Virus record (IMG/VR): IMGVR_UViG_3300044994_000320
Location: 1 to 64,000 of that record
Direction: 5' to 3' (one strand)
Origin: a virus
DNA: 64,000 nt
Below, piece by piece: positions 1 to 64,000 of this stretch. Within the stretch, counting starts at the first letter, position 1. Each line of letters starts with the position of its first letter. The position numbers and the translations under genes are program-made. Under the pieces are notes generated by a model. It saw only the letters and a list, made by a program, of their open reading frames with translations. It had not been told where the DNA came from and made no database searches.

Positions 1-1035
1 CTCGAACGGTTATACGCAGCCGCAAAAAAATTCGGCTTTCGAGTTATTCCTAACCCTAATGCGCTCCCTGACTACTACTCCAAACGCCTCGACTTCGACG
101 CCATCGTATCCCTGATAGAACCCCTCGCAGTCGGTAGTCATTACGACCGGGTCTATACGCACAGCCCTATTGGTGACGAAGGCAGGCATTGGCATCATCA
201 AGATGTTGCGCTCGCCGTATCCTGGCTTTTCAAAGATCGCGCCCGTTTTAGAATCCACGGGCTAAATACGCGAGGAGACAATTACGTGCTCAGCGCAGAT
301 ACCTACAAAGCCAAGATCGAAGCTCTGTATAGTGCTTACCCAGAAGAAACCGAAGAGTTTTCAGAGTGTTTCGCGTATTTCACCGAAGAAAGCGTCATAG
401 AATTGCCTTTTTATTTCGTCTGGCTCTTGTACGCCTGGCATTCAGAGATAAGCTTCGAAAGCAAGCTTATGAACAGTCACCCAGATTTTTCAGACACGTG
501 GAATATGCGTCAATCGCCATACGAAAACGCCAAACTTCAAAGGTACATCGGCGTGCTTAAAAATCTGCTCTCCGGTAAAGACTTTTCTGGTATAGAGTTC
601 GGCCCATATCTTGGTCTGTACTCGCGCAAATTTTTAGAAGAAGGTATCGTCAAACGCCTCTCTATGGTTGAGGTTTGCGATAAGCATTACCCCGATCTCA
701 TCCCGCTTGGTGAAGTCAAAAAGAACTTAGGTGATTTCCCACCTCAGCAATTTGACGTTGCTTTTTTCATGGAGGTAGTTTACTACTTCTCGAAAGAAGA
801 CTCAGAAAAAATCATCGAGTGGTTTAAGCGTAACGGGCTACCGCAGTACCTCGTTTTTTCTAACCCCCAAGAGTTTATGGATTTATTCATGTCTACTGAC
901 GCAGAATTCAAAGCCGCGTACAAGCTTATTGACTTAACCGAGATATCTTCTGAGTTCGAGTACAATTTCAGTCGCCCGGAGTTCTTGTTTCGTAGGAACA
1001 AGACTGCGCTATACATATACGAAAGATGCCAGTAA
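1..1035 (+). CDS. 5'-truncated PIG-L/LmbE-family deacetylase fused to NodS-like class I SAM methyltransferase
   Basis: Frame 1 is open from base 1 into the listed 286..1035 ORF. N-part has VYTHSPIGDEGRHWHHQDVALAV (PIG-L THxxxGxxxHxxH-type motif); C-part has DTW...SPYENAK, IEFGPYLG and FDVAFFMEVVYY (NodS-like motifs). Confidence 0.7.
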   Translation, partial: LERLYAAAKKFGFRVIPNPNALPDYYSKRLDFDAIVSLIEPLAVGSHYDRVYTHSPIGDEGRHWHHQDVALAVSWLFKDRARFRIHGLNTRGDNYVLSADTYKAKIEALYSAYPEETEEFSECFAYFTEESVIELPFYFVWLLYAWHSEISFESKLMNSHPDFSDTWNMRQSPYENAKLQRYIGVLKNLLSGKDFSGIEFGPYLGLYSRKFLEEGIVKRLSMVEVCDKHYPDLIPLGEVKKNLGDFPPQQFDVAFFMEVVYYFSKEDSEKIIEWFKRNGLPQYLVFSNPQEFMDLFMSTDAEFKAAYKLIDLTEISSEFEYNFSRPEFLFRRNKTALYIYERCQ

Positions 1036-2030
1036 TTTTTGACTGCTCTTTCATAAAAGAGCAATGGAAAAAAGACCTTATCAAGTCTTTGAAGCGATCG
1101 TTTCCGCGGTCGCTTTTGATTTCTACCGGGAACTTCCATTCAGACTTTTCTGCCTTGCGTCTCGCGCATCGTAATAACCCGACTGCGACAATCGTGTACC
1201 TATCTGACTACGATTGCCCAGACGTTTTGGCTTTTAGGCATCGAGTAAAGAAATCAGGCAAAGCTAAGCAGATCGCGTTTAACCATGGCTTTACTTTTAA
1301 TGGTTTTGAAACTCCTATGCCAAACGCTTCGTTGGAATACGAGCGCCGCATTATCGCTTCGGTAGACCTCATGTGTTTTAACTCTAATTTTGCTTATCGG
1401 ACTATGCAAGAAAGACATGAGGTTTCAACAAAAAATAGTGTAGTTCTTGGCTTGCCCGTGCATACCAAGTTCCCAAAAACAGTTTTCGGTTCTCGCTCAG
1501 GATTTCTGATTGCCTCACGTTTTACCGAAGTTAAAAACAGAAATCTGATAATCGCATTCGCGGAGATGTGCGTAGAAAAAAGAAAACCACTTACGATTTT
1601 AGCCAAGAATAAGTACAATAAAAACGACCATCGGGAACAAAGAAAGATACGCGCCGCTCTGGCCTACTTAAGGTATTTAGCGGATAAATCCGATTTAATA
1701 TGGCTAAAAGAGAATGCGCCAAGAAGAACATACCTGTCTTGTATGGTTAAGGCAAGTGCTTTTGTTGGCTTTCCTGCTATCGACACCTTGAATATCACAA
1801 TGGTAGAAGCTGCTATGGCTAAGACACTCCCGATATTCCCGAACAAAGCTCCGTACAACGAGTTTATCCCGGAGAATTGCCTCTATCGGCCATACGATTT
1901 ATCGCACATTTTTGAAATCGAAAAAAGCGTAAAACGTTCTGACGAGTCTACTTACGGCTATGCCGCGTCGTTTACGCCAGAGGCTTTTGAGTCTTCCGTT
2001 AAGGAGGCGTTTTGTGATTTTATTCGTTAA
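1026..2030 (+). CDS. GT-B (GT4-like) glycosyltransferase, paralog 1
   Basis: ASRFTEVKN and DTLNITMVEAAMAKTLPIFP (D/E-x7-E motif); HG motif in N-domain. Confidence 0.75.
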   Translation: MPVIFDCSFIKEQWKKDLIKSLKRSFPRSLLISTGNFHSDFSALRLAHRNNPTATIVYLSDYDCPDVLAFRHRVKKSGKAKQIAFNHGFTFNGFETPMPNASLEYERRIIASVDLMCFNSNFAYRTMQERHEVSTKNSVVLGLPVHTKFPKTVFGSRSGFLIASRFTEVKNRNLIIAFAEMCVEKRKPLTILAKNKYNKNDHREQRKIRAALAYLRYLADKSDLIWLKENAPRRTYLSCMVKASAFVGFPAIDTLNITMVEAAMAKTLPIFPNKAPYNEFIPENCLYRPYDLSHIFEIEKSVKRSDESTYGYAASFTPEAFESSVKEAFCDFIR

Positions 2031-3045
2031 GATCCCCGGCTATTCTGGTTGGGCGCGGTCTTTAATCGAGTGCCTTGAAGCAATGTTTTCAGACTTTGAA
2101 AAAAAGTGCGGCACTAAAGTCGTCAGAATTGGTGGAGGCTCGATAGAGGAGTTACATAGCAGTCTCGCCTGTCTTGACCCAAAAGATTTCAAAGCCGTGT
2201 GGTGTTGCCACGACGCGGAAACTAAGCCTGTGCACGATTTTAGATTGCGTGTTGCACAAGCAAAAGGAGTTTCTGTTGCGCACAACCATAATTTAATAAA
2301 GAACCCATACGAACCGTTCTTCGTTTACGAAAAAATTGTAGGCTACAACCCGCACGCTTCTTTGACGCACCTTTTTGTGAACGCTCCGTATATTACGGCG
2401 TCCGCTGAAATTTCGACCGTGTTAAACCCAGTACCCGTTAATGCCCCTACGCCAGAGTATCTGAAAGGATTTGGCAGCCGTTCTTTCGATGCCCTATTCG
2501 GTGCGCGTTTTGCCGAAGATAAAAATAGGTTTCTAGCTGTAAAATTCATAGAGTCAGCACTTAGCCAAGACCCAGAGTTAAGAATCGGGTTCGCGTTTCC
2601 CCCACTTGCTAAGTGGCATAGAGATCGCCCAGACGTAGAAGACTACGATTATCACCGGTGTATGCAAGCCGTTGAGTACCTTACAGACCTCGGCGTAGCC
2701 GTCTTCCCTGATTGTGAAGAATCCGCGTTTTTAGAATTGCTTGCGCGGTCTAAAACGTATTTTTCTTTCGGTATGCAGGACACACTCAGTGTCTCCGCCA
2801 TACAAGCTGCTATGCTCGGGTGCCACCCGTTGTACCCCGATATGTTGCCCTACAATACTTTTTTACCAAAAGAGTATCTGTATCCAGCTTTCGATTTTTC
2901 GGCCCTTTTTGACAAAATTTCAGAATATAAGTCAGATCAAAAAGAAGCGCCAGAAGAAAAAATAGACACCGCCTTTTATCGGCCAAGCGCATTTATAGAG
3001 AGGAGCACACAATTCTTATGGCAAACCATAGCGCCATTGATGTAG
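2014..3045 (+). CDS. GT-B (GT4-like) glycosyltransferase, paralog 2
   Basis: GARFAEDKN and QDTLSVSAIQAAMLGCHPLYP; GTG start at 2014 follows AGGAGG. Confidence 0.72.
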   Translation: MILFVKIPGYSGWARSLIECLEAMFSDFEKKCGTKVVRIGGGSIEELHSSLACLDPKDFKAVWCCHDAETKPVHDFRLRVAQAKGVSVAHNHNLIKNPYEPFFVYEKIVGYNPHASLTHLFVNAPYITASAEISTVLNPVPVNAPTPEYLKGFGSRSFDALFGARFAEDKNRFLAVKFIESALSQDPELRIGFAFPPLAKWHRDRPDVEDYDYHRCMQAVEYLTDLGVAVFPDCEESAFLELLARSKTYFSFGMQDTLSVSAIQAAMLGCHPLYPDMLPYNTFLPKEYLYPAFDFSALFDKISEYKSDQKEAPEEKIDTAFYRPSAFIERSTQFLWQTIAPLM

Positions 3046-3722
3046 TAATAAATAGCGATGGAGAAAAAGACCTTGCCGTTGCTTTAAGCCCTTTTTTGTA
3101 CGAAGAGAAAAGAAATGTCCATGTTTTTTTCTCATGGCCGAAAGAAAAAAAGCCAAATCACGATAATATCCTTTCGATGATGTTTGCAGTAAAAAGATTC
3201 CAGAATGTGTTTTTTCATTTTGATAGGCCTAAAAAAAACTGGGATATGCTTACGTCCAGAGAGCAGGCGCTAAAACACGCAAAAACAGACACCGTCCTCA
3301 TATTGGACTCCGATGTGTACTTACGTCCAGGAGAAATAGACCGCATGGCCGCGTATAAAGAGCACGCAGGTGTTGGCTGGGTTACAGATAAATTATGTAT
3401 TCCAAAAGACTCTCAGTATGACCGAGTAGCTCAGTGCTCATGTTTGTTAATTGATCGAAATAAAGCACTAAGAGCCATCAGTCAGCTTCCAGTGAAAGAA
3501 CGCGCTATTTTTAGAAATGGTCTCGAAGATAGCTTTATCACTTTTTCCATGCGCGGAGCGTTTATTAGTAACTTGGCTTTCACGCATTATGAGGACATAA
3601 AAAAGTGGTACAAGCAAATCAACGTAAAAAAGGCCCTCAAAACGTCTCACCCGGTGTTAAAGCCTTTGCTGCAATATATCTACGAACGGGAAAGAAGCGT
3701 TTGGGATAAGAGGAAAAAATGA
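3018..3722 (+). CDS. GT-A (GT2-like) glycosyltransferase
   Basis: IDVVI start strand; SREQALKHAKTDTVLILDSDV (DxD); CLLIDR; LEDSF acceptor motif. Confidence 0.75.
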   Translation: MANHSAIDVVINSDGEKDLAVALSPFLYEEKRNVHVFFSWPKEKKPNHDNILSMMFAVKRFQNVFFHFDRPKKNWDMLTSREQALKHAKTDTVLILDSDVYLRPGEIDRMAAYKEHAGVGWVTDKLCIPKDSQYDRVAQCSCLLIDRNKALRAISQLPVKERAIFRNGLEDSFITFSMRGAFISNLAFTHYEDIKKWYKQINVKKALKTSHPVLKPLLQYIYERERSVWDKRKK

Positions 3723-4756
3723 TATTCCAGATTCCTATAGAGCCTCTCGAAGAGCGTTACTCTTCGCAATGGGAAAGGTGGTTCAGCGCTTTCTTCGATA
3801 AGCATGACGTGCCGTATCAGAATATCCCCGGCTCAATACTTCGCGGCGAAATAAAAGATGGTGCTTTTCTCGATGCGTTCAACACGAACTACTGGAAAAG
3901 TGCGCAGCTCAAAAACATTATCGAGCTTTTAGAAAAAGGCGAAATCCGTGACGGTGACGTGCTCTTTTTTCATGATCTTTGGTTTCCTGGTATAGAGCAG
4001 CTTGCGTACATACGAGATGTTACAAAGAAAAAGTTTCGCATCGCTGGGTACTTGCATGCAGGTACGTGGGATGCTTACGACTTCCTTACGAGGCATCTAA
4101 CCCCTTGGGTTACGTCTTTCGAGCAAATGCTTATGGATGTAGTCGATGTTGTTATGCTTGGGTCAAATTTTCACGCCGGACTTATATCTGCCGCGTTTCC
4201 AGCTTACAGCAAAAAATTGAATGTTATTGGCTTGCCTTTTAATTTCTTAGAAATTGTTCCCAGTCCAGAAATGTCGATACCAGCGTTGGCCCACGATACC
4301 ACTTTTACTATCGTTTTTCCGCACAGGCTGGATCAGGAAAAAAGACCAGAACTTTTCGACTCACTAAAAAACTACGCTCCGTTGCAAGATTATGCTTTCG
4401 TAAAAACGCGAGATTACTGGAACGGGTATAAGCAAGACTACTACGATCTGCTGTCTACTTGCACTCTTGCAGTATCTTTTGCTAAGCAAGAGACTTTCGG
4501 CATTGCTATGGTTGAAGCTGCGATTTTAGGGTGTCTGCCTGTTTTGCCTAAAGCCCTGGCTTACCCAGATGTATGGCCGCAAGAAGGCCCACTTTGGTAC
4601 ACCGATGTCGCGCAAGTAAAAGAGATTCTTTCAAGCTATTTAAGGAGCTTTAACGCTAAAGAACACAAAAAGCGTTTGTCTATTTGCACAAGCCATCTAC
4701 GTGCAAATTATTCTCTACAGACTGTAGGAGAAAAAGTGTTGCGTTTACTGCTATGA
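3719..4756 (+). CDS. GT-B glycosyltransferase, paralog 3 (GTDC1/QTMAN-like C-domain)
   Basis: FPHRLDQEKRPELF and QETFGIAMVEAAILGCLPVLPKALAYPD motifs. Confidence 0.85.
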   Translation: MIFQIPIEPLEERYSSQWERWFSAFFDKHDVPYQNIPGSILRGEIKDGAFLDAFNTNYWKSAQLKNIIELLEKGEIRDGDVLFFHDLWFPGIEQLAYIRDVTKKKFRIAGYLHAGTWDAYDFLTRHLTPWVTSFEQMLMDVVDVVMLGSNFHAGLISAAFPAYSKKLNVIGLPFNFLEIVPSPEMSIPALAHDTTFTIVFPHRLDQEKRPELFDSLKNYAPLQDYAFVKTRDYWNGYKQDYYDLLSTCTLAVSFAKQETFGIAMVEAAILGCLPVLPKALAYPDVWPQEGPLWYTDVAQVKEILSSYLRSFNAKEHKKRLSICTSHLRANYSLQTVGEKVLRLLL

Positions 4757-6153
4757 AACTATTTCTTTCAGGCGCAGAAAATCAAAAAGCATTCGGTACT
4801 ATCACGCATATAAAGCACCCGTATGTGCTTATGTCTTTCCTTTATCTGAGAAAAAAGAAAACCACGCTCGAACAGTACCTTGATAAAGCTGGATATGACA
4901 TGAAGTTTATGATCGATTCTGGCGCGCACTCTTTTATTGATAACGGCGTTGCGCACTCTTTGAAATCCCAGAACCCTCAAAATGACGTTATGCGCTTTAT
5001 CGACGAGTATCTAACGTTTTTAGATCGTAATAAAAAGTTCATTGATTTGGCGGTAGAGTTAGACTTGCAACGTGCCCCGTGGGATTTAGACAAAGACCCA
5101 GAAGACCATGTAGGCTTCGATATTGTACGAAAATGGCGCCAAGAGATTTTCTCTAAACTAGACCTCGGTTTTCCGATCATATTTGTGAATCACGAAGAGC
5201 CATGGGAAGAAACCGCCTCATACGGGAAATTCATAGGACTATCCGCTACCAAAGAACACCAGAGAGCCTATGGCAAAGTTTTTACTCTCGCAAAAAAGCT
5301 TAATATCGGCGTTCACGGTTTTGCCGTTACTGGTAAAGAAATAAAGCGCTTACCTTTTACCACGGTTGACTCGACTTCATGGCTTTCCGGTAACCGTTTT
5401 GGTGTAACATACTGGTTTCGAGGTTCGTCGATGCTTACCATCGACAAAAACTACAAGCACCGTCGTCGCGCTATGAAAAAAGAGTGCGAAGATTACGGCA
5501 TTGATCATAAATTATTGATGGAAGATGACGATGACGCTATCATGCTGTGGAATGCGTATCAGTGGAAAAAGTACGCAAACTGGGTAGAACAAAGGTGGAC
5601 TAAGATGTCAGGAACAGGCACTCATCACGTATTCGAAGAGTTCGACAAAGAGAAACAAGAGTCAGAGGGTATTTTAGCAGGCATTGATGACCCGCCCCAA
5701 GAGAGCGCCCACGCGAACTCAGACCCCGTACAGGAAGCCGAAGACCTTCCGGTAGCCGCTACACGCGTTCCGACAACAGGGATCACCATCAGTTTGGACA
5801 ATAACCCTATCGATAACCTACGCTGTGCTAATTGCTATATTCAGGAAACCTGCCCCGCGTTTAATCCGGCCCCAGACGCTACCTGCAGCATTTCTGTAGA
5901 CCTTAAGATCGAAACCGGTGACGATTACGTGAAGCTCGTGAACAAAGTTATCGAAATCCAGTCTGAACGCGTTTTGCGCGGAAGAATGGCCGAAAGACAA
6001 GATGGCGGTTTACCAGATAAAACACTGTCAGGAGAGCTTAACTTGCTTTTAGACATGATTGCTAAAAGCAAAGAGATATTTGACACGCGCGATTCTCTTG
6101 TCATCAAGGCAAAGGGCAAGGGCATCTTGTCCAAAATTTTTGCCGGCAAATAG
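4753..6153 (+). CDS. dpdA: DpdA/TGT-like guanine transglycosylase with C-terminal Cys4 domain
   Basis: TIM-barrel motifs FMIDSGAHSF, AVELD, VHGFA, PFTTVDSTSW typical of phage TGT/DpdA-like enzymes; close to queD; ATG overlaps upstream stop (ATGA). Confidence 0.72.
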   Translation: MKLFLSGAENQKAFGTITHIKHPYVLMSFLYLRKKKTTLEQYLDKAGYDMKFMIDSGAHSFIDNGVAHSLKSQNPQNDVMRFIDEYLTFLDRNKKFIDLAVELDLQRAPWDLDKDPEDHVGFDIVRKWRQEIFSKLDLGFPIIFVNHEEPWEETASYGKFIGLSATKEHQRAYGKVFTLAKKLNIGVHGFAVTGKEIKRLPFTTVDSTSWLSGNRFGVTYWFRGSSMLTIDKNYKHRRRAMKKECEDYGIDHKLLMEDDDDAIMLWNAYQWKKYANWVEQRWTKMSGTGTHHVFEEFDKEKQESEGILAGIDDPPQESAHANSDPVQEAEDLPVAATRVPTTGITISLDNNPIDNLRCANCYIQETCPAFNPAPDATCSISVDLKIETGDDYVKLVNKVIEIQSERVLRGRMAERQDGGLPDKTLSGELNLLLDMIAKSKEIFDTRDSLVIKAKGKGILSKIFAGK

Positions 6154-6164
6154 GAGTAACTAAA

Positions 6165-6512
6165 ATGGATACAAATATGAAAAGCCAGCGTAACTATCGC
6201 GATTCGGGTACGACAATGCGGTCACCTAATATCCCGGCAGTTACTGGTACAAAGTCAGCGCGGAACGGTGTGCAGAGCTCTTCAATCATCGATCCAACGC
6301 TGCGCGGTAATGGCGGTAATGCCGCTTCATACCGTGGATTGGGTAAAGAGGTCATGCTCACCCCAGTTGAAAAGTCAGGCCTTTGGGCCGGGCTCCGTCA
6401 GGGTGTCACGCATTTGGCCCCGGAAACTTCTAAGAATAAGCTGACTCCAGGTCAGGATGGCAGTACGTGGGACACCACACCTGCCGGCCATCGAGCCGCA
6501 GCAGGTTACTAA
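6165..6512 (+). CDS. Small Gly/Ser/Thr-rich hypothetical protein
   Basis: AGGAG RBS, 115 aa ORF filling the dpdA-queD gap. Confidence 0.6.
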   Translation: MDTNMKSQRNYRDSGTTMRSPNIPAVTGTKSARNGVQSSSIIDPTLRGNGGNAASYRGLGKEVMLTPVEKSGLWAGLRQGVTHLAPETSKNKLTPGQDGSTWDTTPAGHRAAAGY

Positions 6513-6526
6513 AGCGAGAGGTAAGC

Positions 6527-7372
6527 GTGCGCCAGTCCATGTTTTACAAAAATCTTACGGTAGTTGATTTCGCCTATTTTACAGAAGCCGAGGGTCTCCG
6601 AGGAGAATCCCTTATCTGTAACGTTGAGCTTGTAGGCGAAGTCCCCAAAGATGGTATGATATTGGATTTCGGCAAAGCAAAAAAGATCATCAAATCCGTG
6701 ATTGACCAAAAAGTAGATCATACAGTCGTTTTGAACTCTAGATTTGCAAGGCTAAACGGTGATGGAACTGCAACAGTAGACACCCCGACGCACGCTTATA
6801 CCGCTCCATGCCCTGCATTTTGTTTCCTTGATACAGACTATTCTGTCGGCGCTCTAGAAGCGCACATTCAAAAAGTTATTCGAGAGGCGCTCAGAGAAGA
6901 CTCAAAAGTGTCTGAAGTTTCCGTCGCGCTTTTAGCAGAGCCTCTTCCACAAGGCAAAACCAGTTTTCAGTACACACACGGGCTAAAATTTCATGACGGG
7001 AATTGCCAACGTATTTGGCATGGTCATAGAAACACTGTTGATGTCTTCATAAACGGGCAACAAGACTACGAGCTTGAGCATAAGCTTGTCGCAACCATTC
7101 TTAAAGGTTCAGTGCACTTTGCAGAAAAAAGTGTTTTTCGCTCAGTAGGTGAAGATTATATGGTTGGCCAAGTAGAGTACACGTCATCCCAAGGAAAGTT
7201 TCACTCTCGTCTACCTATTCAGGAAATCATCGTTATGGATTGTGAGCCATCAATCGAAAATATCGCGTCTTTTCTTTTAGGATGCGTTGTTAAAATGGGA
7301 GCCAGCGGCCTTATCGAAGTCGTAGCTTACGAGGGTATCGGAAAAGGGGCAATAGCACGTACCCGAATTTGA
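6527..7372 (+). CDS. queD: Two-domain 6-carboxy-5,6,7,8-tetrahydropterin synthase (QueD-like)
   Basis: GMILDFGKAKK..DH in first T-fold; HGLKFHDGNCQRIWHGH and EPSIENIA in second T-fold. Confidence 0.88.
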   Translation: MRQSMFYKNLTVVDFAYFTEAEGLRGESLICNVELVGEVPKDGMILDFGKAKKIIKSVIDQKVDHTVVLNSRFARLNGDGTATVDTPTHAYTAPCPAFCFLDTDYSVGALEAHIQKVIREALREDSKVSEVSVALLAEPLPQGKTSFQYTHGLKFHDGNCQRIWHGHRNTVDVFINGQQDYELEHKLVATILKGSVHFAEKSVFRSVGEDYMVGQVEYTSSQGKFHSRLPIQEIIVMDCEPSIENIASFLLGCVVKMGASGLIEVVAYEGIGKGAIARTRI

Positions 7373-7390
7373 CGTGTTTTTGGAGCATTT

Positions 7391-7477
7391 CTAACCACCC
7401 CCTACCACCCCCTTACCACCCCTACCACCCCCCTACCACCCCCCTTACCACCCCTTACCACCCCCCCCCCCCTACCA
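7391..7477 (+). repeat. Imperfect tandem array of C(4-12)-T(T)ACCA units (8 TACCA-like cores)
   Basis: Read directly: C-runs of 5,5,4,6,6,4,12 separated by TACCA/TTACCA. Confidence 0.9.
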
Positions 7478-7532
7478 AAAATAACAAAAATAACAAAAAT
7501 CACTTTACAAAATATCTCACCCTTTTTACACT
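7477..7532 (+). promoter_or_regulatory. sigma70-like early promoter with A-tract UP element
   Basis: AAAAATAAC repeats, TTTACA (7504-7509), 17-bp spacer, TACACT (7527-7532); homologous element at 63456-63505. Confidence 0.7.
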
Positions 7533-7705
7533 ACCCCTAACCACCCCATAAAAAACGGGGTGCAAAAAGTCCCTAAAAAATGGGCCACCAAAAAATCCTA
7601 CCTTAACAGGTCGGGCGCTGCGGGAGCAGACTTGGGGGCAACGAGCTCACTTTTCCCACAACAAAAGTACGGAAGCAGTCGGGAGGCCGGCGGGCGACAT
7701 AGTTG

Positions 7706-7760
7706 TTAACCCTTCGTGCCCTTCTAAAGTTTTAAGTATAGAAGGGCACCATAGGGTTAA
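7706..7760 (+). promoter_or_regulatory. RNA hairpin 1 with UC/CAU internal loop (RNase III-like site)
   Basis: TTAACCCT-TC-GTGCCCTTCTA...TAGAAGGGCAC-CAT-AGGGTTAA just upstream of an RBS. Confidence 0.65.
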
Positions 7761-7778
7761 TCACCCAAGGAGTCACAA

Positions 7779-8003
7779 ATGAAAATACAGAAAAAAGAAA
7801 AACTCAGAATCGCAAAGATCCTCGGTTATCTCGATGGAAGGCTAGAACGTCGTTCTCCCCTATCCAAAAAGATCGCTGATAAGATCGTCGAAACTATAGT
7901 TCGTTTTGGCTGGGTTACAGACTGTGGCGAGTATCTTGATAAGCAGTTTAAGCAAACAGCTTACGCTGCTTATTCAAGGTCTTGCGCGATTCGTGGTTGT
8001 TAG
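7779..8003 (+). CDS. Early hypothetical protein
   Basis: AAGGAG RBS; N-terminus KLRIAKILGYLDGR resembles 8647..8850 (KYKLCKIFGYMRGR). Confidence 0.7.
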   Translation: MKIQKKEKLRIAKILGYLDGRLERRSPLSKKIADKIVETIVRFGWVTDCGEYLDKQFKQTAYAAYSRSCAIRGC

Positions 8004-8043
8004 TTGTTCCTGCGCGTCTTAATCGGCGCGCAGCATAGAGCTA
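8001..8043 (+). promoter_or_regulatory. RNA hairpin 2 with UC/CAU internal loop
   Basis: TC-CTGCGCGTC...GGCGCGCAG-CAT with imperfect lower stem. Confidence 0.55.
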
Positions 8044-8067
8044 ACAAAGCTCAAGGAGAATCACAAA

Positions 8068-8316
8068 ATGAAAAACAAAGAACCCGTAACACCCAAGCAA
8101 ATCGCCGAAGCGGTTTTAACCGCTAAGCGAGAGGCTAAAGACCCGTATGCGCAAATCTATCTGAACGCGCTACCGCTTGCTGCCGAAGAGTATGGCAGCG
8201 AGGGAGTGCTCGTTCAGCTGATGTACGCAATGGGCAATCTCGGTACTTGGCGCGGTGAAAAAGCGCGCGAGTGCAAAGACATTATCAAAAGATTTCTGAA
8301 ACAAAACGGCAAGTAG
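8068..8316 (+). CDS. Early hypothetical protein
   Basis: AAGGAG RBS, 82 aa ORF. Confidence 0.75.
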   Translation: MKNKEPVTPKQIAEAVLTAKREAKDPYAQIYLNALPLAAEEYGSEGVLVQLMYAMGNLGTWRGEKARECKDIIKRFLKQNGK

Positions 8317-8333
8317 TCGTTAAGGAGAACACA

Positions 8334-8636
8334 ATGAAAAAGAAAACAGCCAAGAAACAAACAATGAAAAAAATCGACAGGCTTTGCCCGCACAGCGAAA
8401 GCAAGTCTACAGATGCTGCTGACTACATGAAAGTAGGCGGCATCGAGTACTTTCGATTCTCAGGTAAAGTTGATTACATTCACCTTTTTGATGAGTCGGC
8501 GCTGTGTGAAAAGCCTTGTCTCTCTCACAATTACGCAGCGCTAAAGCCAAACGGTATCGTTTGCCCAGAGTGCCAAGCCAAAGCGATGGAAATTTCGCGC
8601 TTAGTAAAAGCGGCTAAGAAAGCCGCCGTAGCGTAA
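8334..8636 (+). CDS. Early hypothetical protein, putative Zn-binding (H..C..CPEC)
   Basis: AAGGAG RBS before ATG 8334. Confidence 0.65.
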   Translation: MKKKTAKKQTMKKIDRLCPHSESKSTDAADYMKVGGIEYFRFSGKVDYIHLFDESALCEKPCLSHNYAALKPNGIVCPECQAKAMEISRLVKAAKKAAVA

Positions 8637-8646
8637 GGAGTATAAG

Positions 8647-8850
8647 ATGAAAAAAGAAAGAAGCAAATACAAGCTGTGCAAGATATTCGGCTACATGAGG
8701 GGTCGCCAAGCAGGCCATAGATCGGACAATCGTCTCGATCCACTTGTGGAAATTGTGCGCCAAAAGCTTATAGCTTTCGACGCCATTACCGTACACGATG
8801 AGTGGCGAGGGTACGATTACGAAGAAGAGGGTTTGACGGGTTTCTTTTAG
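8647..8850 (+). CDS. Early hypothetical protein
   Basis: AAGGAG RBS, 67 aa. Confidence 0.65.
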   Translation: MKKERSKYKLCKIFGYMRGRQAGHRSDNRLDPLVEIVRQKLIAFDAITVHDEWRGYDYEEEGLTGFF

Positions 8851-8888
8851 GAGCGAGGGACGCAGTTCAGTATTGAAATAACCCGGTT

Positions 8889-8940
8889 TTGAGCCGCTAT
8901 CGAGGGTGTGAGCCTATCGCACCCTCTTTTAGCAGCTTGA
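8889..8940 (+). promoter_or_regulatory. RNA hairpin 3 with UC/UUU internal loop
   Basis: GCTA-TC-GAGGGTGTGA...TCGCACCCTC-TTT-TAGC. Confidence 0.65.
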
Positions 8941-8965
8941 TCTGCTAAATAAAATTTGATGGAGA

Positions 8966-9505
8966 TTGATTATGACTGAACAACCAGAAAATAAGTCTAC
9001 AAAGACAGGTTTAAGCATGGATGCAGCAAGAGCAAAGCTCGCAGAAGTGCAAGCGAAGAAAAAATCAGGCAAAACGTCTGAAGAAGATTCTGAAGCACGA
9101 GAAACTGCTCGTGCTAAGGAGAAAGCTGAGAAACTTGAAGCTAAGCGTCAGCTTCTACAAGGAGACGCAGACGAAATGGCTTTAGAAGAAAAAATCAACG
9201 CAGAAGCCTATGCTCCAGACCTCCTAAAAGGAGTACAAGAAGTGCTTCAAAACAAAGTTTTGAACACTCTCTTAGTTAGTGAAGGATGGGCAGAAGAAGA
9301 TGTTCTTCCAGGCACTCTTTTGATGGAGACACTTAAGTGCCTTTCAAAAGAAAATCCTAAAACTGCTGTTGCAGTTCTTTCAGAAATTGCCTGCAATGCT
9401 GAACTGATTTCAAAACTGAAGTCTCTCAAACCTAAGTTTGTGGGCAAAGTTGAAGAAGTCAATGGAAAGCTGAAGCCAACAGTTGAATTGACATTCGCTA
9501 ATTAA
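8966..9505 (+). CDS. Early hypothetical protein (coiled-coil N-terminus)
   Basis: GGAG RBS, 179 aa; flanked by hairpins 3 and 4. Confidence 0.75.
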   Translation: MIMTEQPENKSTKTGLSMDAARAKLAEVQAKKKSGKTSEEDSEARETARAKEKAEKLEAKRQLLQGDADEMALEEKINAEAYAPDLLKGVQEVLQNKVLNTLLVSEGWAEEDVLPGTLLMETLKCLSKENPKTAVAVLSEIACNAELISKLKSLKPKFVGKVEEVNGKLKPTVELTFAN

Positions 9506-9552
9506 ACCGCTATCGAGCGCACGAAACTCGTGCGCTCTTTTAGCTGTTTAAT
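9501..9552 (+). promoter_or_regulatory. RNA hairpin 4 with UC/UUU internal loop
   Basis: GCTA-TC-GAGCGCACGA...TCGTGCGCTC-TTT-TAGC. Confidence 0.65.
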
Positions 9553-9574
9553 TTAACAGTGAAAGGAGACACAA

Positions 9575-9778
9575 ATGAAAATAAAGATCAAGAAAGTCAA
9601 AGAACAAAAATCAGAGATGCGCGAGATTATTGAGAAAGCTTTCGGCATCGAAGAAGAAAAGCCTCAGATGCGCGAAGATAAAGTCCGGGCCTATCAAGAT
9701 CGCCAGAAGTTCTTAAAAAGTTTTGTCGGAACACAAGCCGAAGAACTTGCCAACCTCGTCTTACAGAAAGAAGGCTAA
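9575..9778 (+). CDS. Hypothetical protein
   Basis: AAGGAG RBS, 67 aa. Confidence 0.7.
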   Translation: MKIKIKKVKEQKSEMREIIEKAFGIEEEKPQMREDKVRAYQDRQKFLKSFVGTQAEELANLVLQKEG

Positions 9779-9779
9779 A

Positions 9780-10418
9780 ATGGCAAAGATAAACATAGTC
9801 GCGCAATCAAAAATGCGCGCAAGAGATTACGATGACGCGCCTGTAAAAGTTCGTAAGCTCTCAACGAAGGCGCTTGAACAGTACAAAGAAAAAATGCGCG
9901 AGCATAGGGAAGACCAGATTCAGGAGGATAAAGAATACGACGAAAGAAACTACTATCGTGGGTCTCGATGGCAGTTTGTTGAGAGGATGGGCGGAAATTA
10001 TTTCTGCCCACTGTTCCATGCTGCTCGCGAGCAGTTCCCACAAAAGTTTGTCGGTGTACATGGAATGCCATCGGTAGAAGAGGGCATAACTTGTATGCGT
10101 GGGGAATGCCCCCACTATCGCACGGCAGAAGTCGATGATTGCAATTATTGGGCGTATTGTAACTTTGACCAAGAAGAAGAGATAGATGCGGCAGTGATTT
10201 TCTGGATTGCCTACTTTTTAGACGCCCAGCTTGAAGAAGAGCACTGGTTTCCTGAGTGGCATTGCAAAGAAAAGCATCTACACACACAGCTCATCCGCGA
10301 TAACGCTTCAGCGGTACGAAAGTTTATGTCGCGAATGGGCTCACGGTATTCCACCTTTAAGCCCAAAGAAAAAATAATCGAGGAGATTGTCTACCTCAAG
10401 GAGAACGAAAATGAATAA
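9780..10418 (+). CDS. Hypothetical Cys-containing protein
   Basis: Long ORF packed between neighbours. Confidence 0.65.
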   Translation: MAKINIVAQSKMRARDYDDAPVKVRKLSTKALEQYKEKMREHREDQIQEDKEYDERNYYRGSRWQFVERMGGNYFCPLFHAAREQFPQKFVGVHGMPSVEEGITCMRGECPHYRTAEVDDCNYWAYCNFDQEEEIDAAVIFWIAYFLDAQLEEEHWFPEWHCKEKHLHTQLIRDNASAVRKFMSRMGSRYSTFKPKEKIIEEIVYLKENENE

Positions 10419-10815
10419 GCATCCAGTTAAGCACAGTGCAAAGAAGCTGCGCAAAGCAGCATCTCGTAGAGAAACAGGCCCAAGCCTCAAAGAGCTTCTC
10501 GAAAAGAAATTCTGCATAGAAATAGTCGAGCATGCTTCCGAAGACGAATACAGCCAAAGCCGGTATGTCGTTTGGATAAAGTCGCCCACAGGCGTTAAAA
10601 GAATCTGGTGTCAAAACTGGCTTAAGACATTGCTTGATGTTAATACGTTCATATTCGCTTGCATGGGCAAAGTAAGCATTTCGACCATGCATAAAGTAGA
10701 ATCGCTTTTTAGCGATAAGCAGCTTCGTGAAATGCGTGTACAGCTTCTTCGAGTTGTTAACCCGCAAGAGCACAACGATCCAAACTGGATATGGGGTATC
10801 CATGTCTACAAGTAA
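10411..10815 (+). CDS. Hypothetical protein
   Basis: AAGGAG RBS before ATG 10411. Confidence 0.65.
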   Translation: MNKHPVKHSAKKLRKAASRRETGPSLKELLEKKFCIEIVEHASEDEYSQSRYVVWIKSPTGVKRIWCQNWLKTLLDVNTFIFACMGKVSISTMHKVESLFSDKQLREMRVQLLRVVNPQEHNDPNWIWGIHVYK

Positions 10816-11236
10816 GATTATAGGTTTAAGCGATACAGTAGACCGAATAAAGACTACGCTCGACGATTATGTCGAACAGATCGAAAGAATTCGCGGATAT
10901 CATTGTCAAGAAGGGCGTAGCGATAAAGTGTACTGGTTCGTCGCGGTCAAAAATGCGCAAAACCTGTATGACGTGGTAACCTATTGGGGGAGAAACGGCA
11001 TTCGCAACCTACGGTGGAGCATTTCCGCTCGTGGGAAAACCCTTTTAGAGCTTGAAGAGTATTTTAAGGAAGCTGACGATGAAAGACGTAAAAAAAAGTA
11101 CGTGCTCGATATGACGGCAAGCAATAAGATGCGGTTTCTTTTGAACCTGAAAAGACCTGATACCTCGGGTAATTCCGAAGAATCTTTGGAAAAGGTTTAT
11201 CAGTCCGTAGAGCAAAAAAACGCGCTGTTGCTATAA
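10802..11236 (+). CDS. WGR-domain protein
   Basis: RSDKVYWF...VVTYWGRNG...KKKY pattern of WGR nucleic-acid-binding domains. Confidence 0.65.
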   Translation: MSTSKIIGLSDTVDRIKTTLDDYVEQIERIRGYHCQEGRSDKVYWFVAVKNAQNLYDVVTYWGRNGIRNLRWSISARGKTLLELEEYFKEADDERRKKKYVLDMTASNKMRFLLNLKRPDTSGNSEESLEKVYQSVEQKNALLL

Positions 11237-11258
11237 TTTTCGTTTGTGATTCCCTTTT

Positions 11259-11291
11259 GCTGGCGCCTGAAAAAACAGGCGCCAGCTTTTT
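11259..11291 (+). terminator. Intrinsic terminator
   Basis: GCTGGCGCCTG-A6-CAGGCGCCAGC followed by TTTTT. Confidence 0.8.
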
Positions 11292-11312
11292 CAGACTACA
11301 GGAGAAAGTAAT

Positions 11313-11618
11313 ATGCAAGTGACCATAAAAAATTTCAAGACTCAGATTTGGCGCCTCACGCCAGAATCCCGTAAGCGTGTGTTGCATAAGCTTTTCACGC
11401 TTTATCTGTCTCCAGGATCGATCCGCCGCCTCGAAAAAATCGAAACGGCATATTGGAAAAATAGGCAAAATTGGAGCCACGAGAAGTACGCGAAGATTCA
11501 AAACAAGGCTATAATCCGCATTTTAGCCGAAGAGACCTCTGTTTGGGGTACAGAAATTCGCGCGGCATTAAGAATGCCGAAATTAGACCCGTCTTTGATT
11601 ATACTGGAGGTAGCATGA
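11313..11618 (+). CDS. Hypothetical protein
   Basis: AGGAG RBS, 101 aa. Confidence 0.65.
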   Translation: MQVTIKNFKTQIWRLTPESRKRVLHKLFTLYLSPGSIRRLEKIETAYWKNRQNWSHEKYAKIQNKAIIRILAEETSVWGTEIRAALRMPKLDPSLIILEVA

Positions 11619-11989
11619 GCGGTTTAACTGTGTCCAAGAAACATGGCTTGAACCCTTCAATCGTCGTGTGTATCTTATGCCATAAAGATACAGGAGTCGC
11701 CCTTTTAGGGGCGCTCCCAGGCGACGCCGAAGCTCCGCGCAAGATACTTGATCCGTTTAATCCCTACGAACCTTGTCCAGCTTGTAAAGAAGCGTATCTT
11801 TCCCAAGGTACACTTCTTCTGTCTGTAACAGAAGACAAGAAGTACGTCGGCGATTTAATGGTTTTGAAAGATGCCGCTTTCCGTGAATGCTTCGGCGAGG
11901 AACCACCAAAAGGTAAAGTCTGCTTCGTTGATAAAAGCGCGTTCGACCAGCTTTACGCTAACTATCAAGCTGTGAAAAATGGTGCATAA
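11615..11989 (+). CDS. Hypothetical Zn-binding protein (CxxC...CxxC)
   Basis: GGAGG RBS, ATGA overlap; SKKHGLNPS..CILC..EPCPAC. Confidence 0.7.
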   Translation: MSGLTVSKKHGLNPSIVVCILCHKDTGVALLGALPGDAEAPRKILDPFNPYEPCPACKEAYLSQGTLLLSVTEDKKYVGDLMVLKDAAFRECFGEEPPKGKVCFVDKSAFDQLYANYQAVKNGA

Positions 11990-12212
11990 ACGTGACTCAG
12001 TATCAGCTACGTTTAGCGGCGACTTTTCAAGTCGAAGAAAAGACCTTAAGCTGTTAGAATAGCTTATGAACCGTGCGGAAACAGGCGTGATCTGTGGACT
12101 TTTTTCCAAAGCATTTATTGGCCCAGAAAGTCTTGTAGCCTTTCTGCTTGCGGGTGCGACAATTTTTGCGGCCATGTCCGTGTACGCGTTTTTAATTAAC
12201 AAAGGAGTTTCA

Positions 12213-12590
12213 ATGGCAAAGAAAAATGATTTAGGAGTAAAGATTACGCGAAAAGACATAGAGGGACACCAAGTCGTTATAGTGGATGGCCCCCTCAAAA
12301 GCGGTACAGAGTTCGATTTCGATGAGGTTCTGAGTGAAGCTGAGTCAAAGGCAAAAAAGCCGCCGTCGGTCATTATCGACATGACAAAATGCCCCTTTAT
12401 GAACTCAGCCTCGCTCGGGATGCTCCTGAATACGCATCGTCGGATTTCCGATAAACACGGGCTGCTGGTACTTGTTGGCATAAGCAAAGACGTAGAAGAT
12501 TTGATTAAGATTACAAGGCTCTCTACGATATTTCATATTGAGATGTCTTTGGTAGACGCTCAACGCGCGATAGAAGAAATGACTGCATGA
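12213..12590 (+). CDS. STAS-domain anti-sigma-factor antagonist (SpoIIAA/RsbV-like)
   Basis: VIIDMTKCPFMNSASLGML...LVLVG...LIKITRL..IF; AAAGGAG RBS before ATG 12213. Confidence 0.85.
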   Translation: MAKKNDLGVKITRKDIEGHQVVIVDGPLKSGTEFDFDEVLSEAESKAKKPPSVIIDMTKCPFMNSASLGMLLNTHRRISDKHGLLVLVGISKDVEDLIKITRLSTIFHIEMSLVDAQRAIEEMTA

Positions 12591-12817
12591 GCTTTCTGAG
12601 CTTCATCGCAGCGTTGCTTTTGAGTACAGCCTTGGCTATCGCGTTTCTGCTATACGTGGCATACAGTTACCTCTTTCAAAAGTTCTTGTTCGTGTCGTTC
12701 GGCGACAGACGCTTTTGCGGATTCTGCGGTCAAAGGCAGTACCACGTAAACGGCGCGTGGAAAGATGACTCAAACAAGCCTAATCCGTCGTGCAAGTGCC
12801 ACCAGTTTACATCATAA
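12587..12817 (+). CDS. Small membrane protein with Cys motif
   Basis: N-terminal hydrophobic helix, CxxC and CxC. Confidence 0.55.
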   Translation: MSFLSFIAALLLSTALAIAFLLYVAYSYLFQKFLFVSFGDRRFCGFCGQRQYHVNGAWKDDSNKPNPSCKCHQFTS

Positions 12818-13048
12818 CTCAAATGCCTTGCACTTGTGGTAGGGCTAAAAGAGATTTTAGTGATATTGAAGTTGTAGCTCAGCATAAAAGGCCCAATCAA
12901 GCCACAAGAATATCCCGCTTCGTTCACGTAAAGTGTACCCGTCTCGGGTGTCAAGGTAACTGGTTTACAGATGCACAGTATGCTCGTTCGCTGCACAAAG
13001 AGCATCGTCGTATTCGATAGTCAAAAGAACTTAACAGGAGAGATTGTA

Positions 13049-13255
13049 ATGGAATTTGCAAAAGACAAAGAACAAGAATTTATGATTATTGAAGGCACAA
13101 TAAAGCGGCGCACAGAAAAAGCCATACTCGTAGACGTAGGTGGTGTCGAAGAATGGCTACCCCTTTCTCAGATCGAGGATTTAGATGAAAGCGCAAATGG
13201 GGAATTTACGTGTACGATTCCCGCGTGGCTTTATGAGAAAAAAGGGTTCGATTGA
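13049..13255 (+). CDS. Small conserved phage beta-barrel protein
   Basis: AGGAG RBS; TEKAILV..EEWLPLSQI..IPAWL pattern. Confidence 0.6.
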   Translation: MEFAKDKEQEFMIIEGTIKRRTEKAILVDVGGVEEWLPLSQIEDLDESANGEFTCTIPAWLYEKKGFD

Positions 13256-13494
13256 AGCTTCTAGAAAACGAAGATTTCCAAGACGCTGCGTGCATTCAAG
13301 GGTTCGTAGAGCAATGTAACCGAATGCTCAGCGCAAAAGCAGGTGCCGTGCCTCAATTCGACCTGTGGCTATGCGAGATTCTCGTAACAGAATCGCACAT
13401 AGAACAAACGGATAGTGCGTTCTTTTTGCGAGGGTACGTTAAAGGGCAAAACGGCCAAACTGTTCAAATTACGCTTAAAGGAGACCGTGTATGA
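13252..13494 (+). CDS. Hypothetical protein
   Basis: Coupled ORF, 80 aa. Confidence 0.5.
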   Translation: MKLLENEDFQDAACIQGFVEQCNRMLSAKAGAVPQFDLWLCEILVTESHIEQTDSAFFLRGYVKGQNGQTVQITLKGDRV

Positions 13495-13537
13495 AAAACC
13501 AAAAAACAAAAAACAAAAGTGCACCCACGGGGGAAAA

Positions 13538-13966
13538 ATGAGCTTAACTCAAGGCCTAGTCTTCACGTGCGTAACCCTGCTCCTCGTAATTACAGTCGTG
13601 TTGCGTTTGTTAATGATGAAGTACAAAGAAGTAAAAACGTTACGAATACAGTACGAAAAAAATCTGAAAACACAGCGCGCGGTTTTAGGTGGAAAGTTTG
13701 CGGAGAACCTCGCCCCATTTTTTCCCGACTTCCCTTTCGATCCGACTGAGTGTCACTTTGTCGGTAGCCCAATAGACTTCATCGTGTTTGAAGGGGCTAA
13801 AGACAAAGAAGTGAGCAAAATCGTTTTCCTCGAAGTTAAGTCGGGTAAAGCAAGAAAAAGTGAGGTGCAAAAAAGCATTTTTGATGCAATCGCAAATGGC
13901 CGAGTTTCTTGGCGTGAGTACCGGGTACCGGAGAACGTCACAGGAAAGGTAGTTCACGATGCTTGA
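13538..13966 (+). CDS. Membrane-anchored PD-(D/E)xK endonuclease (Holliday-junction-resolvase-like, COG4741 type)
   Basis: N-terminal TM; GKFAENLAPF, GSPIDFIVF, FLEVKSG motifs. Confidence 0.85.
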   Translation: MSLTQGLVFTCVTLLLVITVVLRLLMMKYKEVKTLRIQYEKNLKTQRAVLGGKFAENLAPFFPDFPFDPTECHFVGSPIDFIVFEGAKDKEVSKIVFLEVKSGKARKSEVQKSIFDAIANGRVSWREYRVPENVTGKVVHDA

Positions 13967-14213
13967 GACTCTTACAACCTACATCGGCTACACGACACTG
14001 TTTGCATGCATCCTGTTTCTTACTGGCACAGTAATGCTTTGTTTAGTATACGCACTACTCGAAGGAAAAGTCGTTCCGGCAGCTATCGGCGCCATTTTGG
14101 GCTTGTGTGCGTACTCATCTGGAATGGTGTTGTATAAAAAGTATTATGGGCTAAGAAAGTGTATTAAAGTCCAAAAGGAGATAAGATGTTCGGAAAAACA
14201 TTCAGAAAAATAA
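13959..14213 (+). CDS. Small two-TM membrane protein
   Basis: Two hydrophobic helices. Confidence 0.55.
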   Translation: MLETLTTYIGYTTLFACILFLTGTVMLCLVYALLEGKVVPAAIGAILGLCAYSSGMVLYKKYYGLRKCIKVQKEIRCSEKHSEK

Positions 14214-14461
14214 TCAGCAAGCTCTACTTTAAGTATTGCTTTCGCAAAGAGACCTTCGCGCAAGAGATCGTCTTTTACATGATTCCAAGTCGCTTGGACA
14301 AAAAAGAGTGCTCGGCGATTCTTACACAAATAGAGAGCAATTTCAATCATTCAGAAGACGGCGATCGGCTGCCCCCGTATCGACTACGCCCATTGGCTCT
14401 TGGGCCGGCAGACGATGTTAGCGTAGAAGGCGAAGTAAGGATGGCATCTCACCATGAGTAA
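14186..14461 (+). CDS. Hypothetical protein
   Basis: AAGGAG RBS. Confidence 0.55.
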   Translation: MFGKTFRKIISKLYFKYCFRKETFAQEIVFYMIPSRLDKKECSAILTQIESNFNHSEDGDRLPPYRLRPLALGPADDVSVEGEVRMASHHE

Positions 14462-14786
14462 CAATATCGTGGAACGCAAAAAGAGCGTAACCAGAATTCT
14501 CAGCCTGTGCGACGGCAAAGTGCTCAAGTGCATAAAAGAACCTCAAGGCGAGCATTACCTAGACGGCTTTTACGCAGAGAAATTCTACGTGATGCGCCCG
14601 ACAAATACGCCCGCACGCGTGGAGATTTTAGGAAGCAAAACGCAAATGTACTCATCAGTTTTGCCAAAAGAAATCTACGATAATGCACTTAAAGTAATGG
14701 CAAAAACTTCACCGATGATTCTCGACCAGTATTTCAAAGAAGTACCAGTCGGAGAATTTCTGGATTCAGTGAGCCAAGACTGGTAG
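14454..14786 (+). CDS. Hypothetical protein
   Basis: Coupled ORF, 110 aa. Confidence 0.6.
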   Translation: MSNNIVERKKSVTRILSLCDGKVLKCIKEPQGEHYLDGFYAEKFYVMRPTNTPARVEILGSKTQMYSSVLPKEIYDNALKVMAKTSPMILDQYFKEVPVGEFLDSVSQDW

Positions 14787-15084
14787 ACGCTAATGACACT
14801 CGATATGCCCGGCCTTGCCGGAATTGTATGCGGATGCCTTTTCGGGCTTTTTCTGGTTATGATCCTGTGGCGTGGCATTACAAAGATAAATTCAGGAGTT
14901 CGCTCCACGTTTATCGCCAAGGCTTCAAAAATTGATACATCGAGGAATCAATGACCACGAGAGCAGTCTTTATATCTATCTATTCGATCGCGTTTGCCGC
15001 GGTGTACTACTGGCCGAGCGTACACCGGTTTATTCACACGGTATTTCACTGGCTCGGGTTACCATGCTTTTAGGAGAAAAAGAC

Positions 15085-15510
15085 ATGAAAACAGAATTGA
15101 AAAAGAAAACAAAAAAGACTTCCAGCGTCGAGAAATTACAAGAAACATCGGTGCTTAAGGAGAATGAGTACAAGGTTCCCGGCATTTACCCAGGCTTGAT
15201 CGCCAAGTGGGGATTAAACTATAAGGGTAAAAACATCTTGCAAGCAACAAGACCAGATGGCCTAGTTGTGTACTTCGATCTGGTAGATACTGACTTGCAC
15301 AAAGCTCTTAATGCCATACGCGCTTACGAATCTCCAGAAAAAGTGGTTCTTGCTGTAGCTATGGTACGCGCTTCTCAGATTGCTGAAAATTACGGCGAAA
15401 AAGTCGGCCTCAAGAATATGGGGCTAAAGTATCTGCAGCTTATGCAAAAGTCTAAGACTCTGCGTTCGCCAAAAGCCCAGAAACCCCGCCGCGCAAAGGA
15501 GGTAAGGTAA
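15085..15510 (+). CDS. Hypothetical protein
   Basis: AGGAG RBS before ATG 15085. Confidence 0.6.
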   Translation: MKTELKKKTKKTSSVEKLQETSVLKENEYKVPGIYPGLIAKWGLNYKGKNILQATRPDGLVVYFDLVDTDLHKALNAIRAYESPEKVVLAVAMVRASQIAENYGEKVGLKNMGLKYLQLMQKSKTLRSPKAQKPRRAKEVR

Positions 15511-15511
15511 A

Positions 15512-16075
15512 ATGAGTTTCACAAAAAATGATAAGGATCACCTGGTGAGTAAAATCACCGATTTACGGCTCAAGGAAGAAAAAGAAGCTCTCGACAAAGA
15601 GATCACAGCTTTCTGCAAAAAAGTCGCAAGAGAATCGCTTGGAATGCCCGACTCCCTTTTAGAGAAAATTCCTGAAGGAGTTTTGGCTACTACGAACTTC
15701 ATGTCTTTTTACGACAAAAACTCTCACGTGCTCTCTCACAAATTGGATGAGCATGTCCCAGTTCGAGGCTCTTTGGTCAACCGCTATGATACAGCAGTAC
15801 CCGTCACCGGGCGCACACTTACAGAAGCGGTTGCCTTTGCCAAAAAGAAGGAAGCCTTGGATAAAAAGAGATTAGCAATTCGTGAAGCTGTACGCAGTGT
15901 CGTTTACTCCGTCTCTTCTGCCAAAAAGCTTCTCGAAGTGTGGCCAGAGGTTGCACAAATCGTGACTATTGAAGTAGAGGTTAAGAAAAACCAGGTATCG
16001 CTCGTTCCGCTGGTTAAAAACGTAAATCAGCTTCTCGGGCTAAAACCCGTTGAAAAGACTGCAAAGAACGCATGA
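15512..16075 (+). CDS. Nmad5-like (nucleotide-modification-associated domain 5) protein
   Basis: C-terminal KKLLEVWPE signature. Confidence 0.6.
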   Translation: MSFTKNDKDHLVSKITDLRLKEEKEALDKEITAFCKKVARESLGMPDSLLEKIPEGVLATTNFMSFYDKNSHVLSHKLDEHVPVRGSLVNRYDTAVPVTGRTLTEAVAFAKKKEALDKKRLAIREAVRSVVYSVSSAKKLLEVWPEVAQIVTIEVEVKKNQVSLVPLVKNVNQLLGLKPVEKTAKNA

Positions 16076-16146
16076 TGGAAGACCGAAAAGACGACCAAGG
16101 TATTGTATCACAGAAGGCTGTCCGAACAGCCTCAAGGAGAAGAAAA

Positions 16147-16608
16147 ATGGCAAGACGTAAGAGCATCCTAAATTACACGAGCAGAGTTCCCGCCTCAAAG
16201 TCGATCGCTGAAATCGAAGAGTTACTGGTGGAGATCGGTGCTACCGGCTTTCAAAAAGAGTATCTGGATAAGAAAATCTGCGGGCTAAAGTTCATCGTTG
16301 AGTTGCCCGGTGCAGGCATTAAAAGGGTGTTTTCCATCCCAGCAAAGCCCGAGGTTGTTTACAGCGTTATGACAAAAGACCGGCGAATTCAAAAACGCGC
16401 AGAAGAGGGATACCGAGAGCAAGCGGAGCGCACTGCCTGGCGTATTGTCCGCGATTGGGTAGAAGTCCAATGTACGATGGTCAGGTTACAGCAGGCAGAC
16501 GCGTTCGAGGTCTTTCTCCCATACATGATCGACAAACACGGTGAAACCATGTACCAGCGCTTTGCCAAAGTAGATTTCAAACTGCTCGGGGATGGGAAAG
16601 TGGGCTAA
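16147..16608 (+). CDS. Conserved phage hypothetical protein
   Basis: NYTS.VP..KSIAEI and QAERTAWRIVRDWVE..EVFLPY motifs; AAGGAG RBS. Confidence 0.7.
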   Translation: MARRKSILNYTSRVPASKSIAEIEELLVEIGATGFQKEYLDKKICGLKFIVELPGAGIKRVFSIPAKPEVVYSVMTKDRRIQKRAEEGYREQAERTAWRIVRDWVEVQCTMVRLQQADAFEVFLPYMIDKHGETMYQRFAKVDFKLLGDGKVG

Positions 16609-16695
16609 AAAAATGCCATGAAGTCGATCAAAGCAATACGGCAGACATTCTCGGCAAAGAATCGATATTGAGCATAAAAGAGCGAAAGAGGCAAA

Positions 16696-17085
16696 ATGTC
16701 TAAAGAAGTGAAGACCGTCTATTATGCCCGGTCAATTCAGATCATGGGCACAAAAGAAGACCGAGAGAACATTCGTGCTATAAAAGAAAAGTACCCCGAT
16801 GCCAAAATTGACAAGGCGCTAAAAACCGATCACAAAAAGCGCAAAGGTGTTAGAGACTCTATGAAAGTCTTCCATAAGCGTGTAGATAAAGCTGATGTCG
16901 TTATTTTAGCGGAATCGGTCGATGGGTATGTTTCTTCGGGGGTTATGTCCGAAGCACAGCACGCGCTGCATAACCGCATACCCGTGGAACGTGTGCGCGG
17001 TAATGCGTTCAAAAAAGTAAAAGACCTCAAAGTTGTCAAAGAGCCGGATGCACGAAAAAAATGGGCGAAAGTAAAGACCAGGTAG
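16696..17085 (+). CDS. Nucleoside 2-deoxyribosyltransferase/hydrolase-like protein
   Basis: VYYA start strand; ADVVI..VSSGVMSEAQHALHNRIPV (S-x-G-x-x-x-E motif). Confidence 0.55.
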   Translation: MSKEVKTVYYARSIQIMGTKEDRENIRAIKEKYPDAKIDKALKTDHKKRKGVRDSMKVFHKRVDKADVVILAESVDGYVSSGVMSEAQHALHNRIPVERVRGNAFKKVKDLKVVKEPDARKKWAKVKTR

Positions 17086-17274
17086 CCAAGGAGATCACTA
17101 TGCCAGTAACAAATTCAGTTATTCAGGCGCAGAAATCCGACAATTTGCTCACAAAGGCCATGAAACGCCAAGGTCTTACCAGGGTACAGTGCGCATGTTT
17201 AGCGTGGGTTATCATATACCCCGGCGAAACTAAAACAGTGTGCGCTAACTGCGGAAAAATTCACGAGATCAAAA

Positions 17275-17430
17275 ATGGCCGACATCACAAAATGCAATAA
17301 CGAAAATTGCCCGATCAAAACTTATTGCTATCGGTGGCTAGCCCAAGCCACCGATCACCAATCTTACGCTATGTTTGAGTACGATAAGAAAAAAGGCTGC
17401 TCGTTCTTTATCGAGAAAAAGGAGGGCTAA
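17275..17430 (+). CDS. Small Cys-rich phage protein (not in ORF track)
   Basis: MADITKCNNENCPIKTYCYRW...C; paralog of 22051..22305. Confidence 0.65.
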   Translation: MADITKCNNENCPIKTYCYRWLAQATDHQSYAMFEYDKKKGCSFFIEKKEG

Positions 17431-17517
17431 AATGCCTAAGTTAGACAAACAAGTCAAATACCGCGAAAATTGCGCCGCGTATTTCAACGTAAAAAAACAA
17501 CGAAAAAAGAGGTTTGT

Positions 17518-17937
17518 GTGGCCAGAAAAAAACCTGTGGAAGTCGACGAAAAAGAGTTAAAACAGATAAAATCACGCATGTCCCCCCTTTTCCCAAAGCC
17601 CAAATGGGTAGAGTTCATTGAAATGATGCTCGCTCATAAAAACAACGGGGTTAAGTGCTTCGTCTATCGCTCACAAAGCACTGTTAGCAAATACGTTTAC
17701 GTGCGCAGAAAAGGCAAAGAAGTAAAAGTGCGCTTTTCAAATCACATGCCGGCTAAGAGGAAGATTCAAGAAGGAGATTCGCATTATTACATCGGCGTAT
17801 CCCAAAACGGTTGCCTATCTACCACAAAAGCCGTTCCAAAGATTTTAGCAGATCTCGGCATAATTATTCCCGGCGCCGAGCTAAGCGCACTCGATTTGAG
17901 AAGAGAAACCCTGTGGAATGAAGGAGACAAAAAATGA
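17518..17937 (+). CDS. Hypothetical basic protein (VRFSNH motif)
   Basis: GAGG RBS before GTG 17518. Confidence 0.6.
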   Translation: MARKKPVEVDEKELKQIKSRMSPLFPKPKWVEFIEMMLAHKNNGVKCFVYRSQSTVSKYVYVRRKGKEVKVRFSNHMPAKRKIQEGDSHYYIGVSQNGCLSTTKAVPKILADLGIIIPGAELSALDLRRETLWNEGDKK

Positions 17938-18266
17938 TTCAGAAGTATAAGATGCAAAGGCTACCAGAAGACGCCGAAACAATAGAAGCCGTAGTTGTAT
18001 CTTGGGCTACATGGCAAGAAGTCTGCGACCTTTTAGATGGGGCGATCATCAACGAAAAAAATCCGGCAAGAAAAGTAAAAACTTTCGCCTCAAAATGCGG
18101 AGAAAAAGGCCCGGAGTACATCGAGTTTACAATACCTAAAAGTGGTGAATTTGAAGAAGTGATCGTCCAACACGGAGACATCCTCGCAAAAGGCCCGTTC
18201 AAGCCTTTCGGCTTTATGGGGTTTAAGGCAGAAGTCTTCCATGAACTCTATGAAAAGGTCAGATAA
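17934..18266 (+). CDS. PGDYG-like phage protein
   Basis: IEAV..HGDIL.KG..F..LYE; paralog of 21289..21600. Confidence 0.65.
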   Translation: MIQKYKMQRLPEDAETIEAVVVSWATWQEVCDLLDGAIINEKNPARKVKTFASKCGEKGPEYIEFTIPKSGEFEEVIVQHGDILAKGPFKPFGFMGFKAEVFHELYEKVR

Positions 18267-18564
18267 GCCCTACGATACTGTTTCTACGATACACGGTAAA
18301 AAAGGCTACGCTAAAGGTTGTCGGTGCGCATACTGCAGGGCGGCGCATGCCGCCTATCAGCGCGATTATTACAGGCGGAATCCAGGCCGAAACGCCTATT
18401 ATCTAAAAAAGTCGCGCTGTCAAAAAGACAGAAAGCCCAAAGGGCGGCCGCTTAAGACTAAAGCGCCTTTCAAGATTTTAGAAGTCGATATGGGCTCATT
18501 AAGAAAACGAGAAATCAGATCCCCTTTATTACCGAGTGATTTTTTCTACAAGGAGTATTTATGA
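18241..18564 (+). CDS. Small Zn-binding protein (HG..GY..GCRC..C)
   Basis: HGKKGYAKGCRCAYCRAA motif. Confidence 0.55.
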   Translation: MNSMKRSDKPYDTVSTIHGKKGYAKGCRCAYCRAAHAAYQRDYYRRNPGRNAYYLKKSRCQKDRKPKGRPLKTKAPFKILEVDMGSLRKREIRSPLLPSDFFYKEYL

Positions 18565-18767
18565 AAACATGCAAAACTTGTGCGGCATGGGGCACGGTTA
18601 AAAAAGGTGCCTGTGATCGCGTGTTTTGGCCTCGCGGCGATGGCATGCGCTTCGAGATCGAAGTGTACTCACGTAATGACTCTGTAGAAGTAAATCTGAT
18701 GACTGACGAAAATTTCGGTTGTGTTTTACACGTACAAAAAGAGGATAAAGAAAGAGGTGAAGTATGA
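18561..18767 (+). CDS. Small Cys-rich hypothetical protein
   Basis: CKTC..C..FGCVLH; AAGGAG RBS. Confidence 0.65.
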   Translation: MKTCKTCAAWGTVKKGACDRVFWPRGDGMRFEIEVYSRNDSVEVNLMTDENFGCVLHVQKEDKERGEV

Positions 18768-19204
18768 AAATTAGAAAATGGGTCATGCAGGTAGAAGGTG
18801 GTAGATTTCTGTCCTACGGCAAAAAGGGGCGTATGCTCTTAACTACTAACGTAGGTAAAGCTATTATGGAGGATACGAAAGAAGACATACTGTTATACTC
18901 CGATAAGTCCTTAAAAACAAAGCCTAAAAAACTAACTTTTAAGTTAGTCGATAAGCCTACTGGTAAACCGGCTGTATATAAGTGGGTGATACAAGCCACC
19001 GAAAACCTCGGTAGACTAAATAATACAATCAACGGTTGGTACGTCAAGGGTTGGTACGCTAACTACGATAAGTACGACAATGTTACTTTCTCTAAGGCTG
19101 TAAGAAAAGCATTACTTTATGACAGCAGGGAAGATGCTCTTTGTTTTTCATACTCGTATGTAAAATGGAAAGTGAAGAAACTCGTATTTGAGCTTGCTGA
19201 GTAA
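18764..19204 (+). CDS. Hypothetical protein with internal duplication
   Basis: KWVMQ..KA..D/KKL.FKL repeated as KWVIQ..KA..D/KKLVFEL. Confidence 0.65.
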   Translation: MKIRKWVMQVEGGRFLSYGKKGRMLLTTNVGKAIMEDTKEDILLYSDKSLKTKPKKLTFKLVDKPTGKPAVYKWVIQATENLGRLNNTINGWYVKGWYANYDKYDNVTFSKAVRKALLYDSREDALCFSYSYVKWKVKKLVFELAE

Positions 19205-19217
19205 TTGTGGAGGAAAC

Positions 19218-19427
19218 ATGGCTGAGTTACGCGTAAAAGACCTCACAGGGTCATTAAACGGCATTGTCGTCGATATTGGCGGACAGGAAAGAGTCATTGT
19301 TAGCGGCACTCCGAATATGCTGTGGACGTGCTCACCAAGTGAGTATGCTCTTGAAACTCGACGGGTAGTTCCTCATTCTATGACAGCTCAGGAAATTCTT
19401 GATTTAAGAGTTGTTAAAAAACTATGA
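19218..19427 (+). CDS. Hypothetical protein
   Basis: GGAGG RBS before MAELRV. Confidence 0.6.
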   Translation: MAELRVKDLTGSLNGIVVDIGGQERVIVSGTPNMLWTCSPSEYALETRRVVPHSMTAQEILDLRVVKKL

Positions 19428-19966
19428 CACCGAATGAGTCTCTCATTGATGAGCTAATCGGTAATTTTTGTCTTCGGTTTGGCGATATTATCAAGTATCT
19501 TGAAACGTGCGAGATAGATTCCGCAGACGGTAGTGTTGATATTCTGCCAATAGTCTATAATCAGGCAGAAAGCTATCGGGTATCGTTTATTTACTCGCGT
19601 GGGATAAATTGGCATACTGATAAACAGTACGCTAAACAAGGTGGCATTCAGTATTGCTCAATGTTCGTTTTAAGTAATCCGGGTTACATTTTTAAGCGCA
19701 GATTGCAAACAGGGCAAATAGAAGCGCACGAAAAAGTCTTCTTTTCATTCGATATAACAAAGCGGCACGGGCTATTCTGGAATCGTAAGCGTCTATCAAA
19801 AAACAAACGACATAATTGGGTCGGTCTATCTATAGATTCCTACAAAGTTTTAAGCGAAGCCAAGTGCCATGAAATAATATGCAGTACAATTTCAATGTCC
19901 GTGGATGACTTTATTTGTAAAAGGTGGTTGAATCGTGTATTGATAGGTCAAGAAGCTGTTAGTTAA
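19424..19966 (+). CDS. Hypothetical protein (AT-rich)
   Basis: 180 aa ORF, ATGA coupling. Confidence 0.6.
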   Translation: MTPNESLIDELIGNFCLRFGDIIKYLETCEIDSADGSVDILPIVYNQAESYRVSFIYSRGINWHTDKQYAKQGGIQYCSMFVLSNPGYIFKRRLQTGQIEAHEKVFFSFDITKRHGLFWNRKRLSKNKRHNWVGLSIDSYKVLSEAKCHEIICSTISMSVDDFICKRWLNRVLIGQEAVS

Positions 19967-19986
19967 GAAAGGTTTGCGAGGAAACG

Positions 19987-20176
19987 ATGACACCACAAGA
20001 AGCAAAAATCTGGCTGGATAAACAGTCAGAAGATACACAAAAAATAGTCAGGGGGGATCATTGCTTCGGCAATGGACTCCGGGTACGCCTCCTGCGTACA
20101 AAATTCTTATGGGCTTGTGGCTTCTGGATATGCTTTAGAGTGGAGATCAATAGCGGAAGGAGATGACAGAAAATGA
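19987..20176 (+). pseudogene. Small gene apparently frameshifted at a G6 run (20051-20056)
   Basis: Removing one G gives MTPQEAKIWLDKQSEDTQKIVRGIIASAMDSGY...DDRK* whose stop overlaps the next ATG. Confidence 0.45.
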
Positions 20177-20335
20177 AAATACAGAAATGCAAATACGGTA
20201 ATAAAGACTGGAAAAAGTATGTCAAACCAGTCTGGCAGAATAGAGGAGTCTGGAGAAAAGGTGACCCGAAAATATATCGTTGGTTGAACTTTTTAATAAT
20301 TAAAAGCTCTAATAAATAAAGGAACAAAAAAACTT

Positions 20336-20779
20336 ATGACACCAATAAAAACAGTACAAGATCTTATTAACGCATGCAAGGAAGGTGAGAAGCCGATTCT
20401 AAAAGTTACAGGTTTAGTATGGAATGAATTTGAACTTGATGAAGGGTCACTTTTAAGAGTCACTGGATATGCGGGAATACAATACGATTGTCATGTGTTT
20501 ACTTACAATTTTGATGAGTTCAAAGAGTATAATCGGAAGCTTTTGAAGCCAAATTGGTTTCTTAAAAATGGTGGAATGGGCACCGCAGAAGAATTTGGTG
20601 CTTGGGAAACACAGAATAAGGTGCTATATTTTGGGGAAGAAGAATCAGCTTCATTGTCGAAACACTACCTTGAGCATTACACCGAGGATGTTCAGGATGT
20701 TATTGAAGCAAAAAGCACTAATAAGACCTATTCCCCATTTGAAGATTCAATAGAATTTCATGAGTCTTGTTCAGGATAG
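20336..20779 (+). CDS. Hypothetical protein, tandem paralog A
   Basis: Aligns closely with protein starting at 20818 (KTVQDLI..GEKPILKVTGLV..GTAEEFGAWE). Confidence 0.7.
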   Translation: MTPIKTVQDLINACKEGEKPILKVTGLVWNEFELDEGSLLRVTGYAGIQYDCHVFTYNFDEFKEYNRKLLKPNWFLKNGGMGTAEEFGAWETQNKVLYFGEEESASLSKHYLEHYTEDVQDVIEAKSTNKTYSPFEDSIEFHESCSG

Positions 20780-20817
20780 GGAAAATTAGTGGAACTCAAA
20801 AAGCAAGAGACAGAAAA

Positions 20818-21600
20818 ATGAAAACAGTACAAGATCTCATTGAAGCATGTAATAGAGGTGAGAAGCCGATTCTAAAAGTTACTGGCTTAGTGTGTGATGA
20901 GTTTGAGCTTGAGGCAGGTTCTTTTTTGAGAGTTACTGGCTACGAAAAAATAAGGAACGACTGCCACACAGTTAACGACTGTCACGCATTCACTTACAAT
21001 TTTGACGAGTTTATAGAGTATAACAGAAAATTGTTAAAACGAAACTGGGTTCTCAAAAACGGTATAATGGGGACTGCCGAAGAATTTGGAGCATGGGAAA
21101 TGAAAAATACAGTATTGTATTTTGATGGAGATGTTTCAGACCCATTGTACAAATACGATCTTGAGCATTACACAGGTAGTGCTCGTGAAGTCCTTTTAAC
21201 CGAAATTGCACGATTAGAAAAAGAGTTATCGGAATACAGGGAGAAGTTAGCACACTTGGAAACTGAAAACAAGGTCGGAGGAAACAATATGAATAGCGCA
21301 AGAAAATACAGGAAGAAACCAGTTGTAGTTGAGGCCATTCAGGTCTCGTGGAGGAACTGGAATGCTTTAGGTGATTTTATGCCTGGCGTTATTTCAGAGC
21401 AGAATCCGGCGCGAAAATCATTGAGCTACTCGGAAACGTGCGGAGAACCGGGGCCGGAGTATATTGAGTTTTCTATACCGACACTGGAAGGTGTCATGCT
21501 CGCAAAGCACGGCGATTATATTGTTAAAGGTGTGAACGGAGAGTTTTATCCAGTTAAGCCGGACATTTTTGAGAAAACCTATGAGGGGGTAGCAGAATGA
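20818..21600 (+). CDS. Tandem paralog B fused in frame to a PGDYG-like protein (internal RBS and ATG at 21289)
   Basis: GGAGG RBS before internal ATG; C-part KYRKKPVVVEAIQ..IPTLEG..HGDYIVKG..EFYPVKPDIFEKTYE. Confidence 0.7.
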   Translation: MKTVQDLIEACNRGEKPILKVTGLVCDEFELEAGSFLRVTGYEKIRNDCHTVNDCHAFTYNFDEFIEYNRKLLKRNWVLKNGIMGTAEEFGAWEMKNTVLYFDGDVSDPLYKYDLEHYTGSAREVLLTEIARLEKELSEYREKLAHLETENKVGGNNMNSARKYRKKPVVVEAIQVSWRNWNALGDFMPGVISEQNPARKSLSYSETCGEPGPEYIEFSIPTLEGVMLAKHGDYIVKGVNGEFYPVKPDIFEKTYEGVAE

Positions 21601-21801
21601 AAATCTTGTGCTTTGAGGTAAGTTACGTAGGGTTCAGCAGTAAAAATGCTGTACTCAAAAAACAGATCATCGAAAAGTGGGGGTGAAACATTTAGTTTAG
21701 CAGAGTGTATTAAATTATACAAGAAAACAACAAATCTTCCACTTATGGAATGCAAGCACAAAGTTGAGCACATTCTTGGTAATAGGATATATAAGGTATG
21801 A
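21597..21801 (+). pseudogene. Small gene apparently frameshifted at a G5 run (21679-21683), L7/L12 C-terminal-like helices
   Basis: Removing one G restores ...KWGETFSLAECIKLYKKTTNLPLMECKHKVE...*, with ATGA coupling at both ends. Confidence 0.45.
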
Positions 21802-22050
21802 GCTACATAGTTTTAGGAATAAGTCAAAATGAAAGGGCTAATGTAAAAGGTCATCCAATCCCTATGACCTCTGCCAACGATGACTCCGGTGGTACGTGGG
21901 CGTTGTTCGCAACCAGAGCAGAAGCCAAGAGATGTGCAGAGAGGCATCCATTTTAGCACTGCTGGGTATAAGATCATTGAGTGGCCATATTCTCTGCCGA
22001 CGGATATAAGTAAATGACATCCGAAAAAGAGAATGTGTCGTTTACGATAG

Positions 22051-22305
22051 ATGCGTTGGAGTGGTATCATGATGTCTGATATTACAAAGTGCACCGGAGA
22101 ATCTTGTCATGCACGTGATGCTTGCATGAGGTTTACTATTCCTGCAAAACCAGATGGGCAAAGTTGGATGGCCCCTCCAAAATGGACTTTCACTCCGCTG
22201 TGTATGCGAGATGTCTTAATACAGTGCCCATACTTTTTGGCCGACGAGTTACGTGTTAAACAAGACACGGGCACTTACCTCAGCGGTAGAGCAACGGACT
22301 CATAA
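22051..22305 (+). CDS. Small Cys-rich phage protein
   Basis: MSDITKCTGESCHARDACMRF..CPYF; paralog of 17275..17430. Confidence 0.65.
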   Translation: MRWSGIMMSDITKCTGESCHARDACMRFTIPAKPDGQSWMAPPKWTFTPLCMRDVLIQCPYFLADELRVKQDTGTYLSGRATDS

Positions 22306-22372
22306 CCATTTGGTCGTTGGTTCTATACCAACAGTGCCCAAGATAGTCAGTATTAGGAAATAGGAGATAAAA

Positions 22373-22843
22373 ATGACACCAGAACAACAGGCTATTTACG
22401 ATAAGCTTCCGACGCACATCCTGCTGACGCCGGGAGTAGATAAGTGGCGGAAGGGAGACGAAATGTTTTATGACGATTGGTATCCAATCGAAATTGAAAC
22501 AGACGGAGAGTGGTATGGGAAGAAAATCGGGAAACTAATAACTGCCCGCCGCCCTATTCCTGCACCCATAAGAGAAGCGCAGGCTTGGTGGACTTTGTAT
22601 AATCGGTTAGCGACAGTTGTCCAGGATTCGCGCGATGGTGTGATTTATGCGTTTGTTATCAGTACACCAAAACGCTACTTTTTAGAAGTAATCAAATCAC
22701 GCTCGTTACGTGGAATACGAAAGTTTGCAAGCGAAGAGGCCGCTAAGAATGCTATCCCTGTTCTCGGTGGTGAAGACAAAATCAGCGAAATGTTCTCGGT
22801 AGGGCCGGGCGTGTTCGAGCAGTGGCTTCAAGATGAAATCTGA
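22373..22843 (+). CDS. Hypothetical protein
   Basis: AGGAG RBS, 156 aa. Confidence 0.7.
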   Translation: MTPEQQAIYDKLPTHILLTPGVDKWRKGDEMFYDDWYPIEIETDGEWYGKKIGKLITARRPIPAPIREAQAWWTLYNRLATVVQDSRDGVIYAFVISTPKRYFLEVIKSRSLRGIRKFASEEAAKNAIPVLGGEDKISEMFSVGPGVFEQWLQDEI

Positions 22844-22875
22844 AAGAAAGGCACTAAATAGTCCAGGAGAAAATT

Positions 22876-23235
22876 ATGAGCAGCACACCATTCGCTAAAC
22901 GCCAAATTGCCAGAATGTTTTGGCATGACAGGATTAAGTTCCTTAACAAAGCTGAGAACTTAAGAGAGGAAGGAATCGATTTGATCAAAAATCTTGATGA
23001 AAGGTTAGCTGAAGCTGAGTACGAAAGAAGAAAAGAAACAAGAGGAGAAAAAATGACCGGTTATCGTTGCGCAATTTGTTTCAAAAATGCGCCCCGCCTA
23101 AGTGTATATCGAGGACTGTGGTTATGTGATACCTGTAAAGCAGAACCTCGTGTTGCACGCAAAAACCCTGAGCTAAACGCCCCTGGCACAGCACAAGAGA
23201 AAAGAAGAGAAAGCGATAATACGCGCCACCGATAA
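22876..23235 (+). CDS. Hypothetical protein with C-terminal CxxC..CxxC
   Basis: AGGAG RBS; a second RBS/ATG lies internally near 23053. Confidence 0.55.
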   Translation: MSSTPFAKRQIARMFWHDRIKFLNKAENLREEGIDLIKNLDERLAEAEYERRKETRGEKMTGYRCAICFKNAPRLSVYRGLWLCDTCKAEPRVARKNPELNAPGTAQEKRRESDNTRHR

Positions 23236-23261
23236 AAAGATATCAATCGAGAGGCGCCAAA

Positions 23262-23474
23262 ATGAAGCCGTTCAATGTTCTTTGTGCGAATTGTAAAAAT
23301 ACGATTACAGCAATGTCTCATGTCGGGTTTCACCGATGCCAGCTTTGTTTCGCAAAATTAGTAATAACAAGTGAAGAAGATGCGCTTGGAAGATACATAT
23401 CGAAAAAAGCTCCGATAGACGAAGAAGAGCTAAAAATCGCGCGAAAAATAAACCGCCTGTTAGCTCTGGAATAA
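23262..23474 (+). CDS. Zn-ribbon protein
   Basis: CANC..CQLC. Confidence 0.6.
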   Translation: MKPFNVLCANCKNTITAMSHVGFHRCQLCFAKLVITSEEDALGRYISKKAPIDEEELKIARKINRLLALE

Positions 23475-23479
23475 AGCCC

Positions 23480-23782
23480 ATGGCCGTAGAGAGAATCAAC
23501 AACAAAGCGCTGTTAGTTGCTTGCGCGGTATGCCACGCAAGAAACTACCTCGAAGTAGAAAACAGCCGCACGGTATGTCCAGAGTGTATGTCCGGGCTTT
23601 ACGTCAATTCCGATACGAATAAGCATGCATTCGAGATCGCCCGCGGCACGGCCGCATCAGGCATAACGGTAAGCAAAGGCGAAGAAGACCTCTTTCGCCG
23701 CGCCGGCGTTGCTGCCAATCACGGCAAACCGCCACGCGCTCTACGGCCAGAAAAGACCGGTAATCGCCTTCTGGACTTGTGA
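23480..23782 (+). CDS. Zn-ribbon protein
   Basis: CAVC..CPEC. Confidence 0.6.
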   Translation: MAVERINNKALLVACAVCHARNYLEVENSRTVCPECMSGLYVNSDTNKHAFEIARGTAASGITVSKGEEDLFRRAGVAANHGKPPRALRPEKTGNRLLDL

Positions 23783-24129
23783 TTCTGGCGCAGAACAAAT
23801 GCCCCTAAAATTCGCGCCGTAAAACAGCACAAAGCTCCCTATAAGGAAATACAGGAGAGGTAAATGATCGCCGCTTTCTCTGCCATCTTTTAGGGCCGAA
23901 TAGCACCATTGTCTTTTTCCAGTAATTTGCGCAAAATTTCGCGCGAGGAAAGAGACTATGTGATATTAGGAGAGAGAAGAATACCTTAAGAGTAGCATAG
24001 AAACAAGCAGAAAAGAGTCTATTCTCTGATCATTTTAGCATTGCGATTATGATATAAAAACCTGCCTCGACCCGCCGGGCCTCGAAGCGGGCAAGAAACA
24101 CGATAATAGCCCGGTAAAAGGAGATCAAA

Positions 24130-25380
24130 GTGAATAAAAAAGCTGGTAATACGGAACGTCTTTTAGACGCCTTTAAGGATTTGTGGCCGGCAAAGGGCTT
24201 GGATGGTTTGCCTTCTTCTCTCTCAGAAGAGGCTTCTAAAAGTCCAGAAAGCTCTTTTTCGCGCGAAAAAGGCGAGGAAAAGGAGAGTGTTTCAAAGTCC
24301 GGTCTGGGGTATTGGCGTCTGCCTCGTAAGGGTTCAGGAGAGTTTCACGCTTCTTGTTCTTTGGTTATTTTAGTTCCTCGCCCTCTTTTAGCGGAGATTT
24401 TTTCGCGATTTTCGGACTGGGAATTGGCAGAACTCAGTAGCAGAGTAGAGAAGGAGCTTGAGGACAAGATGGGGCCTTCTTCGACCTGGAAAAATAACCC
24501 CGCTAATTGCGAGGCGGTGGTTTCGTTTCTTTTACAGGACGCTCTTACAGAAAAGACTAAAAGCCAAGTTTTAGCGCAAAAAATACCAGAAGGCTTAGTA
24601 AAAGAGCCTATGGTGGAGATAGGCTTATCGGTTAGTACGTGGAGAACACTTCTTTTAGGGGCCTCTGTTTTGAAGGTGTTTTACGGCGACCAGTCCTTGC
24701 GTTTTGCGCCATCAAAGATTTCAGATACAGAAAACCCAGTAGAGCTGCACCCGGCAGATATTCAAGAGCTACTCGCCATGGAAATAGGCGCGGCTCTGGG
24801 CAGACTGCAGGGCCGCAAAAGACCCATAAACATAGAAGACGTTATTAAATGGGCGCACGATGCGGTAGCCCAAATGGAACTACCGTCTCAAGAGGATATA
24901 ACAATGGGCAGAGAACCCCGCACCGCACAGAAAGAAGTACAGCAGGTAGAGGCTAAAGTAAATGGCCCGAGAACGCCATCGCTACTCCCCACCCCCACCT
25001 ACCAAAAGGCATTCAGGGCCGCGTCATTTTTAGCGCAAACAGACCAAACGGCGCTAAGATATATAGACCCTGTGCAATGGCTAATGCTCAGAGAATTATT
25101 CCAAGAGGTAGCCCACAGCCTTATTGCGTACACGCAAGACCATAACGTGCAGTACACACTGCTGTACGAACAAGACCCGCCTACGACCATACCAGAAGTA
25201 TTCGACCCGTCTCTAAAAGATTCCGCTTCAGCTAAAAGAAATAGCTATATCGAGAATTTTTTAGCGCCGAGTAAAAGCAAAACAAGTGAAGAGCAGGAGA
25301 GCATAGAGCAGATCGAGAAAAGACTCAGAGAAGGCCAGTCGGGATTTGTTACGCCCACTCAAGATTTGTCCCAAGGATAA
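24130..25380 (+). CDS. Hypothetical 416-aa protein isolated between two long non-coding regions
   Basis: AAGGAG RBS before GTG; no motif recognised. Confidence 0.65.
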   Translation: MNKKAGNTERLLDAFKDLWPAKGLDGLPSSLSEEASKSPESSFSREKGEEKESVSKSGLGYWRLPRKGSGEFHASCSLVILVPRPLLAEIFSRFSDWELAELSSRVEKELEDKMGPSSTWKNNPANCEAVVSFLLQDALTEKTKSQVLAQKIPEGLVKEPMVEIGLSVSTWRTLLLGASVLKVFYGDQSLRFAPSKISDTENPVELHPADIQELLAMEIGAALGRLQGRKRPINIEDVIKWAHDAVAQMELPSQEDITMGREPRTAQKEVQQVEAKVNGPRTPSLLPTPTYQKAFRAASFLAQTDQTALRYIDPVQWLMLRELFQEVAHSLIAYTQDHNVQYTLLYEQDPPTTIPEVFDPSLKDSASAKRNSYIENFLAPSKSKTSEEQESIEQIEKRLREGQSGFVTPTQDLSQG

Positions 25381-25962
25381 AATTCGGCCACGGGGCCAGC
25401 GGGCCTACCTACATCGTAACGGCAGAATAATTTCAAAGTCCCGATATTTTCGGCCAAGCCTACCGCATAAAAAAGTCCACCGCTTTTAGCCCGCTACTAC
25501 GGCCCGACCAGCCCGCCCGCCGAAACACCGCCAACATAAATTTAAGAAAAACCGCGCAAAGATTTAGCCGGCTTACAGATAGATAAAAGTAGAAAGTAGT
25601 AAGATGGGATCAGCGTCTTCCAGAGATAGCGAAAAGGAATTCAGATAGAAGGTAGATTAAGATTAAACCCGTCTTAGCCCTATATTTACGGTTGTCCAAA
25701 GAAAGCCCCCCACCAGCCCGTTTTTAAGGTTTCACGTATAAATAGGCTAAGAGCGGCTCAGAAACCCCATGATTTGAAGACGGCTGCACAACCCCGCGTT
25801 TAAGGGTGTACCACAGCTAATACACGCCGTGCTCCGCCGTCGCCCGCTATCACCAACAATAGAATGTAAATTCGCTTGAAATTCTGACCAGATAGCTAAA
25901 AGAAGCGTAACAAACCCTTTGGAATTTAGCCGGGTAGCCGTACCATACTATCCGGCATTTTT

Positions 25963-27840
25963 ATGGTAGAGAATAGGCCAAAGACATTCAATCTTTCTGA
26001 AATGAAGCCTTCGGTGCGTAAAAAACAATACGCGCCAGATGAGAAATTTTTACCTGAAAATGTAGAGAACAGCCTAAACTCCGATAGGGATGTCTCCGGC
26101 CCTGCCCTCTCCCCACTCGCCGATCAAAGCTCATTACAGAAGCAAGAAGCGCGGCTTCAAAATTTTCAGAAAGCTTTTGAGCGCCGTGAAAGAGCTTTCG
26201 ATAAGAGGATAAGAAACGAGAAATGGGGAAATTTTAGCATTTCCGAAGTCGTACAAAAAGCCTTCGATTTAGGTAAAATCCTCACAGGACGTGTGCCTTA
26301 CCCGTATCAAGAAACTCCGATCAAAAGGCTATTCCTATCTGTTTTGCTCAATGATGGAGAAGAGCTTGTGTTTGAATTTAGTCGGCAATCCGGCAAAACA
26401 GATGCTGTGGCCTTTGCCATCTGCACGATTTGTACGATATTTCCAGCTCTCGCCGAATTTTTTCCACAGATAGACCATCTAAAGAATGGAGTAAGGTTTG
26501 GTGTTTATGCAGGCACGCATACACAAGCCGAAAACCTGAAAGAGCGCGTTCATTTTTTTATGAACAGCGATCAAGCGAAAGAAGTTTTAAGTGACCCCGA
26601 TCTTGAAATCGAAGTTGAAGATAACGCCTGGTCTAACGGCTCCTCGGTGTTTTATTCCTCTGCCGCAGCGCAAACAAAGATCGAAGCTAAAACTTTTGAC
26701 ATAGTTATCTGCGAAGAGTGCCAAGACATCCCAGACATAAAGATTACAAAGTCAATTCACCCGATGCTCGCCGCCCGTAACGGGACTCTGGTGAAGATCG
26801 GCACTCCGATCCCAACAATTTGCGAACTTTACAAAGCCGTTACGCGTCAACGGCGAATGGACCTTACAAGGAATAAAAACCGTCAGTGCTGTTTTATCGT
26901 CGATTACAAAGAGGCGCAAAAATACAACGTCAAGTACCGTAAGTACATTCAACACGAGAAAGAGCGTATCGGAGAAGATAGCGATGCGTTCCGTATGTCG
27001 TATGGTCTTGAGTGGATTCTCGACAAAGGGATGGTCATTACTCACGACGAGTTTGAGCGCAAACTTGAAATGTCCAACCTGCATCTCGGCAATACGCAAT
27101 TTGATGGAATAGTCGTCGGCGGTCTCGACCTCGCTAAAGAAGTAAACTCTACTGTTTTTACCGCTATCGGCTTGCGGCCCGTCATTATGTACAGGGACGG
27201 TTTCAAAGAAACGGTCTTTGAACACCAGATCCTCGATTGGATGGAAATGCAACAAAAAGACTGGGATGAGCAGCTTCATCATATTAAGAATTTTGCGCGG
27301 AAATTTCGCAATATGCAATGCCTCGCATTCGATCAAACCGGGCTAGGCAACGTCGTGTTCGACTTACTCAAGAAGCATTTTAGAGAAGCTGGGGTAAAGC
27401 CAATCGGGGTAAACTTCACAGGAAAAAAGGGTGAAATGGCTGAAGCATTCGATCAGCTTATCGCCGATAACTTGCTAAAAGTCCCTGCGTCGTCTCAATC
27501 AAAAAAGACCCGCAGATGGCAAAAGTTCTATTACCAGCTTATTGAGTGCGAGCGAGTGTTCAAAAACGGCGAAATCCGGTTTCAGAAACCCAAAGAAGCC
27601 GGGGCAATGGACGATTACGTAGATTCTCTGCTACTCGCCATTTATGCCGCTAGAACAAAACTAAGGTCTCCGGTTGTTCACCAGCACGTTAATGTCTTTA
27701 AGAACAGTTTTAGGGAAGTTCGCGATAACAAGATAGTCGGTTTCGACAATGTGCGGCGTATCGGCCGGCAAAAACTCGCGATAGCCATGGCAAGATCAAT
27801 GAGCGAAAACCGCTTAGCCGCCCTTTCCGAATCCGACTAA
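25963..27840 (+). CDS. terL: Terminase large subunit
   Basis: Walker A FSRQSGKT, Walker B IVICEE, nuclease motifs GGLDLAK, FDQTGLG, DDYVDS. Confidence 0.95.
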   Translation: MVENRPKTFNLSEMKPSVRKKQYAPDEKFLPENVENSLNSDRDVSGPALSPLADQSSLQKQEARLQNFQKAFERRERAFDKRIRNEKWGNFSISEVVQKAFDLGKILTGRVPYPYQETPIKRLFLSVLLNDGEELVFEFSRQSGKTDAVAFAICTICTIFPALAEFFPQIDHLKNGVRFGVYAGTHTQAENLKERVHFFMNSDQAKEVLSDPDLEIEVEDNAWSNGSSVFYSSAAAQTKIEAKTFDIVICEECQDIPDIKITKSIHPMLAARNGTLVKIGTPIPTICELYKAVTRQRRMDLTRNKNRQCCFIVDYKEAQKYNVKYRKYIQHEKERIGEDSDAFRMSYGLEWILDKGMVITHDEFERKLEMSNLHLGNTQFDGIVVGGLDLAKEVNSTVFTAIGLRPVIMYRDGFKETVFEHQILDWMEMQQKDWDEQLHHIKNFARKFRNMQCLAFDQTGLGNVVFDLLKKHFREAGVKPIGVNFTGKKGEMAEAFDQLIADNLLKVPASSQSKKTRRWQKFYYQLIECERVFKNGEIRFQKPKEAGAMDDYVDSLLLAIYAARTKLRSPVVHQHVNVFKNSFREVRDNKIVGFDNVRRIGRQKLAIAMARSMSENRLAALSESD

Positions 27841-27924
27841 AAGTTTGCGTCAAATCGAGAAATTCGCTTAAATGACTCATTTAAGGCAGGTATAGTGTCC
27901 TTATTTTCAGATCTGTCAAAAATA

Positions 27925-28004
27925 GGTATAAAGAATTTTTATACCACCTATAAAAAATTTTTCGACCCCTATTAAAATTCTTTATACCACCTATAAAAAA
28001 TTTT
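27925..28004. repeat. 24-bp direct repeat (TTTATACCACCTATAAAAAATTTT x2, 43-bp period) plus overlapping inverted repeat
   Basis: Copies at 27938-27961 and 27981-28004; GGTATAAA (27925-27932) pairs with TTTATACC (27938-27945). Confidence 0.9.
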
Positions 28005-28142
28005 ACCCCTAAATACATAAACAAAATAAAGAAATAGAAAAAGAGAAAAGAACTTGCGCTTTCGCGCGCCGGAGGCAAATGACCTAAAACGATTGACCGC
28101 CTAAAAACAGCATTTTAGAGCGCTTTAGTTTCCCGCAAAAAT

Positions 28143-29765
28143 ATGAGTTTTATCGCCTCAGTCGTTTCTTATGGTTCCAAAGTCCTTAGAACTGTTTTTC
28201 GCGTTTCGACACATGAAGAACTATTGCGGGAAGAGCAGGCAAGACTTAACCGCTATCAGGAAAACTGGGACTGGTACAACGGCTTTCACTGGAAACATTC
28301 TCGTGAATCCGGTGATATGCCTTACGTAAACTGGGCGAAGCGTGTTGTTAATCGTTTGACTTACGCACTTGTAGGCATCCCACCAAAGCTCCGCGTAGAT
28401 GAAACGCACAAAGACATGCTGAAATACCACCAAGACACTGTAAGGGCTTCCGGAAAATCCATCTTTTTAGATGCGGTTCAAATGGGCTCAGTTACAGGCG
28501 ACCTGTACTTAAAAGCAGAGTATGACGCTACTAGGCCAATAGATGACCAAGTTTATTTTCGTGTTTTGGAAAGTGGCAAGTGCTTCCCTATTTATCGTCG
28601 CGGTGAGCTTATCGCATTTCGTCACTACTACGCTGAAACCTCTGATCAGGGTGAGATTACGCTCCTGTATGAGCATTGGACAAAAACAGAGTGGTACATC
28701 GCAAGGGTTAAAGACGATGAAATTGTCAGCAACAATGGTAAAAAGACCCCCCATTCTTGGGGCTTTGTTCCATTTGTCCATGTCGCAAATAATAAGTCCG
28801 GCAATCTGGTTTTCGGTATTTCTGACATCGAAGATTTGCGCGAAGTAAATCGCGAATTCAACAAAAATTTGGTTCGTTATCGTGATGCGGCAGAGTATGA
28901 CGGAGACCCCCAGCTTGCTTTTTTTGGTTTTGATGCAGAAGAAATCGAGCGCGGTGCAGATCAAGCATGGGGTGGTTTACCGATAGAGGGTCGAATAGAG
29001 GTAATAGGCGCTTCTAGTGATTACCCTGCTTTGCAAAAGCTTATGGAGATCCTAAAAGAGGCCATCCATATAAATGCCTCTATGCCAAAAGGCGCGCTTG
29101 GAGATGAAACCGATCCATACTCTTCTTCTGCTGCGTTGCAAACCAAGCTTTTACCTATAGAAGAAAACCTCGTCCGTAAACGCGCAGCTTATTCAGAGGG
29201 TTTCGAGAAAATTTTAGCTATTTGTCTTCAAATTCGTAATGCTGTACAAAACCTCGGTCTTGAAAAGAGGAAGTTTACTGCCACGAGAATGAAACCGCTC
29301 GAAAAAGCGGAAGTTTTTGATCCAGAAGGAGAAGTCAAGATCGAAACAGAAGAGGTTGTGAGCACTCGCCCTTATTATGAAGTCTATGTAAAATTCCAAG
29401 ACAGTCTGCCAAAAAATCGTGCAGAAATGCTTGTATCTATAGGTCAAGAAATGCAGCTCGAACTAGAAACCCGGCGTGGCGCACTCGAACGTTTGGGTGA
29501 AGAAAATATCGATCAGAAAATGCTCGATCTCGCACAAGATTTTCAAGAGCGCCTTGATAGAAAAATACGAGAAGCAGAGGCCCTCGGTGAAGTCTCTACA
29601 GAATATCAAGGTGACACGAGTACTGATGGCGAAACCAATGACACAGGCAACGAAGCGCGTAAAATCGGTCAAGGTGCCGACACTAGAATGGGCCAAAGAC
29701 GTATAGGCTCGAAAAGAAATAAAAACGGCGGATTCAAAAACGATCGCGGAGAAAAGACTCAATGA
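28143..29765 (+). CDS. Portal protein (SPP1 gp6-like)
   Basis: Follows terL; WDWYNG, GSVTGD, HSWGFVPFVHVAN..GISDIED, SSAAL motifs. Confidence 0.9.
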   Translation: MSFIASVVSYGSKVLRTVFRVSTHEELLREEQARLNRYQENWDWYNGFHWKHSRESGDMPYVNWAKRVVNRLTYALVGIPPKLRVDETHKDMLKYHQDTVRASGKSIFLDAVQMGSVTGDLYLKAEYDATRPIDDQVYFRVLESGKCFPIYRRGELIAFRHYYAETSDQGEITLLYEHWTKTEWYIARVKDDEIVSNNGKKTPHSWGFVPFVHVANNKSGNLVFGISDIEDLREVNREFNKNLVRYRDAAEYDGDPQLAFFGFDAEEIERGADQAWGGLPIEGRIEVIGASSDYPALQKLMEILKEAIHINASMPKGALGDETDPYSSSAALQTKLLPIEENLVRKRAAYSEGFEKILAICLQIRNAVQNLGLEKRKFTATRMKPLEKAEVFDPEGEVKIETEEVVSTRPYYEVYVKFQDSLPKNRAEMLVSIGQEMQLELETRRGALERLGEENIDQKMLDLAQDFQERLDRKIREAEALGEVSTEYQGDTSTDGETNDTGNEARKIGQGADTRMGQRRIGSKRNKNGGFKNDRGEKTQ

Positions 29766-30085
29766 ATACCCCTTACTTCGACCCCTCTATCCCTATAGAG
29801 CGCCGTGAAGAACTCACAGCTCTTCTAGAAAAAATTCGTGATTCCCTCGTCTGCACTGCAGTTATTCCAGAAGAAGAAAGAAACTTGCGCATTCGTCGTG
29901 CTCGATTTTACATCGAAATGGAAGATGAAAACAAGGTCCCTATTCATTTTTCTACGGATGACTTTAACGTCCTTTTATTTTTAGAAGGAACCCCCGAATC
30001 TCAGCAGCATCAAGCATGGCTTGAACGCGAATTAGATGAGGAAATAAAATTTCAACAAGGAGATTACGATGCCAGAACCAATTGA
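29762..30085 (+). CDS. Hypothetical head-region protein
   Basis: Coupled to portal. Confidence 0.6.
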   Translation: MNTPYFDPSIPIERREELTALLEKIRDSLVCTAVIPEEERNLRIRRARFYIEMEDENKVPIHFSTDDFNVLLFLEGTPESQQHQAWLERELDEEIKFQQGDYDARTN

Positions 30086-30794
30086 AGGAAATCAGGCCAA
30101 AGACGCTCCTGCAGAAACCACCACGACACCTAAAACAGACACAAAAAAGATGTACACGCAGGATGAACTCGATGAGATCGTAAAAGCCGCTGTGTCAAAG
30201 GCGGTGAATACCGAAAAAGACAAGCTTTACGAAACTATCGAAAAGCTTAAAAGCGACATTGAAAAGAACAACAAGTTCTTTCAACAGATTGAAGAAGAGA
30301 AGAAAAAAGCGATAGCAGACGCTGAAAATCAAAAGCGTGAAAAGATGAGTGAAACACAGAAACTCTCTTTGCAGATTGAGGAGTTACAGAAGCAAATTGC
30401 CGAAATGGCCGAAAATCACAGAAGTGAGCTTGACGCCATTCGTAAGCGAGCCGACCAAAAAGCTCTTGACGACCATAAGGAAAAATTGCTTCTGAAGTAC
30501 CAAGATGAGATTGTTCCAGGTCTTGTGTCTGGTAACTCTATCGAAGAACTCAACGCTTCGGTTGAAGTTGCCCGTCGCGAATACCAGAACATTCTCGCTA
30601 AGGCTGAAAAGAAAAAACAAAATGACACACAAGTACAAGCTCAGAATACCGCTCCGATACCTCTTGAAACAAAAGAACCTCTTTCACCACAGCCCAGCGC
30701 TTCCAACGTGAATCCACGATCTGCCCGGAGTCTTCAAGACCTCCGGACTATCGAAGAAGAAATCGTTGGTAGCTTTGTAAAAAACCTAAAGTAA
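30069..30794 (+). CDS. Capsid scaffolding protein
   Basis: YTQDELD start, long coiled coil, position before MCP. Confidence 0.8.
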   Translation: MPEPIEGNQAKDAPAETTTTPKTDTKKMYTQDELDEIVKAAVSKAVNTEKDKLYETIEKLKSDIEKNNKFFQQIEEEKKKAIADAENQKREKMSETQKLSLQIEELQKQIAEMAENHRSELDAIRKRADQKALDDHKEKLLLKYQDEIVPGLVSGNSIEELNASVEVARREYQNILAKAEKKKQNDTQVQAQNTAPIPLETKEPLSPQPSASNVNPRSARSLQDLRTIEEEIVGSFVKNLK

Positions 30795-30806
30795 AAGGAG
30801 TAAAGG

Positions 30807-31715
30807 ATGGCAGCAACCTTAATAGCTGATATACCAGACGCAGTTTTGCAGGTATATTCGCGAAAAGCGATTTTGAAGGCCATGCCACGTCTCGTTTTTG
30901 CTAACTTCGCTACGCGCGAAGATCAGCTTGGCGAAGAAAGTGGTGAAAGGCTTAACTTTCTCAAGTACGATAACTTGACGAAAGGCGGTAAATTGGGGAA
31001 CGAGACAACCCCAATCCCAAAAAGAAAATTGTCTGAAAGTCAGGTAAATATCACCGTTGACGAATACGGCAATGCAGTTCAAGTCTCACGTCGTGCTCTT
31101 CGCGCGTCTTTCCGTCGAATCATGGACGATATCGCAACCCTTCTGGGCCGCGACTACGCTTTGGTTTTAGACGAAATGATTCGCGATGCGTACCTCACTA
31201 CGGCAAACAAGTTTTATGGTATTAAGTCAAATACTGCTACGAACCAGATTACTTCTGCCCACAAGCTGACGACTGCCAGTATCAAGGACGTGATCGAGCG
31301 CATGAAAACTTCGAACATTCCGCCAATGATCCGTGGCGGTGACCAGCATTTTGTTGGTATATTCCACCCAACGCAGCTTCGTTCGCTTCGAGACGACGCC
31401 GCATGGCTGTCTCCACACCAGTATGTAGATACCGCAGAGATTTACAATGGTGAAGTCGGTAAGTACGAAGGTGTTGTTTTCATCGAAACCACTCAAATCC
31501 CGGCCCTTGCAGGTGCAGGTTCGGGAGGTATCGACGTTTATCGCGGTCTTGTTTTCGGCGAAGACGCCGTAGGTTTTTCAGAACCCGTTCCATTCGAGCT
31601 CGTTGATGACGGTATCGAGGATTTTAAGCGCCTGCAGTCAATCGGTTGGTATTCAATCATGGGTGCCGGCATCATCAACGACCACGTTTTTGAACTGCAA
31701 ACTGCAGGTTCGTAA
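30807..31715 (+). CDS. Major capsid protein (N4-gp56-like HK97 fold)
   Basis: EYGNAV, FHPTQLRSLRDD..W, NGEVGKYEGVVFIET motifs. Confidence 0.93.
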   Translation: MAATLIADIPDAVLQVYSRKAILKAMPRLVFANFATREDQLGEESGERLNFLKYDNLTKGGKLGNETTPIPKRKLSESQVNITVDEYGNAVQVSRRALRASFRRIMDDIATLLGRDYALVLDEMIRDAYLTTANKFYGIKSNTATNQITSAHKLTTASIKDVIERMKTSNIPPMIRGGDQHFVGIFHPTQLRSLRDDAAWLSPHQYVDTAEIYNGEVGKYEGVVFIETTQIPALAGAGSGGIDVYRGLVFGEDAVGFSEPVPFELVDDGIEDFKRLQSIGWYSIMGAGIINDHVFELQTAGS

Positions 31716-31729
31716 AAGGAAGGTAACAG

Positions 31730-32017
31730 ATGGCAACAGGTAATGACAAGTTTCCGGGATCAAAGGTACCGTACCATTTCACTGCGTTCGACACAGCGCT
31801 CGCCGCTGCTGGAACGATTGCAGTTACGCATGCCGCAGATCCAAACAAAGTGCGAAAAGTTACTGTTATTGATCAGGCAACTGGCAATATCGTCCCTTTT
31901 AGCACTCCAGCCGGTAACACCGCTCAATGCACATTTACCAGCAATACCGTAACCACAATCACGAATCGTACCGGCGGAACAGTAAACTGGCTCGTCGTAG
32001 TTACGGTTAACCCGTAA
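31730..32017 (+). CDS. Putative capsid decoration/small structural protein
   Basis: Beta-rich Thr/Ala-rich ORF right after MCP. Confidence 0.55.
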   Translation: MATGNDKFPGSKVPYHFTAFDTALAAAGTIAVTHAADPNKVRKVTVIDQATGNIVPFSTPAGNTAQCTFTSNTVTTITNRTGGTVNWLVVVTVNP

Positions 32018-32026
32018 GGAGATTTT

Positions 32027-32503
32027 ATGGCAGCAGAAGAATTTCAAGAAGGTGACGAACCGGTTGATACCAGCTTTGATACACCCGATGAAGGCCAAGT
32101 GCTAGAATCAGAGTCAGATTCGGTTTCATCCGAGCCCCCTTCCCCTAAAAACGCTATCCAGGGTATGCGACCACTATCAAATGTTGGTCGCGGCCGTGCA
32201 CAGGCAAAAGCAGAGACAGCCGGATTGAGCATCCCTATAGATGACGGCGAAATTATCGACGAAGAAGAAACGCGCGTCGATCCAGCGGAAGCAGCCGCCT
32301 CCGTTTTTGGCGAGCCGCGCAAAAAAGCTCACTTCGTTGTGGAATCCGATAGCGATTCTGAAAAATTCGTCGTTTGGGTAGATACCAACATTCGTTGCTG
32401 GATCGGCCCAAAACATCTAGAATTTAAGAAAGACCAGAAGTACCGTGTTTCTAAAAATGTGAAAGACGTGCTTCTCGCACGCGGCGCCCTAAAAGCCGTG
32501 TAA
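32027..32503 (+). CDS. Head-associated hypothetical protein (acidic N-terminus)
   Basis: AAGGAG RBS; compact C-terminal domain. Confidence 0.6.
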   Translation: MAAEEFQEGDEPVDTSFDTPDEGQVLESESDSVSSEPPSPKNAIQGMRPLSNVGRGRAQAKAETAGLSIPIDDGEIIDEEETRVDPAEAAASVFGEPRKKAHFVVESDSDSEKFVVWVDTNIRCWIGPKHLEFKKDQKYRVSKNVKDVLLARGALKAV

Positions 32504-32509
32504 ACCAGA

Positions 32510-32540
32510 AGGCGTCGAAGTAGCACTTCGACGCCTATTT
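32510..32540 (+). terminator. Terminator-like hairpin after head genes
   Basis: AGGCGTCGAAG-TAGCA-CTTCGACGCCT-ATTT. Confidence 0.7.
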
Positions 32541-32551
32541 AGAGGTACTAA

Positions 32552-34804
32552 ATGGCTTTAATAACAAGAGACACCTACAACCCAGAAAAAAATCGCGCTA
32601 AGGTTGTTATTCAAAAGGGAAAGCCAGGAATAGATGCCGAAATAAATGAAATGCAGGACATTTTGCGCGGCTACCTCAACAATTTCTACGATCTCCTATT
32701 TACCGGTTTTAGCGCTCTAGGTTTCCAGATACAAGAACACCCAACAGTTAAAGAGCAAAATTTTTTGATTAAGCTTGGTCGTTTTTACGGCAAACTCCCG
32801 CGATTAAACAGTATCGATACAAGCTATGTAAATCAGGCCGTAGACTATACGTTTCAAACAATTTCTCCAGTAATGCTCACTACTCCTGTCAGTAACAGGA
32901 CAGACCTCGTCTATTTAGACGTTTGGCGCGAAGAAGTAAACTCTACAACAGACGTTTCGCAAATCGACACTTCTTTAGGTGCAGAAACGGCCGTTCGTGA
33001 TGTAATTAAGTTTGCAGTTAAGGTTCTCGAAGGCTCTACGACATTACCAACGCCGGCCAGTGGTCACGAGCATCACGTGCTTGCGCATATAAATCGTCTT
33101 GCTGGGAACGCGCAAATTTTAGCGTCTATGATTGTCGATAAGCGAAACATCATCGCCAGTCTCGACGACACAATCAAAGCTCGAAGAGCCTACCCATTTA
33201 AGGTTTCAAGCGCGAAGGCGAATCTTCTTAACGATAATAAGGCATACGGCGTAAGTAATATGCTCTTAAACGGATGTGAGGGTGATCGAGAGTATTTTAT
33301 TACAAAGATTTCTCGCAATGTTGGAGGCGCTTGGATTGTCGAAATTTCCGATACTGTTAGTCTAGTTGCGCGGTTTAGTTCTACGATTAACCCAGAAGGG
33401 AGTGAGTATTTCCAAGTATCCCCCGTTGGTATTTCAAATGTTCGCGGGTTTGGTCGTATAAAGTGGTCTGATATTCCAAATGGTGCTACGTACACTTTCG
33501 CTCAAGGCGACTTGATTATTCTTGATCAAAACTGCTCTACTTCTACGCAGAATACCGGCCCCGGCGGTGCCGGTAGTGGAAATAAAGTCACCACGTATCG
33601 TTCAGGTCAAGCCCCTCTTTATGTCGATCCCAGTGACCCTACTGGTCGTCGTTGCCGCGTTTTTAGGCGCGATGTACAGCTTGTATCCGCTGATGGGTCA
33701 TTACAGCAGCACGTTGAACAAGAGCAAGAAAATCCAGTTTCGCGCGTTGATAATAAAGCTGAAGATATTTCAGATGTTTACATCTTGCAAAACGCGATGT
33801 CTGAACTTCCCGCAAACAAGATCCTCTTTACCCCCAACCCCGATGTACTATTCAGTGATCGACACCAACGTGTAGGTTTCTACGTAGCTGTAAAAGGTCT
33901 TGGCTATACCGGTATTCGCATAACTATTCATGATGACACTAATCAAGTTATCAGCACAGCCGATGTTCCAATCGGCAGCATCCCTAACGGGGATTGGATG
34001 TATGTCGACCTGCCGTGTATTTTAGAGTACGGTAGAACGTACCACTATCATTTCCACACTCTGAACTTTACCGTCGGTACATCCCCACGTTTTGGTGCTT
34101 CTTCGAGCGGTGTTATAGCTTTTCGTGAAATGTACAAGCCGTTTAGCGGAAAATTCGGAAGCCCCGACTGGGAAGACGTGGTTGTGCTATTTTCAGAGGC
34201 CGGTCTTTTGATCCCCGCCCGTGTTTTGGGCGAAGATGTCGGCTATGCCAGCGGCCCCGGCGTTTTTGACGTTATGGCCGTCGATTTTAGTGATGACGCT
34301 AAATGGGCTGCGTGGGAGTACAATGACTATATCGGCGTTGATTTGCTTACAGGCCGCGTAAAATTTCCACCGTCTCTTAACCCGCTTAATTATGGCGTAA
34401 ATTTCAATGCGCTTGAAAACTGGGAGCAGGCAGACGGAAAAAATACGCTTATGCACGGCGAAAGCCGCTCTGTTCAAGAGGAACTCGTCTTTTTACGTAA
34501 TAGTTTGATCGTCGGAGCGCCTTACGGTTTTTCTGCAGTAGTTTCTGGCGGAACAGTGGCCCAACCCGCAGAAGTTGTTTTTCAGCGCACCCCAACAAGC
34601 GAACCCTACAACCAAAATTTGCGCTGGAAAGCGGCCCTTTCTTGGACAAATACCCCCATCGTCGGCCTTTTAGCTTCTGTTGTTTACTCGAAGAGTTTCG
34701 ATGGCGGCACTACCTATACAGAGATAGGATCAGACGTCTATGCATACGATGGATCAGGTTATTTAGTTTCAGTATCTTCGTCCGACAAACAACGTATAAC
34801 GTAA
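32552..34804 (+). CDS. DUF6519-like N-terminal domain tail/fibre protein
   Basis: RDTYNP.K...V.IQKGK..DAEINE and LVYLDVWREEV..ETAVR motifs. Confidence 0.65.
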   Translation: MALITRDTYNPEKNRAKVVIQKGKPGIDAEINEMQDILRGYLNNFYDLLFTGFSALGFQIQEHPTVKEQNFLIKLGRFYGKLPRLNSIDTSYVNQAVDYTFQTISPVMLTTPVSNRTDLVYLDVWREEVNSTTDVSQIDTSLGAETAVRDVIKFAVKVLEGSTTLPTPASGHEHHVLAHINRLAGNAQILASMIVDKRNIIASLDDTIKARRAYPFKVSSAKANLLNDNKAYGVSNMLLNGCEGDREYFITKISRNVGGAWIVEISDTVSLVARFSSTINPEGSEYFQVSPVGISNVRGFGRIKWSDIPNGATYTFAQGDLIILDQNCSTSTQNTGPGGAGSGNKVTTYRSGQAPLYVDPSDPTGRRCRVFRRDVQLVSADGSLQQHVEQEQENPVSRVDNKAEDISDVYILQNAMSELPANKILFTPNPDVLFSDRHQRVGFYVAVKGLGYTGIRITIHDDTNQVISTADVPIGSIPNGDWMYVDLPCILEYGRTYHYHFHTLNFTVGTSPRFGASSSGVIAFREMYKPFSGKFGSPDWEDVVVLFSEAGLLIPARVLGEDVGYASGPGVFDVMAVDFSDDAKWAAWEYNDYIGVDLLTGRVKFPPSLNPLNYGVNFNALENWEQADGKNTLMHGESRSVQEELVFLRNSLIVGAPYGFSAVVSGGTVAQPAEVVFQRTPTSEPYNQNLRWKAALSWTNTPIVGLLASVVYSKSFDGGTTYTEIGSDVYAYDGSGYLVSVSSSDKQRIT

Positions 34805-34817
34805 GGAGCCTAAAAAA

Positions 34818-35399
34818 ATGTTTCTTTTTCAGCAAGCTCTTGCACGTCTTCGTGTAGAAAAAGTCGATAAGGTAAATAACATTGCCGAAACGATTACCGG
34901 GCAAAAAACTTTGTCTTTGTCGCCACTTATTGCAGTTGGCGGAGAGTCTTCTAATGCCCAAGCCGTACAAACGCGTTCACAAATTGTTGCTGTCGCTCAA
35001 GCCGAAGGAGCGGCTGCAGCTGCCGCAGTTATTAAGAATATTCCTACATGGACAGAAACTTTACAGGCTCCCTCCGCTCGTGCTGTAGAAGAGCGCGTTA
35101 CCCCAGGTGTAACGGTTGAAACCTATACCTCTGGCCCCCTCGTTTTGAATTTTTCTACTGGCTTTCCTGTGAAAGACGTTCAAGGCGCAAGTGTGGCTCC
35201 AGCCAATATATCCATAGTTGGCGTAGCAGAAGGCGGTTCGTATGCGTTTAAGTTCATTTCAGACGTAAGTACCAGTTCAGAGTCACTCGGCTGCGTTTGG
35301 CCGAATGGTACAAACCCGATATTTGTTGAAAGCAAAACGTATATGATAAACTTTATCGTAATCTCTGGAGTTAAGCACGCTGTATCCACTGCGTATTAA
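34818..35399 (+). CDS. Short fibre-like structural protein
   Basis: ETITGQKT fibre motif, C-terminal beta domain with WPNG..P. Confidence 0.55.
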   Translation: MFLFQQALARLRVEKVDKVNNIAETITGQKTLSLSPLIAVGGESSNAQAVQTRSQIVAVAQAEGAAAAAAVIKNIPTWTETLQAPSARAVEERVTPGVTVETYTSGPLVLNFSTGFPVKDVQGASVAPANISIVGVAEGGSYAFKFISDVSTSSESLGCVWPNGTNPIFVESKTYMINFIVISGVKHAVSTAY

Positions 35400-35401
35400 A
35401 A

Positions 35402-36424
35402 ATGAAAGGTATACACTACCCGATTACCCCGAGAACCGGTTTTTTCGGTGGAGGCTCAAGTTGGCCTAATGGCTCAGATGGCGACCTAAATATCACAACG
35501 CATGTTATAGTTACAACGTGGTCGGTTAAAGATTACAGGAACATCTATATCTCGCCAACCGGCATTTTAGAGATTCAGCAGAATGCGTTTTGGACTTTTA
35601 TCGGTTGTACCGGGACGTTCGTAATCGATGGTATTTTGCGCGTTGTAAATACCGGTGCAGCAGGTACTATTTTAAGTAATACCCCAGGTCTTTCCGGCGC
35701 GCTCACAGGCCCCCCAATAAGTCACAACATTGTCCAAAAAAACGGAGGCAATGGTGGGTTTGGTAATAAAACAAGAAATACTTTGTTCGGCTGTTCGGAG
35801 TCCAACAGTTCTGGCGGCGCTCAAAACGCCGGCGGTGGCGGTGGCGGTGGCGGTGGCAATACTTGGCACGGCAGTTCCTGTTCAAACTACGTTGTAGGCA
35901 ATAACGGCGCTCCCGGCGGCCCTAACGGTGAAGGTGGTTCAGGTGGTTCAGGCGGAAATTGGGCAAGCGTTGTCGGAGGCTCAGGTGGTTCTGGCGGCGC
36001 TTTATCTGGTGGAAACGGTGGCGGAGGTGGAGTAGGCAACGTCTCTGGTGCCAGTGGCCCTGGTGGAGGTGGAGGCGGTGCTCGAGGTTTTCACGGCGGG
36101 TGCCTTATGATACGTATGCGCTCAAGCAATCTTGTCATAAACGGTTCTATTCAAGCCAAAGGCTATCCCGGTGGTAACGGCGGTGCCGGAGCGAGCACAG
36201 GCGGTAATGCCGGCGGTGCCGGTGGTGGAGGTGGAGGCGCTGGAGGATCAGGTGGAAAAGTCTCCATTCTTACCCCATTCTCCGTAATAAATTTCGGAAA
36301 TATAGACATTAGCGGAGGTCCCGGTGGAACAGGCGGCACACAAGGCGGCGCAGCAATTATAGGTTCCGCCGGAGATAACGGGCAAAATGGCAATCCTGGC
36401 GTTAAAGAGGTCATCGTTGGGTAA
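35402..36424 (+). CDS. Glycine-rich (adhesin-like) structural protein
   Basis: GSDGDL start and extensive GGGGG/GGxGG tracts. Confidence 0.7.
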   Translation: MKGIHYPITPRTGFFGGGSSWPNGSDGDLNITTHVIVTTWSVKDYRNIYISPTGILEIQQNAFWTFIGCTGTFVIDGILRVVNTGAAGTILSNTPGLSGALTGPPISHNIVQKNGGNGGFGNKTRNTLFGCSESNSSGGAQNAGGGGGGGGGNTWHGSSCSNYVVGNNGAPGGPNGEGGSGGSGGNWASVVGGSGGSGGALSGGNGGGGGVGNVSGASGPGGGGGGARGFHGGCLMIRMRSSNLVINGSIQAKGYPGGNGGAGASTGGNAGGAGGGGGGAGGSGGKVSILTPFSVINFGNIDISGGPGGTGGTQGGAAIIGSAGDNGQNGNPGVKEVIVG

Positions 36425-36525
36425 AAGAGTTTACATACTCAATGCGGCGCCAGAAAAAGGCGAGGCTCTTTTAGCAGACCCGCATCTCGAAATCATCCAG
36501 CACAAAAGAGTAAAGGAGTTTTCAG

Positions 36526-36795
36526 ATGCCAGCGTATATAGATGAACCGAGAGCAATCCCCCGTGATCCTTTTAATGCTCCAAACTATGATTTTTCTGTT
36601 CCTATCGATCACCCGTTACTTATTCGTGAGGAAATCGATAAAAATGCGTCCGGTGAAGTAGTTCGTTGGCGCAAAATATATGAAACATCTTCGACTGACT
36701 CAACCCCTAGAACCTTTCAAAAAGTCATCGACCCTGGCTCCGGCGACACTGCGGTAGCGACTACAGTTATTGTCTATCCTTGGGTGGAGATTTAA
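36526..36795 (+). CDS. Small fibre-associated protein, paralog A
   Basis: PIDH.LLI..VRW..IY.TS.TD.TP.T.QK.I.PG.G..VATTV.VYPW shared with 41125..41415. Confidence 0.75.
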   Translation: MPAYIDEPRAIPRDPFNAPNYDFSVPIDHPLLIREEIDKNASGEVVRWRKIYETSSTDSTPRTFQKVIDPGSGDTAVATTVIVYPWVEI

Positions 36796-36796
36796 T

Positions 36797-39700
36797 ATGG
36801 GCCCAGGAGCAGCTTTTTATCAGCAGGTTCTTTTCCCAGGTCCTTCCGATACTGCGGAAAATGTAGGTACAGGCGCGAGTGTTTTTAGAAACAAGATTAA
36901 TCGGCGCTTTTATTTTAGGTCGCTAAAATCGCAAACTTCTGCACTCGTAATTTCTGTTGTTGGCGATGAAGTGCAGTTTACCTTAAATTTCCCGCCAATG
37001 CTTAACTACAAAGGCAGTTGGAACGCTAACACGAATTCTCCTGATCTCACTACGGGTTCTCATGCTGTCGGTGATGCCTACGATGTGTCTGTTGCTGGTA
37101 CAACAAACCTCGATGGCATTTCTGATTGGGAAGTTGGTGATCTGGTTGTGCGTTTCGATACAGGTTCTGGCCAAGCATGGAAAAAATTTGATAATACTGA
37201 TAAGATTATTTCTGTAAATGGCCAAGTCGGTGCTGTAGCTTTAACTACAGATGACATTCCTGAAGGCGCAAACAAGTATTACGATGACGCACTTGTCTCT
37301 GCAAATACTGATGTAGCTGCCAACACCGCTGCGCGTCACGTTCATTCCAATTTTGCGCTGCTTGAAACTTATACGCAAACAAATGCTAATATTGCAGACG
37401 CAGTTACAAAAAGGCACACTCACGCTAATCTTGCTCTGCTTCACAGTTATTCACAAACAGAAGCCGATCTTGCTGATGCTGTTAATAAGAAACACACGCA
37501 CTCAAATTACGCGCTTTTAGAAACTTATACAGTTTCAAATGCAAATATCGAAGCGGCTTATACTCACTCTCAGGCAGGTATTAGTGCGCATTCCGATGTA
37601 GATACCGAAACCACCCCGCCTACAGACGGGCAAGCTCTCGTTTGGTATGATACAGAAAGCAAGTGGAAGCCAGGAACAATTTCAGGTGGCAGTGGCCATG
37701 TAATTCAAGATGAAGGTTCCCCTTTAACTCAGCGATCAGCACTTGATTTTGTTGGGGCTGGAGTTACTCTTACTGACGACCCTGTAAATGATAAGACGAT
37801 TGTGTCAATATCTGGCGGTAGCGGTGGAACATCCAATATCGCTATCTACGATCCAGATATTGCAGCTACGGTTGACAATCGTTACAAGACATGGGCAGAG
37901 GTTATGGCCGCAGTTTCATCATGGGGGCCGGTAGGTGGTGAGATTGTAGTGCATAAGGTCGGTCTTTTTCAGAATGCTGCCGTTCCGGATGGAACGTATG
38001 ATTTATCTAATGTTTCTATTGTTTCTTCGAATGCTTCTATTGTTCCCGGCCTATCCTTTGCTGATGGTACTACGCTATCTGGTTTTCCGCGGCTACTTGA
38101 AGGTGTACGAATCTTAAATAACAATACTTCTGCTCCACTGTATACTGTAAGTAGTTTTGGTCTTTTAGTGATTAGAGACTCTTCTGTGGTTAATGCTAGC
38201 AGTGCAACGCATGCAGCTATCCACTTATCCTCTGGCTCTAACCTTACTTGTTCTGTTCATACAGGGATAAGTCCTTTCTTTAAGGAAAGTGGTGGGAGTG
38301 AGCCTATCTTTTGTGAAGGTTCTTTGTCTTTAGATATATGGAGAGTCCCAGAAAGCTCTTTTTTTTCTCAAAACGACATTTTCTCCAATGGTCTTTCAGG
38401 CAACGGTGTAATTTACATTAACTCTCGTGTGCTAGTTTCTGGCGGATACGTTGCTACGCATACTAACTTTGATGGAACACTCAATGTGCTTCAACGATAC
38501 GAAGAACGCGTTAATGAATTGATTGGTAATAAAACAGAAGAGGTTTTCTATTTCAACCCTGATTTGGCTCCGGGTGGAAATCTTTACGACAATTTCGATA
38601 ACCTCGCAAACGCTATCGCAAGTTCCACGAGCCAGTCAATTATCGTGTATTTTAATCTTGAAAATGGCGCTTACTATGTGCCAACGCCTAATACTTACGA
38701 TTTTAGTAGATGCGTATTCAAAAACATCAGCCGTGTAGATACGAATGCCACTCTCGATTTCCCTGATGGCACAACAATAACACAATGGCCGATAGATTGT
38801 GAAATTTCTATGATTTTTCATAATTATACTGCGCCAGTTTCACAGACTTCAGGCATTTACAAAAACGCAAGATTTTCTAAAAAGGCAGCGATAGACAATT
38901 CTGGATCTCAACCTGTTTTTAGGGCTTCTAATAATGGGGATAATTTTGAAATAATCTTAACAGAAGAATCCAGATGCAATAATGGTACGCTCTTTCACGC
39001 GGCTTCGGCAAATAGTGCAATCAGAATTAAACTATTTGATTACGCAAGGATTGGTAATGTTTTTACTTCAGTTTCAGGTTCTATGATCGCTATAGAAGAT
39101 CATACGCTTGTTGATGGTGGAGCAGATATTTCTAGTTATGGATCTGGAACACTGTATTATGATAATCCAGGTGAAGAAAGAATTAGTCAAGTTTCGGATC
39201 AACGTCTTGCAGATATTACTTGGAGAATATCGGACACAACGAATAAAAGCCTTCGTTTGTTTGCTGGCAGCTCCACACAGCTTTTAAGTAACTTAGCTAT
39301 TTCTCAAATAGGCCCACAAGGTCCGTATTTTCCTAGGAAATTTGGTTTTTATTCGAACCTTACTGGCTTAACTACATTACACGGTATTTATCCCGGTATA
39401 GCCACCTACATTGCCGATGGAATGGTGATTGTTCTGGAAAACATACAACAAGATGCAACAGTAGGAACTCTGGCTATTGAAATGAAGCACAACTCTGTTA
39501 GCGGAATAAGTAATGGAAAAATCTTTACTCAAGATGGTCACAGCTTGTGGCTTTACCAAAACGATAAAGTAAAATTGCGCTATAACAATAATGCTTCTTT
39601 CGGACCGATAGGATGGCATGTGATTGCCGTAGAAAGAGCCAATAGCTTTTATTCTGGAGCTGTTGCAGGCATTACATGGACCGCTACAGTTAACCCGACA

Positions 39701-40027
39701 GTGCTTGACGCAGAATACAAACTACGCTTTGAAGGAGGATACTGCTATTTAGATGCGTATATTCAGTGCAATGGTACAAGTGGTACGAATATTACGCAAA
39801 TTATTTTCAACATGCCTCAAGGAACTCCAAAATCAGGCGGTCCTCTAGGCACCGGACGAATTGGTACGTTAGTAAATCAAGGTGCAGACTACTTAACTGG
39901 TTTTACCTCTGCTTGTATTGCGCACGCCGGAGATGAAGCTATTCAAGCGGCGTTTCCAGCAATCAGTAACCCAGAGTTTTTAAGATTCAGTATGATTATT
40001 CCGTTAGATGGACCTCCAGTTCCATAA
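36797..40027 (+). CDS. Long tail fibre / receptor-binding protein
   Basis: YKGSWNA, ISVNGQVGAV.L, HxH repeats, DGQALVW...KWKP fibre motifs. Confidence 0.8.
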   Translation: MGPGAAFYQQVLFPGPSDTAENVGTGASVFRNKINRRFYFRSLKSQTSALVISVVGDEVQFTLNFPPMLNYKGSWNANTNSPDLTTGSHAVGDAYDVSVAGTTNLDGISDWEVGDLVVRFDTGSGQAWKKFDNTDKIISVNGQVGAVALTTDDIPEGANKYYDDALVSANTDVAANTAARHVHSNFALLETYTQTNANIADAVTKRHTHANLALLHSYSQTEADLADAVNKKHTHSNYALLETYTVSNANIEAAYTHSQAGISAHSDVDTETTPPTDGQALVWYDTESKWKPGTISGGSGHVIQDEGSPLTQRSALDFVGAGVTLTDDPVNDKTIVSISGGSGGTSNIAIYDPDIAATVDNRYKTWAEVMAAVSSWGPVGGEIVVHKVGLFQNAAVPDGTYDLSNVSIVSSNASIVPGLSFADGTTLSGFPRLLEGVRILNNNTSAPLYTVSSFGLLVIRDSSVVNASSATHAAIHLSSGSNLTCSVHTGISPFFKESGGSEPIFCEGSLSLDIWRVPESSFFSQNDIFSNGLSGNGVIYINSRVLVSGGYVATHTNFDGTLNVLQRYEERVNELIGNKTEEVFYFNPDLAPGGNLYDNFDNLANAIASSTSQSIIVYFNLENGAYYVPTPNTYDFSRCVFKNISRVDTNATLDFPDGTTITQWPIDCEISMIFHNYTAPVSQTSGIYKNARFSKKAAIDNSGSQPVFRASNNGDNFEIILTEESRCNNGTLFHAASANSAIRIKLFDYARIGNVFTSVSGSMIAIEDHTLVDGGADISSYGSGTLYYDNPGEERISQVSDQRLADITWRISDTTNKSLRLFAGSSTQLLSNLAISQIGPQGPYFPRKFGFYSNLTGLTTLHGIYPGIATYIADGMVIVLENIQQDATVGTLAIEMKHNSVSGISNGKIFTQDGHSLWLYQNDKVKLRYNNNASFGPIGWHVIAVERANSFYSGAVAGITWTATVNPTVLDAEYKLRFEGGYCYLDAYIQCNGTSGTNITQIIFNMPQGTPKSGGPLGTGRIGTLVNQGADYLTGFTSACIAHAGDEAIQAAFPAISNPEFLRFSMIIPLDGPPVP

Positions 40028-40067
40028 TGCTTTACAGGTGACGCCCAAGATTACTAAGGAGTAAATT

Positions 40068-40805
40068 ATGACGCAGCTTTTAGTCACACTTATGAATTTC
40101 TTGTGGCCGCTGTTAAAAGGTGTTTTTTCTAAAACAGCGCTGCTAAGAAACCAAAATGGGTGGAACACCCAAGAATCCGAAGATCGCGCAAAAAAGATTT
40201 CAAAAGAAGAGGTTTTACAGAAAGTAGGTAAAAAAGCAGAAGAGCCTACGTCTTTAACATGGCCTACCAAGCGCGTACCGATTGTTGTTACTTCCAATTT
40301 TGGGTGGCGCATTTTGAAACCAAACGGCGTAGAGAAGCGTGTGTGGCACGCTGGTGTAGACTTTCGCTCTTTCGATAACCCCGATATTATCGCTTGCGAA
40401 GACGCAGTCGTCAAAAAGGTCGTCGTTCCAGATACGCAATACCCTGTGCGATTTCAGCGTGTTAATGGTGTATGGAAAGAAATTGCGCCTAAAGATCGTG
40501 CATGGACTCCGTATCTCGTGTTAATTGGCAAGAAGTCCAACAATATGTATGTGTACCGCCATGTCTCGGTTATACCAAGCCTCAAGCCCGGGGATTCAGT
40601 TACCTGCGGACAAGTTTTAGGGCGCACAGGAAATTTAGGGTATAGCATGGGAGAGCATCTGCATTTTGAGGTCTATGATTTCGATGAGCGCAATCAAACC
40701 TGGAAGTCACCAGAAGACCCGTTAAAATTTTTCAAAAAAGCCGGGTTGAAACAAGAGATCGAACATCAAGTCTCTGTCCCGGAATCTTTTTTCTTGGAGG
40801 ATTAA
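40068..40805 (+). CDS. M23 family peptidase (putative endolysin)
   Basis: HAGVDF (HxxxD), Y.H, GNLGYS.GEHLHFEV (HxH). Confidence 0.9.
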   Translation: MTQLLVTLMNFLWPLLKGVFSKTALLRNQNGWNTQESEDRAKKISKEEVLQKVGKKAEEPTSLTWPTKRVPIVVTSNFGWRILKPNGVEKRVWHAGVDFRSFDNPDIIACEDAVVKKVVVPDTQYPVRFQRVNGVWKEIAPKDRAWTPYLVLIGKKSNNMYVYRHVSVIPSLKPGDSVTCGQVLGRTGNLGYSMGEHLHFEVYDFDERNQTWKSPEDPLKFFKKAGLKQEIEHQVSVPESFFLED

Positions 40806-40806
40806 A

Positions 40807-41121
40807 ATGGAAGAACAAAAAAGGAATATCGTATCACGCATTTTAGCGGCCTTTTGGCACGCCTTCTTTACAGACGCAAAAAACCAGTTTTCAACGCGCA
40901 AAACTTTTGCGTTAATCTTTGTGAGTTTAGCTATTGTAGAAAAAGTCTGCCTTGTCTTTTTCCCGGCTCACCACTTTATGGTTTTTTTGCAAGCTAAAGG
41001 TTTCAGTGACGCTGTTTTGATTGCTTTACAAGCATCTCTCGATGCAGTTGCCATGATTTCTCTCAGCGTTTATGGTGTTAAAGCCGCTTTAGACGCAAAA
41101 AGTCAAACATCTCAAGGTTAA
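40807..41121 (+). CDS. Putative holin
   Basis: Small, 2 TM helices, directly after peptidase. Confidence 0.55.
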   Translation: MEEQKRNIVSRILAAFWHAFFTDAKNQFSTRKTFALIFVSLAIVEKVCLVFFPAHHFMVFLQAKGFSDAVLIALQASLDAVAMISLSVYGVKAALDAKSQTSQG

Positions 41122-41124
41122 GCA

Positions 41125-41415
41125 ATGCCAGGGCCTAATGATCTACCACCTTTAGCGTCAAAGGACACGCCCTTTGTCCATATGCATGATAAGCTGGGGC
41201 ACCCTATTCTTGATATAATACCTGTAGATCATGCCCTGCTTATTTACGAGCGCCTACACTACAATAGCCAAAAGGATATGGTTCGTTGGGAACGCGTGTA
41301 CAAGACATCAGAAACCGACCCTACACCGATTACTTATCAAAAGCGCATAATTCCTGGAAACGGTAATGAGACTGTCGCCACAACCGTAACTGTCTATCCA
41401 TGGGAGAGAATATAG
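41125..41415 (+). CDS. Small fibre-associated protein, paralog B
   Basis: Paralog of 36526..36795. Confidence 0.75.
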   Translation: MPGPNDLPPLASKDTPFVHMHDKLGHPILDIIPVDHALLIYERLHYNSQKDMVRWERVYKTSETDPTPITYQKRIIPGNGNETVATTVTVYPWERI

Positions 41416-42222
41416 GTGTTTAATTACCTGTGGATACATGTTGGCTCAAAGCTTTCGGGCTCCATCTCTGGTGGGTCAGCAGTCATTGTTTTAGGTGAAT
41501 ACAATACCTATGCCGAGTTACCGCCAGCAGACGCTACGAATAACCAGCATATCGCCAAAGTTTTAACGACTACAGGCATTATCGGTATAAATCGGCGCGT
41601 AAAAGGTTGGTATATCAGTAACGGCGTTACCTGGGAAAAGTATGAAACAGATCAAGAAGGCATTGATGCGATAACTTCTCATGAGGCTCTTTACGCGCAC
41701 GATCAAATTGCTCTAAATTCCGCTGCCAGGCATTCTCATGCCAATAAAGCGCTACTCGATACATATGACCAAACAAACGCCGACCTTTTAGACGCGGTTT
41801 CAAAAAAGCATTTGCAGAACACCGATACCCATACAAGCTCTGCGTCTTTTCAGCTACAGCCAGGTAACGGCCCTATTCTTAAAAACGTAGGCGGCGAATT
41901 ACAGTTGCGCAATTATTTGGACTTGATTTACGGAAATTTACGTGTCGGCTCTGTGTACTACGACGGGGATCTCGTAGGCCCCTTGCGGGATTCTTACTTG
42001 GAAATTTCACGTACCAGCGGCTTGGTTTCTTCGGCCATACTCTGGACTTCGGCGGCAAAAGTGCAAAAAATCCGCGAAATAAACGTCACGCGTTCTGGCT
42101 CTACCGTAATACAGGTTCAGCATAAAGAGTACGATAAAGCTGGATTTTTAGTGAAAACCTACGATGGAACATTATCACGCTCTAGTGGTCAGATTGTTAG
42201 TGTTACAGGGGTTGAATCATGA
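41416..42222 (+). CDS. Short fibre-like protein
   Basis: Shares ARHSHAN.ALL.TY.QT.ADL.DAV.KKH unit with the long fibre. Confidence 0.7.
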   Translation: MFNYLWIHVGSKLSGSISGGSAVIVLGEYNTYAELPPADATNNQHIAKVLTTTGIIGINRRVKGWYISNGVTWEKYETDQEGIDAITSHEALYAHDQIALNSAARHSHANKALLDTYDQTNADLLDAVSKKHLQNTDTHTSSASFQLQPGNGPILKNVGGELQLRNYLDLIYGNLRVGSVYYDGDLVGPLRDSYLEISRTSGLVSSAILWTSAAKVQKIREINVTRSGSTVIQVQHKEYDKAGFLVKTYDGTLSRSSGQIVSVTGVES

Positions 42223-42851
42223 TTCAATTCATTATCGGAGAAGTCGAAGCGCTTTTACGCGACGCTCTCGGTAATTTTCTTACATCAAAAGACGAAGGCT
42301 TGGGTGTGCGCTCCCTCGATGTAAATTTACGTTCAAGGGCTTTACCCGCAACGTATCGCGCCGCTTTCGCGTCTCTTGCAACGTACACGGTAAATGCGGG
42401 AACAAATGGAGACTTAATTACCCTTTTAGGTAGTGCGTCTAAAACAGTCAAGATTCACAAAGTCTTGATTAGTGGTAACGGCTCTACGGCGCAACAAGGT
42501 TCAGTTAACCTTATCCTGCGTTCTACGGCTGATACGGGCGGTACAAGTTCCCCGATCGCCGCCGTACCTTTGGATAGTAGCAATGCCGCAGCAACCGCGG
42601 TCGCGCGCTCATATACGTCCGCTCCAATACAAGGAACCGCTGTAGGTACACTTGCGTCTATTCGGAAACTTTTCCCATTGGCTAGTTCAGCCACTCTTTC
42701 GGGCGATGTTGCTCTTTTTGACTCTTTTAGAGAGCATGTGCAACCTATTACGTTAAGGGGAAATTCTGAACAGCTTTGCATTAACTTAAGTAATACGTCC
42801 GGTAATTTCGCCCCTACTCTTAGTGGTTTTATCGAATTTACGGAGGAATAA
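42219..42851 (+). CDS. Putative structural protein
   Basis: Ser/Thr/Ala-rich beta protein in virion module. Confidence 0.6.
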   Translation: MIQFIIGEVEALLRDALGNFLTSKDEGLGVRSLDVNLRSRALPATYRAAFASLATYTVNAGTNGDLITLLGSASKTVKIHKVLISGNGSTAQQGSVNLILRSTADTGGTSSPIAAVPLDSSNAAATAVARSYTSAPIQGTAVGTLASIRKLFPLASSATLSGDVALFDSFREHVQPITLRGNSEQLCINLSNTSGNFAPTLSGFIEFTEE

Positions 42852-43468
42852 TGATAGAGATTTCAAAATCTTGGTCTCAGCTAAAAAATATCCTTACGTA
42901 CAATAACTTATATTTTGATTTTGACGACTCTGATGATGGTTCTCGTCGAGTAATCTACTGTCAAAGAAATGCTTATATTGTTTACGTTTGTGGCATGGAC
43001 TTAGTTGAAAACCCGGCTCAAGGTTCAGATCAATTTGATTTTGAGCAAAATTGGATGGCAAAAGCTGGAGAAAAAAAGTATATCTATTATTCTAAAGCTT
43101 TTGATGTGGTTCTCACAGATGGGTTATTTATAGCCGATTTCAAATTAAAAGCAAACGATGAAACCACCGATGTAGAGGCCTTTTTGTACCAAGGCTCTTT
43201 GGACATAGGCGAAGGCGCAGTTCGAGGCGATTCTATCGAAGTCCAGGTTATTGACCTCGACAATGTACTGGGTCATGGCTACGGTACCGTGTTGGGTTGG
43301 GTTGTTCGAAAAAAGATTCTTTCAGGGGCGCAGTTTGTGCGTATACGCCCACCACAGTACGACTTTCTTTCAAGTAAAAGAAAGCTTCCACAGGGAGTGT
43401 ACCTGAGACTTCGATATATTGGACAAGGTGAACCGAGCATAATTGCCGATTACGAATACGAATACTGA
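42851..43468 (+). CDS. Hypothetical protein
   Basis: GGAGG RBS, coupled ORF. Confidence 0.65.
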   Translation: MIEISKSWSQLKNILTYNNLYFDFDDSDDGSRRVIYCQRNAYIVYVCGMDLVENPAQGSDQFDFEQNWMAKAGEKKYIYYSKAFDVVLTDGLFIADFKLKANDETTDVEAFLYQGSLDIGEGAVRGDSIEVQVIDLDNVLGHGYGTVLGWVVRKKILSGAQFVRIRPPQYDFLSSKRKLPQGVYLRLRYIGQGEPSIIADYEYEY

Positions 43469-43476
43469 GGTAACAC

Positions 43477-44010
43477 ATGGAAACGCACAGTTTAATCGTG
43501 ATTCCTTTTCAACTGATCTTTTCAATTTTCCTTGTTCGCGCCGTTTTTAGTCGCGTAGATTGTGTTACTTATGTTTTGATCTGTATTGCGCTCGCTGTCG
43601 ATTTTATCGGCATGTTTATTCCAGACTTTTTGCCTCTATCTTCTTTTTTGCTTATCTTCGCTTTTTTACGCTATTACGATAAAGGAAACTGGGCAAAAGT
43701 TTATGCTCTTGGGTTTAACTTTTTTATGTACCTTATTTACTCAAAGATTCCTATGGGGGCATATTTCGTCACCGCTGTAAATTACTATGTCGCTTACACA
43801 GTTATGCAATCTACAGAAGAGAATGAGATTTTCATTAAGAACATCCTCTATTACGCAAGCTTAAGACATCTTTCGATTGTTGCCGGGTACTGGCTTGCTT
43901 CGAAAATAATGTTCGCTTACGTTGCAGAGTTTTTTTCTGTTGTAGTCGTATATTACATGATCCGCGCGATCATGTATTACAAGAGGCAAAATGGCGATAA
44001 AAAAGAATAA
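43477..44010 (+). CDS. Polytopic membrane protein
   Basis: About 6-7 hydrophobic segments. Confidence 0.7.
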   Translation: METHSLIVIPFQLIFSIFLVRAVFSRVDCVTYVLICIALAVDFIGMFIPDFLPLSSFLLIFAFLRYYDKGNWAKVYALGFNFFMYLIYSKIPMGAYFVTAVNYYVAYTVMQSTEENEIFIKNILYYASLRHLSIVAGYWLASKIMFAYVAEFFSVVVVYYMIRAIMYYKRQNGDKKE

Positions 44011-44206
44011 CGCATACGATCTTCTTGCATATCGTGTTGATCAACTCGAAGAAAAAGACAAAATTCACGAAGAGTTTATTGAAAAAATTCGCGAAGAACA
44101 AAACGCAATTAAGATTGAAGTTATGCGTATGGCTACTAAGATAGCCGTTGTAGGGAGTCTTTTAGGCTCTATCGGTACGTATATGCTACAAAAATTCTGG
44201 AAGTAA
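43991..44206 (+). CDS. Coiled-coil + C-terminal TM protein (XhlA/holin-like)
   Basis: RVDQLEE coiled coil then one TM helix. Confidence 0.6.
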   Translation: MAIKKNNAYDLLAYRVDQLEEKDKIHEEFIEKIREEQNAIKIEVMRMATKIAVVGSLLGSIGTYMLQKFWK

Positions 44207-44209
44207 CCC

Positions 44210-45043
44210 ATGAAAGTATGTTTAATCCTCTCCGGCGGAGGTTCAAACGGTATCGTTCAGGTAGGCTACTGTAAGTATTTCGCCGAAAAAAACGTTCAAT
44301 TTGAAGTTATTACCGGCACGTCTACGGGAGCTTTACAAGGCGCAATGTACGCACAAAATCGATTCGACGAGCTAATGAAAATCTGGTACTCCATAGGTAG
44401 CCACAAGGACATCTACAGGCACCATTTTCCGTTCTCATTTTTGCAAGGTATTTTTAAGAAGTCTTTGTACTCCGCTGCGCCGCTAAGAAATAAAATCGAC
44501 GCTTTTGTTGATGTAGATGTTTTGATCAAATCGCGCCAAAGATTCATTTCGTGTTCTACGAATATCACTACTCAGAAAGTGCATTACGTGGAGTCCACTG
44601 AAGACAACCGCCATCTGATTAAAGATTTCATCTATGCCTCTGCTGCTTTTCCCCTTGCTTTTGAGCCAGTACAAAAAAACGGAGAGTATTTTTGGGATGG
44701 CGGGTTGGTAGAGCCTATACCAGTTAAACGCGCAGTAGAGGCGTGCCCAGATGCGGATCTTTATATCATCGGTCTAACCAACCCGGTGTACGAAGTACCC
44801 AAAAAAGATTTCGGCAAAACCATTTTAGGTTTTACCTTTCGAGCTATAGAAAGCATGTTTCAAGAAATCTGGGAAAACGACATCGAAAAAGGTCAGAAGT
44901 ATTGGGTAGATTCTAAGTTTGTTCTACTCTCGCCAGACTATCCGCCGTTTCCATCTTCACTTGAATGGTATCCTAACATGTACGATGATAAAATCGCTCT
45001 TGGGTATAACATCGCGCGAAATGTGCTCCAAGGAGTTTTATGA
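44210..45043 (+). CDS. Patatin-like phospholipase
   Basis: LSGGGSNG, GTSTG (GxSxG), ASAAFP, WDGG motifs. Confidence 0.93.
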   Translation: MKVCLILSGGGSNGIVQVGYCKYFAEKNVQFEVITGTSTGALQGAMYAQNRFDELMKIWYSIGSHKDIYRHHFPFSFLQGIFKKSLYSAAPLRNKIDAFVDVDVLIKSRQRFISCSTNITTQKVHYVESTEDNRHLIKDFIYASAAFPLAFEPVQKNGEYFWDGGLVEPIPVKRAVEACPDADLYIIGLTNPVYEVPKKDFGKTILGFTFRAIESMFQEIWENDIEKGQKYWVDSKFVLLSPDYPPFPSSLEWYPNMYDDKIALGYNIARNVLQGVL

Positions 45044-45306
45044 GCTTATCAAGTATATGGAATAACCTCAAAGCCATTCCGAAAGCTGTATGGGTATTTT
45101 TAGCTGGTGCGGCCGCAAGTTTAATTTTGTATTTTAAGTTTCGCGGAAAACCTTCTAGTCAAGGCGCTCCAGATCCGAATATTGATAGAGTAGGTATCGA
45201 CGGTTGGAAGAAAGCTGAGTCAGATAAGAAAAAGCCTGTGGTAGAAAATCCGCTGACTGAGGAAGAGATAAATGCCGGTGAAAAGCATATTCGCGGTCTT
45301 GATTAG
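45040..45306 (+). CDS. Single-TM protein (spanin-like position)
   Basis: N-terminal TM; overlaps downstream lipoprotein-like gene. Confidence 0.55.
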   Translation: MSLSSIWNNLKAIPKAVWVFLAGAAASLILYFKFRGKPSSQGAPDPNIDRVGIDGWKKAESDKKKPVVENPLTEEEINAGEKHIRGLD

Positions 45307-45769
45307 TTTTGTTTCTCTCGACTGTGCTTCTCGGGTAGTGCAAGCCTCTACCTTGCCTTTGTCTGAACCCTCGCCTGTATCTTCGCCTACGTCCGCGAAA
45401 ATCCAAAGCTGTCTTTCTTCTGAAGAAAAAACGCGCATTCTTAAAGCCTATGAAATGGCTCGATATTACAAGTATTATGACTCTCTGGTAAAAGGCCAGG
45501 ACAGTATCGAAATTGTCGAGGTAGAAAAACTCGAAGATGTGGTTGTTGCCGATTACGAGTATAGGGCCATCTTTAGGATGGTTTTGCGTATTCGGATTGA
45601 CGACGCGACATTTGACCGGACATTCACCATACCTATATTCTATTCCAGAAAAGAAGCGCCTGACGCCCCAAAAGGGGTATGGGCTAAAGTAAAAGCTGAT
45701 TTCTGGAAATTCGGAACAGGATTCGCATTAGGAACTCTCACAGGTATAGGTATTTGTGCAGCAAAATAA
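45272..45769 (+). CDS. Putative lipoprotein with C-terminal TM (spanin candidate)
   Basis: Signal peptide ending SLDC and C-terminal FGTGFALGTLTGIGIC helix. Confidence 0.55.
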   Translation: MPVKSIFAVLISFVSLDCASRVVQASTLPLSEPSPVSSPTSAKIQSCLSSEEKTRILKAYEMARYYKYYDSLVKGQDSIEIVEVEKLEDVVVADYEYRAIFRMVLRIRIDDATFDRTFTIPIFYSRKEAPDAPKGVWAKVKADFWKFGTGFALGTLTGIGICAAK

Positions 45770-45781
45770 CGGAGGCCAAAA

Positions 45782-46096
45782 ATGGCAGAAGAAAATGAAA
45801 ACACAGCGAGTACCGGTTCTGAAAAAGAAGGAAACGTCGCAGGTAAAAATCCAGAAAAAAGTGCAGCTCCAAAGATTGAGCCCAAGAAAGGTGCCGTCAA
45901 GTCGCTGGACAAGGACGCAGAAAAACCAGTCGGGTGTCAAATCGGCACCGCAGGAGTCACCGCCGTCATACCCAAAGATGAAAAAAGCCAAAAAGAGTTT
46001 CGGTGCAACCATTGTGGGAAAACTCTCGGAAATGACTGGCCGCACAAAGTCACAGGAATAGGTCAACCCGCCGGTTGCCCAAAAGCAGTGAAGTAG
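45782..46096 (+). CDS. Hypothetical protein with C-terminal CxxC..H..C
   Basis: GGAGG RBS. Confidence 0.6.
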   Translation: MAEENENTASTGSEKEGNVAGKNPEKSAAPKIEPKKGAVKSLDKDAEKPVGCQIGTAGVTAVIPKDEKSQKEFRCNHCGKTLGNDWPHKVTGIGQPAGCPKAVK

Positions 46097-46100
46097 CGTT

Positions 46101-47168
46101 ATGAAAATCGCCATACTCAACCGCTCAGAAATAGAAAGCATGGTGCAAGGCGACTCATACCCAGCTTTGCGTGTCCAAGTGCTTCAAGACAACGGTATCG
46201 ACCCATACCCGCTTACGGATGGTCACGATCTATTTTTAGTCGTCAATGTTCGCAGCGAAGATGGCGCTATAGGCGCAAACAAGTTCAAAAAACGTTTCAT
46301 TATCACCAACGCCGCAAGCGGTCTTGCCGAGTATCGTTGGGCAAACACTCAAACGCTCAAAGATCTTTCCGACGCCGGCAGTTTTGCTTACGACGTGGTA
46401 CTTCATCTGCCTGAAACGCCAGCAAAAGTCTACGCCGCACAAAAAGATGCCGCAAATACCGGTGACGATACTTTGAGTGCTTCGGGCGTCTTTATCGGTA
46501 ATCAAGACACCGTTTACAACCTCGAAGTTACAACGCAAGGCGTATTTTCGCCAGGTGTAAAGGAAGTGGTTACAATCACCACTATTGCCGATTCCAGTGG
46601 AAGTCTCAACAACAAGTATTTCTTGTTGAGCGACACTCATTACGTTTGGTTTAACGTAAATGGTGCAGGTGGAGACCCCGCACTTTCCGGTCTTACAGGT
46701 ATCGAAGTACCTATCCCTACAGATGCTACAGAAGACGATGTAGCTACCGCGCTTCGTTCTGCTCTCGACACCGCTCTTTCAAACGTAACTGTTACTGGTG
46801 CGGCTGATCAGGTTGTTATCGAATTCGATACTCCAGGTAACGTAGCAGATACCGCAGACTCTGGCGGTAGTACTGCTACCGGATTTACCATCGTAATTAC
46901 TACTCAAGGTAATGCGGTTTTAGGTACGATTCAGGTTACTCCTGTCGGTGCTGAAACAGACGTAACGTATGTTACCCCACAAAAGAATGTGCCATTCGCT
47001 ATTGGGACAAAAGGCGTAATTGGGCGCATTACCGAATCAGGTGCTGGGGATGGTATTCTAACCCTTGGCGATAAATGGACAATCCAGGCAAAAGCCAAAG
47101 TTCCAGGTTCAGTGCAGACCCTCACAAAGGAGCCTGAAACTTTTATCGTGCGTGCAAAGTTGGCTTAA
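46101..47168 (+). CDS. BppU-like virion protein with nested inserted beta domains
   Basis: QGDS.P.L, NA.SG..EY.W, D....G motifs; insert shared with tail sheath. Confidence 0.6.
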   Translation: MKIAILNRSEIESMVQGDSYPALRVQVLQDNGIDPYPLTDGHDLFLVVNVRSEDGAIGANKFKKRFIITNAASGLAEYRWANTQTLKDLSDAGSFAYDVVLHLPETPAKVYAAQKDAANTGDDTLSASGVFIGNQDTVYNLEVTTQGVFSPGVKEVVTITTIADSSGSLNNKYFLLSDTHYVWFNVNGAGGDPALSGLTGIEVPIPTDATEDDVATALRSALDTALSNVTVTGAADQVVIEFDTPGNVADTADSGGSTATGFTIVITTQGNAVLGTIQVTPVGAETDVTYVTPQKNVPFAIGTKGVIGRITESGAGDGILTLGDKWTIQAKAKVPGSVQTLTKEPETFIVRAKLA

Positions 47169-47169
47169 A

Positions 47170-47337
47170 ATGAAGTCTATTTTGAAAGCAAAGGCTTTGA
47201 AAAAAAAGAAAGTGGCGAAAGTTATGCGTGAGTGGAAAGAAGGCAAGCTTCGTAGCGGTCATAAAGGCCCTCTTGTAAAATCTCGTAAGCAGGCCATCGC
47301 CATCGCGCTTTCCGAAGCAAGAAAGCAAGATGCCTAA
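47170..47337 (+). CDS. DUF6496-like small basic protein
   Basis: KVMREWKEGKLRSG..VKSRKQAIAIALSEAR signature. Confidence 0.75.
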   Translation: MKSILKAKALKKKKVAKVMREWKEGKLRSGHKGPLVKSRKQAIAIALSEARKQDA

Positions 47338-48112
47338 CGAACTAAAAAAAGAAATCTTTTTTCTCATTGAAGTCCCGGATGTGTCCGACCCTATCATAAA
47401 AGCTGACGGAGACGTTATTGCGCAAGAAAAAGATGTCGATGGACGTATTGAAAAGAAATCTTTCGATATAAAGTACATAGTGCTTTATGAATCCGATTCT
47501 CGCGAAGGCACGTATAAAAAAATCGACAAATTTCGAGCTGTTCAAGGCGTTAAGAAATACGGCACGCGAGAGTACACTGACCCGAGCCACTGGTTTAAGT
47601 TCCGTTTTCAATCGTCTACGCTCGTAGAGTCGCAGTTTTCTGACCCTATTTTGCCTGACGACATTGATTCGCTCATCCTCGCTATCCGAAATGACGTTTT
47701 CGATAATCGAGAGAAAAAAGTCCACGATGACGATTACTATTTGCGTAAATTACGCACAGCCGCATTTCGGCACGGCAAATACACCAATTTTAGCGAAATC
47801 CCTGATCACGAATTGGATTTAGTGCTTATGCTCGCAAAGTCGAGTATATGTCGCGATTTAGCGCAAGCGTCTGCCAAGTTTCATTCTCTTACCTTACCCG
47901 GCGGCTTGACCCTACAAAAAGGTGAAATTATGCGGCACTATCTCGATCTTGCTGAGTCGTATGATAAAGGCTATAGAATGGCTATGGACAACATCGATAC
48001 AGCAACGAGTGAAGGTGGAATCCACTCAGTAAAAATTCGCAGAAAAGACCTCTACTCAAATTCAGACATAAGCCCTTCTCGAATAAGAAGAAAATTGGAC
48101 AGGATGATGTAG
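47330..48112 (+). CDS. Putative head-tail adaptor (neck) protein
   Basis: Position; helical C-domain starting LILAIRNDVFD. Confidence 0.55.
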   Translation: MPNELKKEIFFLIEVPDVSDPIIKADGDVIAQEKDVDGRIEKKSFDIKYIVLYESDSREGTYKKIDKFRAVQGVKKYGTREYTDPSHWFKFRFQSSTLVESQFSDPILPDDIDSLILAIRNDVFDNREKKVHDDDYYLRKLRTAAFRHGKYTNFSEIPDHELDLVLMLAKSSICRDLAQASAKFHSLTLPGGLTLQKGEIMRHYLDLAESYDKGYRMAMDNIDTATSEGGIHSVKIRRKDLYSNSDISPSRIRRKLDRMM

Positions 48113-48120
48113 GTAGATAA

Positions 48121-48780
48121 ATGCCGGTAACTGGCGAAGAATATCAAGACCTATACGATACCGTTCGAGAAGCTATCGAATCGGTCTCCGGCTTAGAAGG
48201 TAAAGAACTGCCCGTACAATGGAAAAAATTTCGCCCGAGTAAATACGATAAGACTTTCAATTCCGATGCTAAAAGAGAGTATGAAAGCCCTGTACCTCTC
48301 GTGGCCTTTTTTCTACCTACAAAAGCCGTCGACCTATTTACGAACAGCCCACAATCTATCGTTACGGCAGACATGCTTGTTTTAGTGGCTGCTTCCGAGA
48401 TTGAACGCATTGGTGGAGTTTCTGAAAAAGACCAGGCTATCATTGAAGGTCACGTTTACAACGTCGGTTCTGCTAACCCCGTAATTTATGGGGGGCCGTT
48501 GTGCACGCTTTTTTATATGAACAAGGCACCACTTCTCGATCAAAAAAAAGAAGTTCGCGATAAGTACGTCAAACCACCAGAAGCCCCGACCGCTAAGACC
48601 GCTCAATTAAAATCTAAGGTAAAGTCAGGTGTAGAGCCTATTGTTTCCCATAAAAGAGAGCCTGAAATAAATCCCAACGTCAGTCAGCCAGTCCCGGTTA
48701 CGCCAGCAGCTTTTCCGAAAGAAGAGTACGCTACTCCGCCAAAAGAGGATTTTACGGATGTCTTTGAAAATCACAGTTAA
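48121..48780 (+). CDS. Putative head-closure protein
   Basis: Position in neck cluster; KDQAIIEGHVYNV. Confidence 0.5.
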   Translation: MPVTGEEYQDLYDTVREAIESVSGLEGKELPVQWKKFRPSKYDKTFNSDAKREYESPVPLVAFFLPTKAVDLFTNSPQSIVTADMLVLVAASEIERIGGVSEKDQAIIEGHVYNVGSANPVIYGGPLCTLFYMNKAPLLDQKKEVRDKYVKPPEAPTAKTAQLKSKVKSGVEPIVSHKREPEINPNVSQPVPVTPAAFPKEEYATPPKEDFTDVFENHS

Positions 48781-49252
48781 TGAAGAGTCCGGCAAAATTA
48801 CTGCTTATATTACTGGTAAGAAATCGTTACTCAAGAAAATTCCGCGGTCTGATTTTATTCGTGCCCTAAACGCTTTTCCAAAGATCGTTCGACGCCATAT
48901 AGATCGACAAGACCTAAAAGTTCCAAAGTTAGCTGCATCTACCATTCGTAGAAAAAAAGGCGAAACTCGTGTGTACTATGAAACCGGGGAGCTCTACCGG
49001 GACATCGGTGTGCATAAGTATAGTTCTGACGCAGGCCAAGTTTTAGGGGCATGGGCCGGCTGGGATGCAAAAAAAGTCCACAAGCCATCGAATACCACTT
49101 ATGGCGTTCTATTAAAGCGTTTGATGTACGGTTGGGGAGATGTTCCAGGTAGAGACCTAATTACGCCTTCAATAAAAGAGTGGAAAAAGCGAATTTGGAA
49201 CCCATATATGGCTAAGATGAAACGCGATTTTCATAAAACGGGGACGGTGTAA
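48758..49252 (+). CDS. Putative neck/tail-completion protein
   Basis: LAASTIRRK..ETGEL..YG...PGR motifs of virion-morphogenesis proteins. Confidence 0.6.
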   Translation: MSLKITVNEESGKITAYITGKKSLLKKIPRSDFIRALNAFPKIVRRHIDRQDLKVPKLAASTIRRKKGETRVYYETGELYRDIGVHKYSSDAGQVLGAWAGWDAKKVHKPSNTTYGVLLKRLMYGWGDVPGRDLITPSIKEWKKRIWNPYMAKMKRDFHKTGTV

Positions 49253-49255
49253 CCC

Positions 49256-49942
49256 ATGGCCGATTTTAATGACATTGACTCTTTTTTTAAGAATAAGTTT
49301 TTCGCCGCGGAAGATTTCAAAATTTCGCTCAACGTAGACGGAGTATTAACTTGGGTACGTCCTACGGTCATAGCCAACGCGCTGGTAAAAGACTTTAACG
49401 AAGCTACTTATGATCCTGAAATTCGTATTCGCCACGAAAATGCCTATATCCACGAGTATTCAGATGATCTTAAGCAAGTTGCTCGAATACCCCAAAAAAG
49501 CGACGTTAAAAAGATAGATATAATTACACGAGAAATTATACCCGTGCAGTGCACTACAATCATAGAACACTTGACGAAAGACCCAATAGTGGATAATTGG
49601 TTAGCTACGGAGTTTTTGAAAAGGCTTAAAAGAGTAAGCGAGTTTCGAGTGTCTGAAAAATCCGGTAAAAAAGATGACTGGATTGTAATGATGCTCGATG
49701 ACATTGTAGAATTGAACAATGACAAAACATATAGACGTGCATACCGCTACAAAACAGAGTTCAGCATCGTTACGACTTCTAAAAGAGAAGCTACTAGAGC
49801 CAGATCGATTAAGATTAAAGTGGGGCCTATACCAGAGACTGCGCGAGGCGCAGGTGCAAATTCGGCCAAAATCGTTAGCGATGATGGCTCGATTCTTGAC
49901 TCAAGTAGGCTTACACCTGTCGATATCGATATTAAACTCTAA
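49256..49942 (+). CDS. Putative tail terminator
   Basis: Position directly before sheath. Confidence 0.5.
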   Translation: MADFNDIDSFFKNKFFAAEDFKISLNVDGVLTWVRPTVIANALVKDFNEATYDPEIRIRHENAYIHEYSDDLKQVARIPQKSDVKKIDIITREIIPVQCTTIIEHLTKDPIVDNWLATEFLKRLKRVSEFRVSEKSGKKDDWIVMMLDDIVELNNDKTYRRAYRYKTEFSIVTTSKREATRARSIKIKVGPIPETARGAGANSAKIVSDDGSILDSSRLTPVDIDIKL

Positions 49943-49954
49943 CAGGAGGAAGGT

Positions 49955-51856
49955 ATGCCAATTTCGACTTTGAACCAAAGTCCCGGCGTGCTTTTAGAAG
50001 AAGTTCCTGCAGATGCGGTGGCGCCAGTCCTCGTATCTACCGGTGTTGGCGCAATGCTTTGCGTCACGGAAAAGGGGCCAATCGAAGCACGACAAGTAAC
50101 CTCTTTCGGAGAATGGAAGAGGCTTTATGGCAGACAACTTCAAGATTTGGATTCAAACGCCAATCTTAAGTATTCTGCAAACCAGCAAGCCAAGAATTTT
50201 TTTCGCAACGGCGGAAGAGTTCTATGGACTAAGCGCGTCGTTCACTATACAGACATTACCGACGCAGCAACGATTACGGCTAAAAAATCCGCGGTTATTC
50301 TGCGCGACGGCGATGTAGCAGTTCCGGCTACAATCGGCGCCTCTGTTCAAAGCGTAGGCACTGGAACAGCGCACGTATCCAGTGGCACTTACACAGGGTT
50401 GTTTGATGCAACTTATGTGATTACGTGCTTGACCGGCGGTTTGCTTAACGGTAGCGCAGCTACATTTCAAGTTTCGGCTATTGGGGGCGATGAACACGGA
50501 ATTATTAGTTCTACAGTTACCCCAACAACCGGTGTTGCTTTTGCTGTCGGCACTAAAGGTGTCATGCTTACACTTACAAATGCTGGATCAGTATCGGTCG
50601 GTGACACTTTCAAGATTTCGGTAACCGCAAAAGGTAACCCAGTCCTTAAGGTAGAAGCTCGCTGGCATGGAGCATACGCTAACACAGACTTTGTTAACAA
50701 CAAAGGCTTAGCTGTCTCTGTTTCCGCAGGCGCTATCAGTGGAACATACAAAATTACCGAATGGGTCGATGGGGTAGTTGGACGAACTTTCGACAATTTG
50801 CAAAATCAGCGCACTGACACTCTCGGAAATTTGCGCGCGGATTTCGCCGAGCTCGAAATAAACTCGCCAAGTGGGTCAGAAGAAATTCGAGTATCAGTTT
50901 TAGGGCCCACAAACCCTGTAACAGGTTTTGCAACCCCTATTCCGCTTGTTTCCGGTGACGACGGTCTCGTAGGACTCTCAAATTCAGATTATACTGGTGA
51001 TTCTGATGCTGAGACAGGTATTCACGGATATAACACTGTGAAAGAAATCCTCGTTTTAGGATGCCCAGATAAAGAAAACGATATTACAGTCGTAAATGAA
51101 CTTATCGCATGGGTCGAACGGTATCACCCCCGTAGCCACCTTGTGCACTCACTTCCTTACGACATCGGTTTTGATGGCGCGAAGGTGTATATGCCTATAA
51201 CTTTGGCAAAGGACTCTTCTCGTTACTCCGCGTACTACCCATGGATTAAGACCGATGGAAACTGGGTTTCGCCTACTATGGCTATCGCTGGCCTATACAT
51301 GGTCAACGACGCATTACCGCAGCGTGGTGTATGGTCATCCCCAGCAGGGACAGATTTGTCGTTTACTGGCGTAGAAGACATCGAAGTACGTATCGGCGAT
51401 ACTAAAGGCGGAGTGCTCAACGAAAACCGAGTAAATGTTTTGCGAATTATGCCAAATGCTGGACTCGTTATTTGGGGTAGTCGTACAGGTACGGTTTCAC
51501 AACAAAAGTACTTCCGGTTCATCGGCTCACGACGTAACACTAACTATGTCGCTATGTCTCTTGAAAAGTCGTCCGCTTTCGCTGCCCACCACGATACCGG
51601 CCCGGATTTGTGGAGAAAATTGACAAATACGTTCGAGTCTTTTTTATTCCGGCATTGGCGAGCAGGCGGTTTTAGAGGGCAGAGCAAGTCAGAAGCGTAC
51701 TTCGTAAAAGTCGATGGTGAGATTAACCCACCGTCTAACGAAGAACAAGGCATTACGCGCAGCCAGGTCGGTATTTGGAATAAGAAAACAAACGAGTTCC
51801 TGATTATCGAACTTTCGCAACTCGGTGGTGAAACCTCCGTAAGCGAAGGCGTGTAA
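49955..51856 (+). CDS. Tail sheath protein
   Basis: SPGV..EE, FFRNGG, AYYPWI, GVWSSPAG, IWGSRT, AYFVKVD, EFLII motifs. Confidence 0.95.
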   Translation: MPISTLNQSPGVLLEEVPADAVAPVLVSTGVGAMLCVTEKGPIEARQVTSFGEWKRLYGRQLQDLDSNANLKYSANQQAKNFFRNGGRVLWTKRVVHYTDITDAATITAKKSAVILRDGDVAVPATIGASVQSVGTGTAHVSSGTYTGLFDATYVITCLTGGLLNGSAATFQVSAIGGDEHGIISSTVTPTTGVAFAVGTKGVMLTLTNAGSVSVGDTFKISVTAKGNPVLKVEARWHGAYANTDFVNNKGLAVSVSAGAISGTYKITEWVDGVVGRTFDNLQNQRTDTLGNLRADFAELEINSPSGSEEIRVSVLGPTNPVTGFATPIPLVSGDDGLVGLSNSDYTGDSDAETGIHGYNTVKEILVLGCPDKENDITVVNELIAWVERYHPRSHLVHSLPYDIGFDGAKVYMPITLAKDSSRYSAYYPWIKTDGNWVSPTMAIAGLYMVNDALPQRGVWSSPAGTDLSFTGVEDIEVRIGDTKGGVLNENRVNVLRIMPNAGLVIWGSRTGTVSQQKYFRFIGSRRNTNYVAMSLEKSSAFAAHHDTGPDLWRKLTNTFESFLFRHWRAGGFRGQSKSEAYFVKVDGEINPPSNEEQGITRSQVGIWNKKTNEFLIIELSQLGGETSVSEGV

Positions 51857-51868
51857 GGAGGTAGGTAC

Positions 51869-52351
51869 ATGCCAGCACCAGTAACATTTGCGAATGGATA
51901 TTACGCGCCGAACCCAGAAGTTCGTCACAAGTATCGCTTTCGCGTTTACGATAACGCAAATCAGCAAATCGGTTCGTTTACCGAGATTAACGGTTTGCAA
52001 AAAGAAACAGAGGTCGTTGAGTGGAGAACAGGTGATGATAATTTCACAAAAACTCTCCCCGGCGTCTCAAAACAAAGTCCGATTACACTGATCCGAGGCA
52101 TTGACGATAACTCATATTTTGAGCTATGGTATGAGCGTGTGTGGAGTCGTAATTCGGAACCATCCCGTCAATATAAGCGTGACTTGTACATCATTGTCTC
52201 CAATCGTGACGGCACTGACTACAAGCAGATTAACGTGTACGGAGCGTGGCCATCCAAGTATATTCTTGGAGACCTTAACGCCAAAGATTCTGCTCCATGG
52301 GTTGAAACATTAGAAATGCAGCACGATGGCTGGGATTCAGTCAATCTGTAA
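51869..52351 (+). CDS. Tail tube protein (T4 gp19-like)
   Basis: F.EINGL..E.EVVEWR.G, ITL.RG, AWPSKY...LNA motifs. Confidence 0.93.
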   Translation: MPAPVTFANGYYAPNPEVRHKYRFRVYDNANQQIGSFTEINGLQKETEVVEWRTGDDNFTKTLPGVSKQSPITLIRGIDDNSYFELWYERVWSRNSEPSRQYKRDLYIIVSNRDGTDYKQINVYGAWPSKYILGDLNAKDSAPWVETLEMQHDGWDSVNL

Positions 52352-52373
52352 GTTTCAGGAGGGTTGATTACAA

Positions 52374-53156
52374 ATGGCTAAAATGGAAGGTTGTCTTGAA
52401 AAAGAAGTTCCGCTCATGTTTCCGATAAAAAATTCGGAAGGGCAAGACATCAAAAAATTAACTGTAAGAGAAGTGGTAGGCTACGACGAAGAGCATGTCA
52501 ATCAGCCGCAAATAAGAAACGCGCCGGTCGAATATCTTGTGAATCTCGTCTGGCGCTGTTCTTACCCTACAGTAGAAGGAGTGTCTTTTAGCGAAGAAGA
52601 TGCCGCTAAATTGGCCGTCCCTGATAGAGATAATCTTGTAAACCAAATAGGGATTCTTTCTGTCGGAGATGATTATACTGTTGAATGGTCTTGTCGATTT
52701 TGCGGCGCTAATAATACGGAAAAAAGAAAACGCTCAGAGCTTAAGGTGATCAATAAGCTAAAAGAAGGCGCTGTTGCAGCGCCTTTTAAGTTCAAAAAAC
52801 CCTATGTTAAAAACATAGTCAAGGAAGACAAGAAAGAGACTTTGACGTACACAGAAGGCATGATCACTATTGTAAATAATAGTGAGCTTTCTCGTGAGCT
52901 TTACAAAAAATTCGGGTCAGTGGATACGAACAACGGCGAAGTACGTTCGTATATCTATGCCCGATCTTGCCGTTACCCCGGTAAGCCAAATTTACAGATC
53001 ACTGATTACCAGCGTATGACTAAGTCGCAGCGAGACGATATACAAGCTGCGTATGACGATTACGCGGTGTCTTTTGGGTACGGCAAAGAAAGCTCCTGCT
53101 TCAAATGCGGTAAAAGGCAAGAAGTTTTAGGGGCCCCAAGTTTTTTCTTCGCTTAA
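52374..53156 (+). CDS. Tail assembly chaperone / baseplate-hub assembly protein (Zn-binding)
   Basis: Between tube and tape measure; VREVVGYDEE, L..PDRD, two CxxC. Confidence 0.75.
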   Translation: MAKMEGCLEKEVPLMFPIKNSEGQDIKKLTVREVVGYDEEHVNQPQIRNAPVEYLVNLVWRCSYPTVEGVSFSEEDAAKLAVPDRDNLVNQIGILSVGDDYTVEWSCRFCGANNTEKRKRSELKVINKLKEGAVAAPFKFKKPYVKNIVKEDKKETLTYTEGMITIVNNSELSRELYKKFGSVDTNNGEVRSYIYARSCRYPGKPNLQITDYQRMTKSQRDDIQAAYDDYAVSFGYGKESSCFKCGKRQEVLGAPSFFFA

Positions 53157-53359
53157 ACCTCTTCGATGAGAACCCAGACCCGACTGTCGAAGAGGGAGAG
53201 CATCACGCCTCGATCTATTATCAAGCGCTGATTTTAGGTCGATTTGTTGGGTGGAGTTGGCATGATACCATGTCAGTACCATCAAGGGTTCGGGCCGTTA
53301 TGCTCGAAGTAGTAACGAAAAAATTTAAGGACCCAAAGGACGGTAAGTTACACCTATGA
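53141..53359 (+). CDS. -1 frameshift extension of the tail chaperone (GT-type product)
   Basis: Slippery T TTT TTC at 53141-53147; -1 frame open for 72 codons (IYYQALILGRFVGWSWHDTMSVPSRVR) ending in TGA overlapping the tape-measure ATG. Confidence 0.8.
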   Translation, partial: FFLRLNLFDENPDPTVEEGEHHASIYYQALILGRFVGWSWHDTMSVPSRVRAVMLEVVTKKFKDPKDGKLHL

Positions 53360-56085
53360 CCTCGACAGAGACATCCATTCTAGGCATCGTCGCTACGTTC
53401 AAAGACATGGCCTCTGCCGGTCTGGATAAGATGAGCGCTTCTTACAAGAATTTTACAAATCAAGTTAAAGGCGATGGCGGGAAGAGCTTCCGTCAAATAT
53501 CCGAATCTGCGGACAATTTTTCAAAGAAAGCAGACAAGTTGGCACTAACCGCAGGTGTTGCTGCAGCAGGTACGGGTATGGCCTTTAATTCTTTAATCAA
53601 AGAGGCGCGCGAATTAGAGGCTGTCATGCTTAAGCTCGATATGTTTGGTGGTATTACAAAAGGCACCAAAGATTACGAAAAAGCAGAAGCCATGATTAAA
53701 AAATTTGGTGTAGATTCGGTTTTTACACTTAAAGAAGTAGGCGATGCTGTTACCGATTTTTTGAAACGCGGATATTCTCTTGAAAAAGCTGAATTTTTAG
53801 CTAAAGCTGCGGATAAGTTTGCAGTAATTTCTGGCGGAGAAATCACCATCGCCCAAGCCGCAAATTTTATGATTTCTGCAATCGACAAAGCCGGAATAGA
53901 CATAAACAAGTTCTCTACTGATGGCGGTAAACAGATTAGCGAGCTAAGTTATGCTTTTGATATGATGGCAAAAAGTGCAGACATCGCCAAAATGGACATA
54001 AAAGACCTCCCTATTCTATTTAACTCTATGCGTCAGTCTATGCAAGAAACCGGCTCTACTATGAAAGACCCCAAAAAGTTTGCTGGTATGCTTGTCCAAG
54101 CTGGAATTGCCCAGAACCTCGGTATGCAGCCTGCCGAAGCAGGTCAGTTACTTGCAGCAACTTCAAGAAAATTTGCCGAGTTTGCTCGCACAGCCACTTT
54201 AGATAAACTGGGTGGTGGCAAATCTCGCGGAGGCCAAGCTCGAAATATCTTAAGTAGAATTTTTGGCACAAATGAAGAGTTGCGTAAGTGGATGACGGAT
54301 GCAGATGGAAATTTTCGCGATACAGGCGAGATGATTTTGGAGTTTAATCAACGTATTGATAAACTCGGGCTAAATAACGTAGAACGGCAAGGAGCTCTCG
54401 GCATGATTTTCGACATGCTGTCTAAACAGTCTTCGGCGAATTTTAGGTCTATAAAAGTAGAAGCCAGAGACGTGCTTTATGAAGTGGATAACATGGGAAG
54501 AAAAACGAATAAAGTCTTGTTTGACCCTACTGCGCACAAGAATTGGAGAAAAGACATAAAAGCTGCGGTATTGGAAGGAGCAGAAGCATACGCTTATCTA
54601 CAGTTGCAAATTCAAAATGCTTCTGGCTACCAAGATGTGCTTTATGATAAAGTGGTTAAAGGTTCAGAGTACACTAAAAAAGCTTTCGAAGGCGCTATTG
54701 GAACTATGAAAGCTGTTTATGGTAAGCCCGCGCTCGAAGTGTGGGATGCCCTATTAAATAAGATAGGCGCGTTTGCAACTTGGTTGACAAAGATAGGGGA
54801 AAACAATCCAGCTTTTGCAAAATTTGTATCGTATGGCTTTATGGCTGCCGCTGGATTTACTGCTTTACTCACGGTTTTAGGGGTTGTTGGTAGCGTACTC
54901 GGTAGAGGTTTTGCCATTATGACCGGAGGTCTTGCTTCGCTTCAAGCTCGTCTTGCGAGCGTAACTGGTGCTGAAACTGCGTTAGCCGCTAATTCAACTG
55001 CCACGGCAGCGGCCCTTACCCGGCAAAATCTATTGATGAACACTAAAGCCGCTACGTCTACCCGTTTGGCTTATTCGCTTCAAGGTGCGGCCATTGCCGA
55101 GACTACTCTTGCAAAAGCGTCTGCAGCTGGCATGGTTACTACCGGTGGTTTTAACCCCGGAGCGAGTATCCCAGTAGGTGTTGCCGGAAAAGGCAACATC
55201 TTAAAGCGTATGTGGCAAGGTACTAAAGGCATGCTTAAAGGTGGTGGTCTTATCAGCGCTGCCGTAAGCTTGGCCCCAATGGCCGTTTCTGCTATGAGCG
55301 AAATACCTACTGCCAAAGGACTTACTCCTGACCAAACTGCTCAAGGTGCAACAGCCGAGAATATCGCCGCCGTTTCAGAGCAAAAAAAGCAAGAAATGCT
55401 TTCGCAGCTACAGAATCACGGGTTTACTAAGGCGCAGGCTGAAGCCGAAGTCGCAAAATATAGCGCAGAGCATTTTGCTACGGCCGCAAAAAATGACATA
55501 GAAAAAGCCAAAAATGAGTGGACTATTGCTAAAGGTCTTGCCTCAGAAACATCTTCTACTGCAAGTACGGTTTTTGCTATTCTTGGTGGAGTTGTAGGTG
55601 CAGCTATCGGATTTTTTGGTGGTGGCGTAGGCGCGGCTCCGGGAGCTATGGCTGGCATGGGCTTGGGTTCAGGTCTCGGCAGTTTCATAGGCGCAGCTAT
55701 GGACAAGTACAATCTCGATTGGAAGGACATTGCAATCGGCGCTATCCCGGGCTACGGCGCATACCACATCGGCAAAAAAATCATGGCAGGTCCAACAGGC
55801 TCCAGTGTTACAGGATCAGATGTTGTTGGGCCGGTGCAAGGCCCCGTTCAGTTTAAGCCTGGCGACAATAAAGTTAATATAAATCTTGTTGTTCCGAAAG
55901 CTGACGAAGCTCGTATTGCCCAAGAAGTTCGTTCAGGTATTCAAAGCGATATGGCAAATGGCGAGTTAAATGTTCGCATAAATGGAACTTCTGTTTCCTC
56001 AGAAAGAAAAGGCAGTACGGCACCCTACGTATCTTCCTCGCCTCTATCGGCTGATAAGGCTGCGGCATTTCTAAGAGGCAGATAA
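53356..56085 (+). CDS. Tape measure protein
   Basis: 909 aa Ala/Gly-rich helical protein with hydrophobic segments after chaperone. Confidence 0.9.
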   Translation: MTSTETSILGIVATFKDMASAGLDKMSASYKNFTNQVKGDGGKSFRQISESADNFSKKADKLALTAGVAAAGTGMAFNSLIKEARELEAVMLKLDMFGGITKGTKDYEKAEAMIKKFGVDSVFTLKEVGDAVTDFLKRGYSLEKAEFLAKAADKFAVISGGEITIAQAANFMISAIDKAGIDINKFSTDGGKQISELSYAFDMMAKSADIAKMDIKDLPILFNSMRQSMQETGSTMKDPKKFAGMLVQAGIAQNLGMQPAEAGQLLAATSRKFAEFARTATLDKLGGGKSRGGQARNILSRIFGTNEELRKWMTDADGNFRDTGEMILEFNQRIDKLGLNNVERQGALGMIFDMLSKQSSANFRSIKVEARDVLYEVDNMGRKTNKVLFDPTAHKNWRKDIKAAVLEGAEAYAYLQLQIQNASGYQDVLYDKVVKGSEYTKKAFEGAIGTMKAVYGKPALEVWDALLNKIGAFATWLTKIGENNPAFAKFVSYGFMAAAGFTALLTVLGVVGSVLGRGFAIMTGGLASLQARLASVTGAETALAANSTATAAALTRQNLLMNTKAATSTRLAYSLQGAAIAETTLAKASAAGMVTTGGFNPGASIPVGVAGKGNILKRMWQGTKGMLKGGGLISAAVSLAPMAVSAMSEIPTAKGLTPDQTAQGATAENIAAVSEQKKQEMLSQLQNHGFTKAQAEAEVAKYSAEHFATAAKNDIEKAKNEWTIAKGLASETSSTASTVFAILGGVVGAAIGFFGGGVGAAPGAMAGMGLGSGLGSFIGAAMDKYNLDWKDIAIGAIPGYGAYHIGKKIMAGPTGSSVTGSDVVGPVQGPVQFKPGDNKVNINLVVPKADEARIAQEVRSGIQSDMANGELNVRINGTSVSSERKGSTAPYVSSSPLSADKAAAFLRGR

Positions 56086-56086
56086 A

Positions 56087-56830
56087 ATGACCAGCATTGT
56101 AACAGCCCTTTTAGGGTCTACTGCGCAAAAGAATTTCAAAGGATTTTTGTTTAGTTATGATAACATCCCCCCACTGTTCGTTAAATTTGGATGGAACCCT
56201 GAAACCTATACGGATGATTGGCAGTCAGAATTTGCGGAGATAAAAACTCCTTTTTCCCGCGCGCCACGTTTAGTGTGGACTGGTAATTCCTCAAGAATCT
56301 TTACTTTCGGCCTACGTGCCGACCAAGATGCGCCTACATCTTGTTGGGATGGGTTTCTCAAGAGACAACAAGCTCTCGAAGCGGCAAAAGCAACTGGTAA
56401 AACAGGCGAACAACTTCGCGCAGAAACTATCGCAAAAACTTCGGAGGTAAAAAGCGAAGAAGACGCTTCTATTGGCCCGGAAGGTATTGAAGTCTTAATT
56501 TCGGCCATGGAGCAGCTCAAGTTACCAAAAAGCCCGCTTATCACCGGCGCTTTAAGCTTGGCTGGCAGCTTCGGCCTCCTAAAAGGCGGCGCCGGTGCGT
56601 CAAACGCGGCACCACCGAGGGCAATTTTAGGTCTGGGATGGGGAAAGTTCGTCCAAGGCTACGTTCGCAAGTGCACGCCAAAAATTGAAAAGCTGAATAG
56701 CGCCATGCGTCCAACACGTGTGCAGTTTGAGATTGAGTTTGTTGTTGAGCCCGGTACTCTTCTTCAATATGTGGAAGACATGGCACGTATTGCAAACAAT
56801 TTTATCGGTCTGTCTAATTTTTGGAGCTAA
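56087..56830 (+). CDS. Tube-initiator / CIS tube-like baseplate protein
   Basis: F.WNPE and APPR..L.WG..P.R motifs. Confidence 0.7.
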   Translation: MTSIVTALLGSTAQKNFKGFLFSYDNIPPLFVKFGWNPETYTDDWQSEFAEIKTPFSRAPRLVWTGNSSRIFTFGLRADQDAPTSCWDGFLKRQQALEAAKATGKTGEQLRAETIAKTSEVKSEEDASIGPEGIEVLISAMEQLKLPKSPLITGALSLAGSFGLLKGGAGASNAAPPRAILGLGWGKFVQGYVRKCTPKIEKLNSAMRPTRVQFEIEFVVEPGTLLQYVEDMARIANNFIGLSNFWS

Positions 56831-56832
56831 CA

Positions 56833-57111
56833 ATGATTTTGTTTGACCAAAATACTTCTGTCGTATTCTTTGGAAACGACGTAGTTCGTATTCGTGAATT
56901 CCGTTCTCGCCTGAATTTGTCAGACGACCAAAAAGTGCATGTAACAATGCCACTAGAAAATTACAAGCGCCTTGATTTACAAGCCGCCGCGCTCTACGGT
57001 GATATATCCATGACCGACCTTCTTTTAGAATTTACTGATAAGCCATATTTCGAGTGGGGTGTTAATGAAGCTATTATTGCTGTCAGCCCTCAGTACGCTG
57101 TTATTTTTTAA
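56833..57111 (+). CDS. LysM-like baseplate wedge protein (gp53/tail X-like)
   Basis: RLDLQAAALYGD motif. Confidence 0.65.
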   Translation: MILFDQNTSVVFFGNDVVRIREFRSRLNLSDDQKVHVTMPLENYKRLDLQAAALYGDISMTDLLLEFTDKPYFEWGVNEAIIAVSPQYAVIF

Positions 57112-57115
57112 GTGT

Positions 57116-58900
57116 ATGAATCCTTCCGTAAGCAGCTTACTCGACAAAGTCCTTTACGATAAAAATTCCGCTTTCTACGACATCGAGTTCACAGACATCG
57201 ACGGTAATGAGCAACCATTCAGCACTTTCGTAGAACGTTTCTTTTCGAAAACTCTTCGAGATCGTGTTGAGAGCATCGAAATTACAGATCAGATTAACGG
57301 CCCAAACTCAGCCGTAATTGTTTTTTCCGGGCTTTCAAGAAATGAAGCAGATAGCCCTTTTTTCGATGAAATGAATTTGACTTATGTAAAAGTAAAAGTC
57401 GGATACTACTATACTGCAGCGCCTGTGCCAGCTTCACGACAATTATTTGAGGGTTTGCTGTACAATATCGAATGGGATTATCGCGAAACAGGTATCGTGG
57501 CAATTTGCCATTTCGTAGAGAAACTTTACGATGTTTTTGATCAACCTTTTAGCGAATTTGCGAGTCTCGTTTCTGACAAAGAAACAAAAAATCAATCTGT
57601 TACTGTTGTTGAATTTCTTACGCGCGTGGCTAAAAAAGAGAATTTCAATTTCGTTTCGTATGTCGTGGATAATGAAAATCAGCCCGTGAAGTCTTTTTAT
57701 GAGGCGCCGTATAAGCCATCTATGTCTGCAAAAGCTACGCTCATGGATTACATAAAAGACGTTGTTAAGAGGTATCATACCGGTTATTTAGTTAAAGAGA
57801 ACTTTTTGTATATCGGTCACCCAGATACTCCTATTGACGCTTCAAAAGTTTTTGTGTACGGGGTTAATCAAGATTTTTCAGTAGGTGGAGTCAGCTTACC
57901 TATTCCACTTGGGCCCCCAACTTCCGGGTTAAATAAGGAAAACGAAGAATTAAGCCCTAATGAAAAAAAGCGCCTCGCAGCTTTTGTAGAAGACCATTTT
58001 GAAAAGATACAGATTCAGTACAGAGACCCAAAAGACGTGTATAGAAATAACTTTGTGGCTATTGTTGGAGAAGACAACGGCTTTCCCGTTCTCAAAAAAA
58101 TCAGCCAACTAGCAAAAGATGCGACGTTCTCTCAGAAAGCAATAAAAAAAGGATTAAAGAAAGAAGCCAAGAAAAGGCTAAAAGGCGAATCTAAGTCTTC
58201 TTTTTTTGTCGAGACTCCTGGTGTTAGCGTAGGCAAAAAAGGAGTTACACGTGCGCAGTTAAAAAAAGCCCACGCAGAAAAAGGTAAAAAAATTGAAGCG
58301 GCCCAAGAGTCGGTCGACTCTTATGTTCTGCATAATCCTACGCAGGTCTCTGGAACGGTAAAAGATGCGCAAGAAAAAGCGCTTCTCGATATCAGGAAAA
58401 AAATGCTCCAGCAGCTTGTATGTATAGTTACCGGTTGTCCAGGCGATAACGCCTTCGGAACTCCGTTTGCGTTTACCGTTTTAGGGTTGGCTAAAATCCA
58501 TCAGGGAAAATACAGTGCAGTAAAAGTCGTACATCGCATTGATACCTCTCAAGGGTACTCTATGGATATTCACGGAGTAAAATTTAGGCATTTCGCGGTA
58601 GATGCGGTCATAGACAAAGCCCTGCCTCCAAAGCCTACGGCTCCTCCAGGCCCTAAGCCAAAAGAAAGATACGTCTATCGAATTAAAAGATTCAATGGTC
58701 ATGTCATTTCTCACCACAAGGTAGAGTCCAAGGCTGTATCTGACGCAAAGCACCGTCTACTTAAAGCCGAACTCAACCTTGATGACGCTTTTCAGTTTGA
58801 GGAGATATACAAAGAAGATCTTGCCACAGTTCGTGGAGAGGGCCACCAAACCCCACAGTTCGAGACAGTCCCAGCGGGGACACCTAGAACCCCATTTTAG
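57116..58900 (+). CDS. Baseplate hub protein (gpD/gp27-like)
   Basis: VKVGY..LFEG and G.Y...KV.H.I....GY motifs; position. Confidence 0.7.
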   Translation: MNPSVSSLLDKVLYDKNSAFYDIEFTDIDGNEQPFSTFVERFFSKTLRDRVESIEITDQINGPNSAVIVFSGLSRNEADSPFFDEMNLTYVKVKVGYYYTAAPVPASRQLFEGLLYNIEWDYRETGIVAICHFVEKLYDVFDQPFSEFASLVSDKETKNQSVTVVEFLTRVAKKENFNFVSYVVDNENQPVKSFYEAPYKPSMSAKATLMDYIKDVVKRYHTGYLVKENFLYIGHPDTPIDASKVFVYGVNQDFSVGGVSLPIPLGPPTSGLNKENEELSPNEKKRLAAFVEDHFEKIQIQYRDPKDVYRNNFVAIVGEDNGFPVLKKISQLAKDATFSQKAIKKGLKKEAKKRLKGESKSSFFVETPGVSVGKKGVTRAQLKKAHAEKGKKIEAAQESVDSYVLHNPTQVSGTVKDAQEKALLDIRKKMLQQLVCIVTGCPGDNAFGTPFAFTVLGLAKIHQGKYSAVKVVHRIDTSQGYSMDIHGVKFRHFAVDAVIDKALPPKPTAPPGPKPKERYVYRIKRFNGHVISHHKVESKAVSDAKHRLLKAELNLDDAFQFEEIYKEDLATVRGEGHQTPQFETVPAGTPRTPF

Positions 58901-58901
58901 T

Positions 58902-59852
58902 ATGAATCTGTTTCTCGGTAAATACAAGGCCACAGTATTCGATGTCATCGAAGGAGACGACGTTGGTGCAGGCTTCGCAAAAATTCGCGTAATCTGCCCA
59001 AAAGTTTATGGTATTGATTATGAAGGCAATTACGTCGTAAGTCCTCCGTGTCAGGCGTGTGTCCCTTCTCCTCACGATTACCACGTACCAGAGCCAGGTC
59101 AAAAGGTTTGGATAGAATTTGAAGAAGGCGATCCTGAATTTCCAATATGGGTAGGCTCTTACCCCTCTATCGACCAACAGCGTGTAGACGAGCCAAAAAA
59201 AGCAGGCGATAACCCACTTCTCATAGAAAAGAAAAAAGAAGGTCGCCCAAAATCTGTCGTAAATGATGAAGAGGTTCACGATAGAGTAATCGGTAGCCGT
59301 TTTGGAAGTTACTTAAAATTCGACGATACTAACGAGTTGCTTATTCTACAAGTTTTTGGCCCGACTGCCGATAAGCCAGATCAAGCAGGCCCTATTATCA
59401 TTCTTGACAATAAAAATAAGCAAGTGCAGTTAATGTCACCGAGCGGTAATTTAATCAATGTCACAAAAGACTCCATCTACATGACAGCGTCTGATGGCTC
59501 AAAAGGTGGGTATATTGGTCTAAAGCCGAATAAATTGGATATAATTGCCGGCTCCGTTGTAATGACTTGCGAAGATACGTTTCATCTAAGATCCGCTAAA
59601 TTGTTACTCGGCACAGGTACAGGTGGAGAGCCCGCCGTTTTAGGTAATAAGTTGCTGCAGCAGCTTTCAGACATGCTTAACCCGCTCAATACACTCGCAC
59701 AGCAGTTTCTTGTGCCACTCATAGGGCCTGCGTCGTATTCGCCCTCGGTTGCTCTGGCTGCGTCTACAGTAATAGCGCAAATTTCCGCTATGCAACTTTT
59801 ATTGACGCCGTTGACTTCTACTCTCGTGAGTAAGCAGGTTACGGTTTCATAA
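58902..59852 (+). CDS. Baseplate spike (gpV/gp5 OB-fold)
   Basis: VPEPGQKVWIEFEEGDPEFPIWVG; EPAVLG. Confidence 0.9.
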   Translation: MNLFLGKYKATVFDVIEGDDVGAGFAKIRVICPKVYGIDYEGNYVVSPPCQACVPSPHDYHVPEPGQKVWIEFEEGDPEFPIWVGSYPSIDQQRVDEPKKAGDNPLLIEKKKEGRPKSVVNDEEVHDRVIGSRFGSYLKFDDTNELLILQVFGPTADKPDQAGPIIILDNKNKQVQLMSPSGNLINVTKDSIYMTASDGSKGGYIGLKPNKLDIIAGSVVMTCEDTFHLRSAKLLLGTGTGGEPAVLGNKLLQQLSDMLNPLNTLAQQFLVPLIGPASYSPSVALAASTVIAQISAMQLLLTPLTSTLVSKQVTVS

Positions 59853-60293
59853 ATGCCATGTATTGTATGTAAGAGATTCCCGGAAGCAGAGCATTGTTTT
59901 GACTTCCCCGTAATTACGCCCCCAGTATTGCCTGAGTTACCAAGCCTGCCTGAACTTCCCGAGATCCCCTCGTTCAGTCTCGATTTAGGCAGTTTCAGCC
60001 TCGGTTTACCGGGAATTGGTGGTCCGTCCTTTACGTTGCCCACTGTATCGCTCCCTGTTATCACACCGCCTATTTTGCCTTCTCTACCTGAACTTCCTGA
60101 ACTCCCCGAAATTCCAGATTTCGGTCTCGATCTCGGAAGCTTCAATTTTGGGTTACCAGGAATAGGCGGTCCGAATTTCACTTTACCCGCCGCGTCTCTG
60201 CCCTCTATTGTTCCCCCGGTGCTGCCATCACTCCCAGAGATTCCCGCACCGCCCGAAATCCCTAGTTTCGACATTTTACCGTGCGAGGTGTAA
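59853..60293 (+). CDS. Pro/Leu-rich repeat protein in baseplate cluster
   Basis: About 2.5 copies of a 49-aa unit; N-terminal CxxC..HC. Confidence 0.6.
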   Translation: MPCIVCKRFPEAEHCFDFPVITPPVLPELPSLPELPEIPSFSLDLGSFSLGLPGIGGPSFTLPTVSLPVITPPILPSLPELPELPEIPDFGLDLGSFNFGLPGIGGPNFTLPAASLPSIVPPVLPSLPEIPAPPEIPSFDILPCEV

Positions 60294-60296
60294 CGA

Positions 60297-60662
60297 GTGA
60301 GTTTGAGCGTAGTGACACAATGGCAGATTAACGCTTCTGGTTCAATCTCTGTTGTTCAGGACACGCCTATCGACCTCGCTGGGGTGCGTGAGCAGGCTAA
60401 GATGCTTTTGCTTACCGATTTAGGCGAACTGGAAAACGAACCTACTTTCGGTACTCGTCTGAGCGAACTTGTTCATGCAGATCACAATTCTCAGACTTTG
60501 CAAGATTTGGTACGAATTATCGTGTCCGAGTCTTTGGCTCAATGGATGCCCTATGTTTTTCTGCGCTCAGTTTTAGTGCAAGAAAAAGAACAAGGAGAAA
60601 AAAAGGTAGTGCTCGGCCTCGGCATCTTAGGCACAAGCCAGACTTTTCAGGTTGAGGTTTAA
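60297..60662 (+). CDS. Baseplate wedge gpW/gp25-like
   Basis: LLLTDLGE...PTFGTRL..WMP motif. Confidence 0.9.
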   Translation: MSLSVVTQWQINASGSISVVQDTPIDLAGVREQAKMLLLTDLGELENEPTFGTRLSELVHADHNSQTLQDLVRIIVSESLAQWMPYVFLRSVLVQEKEQGEKKVVLGLGILGTSQTFQVEV

Positions 60663-60664
60663 TT

Positions 60665-62077
60665 ATGCCAAAGTTTGATATAGACTACACCGCGCTTGAT
60701 TACGATTCGCTACTCGCGTTTCTTGATGATTCCGCAAAAAAATTGATTCCAGAATGGACTAATAGGTCTCCCACGGATGTAAACTGGGCTTTGTTGCAGC
60801 TTGTAGCGGGTATCGTAGAGATTGCGAACTTTTATACCAATTTTGCGTACAACGAAAGCGTTCCATCTACTGTGCGCACGCGCTCCGGCTTTTACCGTCT
60901 TGCAAAATCTCGTGGCTTTTTCCCAAAGTTACGCCAAAGCGCTGTGCTGACTATGCAAGTAGAAAGAAGTGATGACACTGACCCCTATACTGTTCTTGAA
61001 GGTAGTAAAGTTACGGCTATTGACGGCAGGGAATACTTTGTTTTAGATAGAGTTACCTACGGTGCTGGCGAAGCCCTAAAAGAGATCGTAGCATTTTATG
61101 GACAATTTTTGCGCGTGGATATTGCTACTCCATCAGATGGTTCTGCATGGCAAGAATTTCGGGTCGCTCAAGACAGGATCATTACAGGAACTCTTCGCGT
61201 GTGGGTAGACTCTGGTTCAGGCTACGAGTGGTGGAAACCTGTAGATTCTTTAGCTCTTTCGTCCGCTACAGACAAAGAAGTCATGTATCAGATCGAAGAA
61301 GACGGCACAGTCTCTTTTCTTTTCGGTGATGGTGTAAACGGAGCAATCCCCCCATTAAATGCTAACATTCGCTATACTGTTGGTATCCAGCCAGCGCAAT
61401 CCGAAGAAGAAGACTACGGCAATATAGGTGAAAACAGTATTGCCAGCATCGATGGCCTTCCCACGTCGTTTATTGTTCACCCGGCAGCAACAGCTGGAGC
61501 AAGCCCTCCCACCCTATCTGATCTTGTCCGCGACTTAGCTCTTTTTGAATCCAGCTCCCAGCGGGCCGTGTCTTTGCGAGATTACGAATTTTTAGCGCGC
61601 CAGGTAAACGGCGTAAATTTTGCTAAAGCGGAAGTTGGTGGGCTAAATCTTACATTGCTGTATTGCTTTGACATTGCTGGAAATGCTCCGCCGCTTTATA
61701 CGCGTCAGGCTGTTGAGGCATACGTTGGAAAGCGTCTTATTGAGGGCAAGCTTGTGAATGTCCGCATCCCAAGTGATTTGCCTGTCAACCTCGGCGTAGA
61801 GTTTAAGCTTAATGCCAATGTTTCGCGCGATACCGCACAGACACTCTTAAACTCGCGCATTACTGCGCTATTTAAGTACCTGCGTTCAAATTTCGTTAAA
61901 GACGTAGAAATTATGACCGTATATGCTTTCTTTTACCAGACACTCTCTCAGTACGGGCGCATTACGATAACGGAACTTAACAACGGCTCTTTTTTCGGCG
62001 CAAATAATTTTAGTCTGCAGCCATCACAAATTGTTTCTCAAGGCACTGTCAGCACAAGTCTTATAGGCGGTGTGTAG
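60665..62077 (+). CDS. Baseplate J-like protein
   Basis: IDYT..DY, PEWTN.S..D, FGDGVNGAIP, RAVSLRDYE motifs. Confidence 0.92.
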   Translation: MPKFDIDYTALDYDSLLAFLDDSAKKLIPEWTNRSPTDVNWALLQLVAGIVEIANFYTNFAYNESVPSTVRTRSGFYRLAKSRGFFPKLRQSAVLTMQVERSDDTDPYTVLEGSKVTAIDGREYFVLDRVTYGAGEALKEIVAFYGQFLRVDIATPSDGSAWQEFRVAQDRIITGTLRVWVDSGSGYEWWKPVDSLALSSATDKEVMYQIEEDGTVSFLFGDGVNGAIPPLNANIRYTVGIQPAQSEEEDYGNIGENSIASIDGLPTSFIVHPAATAGASPPTLSDLVRDLALFESSSQRAVSLRDYEFLARQVNGVNFAKAEVGGLNLTLLYCFDIAGNAPPLYTRQAVEAYVGKRLIEGKLVNVRIPSDLPVNLGVEFKLNANVSRDTAQTLLNSRITALFKYLRSNFVKDVEIMTVYAFFYQTLSQYGRITITELNNGSFFGANNFSLQPSQIVSQGTVSTSLIGGV

Positions 62078-63449
62078 CGTGATTACAGCAAGAATACGCA
62101 ATTTTCCGGCACCTGCTTTTGAAGGGGCCCACGTTCTCGGCTATTTGGTCGATGAAGACCAGATAGACTACTCGTCTTTTGCCGCGTTTCACGCTTCTTT
62201 GCTTTTAGCTATCGTCGACTTTTTTGAAGGCAATCTAATCAACAACGGCGTTGGCAACGGTTTAGAGGTAGCGATTCCACTGAAGTTCAATGACTATGGT
62301 CCGGGCAATTTTAGAGTGCTCTGTTTTATCGATTTGAATTACACTTGGAGTTTTGAAATAGGTTATCCGTATTTTTGGGGGCCGGTGTTCCCTGTCGCTG
62401 ATCCAAATGTCGCAAAAAATTTAGTCTATAATGCATCTCCTACTTTTTTGTGGGATGACTGGCCAGACCCTTCTTTGTATCGTTTCTTGTATGTTCACGC
62501 AGAAAACGGCCTTCTTTGCAAATTCGACACCCCTGTTGAGTACAAGGTTGTCGCTCAAGGAGGAGATTGGAATTCTCCCTCGATTTTCAGTGGTGTAGCC
62601 GGTTGGTGGGGTTTGGAGAATACTGTCCAAACTTTTCTTGATTTTGCTATCGGTTCTTTTGCTCCAGGATTATACACACTGATAATTCGCAATGAAATAA
62701 GCCAGAACTCTGTGTTTGATTTTGGCGATACGTATTTTGCCGCAGATTTTGAAATTGTTTCTTCGGATGTGTACCTAAATATCGCCACTCTAGATTGGTC
62801 TATCTACGCCCCACCAAATGCTTTTTACTCTGGTTGGGGTCTTTATGATTTATGGGAAAAAGTCCCTCAAAAAATTCGCGCAAGAGACAAGAACACTCCG
62901 CAGATAAAAGTTAATGGTGAAGATAGAGGCCAGTTTGAGCGTTTTGTTATGTCTATATCCCACGTTTTAGGAAAGGTTATCGGCAATGTTATTAAGGCGC
63001 AGAAGTCGCGAAATTTCGACGATACGTTTTCTGACTTTCTGATTAAAGACCTTGCATCAAAGTTGTTCCCTTTCGATACTACTTATTCGCCTGAAAGAAA
63101 ACGGATCATTTATTTTGATTCTGTCGGTATGAATAAACACTCTGGAGTTTTTCACGTTTTGCGCGCCTTGTCCGTCAGATTTTTTGGATGGGAAATTGCC
63201 AGCAAAAAAAGTTTCGCCGATTTAGTCTTTTTTTGGAATGAAAATAATTCACGGTTTATAGACGAGTCTAGCTATTTCGATTCCTCAAAGAAGTTCTTTG
63301 ACCCCTCAATACACTCCCCCCTTAATAAGATCACCTATATCATAGATACTCAAGGTGATCCCGACTTCTTAGACAAAAAAGAACGTTACGAATCCTTTAT
63401 CAAACAGTACACGGTTTCTGATTTTATAGTGGAATTTGAGTACCTGTAG
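62070..63449 (+). CDS. Baseplate wedge protein (tail protein I-like C-terminus)
   Basis: Follows baseplate J; LWEKVP..IR..D..FERF..GW motifs. Confidence 0.6.
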   Translation: MCSVITARIRNFPAPAFEGAHVLGYLVDEDQIDYSSFAAFHASLLLAIVDFFEGNLINNGVGNGLEVAIPLKFNDYGPGNFRVLCFIDLNYTWSFEIGYPYFWGPVFPVADPNVAKNLVYNASPTFLWDDWPDPSLYRFLYVHAENGLLCKFDTPVEYKVVAQGGDWNSPSIFSGVAGWWGLENTVQTFLDFAIGSFAPGLYTLIIRNEISQNSVFDFGDTYFAADFEIVSSDVYLNIATLDWSIYAPPNAFYSGWGLYDLWEKVPQKIRARDKNTPQIKVNGEDRGQFERFVMSISHVLGKVIGNVIKAQKSRNFDDTFSDFLIKDLASKLFPFDTTYSPERKRIIYFDSVGMNKHSGVFHVLRALSVRFFGWEIASKKSFADLVFFWNENNSRFIDESSYFDSSKKFFDPSIHSPLNKITYIIDTQGDPDFLDKKERYESFIKQYTVSDFIVEFEYL

Positions 63450-63455
63450 CTACTT

Positions 63456-63505
63456 TAACAAAAATAACAAAAATAACTTTACAACCTATCTACACTCTCT
63501 ACTCT
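63456..63505 (+). promoter_or_regulatory. sigma70-like promoter with A-tract UP element
   Basis: AAAAATAAC x2, TTTACA (63478-63483), 16-bp spacer, TACTCT (63500-63505); homolog of 7477-7532. Confidence 0.65.
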
Positions 63506-63533
63506 TCCCTAACCAAAACCCAAGGAGAAGATT

Positions 63534-63803
63534 ATGCTTGAAAAGCAATTTTTGTCTTCTTCCGATCCAAGTAAGTTTTACACGGCAAAGATTTTCGATG
63601 ATGGTACACAACATTGTACATGCAGCGGATTTTCTTTCCGAAAAACTTGTAAGCACACGGAAGAATTGAAAAAAACAGCCCAACCTAAAAAAGATGAAAA
63701 GGTTGAAGAACAGGCCAAGTACCTTTTTCAGAAAGTGATAAACCACTCAAAAAAGATAATCCTAAAAAAGTTGGAGGACCCGCGTGTTAGAAAAAGCGCT
63801 TAA
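63534..63803 (+). CDS. SWIM zinc-finger protein
   Basis: CTCSGFSFRKTCKH (CxC..CxH); AAGGAG RBS. Confidence 0.85.
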   Translation: MLEKQFLSSSDPSKFYTAKIFDDGTQHCTCSGFSFRKTCKHTEELKKTAQPKKDEKVEEQAKYLFQKVINHSKKIILKKLEDPRVRKSA

Positions 63804-64000
63804 AAATCGATCACTTTTGTATCAAGGATGCTTAGGAAAGATTGAACCGTCGAGAGGAGGATTTGCCGAGTTTTTTTCTGAGTACTCACAAGTTCTGCTT
63901 GAAGAAAAATTCGACGGTCAGTGGGGTGCACTAGAGATTTTGCCCAACACAAAAAAAGCGAAGGTCACGTCTAGAAATGGGTTAGAAAAAAACCCAGAAG
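63784..64000 (+). CDS. 3'-truncated ATP-dependent (DNA) ligase-like nucleotidyltransferase
   Basis: GGAGG RBS + GTG; LLEEKFDG (motif I KxDG) and VTSRNG (motif Ia). Confidence 0.75.
   Translation, partial: MLEKALKNRSLLYQGCLGKIEPSRGGFAEFFSEYSQVLLEEKFDGQWGALEILPNTKKAKVTSRNGLEKNPE

Follow-up and report, generated by a model that had tools for sequence, protein, structure and literature searches.

The 64,000-nucleotide stretch of DNA analyzed here (the window) is the first part of a single 87,211-bp contig, which is circular as assembled, its two ends sharing an overlap of about 180 bp with one mismatch. Nearly all ORFs are carried on the + strand, and near-identical DNA is present in metagenome runs from hot springs and microbial mats. 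The phage is described as a one-strand, circularly assembled 87-kb hot-spring myovirus. Its gene modules and the features discussed below are collected in Table 1. The spacer of main interest lies between a gene for a QueD-like protein, which belongs to a set of 7-deazaguanine genes, and the start of a block of small ORFans; a related spacer lies between the last structural gene and the replication module. We refer to the promoters predicted in these two spacers as P1 and P2, respectively.

Table 1. Genes and sequence features of the phage, with positions in the window (+, the strand shown)
Feature	Position	Strand	Description
7-Deazaguanine gene set	last on the circle		radical-SAM QueE-like, FolE, at least one GT2, DpdA-like, and QueD/PTPS-domain genes
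DpdA-like transglycosylase gene	4684..6153	+	phrog_887, E 4.2e-41
QueD/PTPS-domain gene	6467..7372	+	PF01242, E 1.6e-14; last gene before the array
C-rich tandem array	7391..7477	+	about 8 units of 9-12 nt, CCCC(C)-T/TT-ACCACC
C12 homopolymer	7461..7472	+	at the end of the array
A-tract 9-mers TACCAAAAATAAC / TAACAAAAATAAC / TAACAAAAATCAC	7473..7503	+	adjoin the -35; UP-element-like
P1 core promoter (predicted)	7504..7532	+	-35 TTTACA 7504-7509, 17-nt spacer, -10 TACACT 7527-7532
CCCTAACCA in P1	7535..7543	+	spans the predicted start (~7539-7540); same offset from the -10 as in P2
Structured G-rich leader	7539..7778	+	about 240 nt, up to the SD-led ORF; MFE -81.5 kcal/mol, z -3.13
Hairpin CACCCC / GGGGUG	7542..7562	+	arms 7542-7547 and 7557-7562; predicted 5' end of the P1 transcript
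First ORF after P1	7779..8003	+	74 aa, SD AAGGAG upstream
Small-ORFan block	7779 to ~23.8 kb	+	own hairpin-plus-T intrinsic terminators
Terminase, portal, major head, sheath-like, and baseplate genes	after the small-ORFan block, up to 63449
Third G-free run	27965..28030	+	66 nt, A 32, C 15, T 19; between terminase and portal
P2 cassette	63456..63515	+	A-tract 9-mers 63456-63477, -35 TTTACA 63478-63483, -10 TACTCT 63500-63505, CCCTAACCA 63507-63515
First gene after P2	63534..63803	+	zinc-finger protein, 89 aa; ATP-dependent DNA ligase next
Replication module	after P2		zinc-finger protein, ATP-dependent DNA ligase, UvsW-like and DnaB-like helicases, primase, PolA, RecA, MoxR ATPase

The phage is very isolated. 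Its best capsid relatives, two IMG/VR contigs, share 51% identity with it, and other relatives, at 34-39%, are a faecal phage, Bacteroides phage BS162P1, Bacillus phage BCD7, and BRock-like phages of Streptomyces. In a search of genome contigs, the capsid protein had a single match, at 29%, in Lentzea, and this lone match therefore gives no clue to the host. A blastn search of positions 6400-8400 against phage records returned no match. Relatives of the QueD-like protein were found at one distant locus in viral contigs and at 14 loci (29-42% identity) in metagenome contigs, and no tract comparable to the one described below lies beside the gene in those relatives. Searching viral contigs with the DpdA-like protein returned nothing, and a search with the 459-aa protein upstream of P2 returned only that protein itself. 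Pfam and PHROG scans gave no match for the 74-aa ORF that follows P1 or for the small ORFs neighbouring P1, and ARAGORN found no tRNA.

The + strand contains no G from 7386 to 7556, a run of 171 nt made up of 57 A, 83 C, and 31 T. With 63450-63523 (74 nt) and 27965-28030 (66 nt), it is one of the three longest + strand G-free runs in the window; a fourth, of 59 nt, lies in the rest of the contig (72756-72814). The first-pass annotation of this DNA had reported the two runs at P1 and P2, with exact coordinates, and had proposed a genome-wide scan against shuffled controls. In that scan, the longest G-free run was 52 nt (mean, 38.9) in 200 mononucleotide shuffles, 60 nt in a further 100 shuffles, and 58 nt in 100 third-order Markov genomes. 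The runs of 171, 74, and 66 nt were always above chance, exceeding shuffle maxima of 52 to 60 nt, and the fourth is borderline. The longest C-free run, which corresponds to a G-free run on the - strand, reaches only 48 nt, within chance, so the effect is specific to one strand, the sense strand. It is also local: G makes up 21.5% of intergenic DNA overall versus 23.4% of coding DNA, and the depletion is limited to four spacers rather than general. Two relations bear on how these lengths should be read. About half of the 171-nt run is a tandem repeat whose units are G-free by descent, so its length overstates the independent evidence, and P1 and P2 are homologous copies, so their lack of G should be counted as a single evolutionary event. 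Rather than being one element, the 171-nt run joins three G-less elements side by side at a putative operon boundary.

The outermost of these elements is the C-rich tandem array, which starts 19 nt past the stop codon of the QueD-like gene (7372), the last stop codon of a co-directional block of about 31 kb. Tandem Repeats Finder, reporting 7394-7477, gave a period of 10-11 nt and 6.8-8.4 copies, with 80-84% matches and 13-17% indels. Positions 7386-7477 (92 nt) comprise 60 C, 18 A, 14 T, and no G, and the locus is the sole place in the genome where C exceeds G by at least 25 in a 78-nt window. Since the period is not a multiple of 3, the array is non-coding. A 60-aa ORF (7369-7551) that overlaps it was rejected as a gene, the repeat period being out of frame; this frame is open through base composition only, because G-free DNA has no TAG or TGA. 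The RNA of 7373-7540 is predicted to fold with only -4.27 kcal/mol over 168 nt. No intrinsic-terminator-like site was found in 7000-8200; clear intrinsic terminators are present elsewhere in the phage, for example, at 8904, 9517, and 11259.

Next to the array are the A-tract 9-mers (AAAAATAAC twice and AAAAATCAC once) and the predicted core promoter P1. The UP consensus is an A/T-rich element at about -40 to -60. The G-free run stops downstream of the promoter, in the loop of the CACCCC/GGGGUG hairpin, and the leader that follows is structured; Rfam has no family in the P1 leader or region. By comparison with the sigma70 consensus (TTGACA/TATAAT, spacer of 16-18 nt), P1 has 9/12 matches, with 4/6 in the -10, and P2 (TTTACA-16-TACTCT) has 8/12 by eye, with only 3/6 in the -10, which puts it under the threshold of the promoter scanner. 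Scanning 7000-8200 gave one site, versus 1.1 ± 1.2 in shuffles, which is not significant alone. The support for P1 as a promoter is its duplication and position rather than its consensus score, and from these we infer promoter activity and a start point near 7539; on the sequence features, the promoter reading of P1 is plausible.

P1 and P2 are two copies of one 64-nt cassette: aligning 63456-63515 with 7482-7545 gave 49 identical columns out of 64, with 3 gap columns, and an nhmmer profile of both copies matched the genome only at these two places (E values of 5.9e-12 and 6.6e-11; the next match had an E value of 4). Outside this genome, the exact promoter pattern was found in none of the viral contigs and in none of four relative records. 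At P2, where the upstream 9-mers are AAAAATAAC twice, the 74-nt G-free run fills the whole spacer: it follows directly on the TAG stop codon (63447-63449) of the last structural gene and ends where the SD of the zinc-finger gene has its first G. Both copies are intergenic, sense oriented, and upstream of SD-led genes at module starts, one heading the small-ORF block and the other the replication module. What the first-pass annotation had observed here was borne out. The A-tract 9-mers, CTTTACA, the TACACT or TACTCT -10, and CCCTAACCA are at the places it gave in both copies, the G-less -35 TTTACA stands in both where TTGACA might be expected, and both sites head gene modules (small ORFans at P1; ligase, helicases, primase, PolA, and RecA at P2). 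Its proposal that host RNA polymerase reads these promoters also fits, as both are predicted to be of the sigma70 type, with spacers of 16-17 nt and A-tracts adjoining the -35.

The reading that we prefer, with a probability of roughly 0.45, is an operon boundary at which a C-rich rut-like array is followed by an UP element and a host-type promoter cassette. The slippage-prone array of C-rich decamers would close the replication and modification block after its last gene. RNA reading through it would be untranslated, unstructured, and G-free over about 90 nt, with 65% C, and the array may therefore serve as a candidate Rho-loading (rut-like) site or as an insulator that keeps upstream transcription out of the next unit. 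Hinton 2010 (PMC2988021) portrays rut sites as lacking structure, being C-rich in some cases, and lying accessible between genes. On sequence, the array has these properties, with 60 C and 0 G in 92 nt, little predicted structure, and a position after a stop codon and out of frame; it is from these that we infer Rho dependence. The three phased A-tract 9-mers adjoining the -35 would act as an UP element, and a host sigma70-type promoter, TTTACA-17-TACACT, would start a transcript at about 7539 with a hairpin at its 5' end. A-tracts, promoter, and the CCCTAACCA start region would together form the 64-nt cassette whose second copy (63456-63515) heads the replication module. The absence of G would then be a by-product of what each element needs, namely, RNA that is C-rich and unstructured, upstream DNA that is A-rich, and a leader that is free of structure as far as the SD, and it would probably not have arisen in adaptation to G modification. 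Were both promoters early, transcripts entering the P1 unit from upstream could be harmless, and there would be no need for a terminator. The operon-boundary account explains the four sense-strand G-free tracts only piecemeal.

The array itself admits other readings. Its imperfect units (17% indels) and the breaking of assembly contigs within it are what a functionless, microsatellite-like expansion would show, in which slippage multiplied the promoter-proximal ACCCCTAACCACCCC and the product was tolerated in a non-coding spacer. C-rich tandem arrays of such a kind are common in viral contigs, and the length of the C12 homopolymer differs between samples: one contig of runs X3/X4, at a low depth of 3.4 (one contig per run), lacks 6 nt of it. 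An 87-nt repeat that is G-free on one strand and sits exactly at an operon boundary of a compact genome is, however, beyond usual drift, and we regard expansion without function as unlikely, though it deserves to be kept in mind. Somewhat less probable, in our estimate, is that the units serve as binding sites (iterons or operators), recognized by a protein of the phage or its host that also binds CCCTAACCA at both starts, for example, in early shut-off or activation. The unit spacing of 9-12 nt is about one helical turn, positions 7530-7547, over the predicted start, are an 89% copy of two array units, and CCCT(1-2)A(1-2)CCA occurs 10 times on the + strand (seven times in the array, once in each promoter, and once in coding DNA) and once on the - strand. 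Indels within the core of the unit (TA, TTA, TAA) and a C-run of variable length would be unusual for a sequence-specific site, and Pfam and PHROG scans of the neighbours turned up no candidate binding protein. Nor is the motif special among viruses: TACCACCCC arrays, considered as a widespread phage signal, were found at 11 loci in viral contigs and the reversed control pattern at 14. The likeness of the array units to the CCCTAACCA start motif is an observation that fits a DNA-binding factor as well as Rho loading.

A role in DNA structure, with a - strand G-quadruplex or + strand i-motif forming a barrier to replication, packaging, or transcription near a genome landmark, seems to us improbable. 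The - strand has a canonical G-quadruplex motif (at least four G3+ tracts, with loops of 1-7 nt) at 7428-7472, one of two such motifs in the genome, and the G4Hunter minimum of -2.88 at 7448 is the genome extreme; the cumulative GC skew also has its minimum in the 7-8 kb bin, although the array itself partly produces this minimum. 7-Deazaguanine lacks N7 and cannot form Hoogsteen tetrads, and the modified DNA of the array would therefore not fold as a quadruplex.

The first-pass annotation had gone further and linked the missing G to chemistry, proposing that, in promoters read by host RNA polymerase on incoming, G-modified DNA, the non-template strand had been cleared of G in co-adaptation to a bulky 7-deazaguanine modification. 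Several facts speak for this. The phage encodes DpdA-like, QueD, FolE, radical-SAM, and GT2 genes, every G-free run above chance is on the sense strand and none is antisense, and TTTACA replaces TTGACA in both cassette copies; in its discussion, one study of phage DNA modification raises the idea that 7-deazaguanines might block sigma and transcription factors (Hutinet 2019, PMC6884629). The strand distribution of G argues against it. A bulky G adduct excluded from promoters would mean fewer G:C pairs, and the pairs are kept: from the -35 to the start point, G occupies 12 of 37 template-strand positions in P1 and 13 of 35 in P2. The - strand of the 171-bp run has 83 G, and nowhere in the genome is G denser than on the - strand of the array region, so that modification targets are enriched in the G-free regions, not removed. 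Moreover, more than half of the 171-nt run is upstream of any polymerase contact, the 92 nt of its array part sitting 27-118 bp upstream of the P1 -35, and the runs at 27965 and 72756 are not promoter copies. Of the interpretation as a whole, the sigma70-type promoters, the module heads, and the modification genes are supported, and the purging of G because it is modified is not; we consider that explanation very unlikely.

A comparison across phages pointed the same way. The first-pass annotation had expected G-free promoters to track dpdA and to be absent from relatives lacking the modification genes. We compared six dpdA phages, namely, the capsid relatives BS162P1, BCD7, MT835482, and BRock, together with 9g and CAjan, whose phrog_887 matches have E values of 2.5e-100 and 2.3e-98, respectively. 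The modification level of 9g is about a quarter of G. Archaeosine is the base reported in 9g DNA, and 32% of G was measured as modified in CAjan, in Hutinet 2019 (PMC6884629). A C-rich G-free tract on the sense strand is absent from all six. In three of them, one run exceeds the maximum of their own shuffles, and all three runs are AT-rich: that of BS162P1 (108 nt) is AT-only and hence also C-free, and those of 9g (75 nt) and CAjan (65 nt) are non-coding, with the G-free strand lying antisense to the genes on either side. This comparison carries little weight, since the phages compared are all distant and lack a mapped modification pattern.

Conversely, such a tract does occur in a distant relative with no modification genes on its 77-kb contig. 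The closest long-contig relative, IMG/VR 3300033175_000001 (77 kb, estimated 80% complete), matches the DpdA-like protein in a C-terminal domain only, with no catalytic part, and tblastn found no homologue of FolE, QueD, the QueE-like protein, or the glycosyltransferase in these 77 kb. On a coding strand with 27% G, it carries a C-rich G-free tract of 50 nt. The first 10 nt of this tract still belong to an ORF, and 11 nt beyond the tract an intrinsic terminator starts, a placement between stop codon and terminator that favours the operon-boundary reading. The length is above the maximum of 30 shuffles (40 nt) and below the maximum of 100 (57 nt). A link between the G-free run and the guanine-modifying genes is thus not supported.

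A residual oddity is that the independent G-free tracts, three to four in number, all belong to the sense strand of a phage with G-modifying genes. Given this coincidence, we keep a very small probability for an explanation linked to the chemistry, in which the lack of G on the sense strand was selected by the guanine chemistry of the phage, either so that the single-stranded DNA read by the polymerase is free of modified G or so that the G-dense strand is quadruplex-competent only while unmodified. The quadruplex variant raises the possibility of a patch that would tell newly replicated from incoming or packaged DNA, at a boundary beside the modification genes.

All features are ordinary in the sense that their elements belong to known kinds. 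That T4 early promoters favour a GTTTAC-type -35 was not confirmed by a literature look-up. Like strong phage early promoters (T4 early, T7 A1, lambda PL), P1 and P2 have sigma70-type hexamers, a 16-17-nt spacer, and A-rich repeats at the -35, and such promoters likewise head early gene blocks in a few near-identical copies. T4 early promoters are given as of the UP/-35/TGn/-10 type in Hinton 2010 (PMC2988021). Unlike these promoters, P1 and P2 lack TGn, have weak -10s (4/6 and 3/6) and a conserved C-rich start region, CCCTAACCA, and exist in two copies only. The array resembles Rho-dependent terminators such as lambda tR1 in offering about 90 nt of C-rich, G-free, unstructured RNA after a stop codon, with a possible pause hairpin downstream; it differs from typical natural rut sites in being built of a regular 10-11-nt tandem repeat. 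With telomere-like C-strand repeats that form G-quadruplexes or i-motifs, it shares runs of at least four C, loops of 5-6 nt, and eight repeats. Unlike them, it is internal to a circular contig, in a genome predicted to swap G for 7-deazaguanine, which would prevent tetrads.

The question of how modified G affects sigma factor binding has been raised before: the discussion of Hutinet 2019 (PMC6884629) argues that the site of the housekeeping sigma factor is AT-rich and hence little affected by 7-deazaguanine. The promoters of that argument are AT-rich, whereas P1 and P2 are C-rich on one strand and not AT-only. In the same discussion section, a link between hypermodification and promoters is a passing remark, and this is the only form in which we met it in print. 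Among the matches listed in literature searches, judged by titles and abstracts, no paper dealt with the promoters of modified phages, and none from 2022 on dealt with sugar-linked deazaguanine DNA. A strand- or context-specific modification across the tracts, if true, would connect DNA hypermodification with promoter architecture. If the plain reading is true, the locus provides, for a hot-spring phage that is very isolated, the annotation of two promoters of host type and of a sequence that is likely to be a terminator or insulator, and it illustrates that a long base-free run can arise from repeats and homologous copies.

The remaining two G-free runs are of other kinds. The third is neither a cassette copy nor a rut candidate and holds a copy of a palindromic repeat with the core TTTATA-CCACC-TATAAA. 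The fourth, an A-rich spacer separating primase from PolA, was considered as a further copy of the cassette and rejected, having CTTTACA alone in common and no acceptable -10. Among intergenic words, TCTTTTAG was set aside as a special word: its 17 and 12 copies on the two strands exceed the 1.5 expected, and other words are equally enriched under the same crude model. A shared intergenic word, CTCTTTTAGC, comes after terminator hairpins.

The 240-nt leader between the predicted start of P1, a predicted host sigma70-type promoter, and the first ORF is G-rich and strongly folding (z -3.13), and it contains a hairpin with 16-bp arms that is not accompanied by a T-run. When the leader was compared with Rfam, no family matched. 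Elsewhere in the window, Rfam gave a tRNA match (41.4 bits, E 2.3e-05), at which ARAGORN called no tRNA. The word CTCTTTTAGC is conserved after terminator-like GC hairpins at four sites. A count of TCTTTTAG gives 17 on the + strand and 12 on the - strand, where a crude model predicts about 1.5 on each, but that model shows comparable enrichment for other words as well.

Coordinates of the features
Feature	Position
P1 leader	window 7539-7778
Leader hairpin	window 7716-7749
Terminator-like hairpins followed by CTCTTTTAGC	window 8904-8933, 9517-9544, 36467; contig 82204
Rfam tRNA match	window 22269-22340
Terminase-portal palindrome pair	window 27925-28005
Fourth G-free run	contig 72756-72814 (locus L075, 9756-9814)
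99-aa ORF	contig 84742-85041
Repeat of contig start at contig end	contig 87036-87211 and window 1-120
9g gene-free region	NC_024146.1 24867-25903
CAjan gene-free region	NC_028776.1 49963-50592

The terminase-portal spacer carries two copies of a 21- to 24-bp palindrome of the form TTTTTATA-CCACC-TATAAAAA, spaced 43 bp and each followed by ACCCCTA; the third G-free run falls in this same region. The pair may act as an operator or as a site connected with packaging. The fourth G-free run, 59 nt long, takes up the spacer between primase and PolA as far as the SD; it includes CTTTACA, and an acceptable -10 was not found in it.

A long AT-rich region devoid of genes occurs once in each of the dpdA-bearing phages 9g and CAjan; inside it lies the longest G-free run of the phage (75 and 65 nt, respectively), adjoined in both by a 45-nt C-free run. 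The closest long relative, IMG/VR 3300033175_000001 (G001; loci L007-L010), shows extreme strand bias, with 27% G and 15% C on the coding strand. Its match to the DpdA-like protein encoded in the window is limited to the C-terminal domain (residues 371-487) and lies in a separate 206-aa frame that adjoins a homologue of the 99-aa ORF.

The contig end duplicates the contig start over about 180 bp with one mismatch, which makes the assembly circular; the first gene of the window is therefore split by an arbitrary origin.
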